Source: Minisyncoccia bacterium (GTDB lineage: Bacteria; Patescibacteriota; Minisyncoccia; Moranbacterales; GWC2-37-73). From it: a DNA stretch of 26,357 bases. Each line of letters starts with the position of its first letter. The stretch's first letter is position 1. This document shows, one piece after another, positions 1-26,357 of the stretch. The position numbers and the translations under genes were made by a program. The stretch is from NCBI GenBank assembly GCA_041494985.1, contig JBGQBV010000001.1, positions 1 to 26,357 on the forward strand. The letters run 5' to 3'. Below the pieces are notes generated by a model. That model did not search any database, was not told the origin of the DNA, and saw nothing but the letters and a program-made list of their open reading frames with translations.

Positions 1-7
1 AAAACAT

Positions 8-499
8 ATGAGCAAAGGCATAAAAATAACTCTCGGCGTCCTGATTTCCTTGGCGGTTGTCAGCGGGATTTTTTTGCTCACTTCCAAAAAGAAAGCGTCG
101 CCGACAGCACAAACAAACAAGACTGTTGCCACGACAGCCAAAACCGCTCCGAAAAACAATCCGCAGCCGGTCAAAAAAGCTCCAGCGCCGAAAACGGATC
201 CTGCCGCCGCCAAGGCGGCTGTCTCCAACCAATGGCAGCAATGCAAAAGCAAGACGTTGGCGGCCAGCCAGACATTGTTTTGGAACGTGCAGATTTCCGA
301 AAGCATCCCTGCTGGCGGGACATATGCCAAAGGAACTTTGGACAACAATAGCGCGCAGCCGGTGCATGTGATCATAAAGTCCGGCATCGCAAACGCCGAC
401 CAACTCAAGCAGCGGCTGGTGGTCGGGAAAACAGTCATCTTGAGAGGAACTTGCACTGATGTGGCCACGGACGGCTCAGCCGTTCTCCAGGCATTTTAG
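8..499 (+). CDS. Membrane-anchored hypothetical protein: N-terminal TM helix, Thr/Lys/Pro/Ala-rich linker, C-terminal beta-rich (possibly OB-fold-like) domain
   Basis: 163 aa ORF; hydrophobic ITLGVLISLAVVSGIFLL after basic residues; low-complexity linker; alternating beta pattern at the C-terminus (VGKTVILRGTC). Confidence 0.75.
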   Translation: MSKGIKITLGVLISLAVVSGIFLLTSKKKASPTAQTNKTVATTAKTAPKNNPQPVKKAPAPKTDPAAAKAAVSNQWQQCKSKTLAASQTLFWNVQISESIPAGGTYAKGTLDNNSAQPVHVIIKSGIANADQLKQRLVVGKTVILRGTCTDVATDGSAVLQAF

Positions 500-524
500 C
501 TTTCTAATAAAGCAAAATCTTTCT

Positions 525-553
525 TTGACGGGGGTGGTTTTTTGGTGTAGAAT
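525..553 (+). promoter_or_regulatory. Sigma70-type promoter for secA
   Basis: TTGACG (525-530), 17-nt spacer, TAGAAT (548-553), 45 nt upstream of the secA ATG. Confidence 0.7.
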
Positions 554-598
554 AAGCGGGTAATTGATGTTAAGAATGTAAGCGGAAATTTACAAATT

Positions 599-3271
<2,673 letters not shown>

Positions 3272-3296
3272 AAAAGTAAAACAAAAAAAGAAAATA

Positions 3297-3767
3297 ATGA
3301 GCTATATCTCTTTTGAAAAATCTGTCGGGGGAGTCGTATATCGGAAACAAGATGGCAAAATCTTGTTTCTGCTTTTGCAATATCGCAGCGGCCAGTGGGA
3401 TTTTCCCAAAGGCCACGTGGAAGAAAGTGAAAGTGAAGAACAGACACTGAAGCGCGAGGTGCGCGAGGAAACCGGCATTGACGACCTTGCGGTTCTGTCG
3501 GGCTTCAGCATTCCGGTGCGCTATTTCTATTCCGCCCGAGGCAATGAAAAGCAGGAGCGGGAAAGTCTTGGCAAGGGAACCTATATATTCAAAAAAGTCG
3601 TCTATTTCGCGGCCGAGACCCCAGTCAGCGAAGTGCGCATCGATTTTGAAAACCAGGACCATGCCTGGCTGGAATTTGCGGAAGCCTATCAGCGCATAAC
3701 CAATGCTGGTTCGAAAAAAGTCCTCAAGGCGGCGCAAAAAGCGATTTCTTCGGGAAATAACAAATAG
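3297..3767 (+). CDS. Nudix hydrolase, probably Ap4A (bis(5'-nucleosyl)-tetraphosphatase)-like
   Basis: Nudix box WDFPKGHVEESESEEQTLKREVREETG; start moved from the track's 3132 to ATG 3297, after the secA stop (156 aa). Confidence 0.9.
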   Translation: MSYISFEKSVGGVVYRKQDGKILFLLLQYRSGQWDFPKGHVEESESEEQTLKREVREETGIDDLAVLSGFSIPVRYFYSARGNEKQERESLGKGTYIFKKVVYFAAETPVSEVRIDFENQDHAWLEFAEAYQRITNAGSKKVLKAAQKAISSGNNK

Positions 3768-3810
3768 ACATTTCTTGTATTATCCTGTGTAAGGATTAAT
3801 ACGGAAATCT

Positions 3811-4038
3811 ATGACATACACCGGCTCAGAATATTCATTGGAAGCGCTTTTCTGCCAGCTCAAACAGCAGGTGAGGGATGAAAATGTCGAAAGCTACGAC
3901 CAGTACACGGAACTTGTCGATGCGTTGATCGAGGAAAAGAAAAGCTACGGTTTCCTGGCTGACGAAGAAGACCTGGAGCAGATCAAACAGGCCTTGAAGC
4001 TCCGCTGGAGCGAAATTGAACAACAAATGGTGCATTAA
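3811..4038 (+). CDS. Small acidic helical hypothetical protein
   Basis: 75 aa ORF with AT-rich upstream region, host-like codon usage and a downstream terminator. Confidence 0.75.
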   Translation: MTYTGSEYSLEALFCQLKQQVRDENVESYDQYTELVDALIEEKKSYGFLADEEDLEQIKQALKLRWSEIEQQMVH

Positions 4039-4061
4039 GGATATAAAAACTGTCCCATGTG

Positions 4062-4083
4062 AAACAGTTGCGAGCTGTTTTTT
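4062..4083 (+). terminator. Intrinsic terminator
   Basis: AAACAGTT-GCG-AGCTGTTT stem (one G-U pair) running into a T tract. Confidence 0.55.
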
Positions 4084-4091
4084 GCTGAATA

Positions 4092-4120
4092 TTGCCTAAA
4101 TATAAGCCTTAGCATATAAT
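4092..4120 (+). promoter_or_regulatory. Sigma70-type promoter for the secD-secF operon
   Basis: TTGCCT (4092-4097), 17-nt spacer, TATAAT (4115-4120). Confidence 0.75.
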
Positions 4121-4127
4121 ACAAAAC

Positions 4128-4157
4128 ATGAATCCAGCACTAAAATTCAAGGAATAG
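4128..4157 (+). CDS. Putative leaderless uORF MNPALKFKE
   Basis: ATG 7 nt after the -10 box, i.e. at the expected TSS; 9 codons plus TAG; overlaps the left arm of the leader stem. Very short, so it could be chance. Confidence 0.3.
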   Translation: MNPALKFKE

Positions 4158-4255
4158 TATTTGCTGGTGACGTATTGAACTGTAAGAATAAAACTAAGCA
4201 CAATAATTTAAAAAACTCTCTTGGCCAAAGGCCACTTGAATTTTTAGTGCGGGAT
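4132..4255. repeat. Inverted-repeat element (CCAGCACTAA family, copy 1) spanning the secD 5' leader
   Basis: Left arm ATCCAGCACTAAAATTCAAG (4132-4151) pairs with right arm CTTGAATTTTTAGTGCGGGAT (4235-4255) with 1 mismatch and 1 bulge; internal TGGCC-AAA-GGCCA hairpin (4222-4234). Confidence 0.75.
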
Positions 4256-5624
4256 GAATATCAAGCAGAAATTACAACTGAAATTCGCCGGCATCGTGGT
4301 TTTGGCCGTGTTTGTGGGCCTGGTTTCCTATCCGCAGGCGGTCAGCAAAGTCACGCCGGTGTATAACTTATTAAATAAAACCAAGATAAAATTGGGACTG
4401 GACCTGCAAGGCGGAATCCATCTGGAATATAAGGCCGACGTTTCCCAGCTCGACCCATCCAAAATCACCGATGCCATGCAGGGCGCGCAGGACGTGATCG
4501 AACGCCGCGTGAACGCGTTCGGTGTCAGCGAGCCTTTGGTCTACACGACCAAGAGCGGCAGCGAATACCGCGTAAATGTGGATTTGCCAGGCGTAAAAGA
4601 CATCGAACAAGCCAAGCAGCAGATCAAGGAAACGCCGCTTTTGGAATTCAAGGAAGAGGGAATCGATCCGCAGGCGCAGCAGTTCCTGGATTCTTTGGAC
4701 GCGCAGACCAGGCAGACAGTCGAGAATTATCCGCAGTTCAAATACAAATCAACCGGGTTGACCGGAAGGAATCTCAAGAACGCGTCGGTCACTTTCCAGA
4801 GCCAAGGATTGGGCGAGCCGCAGATTTCACTGCAGTTCGACAGCGAGGGCACGAAGCTTTTTGCGGACCTGACCAAGAAAAACTTGGGAAAAACGATCGG
4901 AATATTCCTGGATGGAAATCTTATAGAGGCGCCGACCGTGCAAGCGGAAATCACGAACGGGGAAGCGGTGATCACCGGAAGCTTCACCTTGCAGGCAGCT
5001 AAGGACCTGGTGCAAAAACTCAACACCGGAGCGCTTCCTGTGCCGCTTTCATTGGTCAGTCAGCAAAGTGTCGAAGCGACGCTCGGCGCCGATTCATTGC
5101 GCAAGATTCTTGTTGCAGGAATCATCGCTGGTGTGGCCGTCGTTGTCTTCATGCTTCTGTTCTATCGGTTTCTCGGCTTGGTGGCATCGCTGGCTCTGCT
5201 GATCTATACCGGACTTATGATCACCATTTTCAAATTTTTCGGAATAACCCTGACGCTTCCCGGCATTGCCGGTTTCGTGCTGTCGATCGGTATGGCGGTG
5301 GACGCAAACATTTTGATTTTCGAGCGCACCAAGGAAGAAATCCGTCACGGCCGGACCATTGCGAACTCGCTGGACGAAGGCTTCAAGCGCGCCTGGACAT
5401 CGATCCGCGACGGCAACATCTCCTCGCTGCTGACCGCTGGCATCCTCTATCTGATGGGGACGGGCTTCGTGAAAAGTTTTGCCGCTTCGCTGTTCATCGG
5501 CGTCGTGGTGTCCATGTTCACGGCGGTGATGATCACGCGCACGATGCTGAAATTCATCATCAGCGACTGGATCCATGGCCGGGTCTGGATGGTAGGCGTG
5601 AGGAAAAAAGACATCAAACAATAA
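4254..5624 (+). CDS. secD: Protein translocase subunit SecD
   Basis: LGLDLQGG, IERRVNAFGVSEP, periplasmic domain, GMAVDANILIFER, six TM segments. Confidence 0.98.
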   Translation: MNIKQKLQLKFAGIVVLAVFVGLVSYPQAVSKVTPVYNLLNKTKIKLGLDLQGGIHLEYKADVSQLDPSKITDAMQGAQDVIERRVNAFGVSEPLVYTTKSGSEYRVNVDLPGVKDIEQAKQQIKETPLLEFKEEGIDPQAQQFLDSLDAQTRQTVENYPQFKYKSTGLTGRNLKNASVTFQSQGLGEPQISLQFDSEGTKLFADLTKKNLGKTIGIFLDGNLIEAPTVQAEITNGEAVITGSFTLQAAKDLVQKLNTGALPVPLSLVSQQSVEATLGADSLRKILVAGIIAGVAVVVFMLLFYRFLGLVASLALLIYTGLMITIFKFFGITLTLPGIAGFVLSIGMAVDANILIFERTKEEIRHGRTIANSLDEGFKRAWTSIRDGNISSLLTAGILYLMGTGFVKSFAASLFIGVVVSMFTAVMITRTMLKFIISDWIHGRVWMVGVRKKDIKQ

Positions 5625-5650
5625 ACAATTTTAAATTTAAAATTACTGTA

Positions 5651-6553
5651 ATGTTAGATATCATTTCCAAAACCAAATACGCCTACATCTTTTCCGGAAC
5701 GCTGACAATTCTCAGCATCGTCAGTCTTTTTGTTTGGGGTTTGAAATATGACATCGATTTCACGGGAGGCACCCGCATGGGCGTGAAATTCGCCGATCAA
5801 GTGCCGGCCAAGGACGAAATTGCGAATGTTCTCAAAAATCTGAATCTAGGAAGTCTGACAATCCAGAATTCGGAAAATAAGACGGTTTTCGTCCGCTATG
5901 CTTCCGAGGAGGATCAGACCAATGAGGCGGTCTGGAAAACGCTGAGCTCCAAATATGCCGATGCGACCCAGGTCAGTGTTGATTTCACCAACTCGTCGGT
6001 TTCCGGCGAGCTTAAATCGAAATCGCTCAACGCGATAGGCATAGCGGTCCTCGCGATCATGGCCTATGTCGCCTGGGCGTTCCGCAAAGTTTCGCGGCCG
6101 GTGGAGTCTTGGAAATACGGTGCCGGCGCGGTCATCGCGCTCATCCATGACGTGCTCATCACCGCCGGCATCTTTTCGGTGCTGGGACATTTCTATGGCA
6201 TCGAAGTCGGCATCCCTTTCATCGCGGCCTTGCTGACGATTTTGGGCTTTTCAGTGCACGACACGATCGTGGTCTATGACCGGACGCGGGAAAACCTGCT
6301 CAAAAGCGGGCGGGGCGCCCAATTTCCCGACGTGGTCAATCGGAGCCTCAATGAAACTTTGGTGCGCTCGATCAACACGTCGCTGACCGTGATCATCACC
6401 CTGTTGGCCATCTATCTCTTCGGCGGCGCATCCATCAAATATTTCGCGCTGGCCCTGCTGGTCGGCGTCACTTTCGGAACATATTCTTCCATCTTCGTCG
6501 CCTCGGCGCTGCTGGTGACGAGCTATGAGCTCACCATAAGAAATAAGAAATAA
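5651..6553 (+). CDS. secF: Protein translocase subunit SecF
   Basis: IDFTGG, GFSVHDTIVVYDRTRE, RSINTSLT, GTYSSIFVAS; follows secD. Confidence 0.98.
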   Translation: MLDIISKTKYAYIFSGTLTILSIVSLFVWGLKYDIDFTGGTRMGVKFADQVPAKDEIANVLKNLNLGSLTIQNSENKTVFVRYASEEDQTNEAVWKTLSSKYADATQVSVDFTNSSVSGELKSKSLNAIGIAVLAIMAYVAWAFRKVSRPVESWKYGAGAVIALIHDVLITAGIFSVLGHFYGIEVGIPFIAALLTILGFSVHDTIVVYDRTRENLLKSGRGAQFPDVVNRSLNETLVRSINTSLTVIITLLAIYLFGGASIKYFALALLVGVTFGTYSSIFVASALLVTSYELTIRNKK

Positions 6554-6561
6554 TCAAACCT

Positions 6562-6825
6562 ATGTTCAATATATTCAAAAAGAAAAACAAGACGGGCAAC
6601 CCGATGGATCCTCAGAACATGGGCTTCCTGCAGAAGATGGCCATGAAGCGGCTGGAAAAAATGAGCCCGGAAGAAAGAAACAAGCTGATGAAAAAAGTGA
6701 TGACGCCGGATAACATTAAGAAAAACAAGGAAGACATTCTGAAGACCTTGGAACAGATGAAAAAAACCGGGCAGATGAACGACCATCAGATCTTCGAGGC
6801 CAAGAAGCGACTGGGATTGCTCTAG
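6562..6825 (+). CDS. Small Met/Lys-rich helical hypothetical protein, co-transcribed with secDF
   Basis: 87 aa, starts 8 nt after the secF stop and ends just before the terminator; 10 Met residues. Confidence 0.8.
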   Translation: MFNIFKKKNKTGNPMDPQNMGFLQKMAMKRLEKMSPEERNKLMKKVMTPDNIKKNKEDILKTLEQMKKTGQMNDHQIFEAKKRLGLL

Positions 6826-6844
6826 GATATTTTTACGCAAATTT

Positions 6845-6884
6845 AAAAGCCCCGACACATGTTGTGTGTCGGGGCTTTGCTTTT
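6845..6884. terminator. Bidirectional intrinsic terminator between convergent genes
   Basis: Perfect 14-bp stem AAAGCCCCGACACA-TGTTG-TGTGTCGGGGCTTT (6846-6878) with A/T tracts on both sides. Confidence 0.85.
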
Positions 6885-6891
6885 GGACAGT

Positions 6892-7518
6892 TTATTTTTT
6901 CTTGTCCGTCTTGATTGCCTCGTTTTTTCTGGCCTTGTCTTTATAGAGCAGGCCATCCGCAACCGCGAATTCTCTCTCGAAATCACTGCTATAGGAATAG
7001 CGTTTGTGTCCGACCGAGATCGAGAGGGGAATCAGTTTCTTGCCCAGCTCCAGAGGATTTTCCGCAACGACTTTCTTGAGCCGCTTGGTCATGGCTTTCA
7101 GGTCGAAGTCGCTGGGTTTTTTCTTCATGACCATCAGCGCCAGGAATTCGTCGCCGCTTTTCCTGATGAAATAGTCGGAGGCGCGCAGCACCTTTTTCAT
7201 GGAATCCACGACCCGCCTCAGGGCGTTGTCACCAGCCTCGTGCCCGTAGTCGGTGTTGATTTTTCTGAGGCCGTCCAGATCAAAATAGAATATGATCAGA
7301 TAATTGGACACTCTTTCCGCCTGGTGCACGATCTGCCGGATCCTTTCCACTGTCAGTTTATTATAATTGGGGAGGCCCGTCAGATGGTCTACAGCCGCCT
7401 GATTCAGCTGATCTTTTAATACGGATATCAGCTTGTCCTGCGCCTTGAGATCCTGCAACATTTTTTTGTTGGCTTCTTTTAATCTCTGGGCTGCTGTTAA
7501 TCCTGTTGTTTTAGGCAT
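6892..7518 (-). CDS. GGDEF-domain protein (diguanylate cyclase-like) with N-terminal coiled coil
   Basis: DHLTGLPN, FDLDGLRKINTDYGHEAGD, RASD I-site, SGDEF signature, SISVG, ADGLLYKDK; strong SD AAGGAGG. Confidence 0.92.
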   Translation of the reverse strand: MPKTTGLTAAQRLKEANKKMLQDLKAQDKLISVLKDQLNQAAVDHLTGLPNYNKLTVERIRQIVHQAERVSNYLIIFYFDLDGLRKINTDYGHEAGDNALRRVVDSMKKVLRASDYFIRKSGDEFLALMVMKKKPSDFDLKAMTKRLKKVVAENPLELGKKLIPLSISVGHKRYSYSSDFEREFAVADGLLYKDKARKNEAIKTDKKK

Positions 7519-7548
7519 GGTTGCCCTCCTTTTTTAAGTAACGATATT

Positions 7549-7568
7549 TTATGTATCAATATACATAA
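7549..7568. promoter_or_regulatory. Perfect palindrome at the predicted TSS of the GGDEF gene (candidate operator or 5' hairpin)
   Basis: TTATGTAT-CAAT-ATACATAA. Confidence 0.4.
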
Positions 7569-7574
7569 CGAATA

Positions 7575-7603
7575 AATATATACCGAAACAACTTATTTGT
7601 CAA
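7575..7603 (-). promoter_or_regulatory. Sigma70-type promoter for the GGDEF gene
   Basis: Minus strand TTGACA (7603-7598), 17-nt spacer, TATATT (7580-7575). Confidence 0.65.
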
Positions 7604-7653
7604 GTCATATATAATACGGATTTATTTTATTGATTCTTTCTTTTTTGAGAATG

Positions 7654-7686
7654 AAAAAACCGGAAGCTGCATTTGCAACTCCCGGT
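7654..7686 (-). terminator. Intrinsic terminator of the 7704-8585 gene
   Basis: Minus strand ACCGGGAGTTGC...GCAGCTTCCGGT followed by TTTTTT; the G-U pairs work only on the minus strand. Confidence 0.8.
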
Positions 7687-7703
7687 CGGTTGTTTTCGTC
7701 GAG

Positions 7704-8585
7704 TTAACGACGATAATCGGGCATTACGCCTCCCTTGATATAGGAAGGATCAATGCCGATCAAGGCCAGATGGGCGCACTGTCTTTCGAACTTTGTGCCC
7801 AGCTTCTTAAAATGCTCGACATAGCGTTCCGGCTGTTTTGTGGGGTCTGGCACTACATATGACTGGACTCCTTCACCGCTCGGCATAACCGGAGCGATGC
7901 AGGCGCCGAACGTCTGAACCATTCTGGCTAACGGAATCACTTCTTCCACTCCGGCCAGGTGGTAATAAACCTCACCCATTTTTGCGCTCCAGCCCTTCAT
8001 ATAGAAGGCTGTGCGGTCGTCCAGCGGCTTGGCAGCCCTGAGGTCGAATCCGCCGATGGTCATCAGGGATTCGTTGTGCCACATGGCGAACGTGTTCGCA
8101 ATGCGGCCAGCCATGATCGAGTCCGTGAGCTCATTGATTGCAACCCCGATGGCTTTGGCGCCGCCGCAGGCCGCATCGATCATGCTCGTCATCGTTTCCG
8201 GCGTCATATAGCTGAATGCCTCGGCCGAAGCGATGATGGAATAGTCCACGCCCTTACGGAGCTGGTGGACGACACCATAGTTGAGGATGCCGCAGAAGAT
8301 GTCGGCGTGTTCCACTTCGGAAACGAACACGTTCTTTTCTTCCTTGAGCGCTTCGCGGATAGCCGGGGCGGTTTTGCCGCAGTCGCTATCCTTATAGTTC
8401 TTGTCTGCCCAGACCAGGACGTCGATCCGGCGGACGACTTGGATGCCGTCGACCGTCATGCGACGCGTGGCCTGAATGGCTTTCTGGATCATCTCGATCC
8501 TGTTTTGGATGTCGCTCTCTTTGGATGCGTACACCCGCAGGACCAATCCGACAACCTTCTCAGACAAAAATGCTTTCCTATCCAT
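7704..8585 (-). CDS. Hypothetical protein with divergent GT-A (family 2-like) glycosyltransferase fold
   Basis: 293 aa from ATG 8585 (SD GGAG); pattern GILNYG...KGVDYSIIASAEA...ANTFAMWHNESLMTIGGFD...VEEVIPLARM parallels GT2 (xxNxG...GDYxxFLDxD...xxGGFD...EDxDLxxR). The ORF is solid; the fold call is tentative. Confidence 0.6.
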   Translation of the reverse strand: MDRKAFLSEKVVGLVLRVYASKESDIQNRIEMIQKAIQATRRMTVDGIQVVRRIDVLVWADKNYKDSDCGKTAPAIREALKEEKNVFVSEVEHADIFCGILNYGVVHQLRKGVDYSIIASAEAFSYMTPETMTSMIDAACGGAKAIGVAINELTDSIMAGRIANTFAMWHNESLMTIGGFDLRAAKPLDDRTAFYMKGWSAKMGEVYYHLAGVEEVIPLARMVQTFGACIAPVMPSGEGVQSYVVPDPTKQPERYVEHFKKLGTKFERQCAHLALIGIDPSYIKGGVMPDYRR

Positions 8586-8785
8586 GTGTTTTCTCCATTG
8601 GTAGACCCATGAGACGCTAAGCCTCAGGGCATCCGGAAAAAGGTTAACTGCAATCCATTGCTTTACCAATCGATCCATAAGACCGATCAGCTAGACAACA
8701 GCACCCGACATCACCAATGTTCGTACTCATTTGTCAAAAAACTGCGCCAAGGTGATCGCTTTTAGAGCTTTCATCTTAACCAACT

Positions 8786-8813
8786 ATTATACGCCTTTTT
8801 GACAAAAAGTCAA
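8786..8813 (-). promoter_or_regulatory. Sigma70-type promoter for the GT-A-like gene (about 190-nt leader)
   Basis: Minus strand TTGACT (8813-8808), 16-nt spacer, TATAAT (8791-8786). Confidence 0.75.
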
Positions 8814-8929
8814 TAGTCGCGAGTTCATAGTTTATTTTTGCCTGAAACAAGCCATAAAATTGTGTTTATTTATAAAAGATTTATTGGTTGATGAAATTGG
8901 GCTCAATGGTTGTGGGTTGGCCGTCAGTC

Positions 8930-8958
8930 TTGACTTTTTTCGTGGAGTATGCTAAGAT
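8930..8958 (+). promoter_or_regulatory. Sigma70-type promoter with extended -10 for the Gfo/Idh/MocA gene
   Basis: TTGACT (8930-8935), 17-nt spacer, TGcTAAGAT (8950-8958). Confidence 0.75.
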
Positions 8959-9048
8959 ATCGGGTCGTCAGAATGGTCTGGCGGACTAGACAATAATATT
9001 GCCTAGTTGTATCTTTAAAAAATAATAAAATCTAAAGGAGGAGTTGCT

Positions 9049-10056
9049 ATGAAAAGCAAAAGGAGCATTTTGGTTATCGGCATGGGACACGTTTTCAACT
9101 ACCATGTTCGCGCAATCAGCGAGGCTTTTCCAGATGCGGCAGTGTTCGCAACGGACATTGATTCCAGTAAGGAAAAAGTTGCCAAGGAGATGGGTGTCAT
9201 TTTTGTCCCGTATGCAAACAAAGATGCGGCAATCAAGGCGGCCGACATCGTGGTGGTGTGTGTGCCCTGTGCGGAACATCACGCCGTAGCGAAGGAGGCT
9301 TTGCTGGCTGGCAAGACGGTTTTGCTCGAAAAGCCACCGACGAAAACAGTTGCGGAGTTTGATGACCTGTTGGAAACGGCCAAAAGCGTTCCCGGCGCCA
9401 AGCTGGTTTGCGCAATCCATGCCGCTCATGATCTCACCATCAAATATCTCGTTGCCGAAATGAAAGAAGGTGTCCATCAGAAATTCGGGAAACTCATCAA
9501 ACTCCAGGCGGAATTTGATGACCCGTATGAAAAAGATGGTCACATCTTCACTAACCTCGGCAGCAGTCACGAAGATAGTGCGCCTAACGCACTTTCCGTC
9601 TTCGCACGCTTCACTGATATTTCCTGGTTTGACATTATGGATGCGGAATTCGACAATTCCGTTCCGGCAGCCGAGGGAGTCGTCTGTCTGGAGTCATCTG
9701 GCAGAGTGGACTACAAATTCCCTGGCGGCGAGGCCATACTTCTCACCAACTGGATCAGAGGGCTCAACCGAAAGGTGACTTTTCTGACCTTTCGTGATGA
9801 TGCTGGCAAGGAAACATTGATGCTGCTGCACCATTCGAAACAGAGCATCTTCATCGGTAAACCGGGCGATATCGAGGACAATCTCAGCTTACTGATCAAT
9901 CTCGACAATGGCGTGCCGCGTCTCGACAATCATTATAGCGGTGTCTACGCCGATTTCACTCGAATGATTGAGAGCGGCGAAAACAATATGGAGCTCGGTT
10001 TGACAATCACCCAGCTCTGGATCGGCGCCTATGAAATGGCTGGAATCGGAAAGTAA
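9049..10056 (+). CDS. Gfo/Idh/MocA family NAD(P)-dependent oxidoreductase (aldose 1-dehydrogenase-like)
   Basis: N-terminal Rossmann ILVIGMG, DIVVVCVPCAEH, GKTVLLEKPP; SD AAGGAGGAG. Confidence 0.88.
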   Translation: MKSKRSILVIGMGHVFNYHVRAISEAFPDAAVFATDIDSSKEKVAKEMGVIFVPYANKDAAIKAADIVVVCVPCAEHHAVAKEALLAGKTVLLEKPPTKTVAEFDDLLETAKSVPGAKLVCAIHAAHDLTIKYLVAEMKEGVHQKFGKLIKLQAEFDDPYEKDGHIFTNLGSSHEDSAPNALSVFARFTDISWFDIMDAEFDNSVPAAEGVVCLESSGRVDYKFPGGEAILLTNWIRGLNRKVTFLTFRDDAGKETLMLLHHSKQSIFIGKPGDIEDNLSLLINLDNGVPRLDNHYSGVYADFTRMIESGENNMELGLTITQLWIGAYEMAGIGK

Positions 10057-10076
10057 GCCGACTCCTTCGGACCAAT

Positions 10077-10116
10077 ACTGCCAGTGTGTCGATAACTCGA
10101 CCCTGGCAGTTTTTTT
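10077..10116 (+). terminator. Intrinsic terminator
   Basis: ACTGCCAG...TCGA-TAAC-TCGA...CTGGCAGT followed by a T tract. Confidence 0.75.
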
Positions 10117-10189
10117 ATGGATTTTTTTGGTACTTATGGGTTATAGATGGTATGATTAAGATAGTTTAAAATTTATCTTTATAATTTTT

Positions 10190-11077
10190 ATGGGAATTTT
10201 CCTATCCATCATTACGTCATTTTTCTTCACGGCGCAAAATACGGCTATCAAAAAGTTGGCTGTCAAATCGGACACGATGTTGGTTTCCTGGTCAATAGCA
10301 GCTTTTGCCGCTGTAATAATACTGCCGATTTTTATCCTAGTTATTTTGTGGCAGGGTATGCCTGAAATAGGAAATGGCTTTTGGCTGGCTCTTCTTTATA
10401 AAACGCCGCTTATGATTGTGGCTTATTGGTATTATGTGAAAGCGCATAAGTATGGAGAAATGTCACTTATCAGTCCGCTGCTGTCACTGACGCCAGCCAT
10501 AATTCTTTTGATTGCTCCTTTTATGATCGGTCAAAAGGCCAGCTTGGGAGGAATGATGGGAATCGGATTGATTGTGGTCGGATCATATGCTTTAAATTTC
10601 AGTCATCGGACGGGAGGAATATTCAATCCGATAAAAAAACTTTTTCAGGATAGGGGTGCCAGGTATATGATGGTGACAGCTTCTATATGGGCGGTATCTT
10701 CCGTCACGGATGTCATGGGACTCAGGGGAATTCACGGAAGTAATATCCAAGCTGGAATACTTTGGGCGCTGGCTTCGTATATTGCAATTTCTGTGGGGCT
10801 TGCACCCTTTATTATCAAAAAAATAAAAATGCTTGGCTTTAAGGAGGAAAGAAAAAATCTTTTTCTAGTCGGATTTTTCAACGGACTGACTGGAATTTTT
10901 CAAATGACAGCAACTACGATGATTTTGGTGGCGTATGTAAATGCTATTAAGCGTTTTTCAATGGTTTTGGGAGTCATCGTTGGCGCAGTTGTCTTTAAGG
11001 AAAAGAATTTCAAAGAGCGCCTTGCCGGTTCTCTTATTATGCTAGCGGGAGTCGTCATGATAGTGCTGGCGAAATAA
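10190..11077 (+). CDS. EamA/DMT family transporter
   Basis: 295 aa, about 10 TM helices in two repeats; SLISPLLSLTP, YVNAIKRFSMVLGVIVGAVVFKEK..RLAG; possible promoter TGgTATGAT at 10148-10156. Confidence 0.92.
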   Translation: MGIFLSIITSFFFTAQNTAIKKLAVKSDTMLVSWSIAAFAAVIILPIFILVILWQGMPEIGNGFWLALLYKTPLMIVAYWYYVKAHKYGEMSLISPLLSLTPAIILLIAPFMIGQKASLGGMMGIGLIVVGSYALNFSHRTGGIFNPIKKLFQDRGARYMMVTASIWAVSSVTDVMGLRGIHGSNIQAGILWALASYIAISVGLAPFIIKKIKMLGFKEERKNLFLVGFFNGLTGIFQMTATTMILVAYVNAIKRFSMVLGVIVGAVVFKEKNFKERLAGSLIMLAGVVMIVLAK

Positions 11078-11091
11078 CGCATGATTGTTTA

Positions 11092-11125
11092 AGGGGTTTC
11101 GGGAAGTTTTTCGAAGCCCTTTTTT
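11092..11125 (+). terminator. Intrinsic terminator
   Basis: AGGGGTTTCGGGA...TTTCGAAGCCCTT stem with G-U pairs followed by a T tract. Confidence 0.65.
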
Positions 11126-11152
11126 ATTTGGAAAGGCTGTTTGGGCTGAATG

Positions 11153-11181
11153 TTGCCATAAGTCGGTTTAATTGATATTAT
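11153..11181 (+). promoter_or_regulatory. Sigma70-type promoter for tyrS-pheT'-pheS (near-leaderless)
   Basis: TTGCCA (11153-11158), 17-nt spacer, TGaTATTAT (ends 11181); ATG at 11190. Confidence 0.65.
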
Positions 11182-11189
11182 TACTGCAT

Positions 11190-12443
11190 ATGGAAAAAAA
11201 TATAGAACAACAAATTGATGAGATTCTGAGCCGCGGAGTGAGCGAGGTGATTGAACGCGAGCATCTCAAAAAAAGACTCTTGAGCGGCGAAAAATTGCGG
11301 GTGAAATTGGGCATCGATCCGACCAGCCCGAATCTGCATCTGGGTCGGGCGACAGTGCTGCTCAAAATGAAAGACCTGCAGCAATTGGGCCATCAGGTCG
11401 TCCTGATCATCGGTGATTTCACGGGAGTGATCGGGGATACTTCTGACAAGGAAAGCGAACGGCCGATGCTGGACGCGGCCACGGTCAAAAAGAATCTCGC
11501 GACATACAAGGAACAAGCCGGAAAAATTCTGGACATGGAAAAAGTGGAATTCCATTTTAATTCCGAATGGCTGGCCAAATTGGGCTACGCGGAAATCGGC
11601 GAACACGCCGATCAGTTTTCTTTACATGAATTCAGCGCGCGGGAAAATATCAAAAAGCGTCTGGATGAAGGCAAGCGTGTTTCGCTCAGAGAACTGCTGT
11701 ATCCATTGATGCAAGGTTATGACAGCGTGGCGGTCAGGGCGGATTTGGAATTGGGCGGCACGGACCAGCGTTTCAATCTGCTCTCCGGACGCGAACTGCA
11801 GAAACATTTCAAGCAGCCGCAGCAGGATGTCCTGATGGTCAATCTGATCGAAGGCACGGACGGACGCAAGATGAGTTCCAGCTGGGGCAACACGGTCAAT
11901 CTGACCGACCAGCCGAACGACATGTTCGGGAAAATCATGCGCGTTCCGGATGAATTGATCATAAAATATTTCATCCATTGCACACGTCTGCCGCTGGCGG
12001 AAATAAAAGACAAGGAAAGCAGGATGAATCTGGGAAAATCTTTTTGGAGCAAGCTCCTGACAGCAGTTGGAGCCAAAAAACAGGAACTGAGCCCGCGCGA
12101 TGCCAAGCTGTCTTTGGCCGACGAAATCGTCAAGCTTTATCACGGGGAAGATGCGGCTCGGGCGGCGCGCGAATATTTCATCAACACGTTTTCTAAAAAG
12201 GAAATCCCTCAGGACATCGCGCAGTTCGAAGTGCAAAGCGTCTCGATGAAGCTGACGGAGCTTGTCGTGGCGTCCGGCAACGCGACCAGCTTGGGCGATG
12301 CCCGCCGCAAGATCGAGCAGGGCGGGGTTTCGATCAATGACAAGAAGATCACCGATCCGCAAGCCATGGTGGCGAAAGAAAATGACGGACAGGTTTTGAA
12401 AATCGGCAAGATGGGATTCGTAAAAATAGTATTCAAAAAATGA
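11190..12443 (+). CDS. tyrS: Tyrosine--tRNA ligase
   Basis: KLGIDPTSPNLHLG (HIGH), YPLMQGYD, ELGGTDQRFN, KMSSS, C-terminal S4 domain; start set at ATG 11190. Confidence 0.98.
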   Translation: MEKNIEQQIDEILSRGVSEVIEREHLKKRLLSGEKLRVKLGIDPTSPNLHLGRATVLLKMKDLQQLGHQVVLIIGDFTGVIGDTSDKESERPMLDAATVKKNLATYKEQAGKILDMEKVEFHFNSEWLAKLGYAEIGEHADQFSLHEFSARENIKKRLDEGKRVSLRELLYPLMQGYDSVAVRADLELGGTDQRFNLLSGRELQKHFKQPQQDVLMVNLIEGTDGRKMSSSWGNTVNLTDQPNDMFGKIMRVPDELIIKYFIHCTRLPLAEIKDKESRMNLGKSFWSKLLTAVGAKKQELSPRDAKLSLADEIVKLYHGEDAARAAREYFINTFSKKEIPQDIAQFEVQSVSMKLTELVVASGNATSLGDARRKIEQGGVSINDKKITDPQAMVAKENDGQVLKIGKMGFVKIVFKK

Positions 12444-12467
12444 TCTGTTTGATAAGATAAAATCCAT

Positions 12468-12896
12468 ATGAAATTTCTATACAATTGGTTCAAAAAAATA
12501 CTAGACACTGAAAAATCAACCAAAAAGGCGCCAGAAAGTCAGCTGGCGCATTCTTTTGGAAATGTCGTGGTGGGAAAAATTTTGGAAATCGCCAAACATC
12601 CGAACGCGGACAGACTCCAAGTGACAAAAACCGATGTCGGCTCCGAAGTTCTGCAAATTGTCTGTGGCGCACCGAACATCAAAGTCGGACAACTTGTTCC
12701 GGTCGCGCTTGTTGGAGCGAAACTGCCAGGCGGGATGGAAATCAAAGAGGCGGAAATCCGCGGAGTAAAATCCTTCGGGATGCTGTGTGCGACGGATGAG
12801 CTTGGGCTGGGCAGCAATCATAGCGGGATTATGATTTTGAATGAAAAAGCCATGGTTGGAATGGAATTTGCAAAATATCTTAATTTGAATAAATAA
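12468..12896 (+). CDS. Truncated PheT remnant / stand-alone tRNA-binding OB-fold (B2, YtpR/EMAPII-like) protein
   Basis: PheT-like start MKFLYNWFKK, then VVVGKILEIAKHPNADRL, QIVCGAPN, IRGVKSFGMLCATDELG; stops before B3/B4. Confidence 0.88.
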   Translation: MKFLYNWFKKILDTEKSTKKAPESQLAHSFGNVVVGKILEIAKHPNADRLQVTKTDVGSEVLQIVCGAPNIKVGQLVPVALVGAKLPGGMEIKEAEIRGVKSFGMLCATDELGLGSNHSGIMILNEKAMVGMEFAKYLNLNK

Positions 12897-12916
12897 CTGA
12901 TCAGGGTGACAAAAAT

Positions 12917-14056
12917 ATGCGAAAGATTGTTATTGAGGATCCAAACGAAAAAGTTTTAATAGAAGAATTGGATAAAAGAAGTGACATCAAGGCTGAGCGC
13001 ATCAAAAGGCTTTTGGCTTTGCCTGACCTTACCAGAAAAGAGAATTCGCCGGTGAAAATCTTATTTGATCAGATAATCAATTTGCCGAGGTTTGATGGGT
13101 TTGACATCGTTGAATTCCCGAAAATCATAACCGTCGAGCAATGTTTTGATCTGCTGAACACCCCGAAAGATCATCCAAGCCGAAAAGAAACCGACACATA
13201 CTATGTCAATGAAGAATATCTTTTGCGGACCCAGATGACAGCTTTTTGGTCTTTTTATCTGAAAGACAAGGAAGTCTTGAAAAAATTGGAAGAAGAGGGG
13301 GAGATCAAGGCCTTGGCTCCCGGAATTGTTTATCGGAAAGACGAAATCGACAGGCATCATTTTCCCGCCTTCCATCAAATTGACGGGTTGTTGATCTGCA
13401 AGAAAGACAAAAAAATCATCACCCAACAGGACCTGAAAGATGTCCAGATCGATCTGGCCAAGGGGATTTTCGGGGCGGATATCGAACACAAATTCCTTGA
13501 TGACACTTTTCCCTACACCGTGGAAAGTTTGGAAATGGATATCATGTTCAACGGCGATTGGATGGAGGTCAATGGCGCCGGTCTGGTAAATCCCGTAGTT
13601 TTGGAAAAATTCGGTTTGGATCCGGAAAAATATAACGGCTGGGCTTTCGGTTTCGGAGAAAGATTGGCGATGATCAAGATGGAAATACCGGATATCCGGA
13701 TTCTTTGGTCAAATGACCCAAGAATCACAAGCCAATTCGAGGACATAGACAGCAAGTTCAAGGAAGTCAGCAAATTCCCGCCGGTTGTCCGTGACATATC
13801 ATTTATCATCGACAAAAACATAAACCTCAATAATTATTATGAAATTGTCCGTGACCATGCCAATGATCTGATCGAGGAAGTGAAACTTCTGGATGAATAT
13901 GAAAATGAAGAAAAGTTCGGGAAGGACAAAAAAAGCTATACCTTCCGCATCGTGTATCGTTCATCGGAAAGAACCTTGACCAACGAAGAAATCAACAAGA
14001 TTCAGGAAGCAATCCGCCAAAAAACCGTGCAGGAACTGAATGCCGTGTTGAGATAA
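12917..14056 (+). CDS. pheS: Single-chain (organelle-type) phenylalanine--tRNA ligase: PheS catalytic domain fused to FDX-ACB anticodon-binding domain
   Basis: HPSRKETDTYY, VYRKDEIDRHHFPAFHQ, GWAFGFG-ERLAM, PDIRILWSNDPR, then SKFPPVVRDISF...KSYTFRIVYRSSERTLTNEEIN. Confidence 0.93.
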   Translation: MRKIVIEDPNEKVLIEELDKRSDIKAERIKRLLALPDLTRKENSPVKILFDQIINLPRFDGFDIVEFPKIITVEQCFDLLNTPKDHPSRKETDTYYVNEEYLLRTQMTAFWSFYLKDKEVLKKLEEEGEIKALAPGIVYRKDEIDRHHFPAFHQIDGLLICKKDKKIITQQDLKDVQIDLAKGIFGADIEHKFLDDTFPYTVESLEMDIMFNGDWMEVNGAGLVNPVVLEKFGLDPEKYNGWAFGFGERLAMIKMEIPDIRILWSNDPRITSQFEDIDSKFKEVSKFPPVVRDISFIIDKNINLNNYYEIVRDHANDLIEEVKLLDEYENEEKFGKDKKSYTFRIVYRSSERTLTNEEINKIQEAIRQKTVQELNAVLR

Positions 14057-14075
14057 ATCCAATACGGAAAAAACA

Positions 14076-14252
14076 GCTGATTTTTCAGGGAGTGAGCTGG
14101 GTATAAGAGTGCGGAAATGACAAAAAATATTCTTTCAGGGAAAATCGGACAGCAAAAACAAGCTGTCCGATTTTTTTTGCGGCTCGCCGCTGCCGGCGGC
14201 CGCTGCCGCATTGACTAAAAGCGCGGAATGTTGCGCGGATGCAAAAATCAGC
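14076..14252. repeat. Nested structured intergenic element (contains the probable pheS operon terminator)
   Basis: Outer IR GCTGATTTTT/AAAAATCAGC; perfect 13-bp hairpin AAAATCGGACAGC/GCTGTCCGATTTT (14141-14174) plus T8; GC hairpin 14179-14203; direct repeat GCCGCTGCCG x2. Confidence 0.6.
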
Positions 14253-14259
14253 ATAGCTC

Positions 14260-14290
14260 TTGACAATAATTTAATATGTGGTAATATAAT
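14260..14290 (+). promoter_or_regulatory. Sigma70-type promoter for the 14329-18671 unit
   Basis: TTGACA (14260-14265), 16-nt spacer, TGgTAATAT (ends 14287); overlapping TATAAT 14285-14290. Confidence 0.7.
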
Positions 14291-14328
14291 TTGAACCCTA
14301 AAATTATTAACCATAGAAGTCATAACAT

Positions 14329-15384
14329 ATGAAAACATCCCTCAATCAGGCAAAAAAGGCTGCTGTCTCCGAGAATATGTTTTTTTCTAATTCTTTGCGG
14401 CAGCTTGTCGCCAATCTGTCCTTGCGGTCGCAGGAAATCATCTTCAGCCGCTACGGTGTTTTCGGCGGCAACGCGATGACGCTGGAGGAAATCGGCAAGA
14501 AATATCACATCACCCGCGAACGGGTGCGGCAGATCATCCGAGAAGTGCTCAAGAAAGTCCGGGAAAAAAAGAATGATCCGATCTTCCTGCAGATTCAGGA
14601 GGCTGTCGTCTTGGCGGTGCGGACAAACGGTGGTATAATGGAGGAGAAACAACTCCTGTCAGCCTTGGGAAAAGGAAACGCCAGCGAAGAAGCTGCGGTC
14701 AGTTTTTTCCTGCAATGTTTTGACAGCGTTGTCAGCAGTGAGATCAAGGGCGAACTGAAGTTTTCCTATGCCTTGCCTGATTTCAACATTGAAAGCTGGA
14801 AAGCCGTGAAGAACGTGGCAATAGCCATCCTGAAAGACCAGAAAAAAACCTTCCTGTTCGACGAACTGTTTGAAAAGGTGAAGGCCGACAAAAAAGACCT
14901 TTCCCGGGAAACTTTCGCCCATCATATGGAAGTGGCGGAGGAAATGAAACAGAACGCTTTCGGGAAATGGGGAGTTGCCGGATGGAAAGAGGTTTCTCCG
15001 AAAGGAACGCGGGAAAAAGCCTATCTGGTTCTCAAGGAATCGGAAAAGCCTCTGCATTTCCGCGATATCGCGAAAAAAATAGACCAGTACAAGTTGAACA
15101 AGAAAAAGACTCATCCGCAGACGGTGCACAACGAATTGATCAAGGACAGCAATTTCGTCCTGGTCGGACGGGGAATCTATGCGCTGGCAGAATGGGGATA
15201 TAAGAAAGGCACGGTCAAGGACGTGATCGAGGAGATCCTGGGCCACAGCAACAAGCCGCTGAGCCGGGAAGAGATCCTCGAAAAGGTTTTGGAGGTCAGG
15301 AGCGTGAAAAAATCGACCATCGTCATCAATCTCAACAACTATTTTTCCAAATCGAACAGCGGGGCATATTCAATAAAAAAATAG
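14329..15384 (+). CDS. Sigma-70 region 4-like HTH fused to HARE-HTH (RNAP delta-like) and further winged-helix domains
   Basis: SRYG...MTLEEIGKKYHITRERVRQI (region 4.2-like); GTREKAYLVLKESEKPLHFRDI...QTVHNELIKDSNFVLVGRGIYALAEW (HARE-type); no sigma region 2. Confidence 0.85.
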   Translation: MKTSLNQAKKAAVSENMFFSNSLRQLVANLSLRSQEIIFSRYGVFGGNAMTLEEIGKKYHITRERVRQIIREVLKKVREKKNDPIFLQIQEAVVLAVRTNGGIMEEKQLLSALGKGNASEEAAVSFFLQCFDSVVSSEIKGELKFSYALPDFNIESWKAVKNVAIAILKDQKKTFLFDELFEKVKADKKDLSRETFAHHMEVAEEMKQNAFGKWGVAGWKEVSPKGTREKAYLVLKESEKPLHFRDIAKKIDQYKLNKKKTHPQTVHNELIKDSNFVLVGRGIYALAEWGYKKGTVKDVIEEILGHSNKPLSREEILEKVLEVRSVKKSTIVINLNNYFSKSNSGAYSIKK

Positions 15385-15407
15385 GTTTAAAGGGAAAAGA
15401 AAAATAA

Positions 15408-16685
15408 ATGGACATTCTTTCAAATTCACTGCAGCAAATAGTCACTTCAACGAAAGAGGCGGGTCAAGCTTTGAGCTACGTGTGGTTCATTGTTTTGCCG
15501 CCTCTTTTTTATTTCCTGTTCAAGGAGCTGTGGATGTACCATATCCAGGGAAAATATTCTGCGGCGCCTGACTGGGTGCTGCTGGAACTTATTCCGCCGA
15601 AAAATATCGAAAAAAGCCCGAAATCGATGGAGAATTTCATCATGGCTTTCGCCGGAGTGGAAAAGGCCTTCACTCCCATCGAAACTTATATCGATGGGGC
15701 GTTTACGGATTATATGAGTTTGGAAATCGTGGGCGATTCCGGCAACGTCCATTTCTATGTCTGGTCAATGAAAAAATTCCGGCATCTGGTCGAAGCGCAT
15801 CTTTATGCGCAATATCCGGATGTGGAAATCCTTGAAGTTCCGGACTACGTCAATGACGTGCCGAAGGTCGTCCCGAACAGCCAATGGGACCTTTGGGGAA
15901 CGGATTTCGAATTGTCAAAACACAGCGCCTATCCGATCAAGACCTATCCGCAATATGAGGAATCCATCACTGGCAAGATGATCGACCCGCTGGCCGGGCT
16001 CATCGAGACCATGGGCAAGTTGGGACCGAACCAGAAGATCTGGCTGCAATGGATCATCCAGCCTACGAGTCCGAGATGGGCGGGCCTGGAGGGCAAGCCG
16101 GTCCTGGACAAGCTCAAAGGCAGGGAGGTCAAGCACGAAAGCATCCTGGAACGCATCCGGAAAGACATCGTCGATGTTTTCAGCAATATTCCCAAAGCCT
16201 TCCATAGTCCCGTGGAATTCGCGTCAGAATCAGCCAAAGAAGAGCAGCCGCTGGACGTGCGCCTGTCTCCGGTAGAAAGGGATGTGCTCAAGGCGGTGGA
16301 AGAAAATCTCGGCAAGGTGCAGTTCTATGTCAAAGGACGTTTCCTTTTTCTGGGACGCCGGGAAAATTATGACAAAGGCGTGGGACTCAATGCTTTTTTC
16401 GGAGCCATGCGGCCGTTCAATGACGAGAATCTCAACAGTTTGAAACCGAACAACAGCACCAAGACTTCCCCTTACTATGTTTTCATAAAGCAACGCATGC
16501 GCTATCTGCAGTATAAGATTTTCCGCCGCTACAAGGACAGGAGCATGTCGCCGAATTCCGTGGTCATGAGCGTCGAGGAACTGGCGACATTGTTCCATTT
16601 CCCGGATATGAATGTGGTCGCGCCTTCATTGACCCGCACGGAAGCAAAACGCGGCGGTGCGCCGTCCAATCTGCCGATAGAATAG
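15408..16685 (+). CDS. Membrane-anchored hypothetical protein, resembling the N-terminal partner domain of CPR VirD4-like ATPases
   Basis: 425 aa; N-terminal TM WFIVLPPLFYFLF; motifs YMSLEI, VEAHLYAQYPDVEI, YPIKTY, MSVEELATLFHFP; directly upstream of the ATPase. Confidence 0.75.
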   Translation: MDILSNSLQQIVTSTKEAGQALSYVWFIVLPPLFYFLFKELWMYHIQGKYSAAPDWVLLELIPPKNIEKSPKSMENFIMAFAGVEKAFTPIETYIDGAFTDYMSLEIVGDSGNVHFYVWSMKKFRHLVEAHLYAQYPDVEILEVPDYVNDVPKVVPNSQWDLWGTDFELSKHSAYPIKTYPQYEESITGKMIDPLAGLIETMGKLGPNQKIWLQWIIQPTSPRWAGLEGKPVLDKLKGREVKHESILERIRKDIVDVFSNIPKAFHSPVEFASESAKEEQPLDVRLSPVERDVLKAVEENLGKVQFYVKGRFLFLGRRENYDKGVGLNAFFGAMRPFNDENLNSLKPNNSTKTSPYYVFIKQRMRYLQYKIFRRYKDRSMSPNSVVMSVEELATLFHFPDMNVVAPSLTRTEAKRGGAPSNLPIE

Positions 16686-16721
16686 GTCTTTTACTTATTA
16701 ACTACAACGCTAGTTACGAAT

Positions 16722-18671
16722 ATGAGCAATATTGAAATCAATTTTTTCGCTAAGACGAACTTCCGGAACCAGGAGCGGGTCTTCGGCATAAAGACCGATG
16801 ATCGCCGCCGGCATATGTATATTGTCGGGAAAACCGGCATGGGCAAGACCAATCTTTTGGAAAACATGGCCGTGCAGGATATCCGCAACGGGAACGGTGT
16901 CTGCTACATCGATCCCCACGGCGACACGGCCGAAAAACTGCTCAAAGCCATACCTTCAAGCCGCATCAATGACGTAGTATACCTTAATCCGGCGGATCAG
17001 AATTTTCCGCTGGCTTTCAACGTGATGGAAGCGGTTGATCCGGAATACCGGCATTTGGTGGCATCGGGACTCATCGGGGTTTTCAAGAAGATCTGGGCGG
17101 ATTCCTGGGGACCGCGGCTGGAATATATCCTCCGCAATGCGATTTTGGCGCTTTTGGAATATCCGGGGAGCACACTGCTCGGCGTGACGAGGATCCTGGT
17201 CGACAAGAAATATCGGGAAAAAGTCGTCGACAAGATCACTGATCCGGTCGTGAAACAGTTCTGGGTGGATGAGTTCAGCAAATGGAACGATCGGGTGCTG
17301 CAGGAAGTGATTTCGCCGATCCAGAACAAAGTCGGACAATTCCTGTCCAGCTCCTTGATCAGGAACATCGTCGGTCAGACGCAGTCGTCTTTTGATATCC
17401 GCGAACTGATGGATGCGAAAAAGATCCTGATCCTGAACCTGTCCAAGGGCCGGATCGGCGAGGACAACAGCGCCCTGCTCGGCGCCATGATGATCACGAA
17501 GATCCAGCTGGCGGCCATGGGACGCGTGGATATTCCCGAAGAAACCCGCAAGGACTTCTATCTCTATGTGGATGAGTTCCAGAACTTCGCCACCGAATCG
17601 TTCGCCAACATCCTGTCTGAAGCCCGCAAATACCGTCTGGACCTGATTCTGGCCAACCAATACATCACGCAGATTGACGAGAAGGTCCGGGATGCCATTT
17701 TCGGAAATGCCGGCACGATCATCTCGTTCCGCGTCGGAGCGACAGACGCCGAATTTCTGGAAAAGGAGTTCGAGCCCGTTTTCATGCAGAATGACATCGT
17801 CAATCTGCAAAAATACAACATCTATCTGAAACTGATGATCGACGGCATCGCTGGCGACGCGTTTTCCGCGACGACCATGCCGCCTGTCTATATCGAAGAT
17901 ACAGCGGGCAACGAAGAGAAAGTCATCGCTGTTTCGCGCGAACGTTATGCGTCAAGCAAAGCTGAGGTGGAAGACAAGATCGCCCGCTGGGCGGGCATGA
18001 TGCCGGCGGCCGGTTTTCCGACCGTCAACAAGCCGCCAGCAGTTTCAAATCAGAATACGAATCCGAATTTTCCAAATAACCACACTGTCATCTCTTTTCC
18101 GCGGCCGCAAAAAATGCAGGAACCAGCGGCGGAGCAGCTGGTGAAAGATTCCTTCAAAGTTCAAGAATCGGCAGCCAAACCTGCCCGAAAAGAAGAGGAA
18201 GAAAAACTAGCGGAAGAGCAGCCGCTAGTGGCGCTCAAACCGATGTTTGACGCAATCTGTGACATGTGTGCCACGGAAATACAAGTGCCGTTCCAACCGG
18301 ACGGGAAAAGGCCGACTTTCTGCAAGGATTGCCTGAAAGACTATCAGCGCATGACAGCAAAGGAAAAGTTGGCTCAGGAAAGGAAGATGCAACGGCAGGA
18401 AGAAAAGACGGTTGCAAATGCCAAGATCCATGCAGCGACCGCCAAGCCAGTGCATCCGGCCAAAACTGCCAGTGCAGCTAAGGTCGTTCAACCAGCCGAA
18501 AGGCATATGGAACACAAAGCATATGCGCCCAAGGACAAGCCGATGTCCCTTTCCCAGATGCAGCACATCGCGCCGAAAAAATTCAAATCGGCGCGTCCCA
18601 AGCCGAACATAAACCTGGACGAGGTGCGCAGCCTGATCAACAAAAACCGCAGTTCCAAAGAGGAAAAATAA
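16722..18671 (+). CDS. VirD4/TraD/TrwB-like (HerA/FtsK superfamily) ATPase with C-terminal CxxC-x17-CxxC zinc ribbon
   Basis: RRRHMYIVGKTGMGKT (Walker A), IDPHGD, LYVDEFQNF (Walker B), SEARKY, LANQY; CDMC-x17-CKDC at 18258-18332. Confidence 0.9.
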   Translation: MSNIEINFFAKTNFRNQERVFGIKTDDRRRHMYIVGKTGMGKTNLLENMAVQDIRNGNGVCYIDPHGDTAEKLLKAIPSSRINDVVYLNPADQNFPLAFNVMEAVDPEYRHLVASGLIGVFKKIWADSWGPRLEYILRNAILALLEYPGSTLLGVTRILVDKKYREKVVDKITDPVVKQFWVDEFSKWNDRVLQEVISPIQNKVGQFLSSSLIRNIVGQTQSSFDIRELMDAKKILILNLSKGRIGEDNSALLGAMMITKIQLAAMGRVDIPEETRKDFYLYVDEFQNFATESFANILSEARKYRLDLILANQYITQIDEKVRDAIFGNAGTIISFRVGATDAEFLEKEFEPVFMQNDIVNLQKYNIYLKLMIDGIAGDAFSATTMPPVYIEDTAGNEEKVIAVSRERYASSKAEVEDKIARWAGMMPAAGFPTVNKPPAVSNQNTNPNFPNNHTVISFPRPQKMQEPAAEQLVKDSFKVQESAAKPARKEEEEKLAEEQPLVALKPMFDAICDMCATEIQVPFQPDGKRPTFCKDCLKDYQRMTAKEKLAQERKMQRQEEKTVANAKIHAATAKPVHPAKTASAAKVVQPAERHMEHKAYAPKDKPMSLSQMQHIAPKKFKSARPKPNINLDEVRSLINKNRSSKEEK

Positions 18672-18684
18672 ACCAACCATCATC

Positions 18685-18706
18685 AAACTCCGAGCAGGAG
18701 TTTTTT
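18685..18706 (+). terminator. Intrinsic terminator
   Basis: AAACTCC-GAGCA-GGAGTTT followed by T tract. Confidence 0.7.
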
Positions 18707-18718
18707 GATTTTTGTGCG

Positions 18719-18747
18719 TTTACAACAGGCAAAAACGGTGATATCAT
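18719..18747 (+). promoter_or_regulatory. Sigma70-type promoter for mnmA (near-leaderless)
   Basis: TTTACA (18719-18724), 17-nt spacer, TGaTATCAT (ends 18747); ATG at 18757. Confidence 0.65.
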
Positions 18748-18756
18748 GGGTAACAT

Positions 18757-19875
18757 ATGCAGAAAAACAAGGCAAAAAAGCGGGTGATCGTGGGCATGTC
18801 AGCGGGCGTGGATTCTTCGGTCGCGGCGGCGGTGCTCAAAAAACAAGGCTATGAAGTCATTGGCGTGTTCATGCATTTTTGGAAAGAGCCGGGTCAGGAT
18901 GCGCTCAGGGAAAACAAGTGCTGCTCCGTCGAATCGCAGCAGGATGCCCGCAAGGTCGCGCAGATCCTGGACATTCCGCTCTATACCGCGAACGTCGCCA
19001 AGGAGTTCAAAAAAGAAGTGGTGGACTATTTCCTTTCCGAAACGAAAGCCGGTCGGACGCCCAACCCGTGCGTCGTCTGCAATGAGCGGATCAAGCTCAA
19101 TTTCCTGCTGAAAAAGATGCTGGAAATGGACGCCGACTATGTGGCGACCGGACATTATGCCGAAATAAAAAAAATCGGCGGCAAATATCATCTCTACACT
19201 TCCTATGACGGCGAAAAGGACCAGACCTATTTCCTCTATTCGCTTTCGCAAGAGCAGCTGGCGCGGACGCTGTTTCCGATCGGGAAATATAAGAAACCCG
19301 AGATAAGGAAGATCGCCGAGGGGTTCAAACTGCCGGTTTTCGACAAAGATGATTCACAAGGGCTTTGCTTCACACCGGAAAAAACGCCGACCGAATTCAT
19401 CAAGCGCCATCTGGACTTGTCGCTGGGAGACATCGTGCTGGAGAGCGGGAAAAAGATCGGCACGCACGAAGGCTTGGAAATATACACCATCGGCCAGCGC
19501 AAAGGGATCAACATCGGCGGCAGCGGCCCCTACTATGTCGTCAGCCGGGATTTCCGCAGCAATCGCCTGGTCGTGACGAACGACGAGAACGACGAGAAAA
19601 TACACAAGCGATCGATGCTGGTCGCAGCGGGCAATTGGCTGGTCGCAGAGCCGGAATTTCCGGCGGAAATAAACGTAAAGATAAGATATCGCCATCCGTT
19701 GGTGCGCTCGACGATCAGTCGCGTGGAGGCAGGCCGGAAAAATCCCGCCCAGGGCGGAAAAGCCGCTTATATGGTACAATTCAAGGAGCCGCAGAAGGCG
19801 GTGACGCCCGGACAATCAGCTGTTTTCTATTCGGACGACAACGAGGTCCTGGGCGGAGGCGTCATTGTCGCGTAA
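18757..19875 (+). CDS. mnmA: tRNA-specific 2-thiouridylase MnmA
   Basis: MSAGVDSSV PP-loop, TPNPCVVCN, ATGHY, DQTYFL, DSQGLCF, YTIGQRKG, AVTPGQ. Confidence 0.97.
   Translation: MQKNKAKKRVIVGMSAGVDSSVAAAVLKKQGYEVIGVFMHFWKEPGQDALRENKCCSVESQQDARKVAQILDIPLYTANVAKEFKKEVVDYFLSETKAGRTPNPCVVCNERIKLNFLLKKMLEMDADYVATGHYAEIKKIGGKYHLYTSYDGEKDQTYFLYSLSQEQLARTLFPIGKYKKPEIRKIAEGFKLPVFDKDDSQGLCFTPEKTPTEFIKRHLDLSLGDIVLESGKKIGTHEGLEIYTIGQRKGINIGGSGPYYVVSRDFRSNRLVVTNDENDEKIHKRSMLVAAGNWLVAEPEFPAEINVKIRYRHPLVRSTISRVEAGRKNPAQGGKAAYMVQFKEPQKAVTPGQSAVFYSDDNEVLGGGVIVA
19745..19757. repeat. Short GC palindrome in frame within mnmA (NPAQGG loop)
   Basis: CCGCC-CAG-GGCGG in a loop that looks elongated relative to typical MnmA. 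Confidence 0.35.
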
Positions 19876-19894
19876 TCCTTGACCAACAAAAACT

Positions 19895-20158
19895 ATGCAA
19901 AACCAAGACCCGCAATTTCTGGCTGACAGGAAAAAACTGCAGCTGGAGATTCTGCTGAAGGATTCCGACATCAAAAAGAACGCGCGCGCCAAGATCGAGA
20001 TCGAAACCGCGCTGCGCGACCTCAAGCACAAGGCGAATCTGCTGCAGGCTGAGATCCTTTCTAAGGAAGGCCAACTGAAAAAATTCCAGGCAGATGGCGT
20101 CCTGCTGGGCAATGAACTCATAAAACTGAAGCACCAGATGAATTCCTTGGGGCGCTAA
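19895..20158 (+). CDS. Small coiled-coil hypothetical protein
   Basis: 87 aa with heptad-like Leu/Ile pattern; host-like codons; tATG start. Confidence 0.75.
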   Translation: MQNQDPQFLADRKKLQLEILLKDSDIKKNARAKIEIETALRDLKHKANLLQAEILSKEGQLKKFQADGVLLGNELIKLKHQMNSLGR

Positions 20159-20187
20159 ATGTAAGATAAATCCTTATTTCTAAAAAT

Positions 20188-20418
20188 ATGGCCAGCAAAT
20201 TCGAAACAGCAGTAAAAAAAGTCATCGAGGAAAATGAATTGAAATCGCTGACTTCCATGGGCGCGAGTCGGATGTGGAAAGTCGGACACGCCTTGGAAGC
20301 GAAAGAAATCGCTCCGGAGGAAGCCGTGGAAGAATTTTTCAAGGAGCAGGATTACCGCATAAAACTGGGCAGCAAGACCAGGGAAGTCAAAACATCCATG
20401 ATGCAAATGATCAACTAA
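20188..20418 (+). CDS. Small hypothetical protein
   Basis: 76 aa, ends 4 nt before the alaS start; tATG start. Confidence 0.7.
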   Translation: MASKFETAVKKVIEENELKSLTSMGASRMWKVGHALEAKEIAPEEAVEEFFKEQDYRIKLGSKTREVKTSMMQMIN

Positions 20419-20422
20419 GCAT

Positions 20423-22324
20423 ATGACAGCCAAAGGACTCCGGGATAAATACCTCAAGTTTTTCCAAGCCAAAGGGCACACGATCATCCCTTCGGCTTCT
20501 TTGGTGCCGCGCGAAACCGACGCTTCGACGCTGTTTACGACCGCCGGGATGCATCCGCTGGTGCCCTATCTGCTAGGCGAGGAACATCCGGGAGGCAAGC
20601 GCGTCGCCAGCGTGCAGAAATGCGTTCGCACGGCCGACATCGACGAGGTGGGTGACAACCGGCACCTCACATTCTTCGAAATGATGGGGAACTGGAGTTT
20701 CGGCGACTATTTCAAAAAAGAGGCCATCGAGTGGAGCTATGAGTTTTTGACCGAAAAAAAAGCGGGTTTGGGGCTGGATCCGAGCCGGCTCTATGTCACG
20801 GTGTTCAAAGGCGAAGGGAATATTCCGCGCGATGAGGAATCGATAGGTATATGGCAGGAAGTTTTTTCCAAAAACAAATTGTCGAATGGGACAGCCGGCG
20901 AAGACGAAATGATCAAAGACGACGTGCGGATCATCCCGTTGGGCACGGCGGATAATTTCTGGATCGCCGGCAGCGTCGGTCCATGCGGCGGCGACACGGA
21001 AATGTTCTATGATACGCGGCCGCAAGAAGGAAAAATGGAAGGCAAATTCGCCGATCTGGTAGCCTGCGGACGCATCATCGAGATCTGGAACAATGTTTTC
21101 ATGGAGTGGAGCAAGCAAGCGGACGGCACGATTGAAAAATTGGCGCAGCACAACGTGGACACGGGCATGGGCGTCGAACGGACACTGGCGGTCCTGGCCG
21201 GTCAGGAGAATGTTTTTGAAACGGAACTGTTCAAACCTGTCTTTGCCAAGATTGCCGAAATGTCCGGCAAAGAATATGACGAGAATGAAGATGTGAAAAA
21301 ATCGTTCAGGGTGATCGCGGACCATATCAAAGCCAGCACGTTCATGATTGCGGACGGAGTGATCCCGTCCAATGTGCAACGGGGCTATGTTTTGAGGCGC
21401 CTGATACGCAGAGCGATAAGATATGCGCAGGGCATCGGGCTGAAAGAAGGGGGATTCAGCCAGGATCTTTCCGCGGAAGTCGTGAAAATGTACGGCGGTT
21501 TTTACGAGGAGATGAAAACGAAAGAAAAAGACATCCAGAGGGTCCTGCTGGAAGAGGAAAACAAGTTCAGGAATACCTTGGAAACGGGGCTCAAGGAATT
21601 CAACAAGGTGATCAAGGATTATGTCCTGGCCAAGGAAGGCGGCGCTCCGGCGACCGGAACTGACGAAACGATAAAGGTCGTCAAGGAACTGCCTGGCAGC
21701 GTGGTGTTTAATCTCTATACCACTTTCGGATTCCCGATCGAACTGACCAGGGAAATCGCCAAGGAAAAAGGCCTGACAATCGACGAGAAAGGTTTTCAGA
21801 CAGAGTTGGAAAAGCACCAGACCCTTTCCCGCACCGCTTCAGCTGGAGCGTTCAAAGGCGGATTGCAAAGCCAGGATGAGAACACGGCGCGGCTGCACAC
21901 CGCCACCCATCTGCTGCTGGCGGCGCTTCGGACGGTATTGGGAGACCGCGTGTATCAAAAGGGCTCGAACATAACTTCGGAGCGGCTCAGGTTCGATTTT
22001 TCGCATCCGACCAAGATGACGCCGGAACAGATTGCCAAAGTGGAGGAGCTGGTCAACGGTGCCATCGAGGCTAACATGGAGGTCGTCCGCGAAGAGATGA
22101 CGCTCGACGAAGCGCGTGAGAAGGAAGCTATGGGCGTTTTCGGCGCCAAATATGGCGAGACGGTTTCCGTGTATTCCATCGGGCCTGATAGCGATCAGAC
22201 GGTCAGTCGCGAAATATGCGGCGGTCCGCACGCGAAAAAAACAGGGGAATTAGGCCATTTCAAGATCCAAAAAGAAGAGGCTTCCTCGGCCGGCATCCGG
22301 CGGATCAAGGCGGTTTTGGAATAG
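20423..22324 (+). CDS. alaS: Alanine--tRNA ligase, shortened (no C-Ala domain)
   Basis: TLFTTAGMHPL, QKCVRTADIDEVG, HLTFFEMMGNWSFGDYFK, DTGMGVER, RGYVLRRLIRR, editing motifs HTATH and CGGPH; 633 aa. Confidence 0.97.
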   Translation: MTAKGLRDKYLKFFQAKGHTIIPSASLVPRETDASTLFTTAGMHPLVPYLLGEEHPGGKRVASVQKCVRTADIDEVGDNRHLTFFEMMGNWSFGDYFKKEAIEWSYEFLTEKKAGLGLDPSRLYVTVFKGEGNIPRDEESIGIWQEVFSKNKLSNGTAGEDEMIKDDVRIIPLGTADNFWIAGSVGPCGGDTEMFYDTRPQEGKMEGKFADLVACGRIIEIWNNVFMEWSKQADGTIEKLAQHNVDTGMGVERTLAVLAGQENVFETELFKPVFAKIAEMSGKEYDENEDVKKSFRVIADHIKASTFMIADGVIPSNVQRGYVLRRLIRRAIRYAQGIGLKEGGFSQDLSAEVVKMYGGFYEEMKTKEKDIQRVLLEEENKFRNTLETGLKEFNKVIKDYVLAKEGGAPATGTDETIKVVKELPGSVVFNLYTTFGFPIELTREIAKEKGLTIDEKGFQTELEKHQTLSRTASAGAFKGGLQSQDENTARLHTATHLLLAALRTVLGDRVYQKGSNITSERLRFDFSHPTKMTPEQIAKVEELVNGAIEANMEVVREEMTLDEAREKEAMGVFGAKYGETVSVYSIGPDSDQTVSREICGGPHAKKTGELGHFKIQKEEASSAGIRRIKAVLE

Positions 22325-22350
22325 TTTTTGGCTGAGACAGGGCACTATTG

Positions 22351-22482
22351 ACCCAGCACTAAATTAGCACCGCGCCAAAGGCGCAAATTGAGCTCAAAGC
22401 TGAGTTATTATTTAGTTTATTGCAAAATTACAATAAAATTACCATAGAAAAATATCCATAAAGTGCTAAATTAGTGCTGGGT
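22351..22482. repeat. Inverted-repeat element (CCAGCACTAA family, copy 2) between alaS and rplU
   Basis: ACCCAGCACTAAATTAGCAC (22351-22370) vs GTGCTAAATTAGTGCTGGGT (22463-22482), 19/20 complementary; internal GCGCC-AAA-GGCGC hairpin (22372-22384); AT-rich core. Confidence 0.8.
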
Positions 22483-22510
22483 TGACATAATCCGCTTCTC
22501 GAGGTATACT
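22482..22510 (+). promoter_or_regulatory. Sigma70-type promoter for rplU
   Basis: TTGACA (22482-22487), 17-nt spacer, TATACT (22505-22510). Confidence 0.85.
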
Positions 22511-22552
22511 GGAATACGTGCATATAAATTATTCTTAACATAATGCAAAGAC

Positions 22553-22861
22553 ATGTTGGCAATCATCAAAACAGGCGGAAAGCAATACAAGGTGGCTCAG
22601 GGCGACAAGATTAAGATCGAAAAGCTTGAAGGCGAAGCCGGCGCGAAAATCACGTTCGAAGAAGTGCTTTTTCTCGGCGACGAGAAGGATGTGACACTGG
22701 GAACCCCTTTCATCAAGGGCGCGAAAGTGGAAGCGACGATCATGGAACAAGGACGCCACAAGAAAGTCTGGGGCATCAAGCACAAGGCCAAGAAACGCTA
22801 CAAGGTGAAATTCGGACACAGGCAGACTTATACTGAAGTTGAAATCACGAAGATTGCATAA
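22553..22861 (+). CDS. rplU: 50S ribosomal protein L21
   Basis: AIIKTGGKQYKV, GTPFIKGAKVEA, FGHRQTYTEVEITKI. Confidence 0.98.
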   Translation: MLAIIKTGGKQYKVAQGDKIKIEKLEGEAGAKITFEEVLFLGDEKDVTLGTPFIKGAKVEATIMEQGRHKKVWGIKHKAKKRYKVKFGHRQTYTEVEITKIA

Positions 22862-22913
22862 TCATGGATCATGGAGCATAAAACATAAAGCACGAAAAAT
22901 ACTTTGCAAAATT

Positions 22914-22949
22914 AAAAATCCCCGCCGGCTTTCCGGTTGGGGATTTTTT
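22914..22949. terminator. Bidirectional intrinsic terminator
   Basis: AAAATCCCC-gCCGG-cttt-CCGG-tt-GGGGATTTT between convergent rplU and the FabZ-like gene. Confidence 0.8.
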
Positions 22950-22968
22950 GTTGCGTACTTTTTACGTC

Positions 22969-23472
22969 TTATGTGGCAGTACCTTTTATATTTCCTTCGG
23001 CCACAACTTTCATTATTTCCCCGACCTTTTTTCGGGCGACGTATTCGAAGTAGTAAAATCTTTTTTTGGCTTCCCAATCCTTTAATTCCAGAGCAATTTC
23101 CATGGTATCGCCAGGAAGCAAGGGACGCTTACATTGACAGTAGAAATCAAGCACTGTTGGATATCCACCCATGTTTTCGTCGGCAAGCATGACAAGCATG
23201 GCGGCAGTCAGATTGGCACATTCGGCAATGCTTACACCTGGATACATTGGTTTATCAGGGAAATGACCGTAAAGATCAGGGTCATCTGCCAGAACCATTT
23301 TAAACCCTTTTATTTGTTCTTTATTGCTTGGATCAAATTGCACCGCGTCAATTTTCAATGCTCTTTCTCGATGGGGAATAAAGAGTTTAAGTTCCTCTTT
23401 ATTTAGAATAAGAGGACGATCTCCGATTTTCCAGGACTGAATAAGCTGTCGCATTGCAAAAACTGAATTCAT
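22969..23472 (-). CDS. FabZ/FabA-like hot-dog fold dehydratase
   Basis: IPHRERALKID, GHFPDKPMYPGVSIAE, PLLPGD; SD AAGGAG before ATG 23472. Confidence 0.85.
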   Translation of the reverse strand: MNSVFAMRQLIQSWKIGDRPLILNKEELKLFIPHRERALKIDAVQFDPSNKEQIKGFKMVLADDPDLYGHFPDKPMYPGVSIAECANLTAAMLVMLADENMGGYPTVLDFYCQCKRPLLPGDTMEIALELKDWEAKKRFYYFEYVARKKVGEIMKVVAEGNIKGTAT

Positions 23473-23540
23473 AAGAAACTCCTTTCACTATTAGGGTTGA
23501 TTGAAAAGAACTCCGTCTATATTTCCGAATCGGTTTTTGA

Positions 23541-24128
23541 TTATACCAATTCCTTGCGGTTTGTCAACGCTTCGGAAAGGGTGATCTCATCGGCGTATTC
23601 CAGGTCGGCGCCGGTGGAAAGGCCACGTCCGAGCCGGGTGATCTTTATATGCAAAGGTTGGATCTTGCGTTTTAGATAGAGGGCGGTCGCGTCGCCTTCG
23701 GTCGTGGGGTTGGTCGCCAGGATGACTTCGGTGATTTTTTCCTTTTCAATGCGGTCGATGAGCTGAGGGATCTTGAGGTCCGTGCCGGCATCGCCGACTT
23801 GCAGAACGCCGCCGAGCACATGGTAGAGTCCCTGGTAGGCTTTGGTGCGTTCCAAGGAGATGATGTCCAACGGTTCTTCTACGACGCAGATGGAATGCTG
23901 GTCGCGCTTGGAGTCTTTGCAATATTCGCACAGCTCGCCCTCAGCGATGTTGAAACAGCGCCGGCAGATCCGCATGTTCTTTATTTCCAACAGATTCTCC
24001 GCGAAATCGCGGATCTTCTCGATGTCCTGCTTGAAAAGGAACAGCACGAGGCGCTCGGCCATCTTGGGGCCGACCGAAGGCAGGGCGGAAAGATTTTTGA
24101 TCAGTTTTTGGAAAGCCTTAGGATACAC
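23541..24128 (-). CDS. recR: Recombination mediator RecR
   Basis: LPSVGPKMAERL (HhH), CRRC...CEYC zinc finger, ICVVE, YHVLGG, ILATNPTTEGDATA (Toprim); GTG start. Confidence 0.98.
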   Translation of the reverse strand: MYPKAFQKLIKNLSALPSVGPKMAERLVLFLFKQDIEKIRDFAENLLEIKNMRICRRCFNIAEGELCEYCKDSKRDQHSICVVEEPLDIISLERTKAYQGLYHVLGGVLQVGDAGTDLKIPQLIDRIEKEKITEVILATNPTTEGDATALYLKRKIQPLHIKITRLGRGLSTGADLEYADEITLSEALTNRKELV

Positions 24129-24245
24129 TTTTTAATTTTTAATTTTAAATTTTAAATTTTTTAATCAATTTTCAATGTTTAAATTTTAAAACATTTAGTC
24201 ATTTGATATTCATTTAAAATTTAAAATTTAGTCTTTAAAATTTAT
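24129..24245. repeat. Extremely AT-rich structured heptamer-repeat element filling the dnaB-recR spacer
   Basis: Perfect 17-bp IR AATTTTAAATTTTAAAT (24141-24157)/ATTTAAAATTTAAAATT (24212-24228); inner AATGTTT/AAACATT stem; ATTTAGTC twice. Confidence 0.75.
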
Positions 24246-25607
24246 TTACTGTTTATGTATTTTTTCCAACGATTTGAAACTGGCCGAGTTTTCCTGGAAG
24301 AAGCAGCTGATTTCCCCGATCGGGCCGTTTCTGTGTTTGGCAATCATCACTTTGACGATGCCTTTGTTCGGTGTGTCAGGTTTTTCGCGGTCTTCACGGT
24401 AGAGGAAGAGCACCACGTCGGCGTCCTGTTCGATGGAACCGGATTCGCGGAGATCCGAAAGTTTCGGGATCTGCGGCGAGCGCGATTCGACGGCGCGGGA
24501 CAGCTGCGAAAGGGCGATGATCGGAATGTTCAGTTCGCGCGCCAGATTCTTGAGTCCGCGGGAAATCTCGGAGATTTCCTGCACGCGGTTGTCGCCGCCG
24601 CGTCCTTCCATAAGTTGCAGATAATCGATGATGATGAGTCCCAAGTTATGTTCAGCCTGCAGGCGCCGCGCCATCGTGCGCATTTCCATGATGTTGGCGC
24701 TGGCTGTGTCGTCGATGAAGAGTTTGGCTTCGGACAATATGCCCATGGCGTCGCCGATCCTTTGGAAATCATTGTTGTCGCCTTCGCTTTTGAGCCGGCC
24801 GGTCCTGAGGCGCCACAAATCGACGTTCGCTTCGGCCGCCAGCATACGATCGACGAGCTGGTCGGAGGACATTTCCAGTGAGAACATGCCCACTGCGACA
24901 TTTTCGCGCACGGCCACGTGCCGGGCGATGTCCAAAGCTAGCGAGGTTTTTCCGATGGACGGGCGGGCCGCCAGGATCAAAAGATCGGATTTCTGCAAGC
25001 CGGCCAAAATGTTGTCGAGATCGGCAAAGCCGGTCGGGATGCCGCGGAACTTGTTGCCGTCGCGATGCAGTTCGTCGATGCGGTTGAAAGCCGCTTCCAA
25101 AATCGAGCGGATCGGCACAAAGTCCTGTTTGATGTATTTCTGTGAAACGCCGAAAAGTTTCTGTTCAGCGTCATCCAAAATCTTCTCAATGTCATTGCCT
25201 TCCTGATAGCCGGTCTCAATGATTTCGGTAGCAGCACTAATGAGACGGCGCAGCAAAGCTTTCTTCTGCACGACTTTCGCGTAGTGCACGATGTGCGAGG
25301 CGGACGGCACGGTGCCGACAAGGGTTGCGAGATAGGTGGAGCCGCCGATTTTTTCCAATTTCTTTTTTTCATCGAGCTTATTGGAAATGCTGAGCACGTC
25401 CAGCGGTTCGCGCTGTTCATACAGTTCCAGCATCGTTTCATAGATGATGTTGTGGATGTCCTTGTAGAAATCACCGACTTTCAAAAGATCCGCAATCTTG
25501 ATCACCGCATCTTTTTCCAACATCAAAGAGCCCAGCACCGATTGCTCGGCTTCGATGTTGTGCGGAGGAGTCCGCAGGTCGTCAGATTGTTTTTTTGCTG
25601 AAGTCAT
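24246..25607 (-). CDS. dnaB: Replicative DNA helicase DnaB
   Basis: PPHNIEAEQSVLG, AARPSIGKT (Walker A), FSLEM, IIIDYLQLM, ALSQLSR, SDLRESGSIEQDAD, AKHRNGP; no intein. Confidence 0.99.
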   Translation of the reverse strand: MTSAKKQSDDLRTPPHNIEAEQSVLGSLMLEKDAVIKIADLLKVGDFYKDIHNIIYETMLELYEQREPLDVLSISNKLDEKKKLEKIGGSTYLATLVGTVPSASHIVHYAKVVQKKALLRRLISAATEIIETGYQEGNDIEKILDDAEQKLFGVSQKYIKQDFVPIRSILEAAFNRIDELHRDGNKFRGIPTGFADLDNILAGLQKSDLLILAARPSIGKTSLALDIARHVAVRENVAVGMFSLEMSSDQLVDRMLAAEANVDLWRLRTGRLKSEGDNNDFQRIGDAMGILSEAKLFIDDTASANIMEMRTMARRLQAEHNLGLIIIDYLQLMEGRGGDNRVQEISEISRGLKNLARELNIPIIALSQLSRAVESRSPQIPKLSDLRESGSIEQDADVVLFLYREDREKPDTPNKGIVKVMIAKHRNGPIGEISCFFQENSASFKSLEKIHKQ

Positions 25608-25617
25608 AAGTCAGTTA

Positions 25618-25645
25618 ATTATAGCAAGACTGCAAGCTAAATCAA
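25618..25645 (-). promoter_or_regulatory. Sigma70-type promoter for dnaB-recR (near-leaderless)
   Basis: Minus strand TTGATT (25645-25640), 16-nt spacer, TGcTATAAT (ends 25618); ATG at 25607. Confidence 0.7.
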
Positions 25646-25710
25646 CAGTCCGCAGAGGTAATTTTGTACACCTATTATTCACATCAACAAAGCCAAAAAC
25701 GGCTTAGCTA

Positions 25711-25739
25711 TTGACAAAACGCGATTTTAGGAGTATACT
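25711..25739 (+). promoter_or_regulatory. Sigma70-type promoter
   Basis: TTGACA (25711-25716), 17-nt spacer, TATACT (25734-25739). Confidence 0.85.
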
Positions 25740-25791
25740 ATTAGGTTAGTGAATAAAATATGAGAAGTTCGTTCACAAAAGGAGGTGCACC

Positions 25792-26085
25792 GTGTTAGAT
25801 AGTATTGATTATATGTTTTTTGCAGTAGTGGGAATTGGGACGTATGTTTACATGGCGTTTGCTCTCAGGAATATGCCCGATCCATCGACGGAATTCGGTA
25901 TGTCGCTGAATGCGATGATAATCGGAATGATAGCAGCATCTGCATTTGGCATTGCATTAGCCAGCAGAATACTGCTTGGGTACGGCGGATACATTCTCAC
26001 AGCAGTTGTTGTCCCTCCGCTTATTCACAAAATCGTGAAAAAGATGACAGCGAGCAACAAAACATCGGCTACCATATTTGAGTAG
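25792..26085 (+). CDS. Small membrane protein (about 3 TM helices)
   Basis: 97 aa, GTG start with SD AAGGAGGTG; own promoter and terminator. Confidence 0.8.
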   Translation: MLDSIDYMFFAVVGIGTYVYMAFALRNMPDPSTEFGMSLNAMIIGMIAASAFGIALASRILLGYGGYILTAVVVPPLIHKIVKKMTASNKTSATIFE

Positions 26086-26108
26086 TTGGGTAGTGATAGT
26101 CTATGAAC

Positions 26109-26142
26109 AAAGCCTTTGAGGATTCTCTCATTGGCTTTTTTT
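26109..26142 (+). terminator. Intrinsic terminator
   Basis: AAAGCC-tt-TGAG...CTCA-tt-GGCTTT followed by T tract. Confidence 0.65.
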
Positions 26143-26159
26143 AATTCAATAAATTCAGT

Positions 26160-26357
26160 TCCACCTTTCTTTTTCCGCAAAAGAAAGGTGGAGGAAAGAA
26201 AACTCGCACACGGATGAAGATGCTGTGGCAAATGCGGCGTTCTTCACTAAAATTTCTAGCGGATTACCGCTGAGAAATTTCTTAACGTTCATCACTTGCA
26301 TTTCGTCCGCCTCGGCTACGCCTCGGGCGAGACGGGCCTACGCACTTCATAGTGTGC
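26160..26357. repeat. Multi-hairpin REP/MITE-like or ncRNA-like structured element, truncated by the window end
   Basis: 14-bp hairpin 26160-26192; 13-bp hairpin 26250-26280; GC hairpin 26304-26334; long-range pairing of 26206-26228 with 26338-26357. Confidence 0.65.

Follow-up and report, generated by a model that had tools for sequence, protein, structure and literature searches.

The window (the whole 26,357-nucleotide stretch of DNA analysed) encodes a single-chain PheRS of 379 residues, and this fused ORF is the sole PheRS of its host genome. The host, G000 (782 kb in 114 contigs, 90% complete), is an ultra-small Moranbacteria-like CPR bacterium. In textbooks and reviews, bacterial PheRS is an (alpha-beta)2 heterotetramer with an editing site in its beta subunit, and single-chain PheRS is treated as an organellar peculiarity. 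We hold with high confidence that a minimal single-chain housekeeping PheRS has displaced pheS-pheT in this organism, that a B2-domain stub encoded beside it most likely serves as a helper, and that the fused gene belongs to a clade that probably moves horizontally within the CPR.

Architecture, family membership and predicted fold

The PheRS gene, its parts and its terminator are located as follows.

12917..14056, + strand: gene for the single-chain PheRS, 379 codons and a stop, ATG start (domain, model and fold matches)
12917..13033, + strand: short N-terminal segment, aa 1-39, with two helices instead of the ~100-aa coiled-coil arm (alignment)
13034..13738, + strand: class II PheS catalytic core, aa 40-274 (PF01409), containing VYRKDEIDRHHFPAFHQIDG (motif 2) and FPYT (pocket motif)
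13637..13663, + strand: motif 3, GWAFGFG-ER, a one-residue deletion relative to GFGLER / GFGIER (alignment and motif table)
13769..14053, + strand: FDX-ACB (PheT B8-type) anticodon-binding domain, aa 285-379 (PF03147, 95.9 bits; TIGR00472 positions 701-798, 87.1 bits)
14145-14178, + strand: intrinsic terminator, 9-bp stem TCGGACAGC/GCTGTCCGA, 8-nt loop and T8 run (read from sequence)

The ORF begins 20 nt past the stop codon of the upstream ORF, which encodes the 142-aa stub, and a Shine-Dalgarno-like GGGTGA lies 8 nt ahead of its start. The terminator was found by direct reading of the sequence and is absent from the consensus-scan list. An Rfam scan of the window returned no T-box or other leader, and with ARAGORN the window gave no tRNA and the 90% complete, 114-contig assembly no tRNA-Phe.

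Pfam assigned residues 40-274 to tRNA-synt_2d (PF01409, E = 1.5e-53) and residues 285-379 to FDX-ACB (PF03147, E = 2e-27), which confirms the first-pass annotation in its reading of an alpha catalytic core and an FDX-ACB domain in one chain, and establishes the identity of the C-terminal domain. The N-terminal coiled-coil arm is absent, as had also been claimed, with 39 residues ahead of the core, whereas in canonical Patescibacteria PheS the core begins at residue 100-139. The segment of residues 1-39 is conserved in the CPR clade only (an N-terminal HMM matched CPR-type sequences only), and its helices were predicted by AF2 at residues 9-20 and 24-33.

The protein thus resembles organellar PheRS (FARS2, TIGR00469) in having a class II core with a C-terminal FDX-ACB domain and in lacking a coiled coil, a beta subunit and an editing domain. 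However, it is bacterial and chromosomal, falls in a separate clade, has its own conserved 39-aa N-terminus and usually a PheT-B2 stub gene alongside, and lacks the 30-100-aa insertion that splits the eukaryotic PheRS core. With canonical PheRS it shares a PheS-like core and C-terminal tail, a PheT-like FDX-ACB domain and stub (B8 and B2) and the pheS-pheT slot in the genome, but there is no PheS coiled coil, most of B1 and all of B3/B4 (editing), B5 and B6/B7 of PheT are missing, and B8 is covalently joined to alpha.

The protein had been called mitochondrial/plastid-type. This stands for its architecture and its predicted fold but not for family membership, as it scored 248.5 bits against the whole-protein NCBIfam model pheS_mito (TIGR00469), below the cut-off of 258.35, and was placed in a CPR clade of its own (99/98), outside the clade containing the mitochondrial enzymes (99/93). 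The proposed comparison with bacterial PheS (TIGR00468) also ended below cut-off (167.9 versus 237.45, with the match running from profile position 49), and the protein has neither the coiled coil nor the partner PheT of a canonical bacterial PheS. SrmL ('PheS-related mystery ligase', NF051887) has the same single-chain two-domain layout, and its model was nearly tied with the mitochondrial one at 248.4 bits, but the SrmL cut-off is 300, true SrmL representatives scored 402-415, and SrmL sequences form a separate, long-branched clade (100/100). When the parts were scored alone, SrmL was the top model for the catalytic part (185.8 bits, against 167.7 for bacterial PheS and 167.6 for the mitochondrial model), and the FDX-ACB part scored higher on bacterial PheT (87.1 bits) than on the mitochondrial model (70.4). 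A member of another CPR sub-clade, P0121, did pass the TIGR00469 cut-off (264.3). The protein is therefore a member of neither the mitochondrial family nor SrmL, and represents a third, bacterial lineage that shares the architecture.

A linker of the form DIRxxWSxDxR-xxxQF...SKFP had been taken as part of the organellar architecture. It is present, as DIRILWSNDPRITSQF...SKFP, but is not organelle-specific: the canonical PheS of 17 Patescibacteria has a C-terminus of the form ...DIRLFxxGDLRFxxQF, and B8 of their PheT opens with ...KFPxxxRDIS. In the fused protein, an entire PheS core with its tail is followed, after some five joining residues, by an entire B8. Since the junction is made of an ordinary PheS tail and an ordinary B8 start, it could have arisen more than once.

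Thirteen core and PheS-tail residues do not vary among the 58 aligned fused forms, eukaryotic mitochondrial and SrmL sequences included: R89, R104, R140 (motif 2), D142, D145, H148, P199, E217, G222, R249 (motif 3), D259, R261 and Q273. In place of the FPFT and FHQLEA of human mtPheRS, most of the CPR clade reads FPYT and FHQIDG, with Asp for Glu in motif 2. The one-residue deletion in motif 3 is confined to the window, G399, G361 and close metagenomic relatives, and the G360-type enzyme has GFGIDR at this motif. The Asp and the deletion both count against the housekeeping reading. We propose that the PheS-type class II core would form Phe-AMP and transfer Phe to tRNA-Phe, with the covalently joined FDX-ACB domain expected to read the GAA anticodon.

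The best sequence matches in the PDB were the human mitochondrial PheRS entries 8p8x and 3cmq (E ~1e-55, both domains), whereas bacterial PheS alpha chains matched in the core only (E ~1e-37). 3CMQ is the closed and 3TUP the open form of human mitochondrial PheRS (FARS2), and 1PYS and 3PCO are the canonical (alpha-beta)2 enzymes of T. thermophilus and E. coli, respectively. AlphaFold run from the single sequence gave a pLDDT of 38.8; the model used was made with the 58-row fused-form alignment and reached a pLDDT of 95.7 and a pTM of 0.91, with the FDX-ACB domain predicted as a beta-alpha-beta-beta-alpha fold (pLDDT >90). In Foldseek, the top matches to this model were the closed human mtPheRS structures 3cmq/8p8x, covering the whole chain (TM 0.79-0.82, rmsd ~3 Å, ~390-405 columns); the open, tRNA-bound 3tup gave a TM of 0.59, and bacterial alpha chains matched the core only. 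The predicted whole-chain arrangement therefore resembles that of closed human mtPheRS. The enzyme would be expected to act as a monomer, and by analogy with the human enzyme, the FDX-ACB domain probably swings from a closed to an open position.

An unusual architecture might be produced by a chimeric join of pheS to the 3' end of pheT in assembly or annotation, and the unusual architecture, nothing more, speaks for this explanation. We find it hardly credible, as an ORF of 379-380 aa recurs in hundreds of independent assemblies, the two-domain AF2 model is confident across the joint between core and FDX-ACB, and the ORF is under strong purifying selection (dN of 0.078 with saturated dS, and dN/dS ~0.03, against the G399 orthologue). 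More than 5,900 metagenome homologues were found, with >120 clusters at 79-92% identity; these homologues and the low dN/dS rule out a chance ORF.

Proposed replacement of pheS-pheT, and the B2 stub

A profile search of G000 found no other pheS-like gene, and the PheT matches were limited to profile positions 39-164 in the stub ORF and 693-798 at the C-terminal end of the fused ORF. A search for the B3_4 editing domain (PF03483) gave no match in G000, against matches in 14/14 control genomes. The first-pass statement that the editing domain is absent is thus upheld for the genome as a whole, which lacks a beta subunit and B3/B4. Without a B3/B4 editing site, clearance of Tyr-tRNA-Phe in cis would be impossible, and the enzyme presumably works without editing in vivo.

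The gene order of G077, a member of the same family, is secA, secD, secF, two genes, pheS, pheT and a HARE-HTH gene. The window has the same flanks (52-68% identity), but the slot is filled by tyrS, the stub and the fused PheRS. Because the slot itself is occupied between matching flanks, the missing pheS-pheT pair is not due to incompleteness of the assembly. We propose that the fused gene displaced pheS-pheT at the very position where relatives keep the pair.

The same absence is seen in other genomes with the fused form. PheT B3-B7 was absent from 19/19 others in a 301-genome Patescibacteria sample, while PheT was present in 4/4 canonical controls, and PheT was also absent from the fused-form genomes G350, G399, G361 and G360. 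These 23 genomes are 94-100% complete. Only G412 departs from this: at 96% completeness and 2% contamination, it carries a canonical pheS and a full pheT as well as the fused form. This coexistence may come from MAG chimerism; taken as it stands, it means that the two forms can coexist and that the housekeeping role may in some cases not be that of the fused form.

These data bear on the alternative that the protein is an SrmL-like paralogue with another job, the true PheRS having been lost from an incomplete assembly. The SrmL score level with that of the mitochondrial model, the first rank of SrmL on the catalytic part, the two forms in G412 and the 90% completeness of G000 all fit such a paralogue. 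We nevertheless judge it very improbable, given the score far from true SrmL, the separate SrmL clade, the takeover of the pheS-pheT slot by the cassette and the 23 other, nearly complete fused-form genomes without PheT. In G000, the protein is the only PheRS rather than an extra copy.

The genes and signals ahead of the fused gene are listed below.

11091-11122: terminator-like hairpin, closing the gene upstream of tyrS
11153..11181, + strand: promoter-like site TTGCCA-17-TATTAT, TG-extended, ahead of tyrS (consensus scan, 10/12 matches; consensus match only)
11172..12443, + strand: tyrS, bacterial TyrRS (TIGR00234, 326.9 bits versus a cut-off of 113.8)
12468..12896, + strand: 142-aa PheT N-terminal stub with an MKFLYNW start and a B2 OB-fold (PF01588 tRNA_bind, E = 2.3e-19)

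The promoter-like site is likely to be the start of a tyrS-stub-PheRS operon, and the true start of tyrS is probably an ATG six codons inside the listed TTG ORF.

The stub matched PheT (TIGR00472) best by far, with 159.5 bits over profile positions 39-157. It shares 56% identity with the N-terminal end of G077's full-length PheT and retains the PheT-like start MKFLYNW. It resembles Trbp111/CsaA, YtpR (NF045760) and TapR (NF045867) in being a small, free tRNA_bind (PF01588) protein beside aaRS genes. Its YtpR score of 135.9 exceeds the cut-off of 100 but covers only the C-terminal half of that profile, and its scores were lower with TapR (67.7, below the cut-off of 120) and a CsaA-type model (33 bits). 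The arrangement tyrS-stub-PheRS recurs in G399, G361, G360, G347, G382 and G326. In 8/11 distant loci, a stub immediately precedes the fused gene in the same orientation. Within the window's order, 7/8 loci have a stub upstream; the fused gene of G350 runs the other way, converging on tyrS-stub. Family f28 has a gene for a pilin-like or TSP3-repeat protein, and not tyrS, in the next position upstream, so that the common partner of the stub is the fused PheRS.

In a tree of B2 domains, the stubs formed two clades, and a single origin of the stubs was recovered in 0/200 bootstrap trees. The stubs of the window's order (97/94) nest among the B2 domains of PheT, beside the PheT of G077 (87/76), whereas those of f28 sit on a long branch of their own (100/100). 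The stubs thus arose at least twice, and that they were kept on at least two occasions speaks for a function. For the order's own stubs, the tree placement points to a remnant B2 OB-fold from the N-terminus of a PheT of that order. Descent of the stub from the pheT of G000 itself was considered and dropped, as the order's stubs are 66-73% identical to each other, against 56% to the PheT of G077; being a single clade and closer to each other than to this PheT, they are better read as a relic that formed once within the order and moves with the cassette.

The stub is under purifying selection (dN/dS ~0.23), though less constrained than PheRS. By analogy with Trbp111 or Arc1p, its role is most likely that of a loose tRNA-binding helper acting in trans. 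The complex prediction for stub and PheRS scored 0.00, which gives no verdict on contact either way. If the stub were instead an obligatory non-covalent subunit, the enzyme would not be truly single-chain but a two-gene minimal PheRS. Its conserved place just ahead of the fused gene, in the same orientation and in both independently derived stub lineages, and the selection on its sequence would suit such a subunit. Three fused-form genomes have no stub, however (G241, G279 and G236), and in G006, G284 and G143 the stub, or no more than a weak tRNA_bind match, lies at another place in the genome, which argues against essentiality. Mukai et al. 2017 (PMC5370408) described B2 as absent from many CPR PheT and as joined to TyrRS and LysRS in fusions, a pattern suggestive of a generic, dispensable tRNA-binding module. 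An obligatory subunit is thus unlikely, and we retain the reading of a loose helper.

Distribution and origin of the fused form

The full-length fused form was found in 20/301 sampled Patescibacteria species (~7%), G000 included. The sample includes one unpublished genome, G154, which adds only one canonical-type match to the tally. The form is universal in some families (10/10 in f28) and absent from most others. In the window's order it occurs in 9/121 genomes, scattered over 4 families, and the other members have the canonical type. A scan of GTDB species genomes gave at least 553 fused-form loci. The best 80 of these are all from CPR MAGs, assigned, some crude automatic labels aside, to Moran-, Staskawicz-, Taylor-, Nealson- or Wolfebacteria or to Paceibacterota, and they include a GW2011 Moranbacteria genome from 2015. 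The fused form is therefore widespread in Parcubacteria-type CPR.

It is probably also horizontally mobile, as seen when the cassette is compared with its neighbours. Identities to the window were as follows.

G360 (same family): SecA 86%, SecD 78%, fused PheRS 70%
G399: SecA 72%, SecD 68%, fused PheRS 86%
G361: SecA 70%, SecD 65%, fused PheRS 86%

In the core tree, the window pairs with G399, and G326 with G360, each pair combining one f1 and one f132 genome, and tyrS identity inside the cassette ranges from 42% to 70%. The conflict between PheRS and SecA/SecD, the f1/f132 pairings and the spread of tyrS identities indicate that the cassette is mosaic and has been exchanged between families. 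With the patchy occurrence within families and the incongruence with SecA/SecD, spread by horizontal replacement is probable, and we propose that the fused gene of this distinct CPR clade has moved in this way among Patescibacteria families.

The relationship of the CPR form to other single-chain enzymes was addressed with a maximum-likelihood tree of the catalytic core (83 sequences, 226 columns), which is unrooted, there being no archaeal or eukaryotic PheRS alpha outgroup. Four groups were resolved: canonical PheS (100/100), the CPR fused clade (99/98), SrmL (100/100) and a clade (99/93) containing eukaryotic mitochondrial enzymes (Branchiostoma, Coemansia, Salpingoeca) together with ~350-aa contiguous forms. 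The central branch separates the CPR clade and canonical PheS from SrmL and the mitochondrial clade, but weakly (89/73). A single branch (100/100) sets canonical PheS apart from every fused form, and since the root is undefined without an outgroup, this arrangement leaves room for one shared ancestor of all fused forms.

Such an ancestor would make the CPR form the bacterial source or the sister of mitochondrial PheRS, with one PheS-B8 fusion common to the CPR, SrmL, phage-borne and mitochondrial enzymes. This is a possibility that we hold only tentatively, and would sooner doubt than favour. An HMM of the CPR FDX-ACB domain gave mitochondrial and phage FDX domains 50-89 bits and Patescibacteria PheT B8 only 11-51 bits, which, with the one-sided position of the fused forms in the unrooted tree and the whole-chain match of the predicted fold to 3cmq, favours a common fusion. 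The CPR clade is, however, neither inside nor clearly beside the mitochondrial clade and groups, if weakly, with canonical PheS; its FDX part scores higher on the bacterial PheT model than on the mitochondrial one; and a junction of ordinary PheS tail and B8 start could recur.

A bolder proposal, which we regard as speculative and rather improbable, is that one ancient PheS-B8 fusion is ancestral to all single-chain PheRS, whether in the CPR, SrmL, huge-phage-like contigs or mitochondria, and that the B2 stub, having been kept twice, is a real trans-acting tRNA-binding partner. If this were true, eukaryotes would have taken their mtPheRS ready-made from a bacterial or phage lineage, and it would not be their own invention. 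Mitochondrial RNA polymerase and replication proteins are of phage origin, and the history of mtPheRS would then parallel theirs.

Annotation and significance

The fused genes of this sub-clade are annotated by JGI as 'PheRS alpha chain' and by NCBI as 'hypothetical protein'. The NCBI label plausibly arises from scores that end slightly below the thresholds of two models, and it makes the genomes seem to lack PheRS. Searches of the literature, within the searchable library, turned up no description of a single-chain PheRS from bacteria or the CPR. The nearest published statement is that of Mukai et al. 2017 (PMC5370408), on CPR PheT without B2 and on B2-TyrRS fusions, and AARS Online (PMC11580382) lists PheRS-M with the human structure as its only example. 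The first-pass annotation had allowed that novelty would fall if the form were already catalogued across the CPR: the form is indeed found widely in CPR genomes in the public domain since 2015, yet we found no paper that describes it.

An essential aaRS can thus be displaced repeatedly by horizontal transfer within the CPR. To judge from sequence, this lineage and hundreds of related CPR species appear to translate with a 379-residue, editing-free enzyme. This raises the questions of how small a PheRS can be, how tiny genomes deal with Tyr mischarging, whether the B2 module compensates for lost tRNA contacts, and from what source mitochondrial PheRS came.

Genes around the fused PheRS

The window tyrS (11172-12443) was compared with those at loci L038-L045. 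Cassette tyrS identity to the window copy was 61-70% in genomes G399, G326 and G350, and 42-45% in G361, G347, G382 and G360; on these sequence identities, the conserved tyrS-stub-PheRS cassette has apparently undergone exchange between two TyrRS lineages.

Downstream of the PheRS gene lies a syntenic block:

Window 14329-18671: three genes 3' of PheRS, syntenic with G077 and G360

These encode a protein with sigma-70 region 4 and HARE-HTH, a 425-aa protein without a Pfam match and a third product of 649 aa. All three are kept in the same order in both same-family genomes, G077 (canonical pheS-pheT) and G360 (fused form), at 52-75% identity.

ARAGORN identified 32 tRNA genes in the whole assembly of the window's genome (114 contigs), none of them for Phe, His, Cys or Val, probably reflecting the incompleteness of that assembly.

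Canonical PheRS in related genomes

Because they begin at approximately profile position 159, the canonical PheTs at loci L024 (G026) and L025 (G256), from the same class as the window, lack B1-B2, in agreement with the reported absence of B2 from many CPR PheTs (Mukai et al. 2017, PMC5370408).

G412, from the window's order, carries both forms in one genome:

C3:34140-35258: fused PheRS
C1:64120-64806: canonical pheS
C1:6705-9221: full-length pheT

This coexistence is either a transitional state or the product of a chimeric MAG.

Single-chain PheRS on large metagenome contigs

Shorter single-chain forms were found on two metagenome contigs:

L018:6001-7047: single-chain PheRS, ∼350 aa (340-kb contig)
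L021:6001-7065: single-chain PheRS, ∼350 aa (160-kb contig)

Such ∼350-aa forms exceed the cut-off of TIGR00469, the mitochondrial PheRS model (P0132, 308 bits; P0136, 264 bits); the L018 protein, P0274, is a member of the 90% cluster of P0132. Those from L018 and L021 group with eukaryotic mitochondrial PheRS. Since both contigs are large and carry ORFans throughout, together with PhageMetallopep, PcfJ, dCMP deaminase and DNMK genes, they are probably huge phages. The ∼350-aa PheRSs of these phage-like contigs may be relevant to the origin of mitochondrial PheRS.
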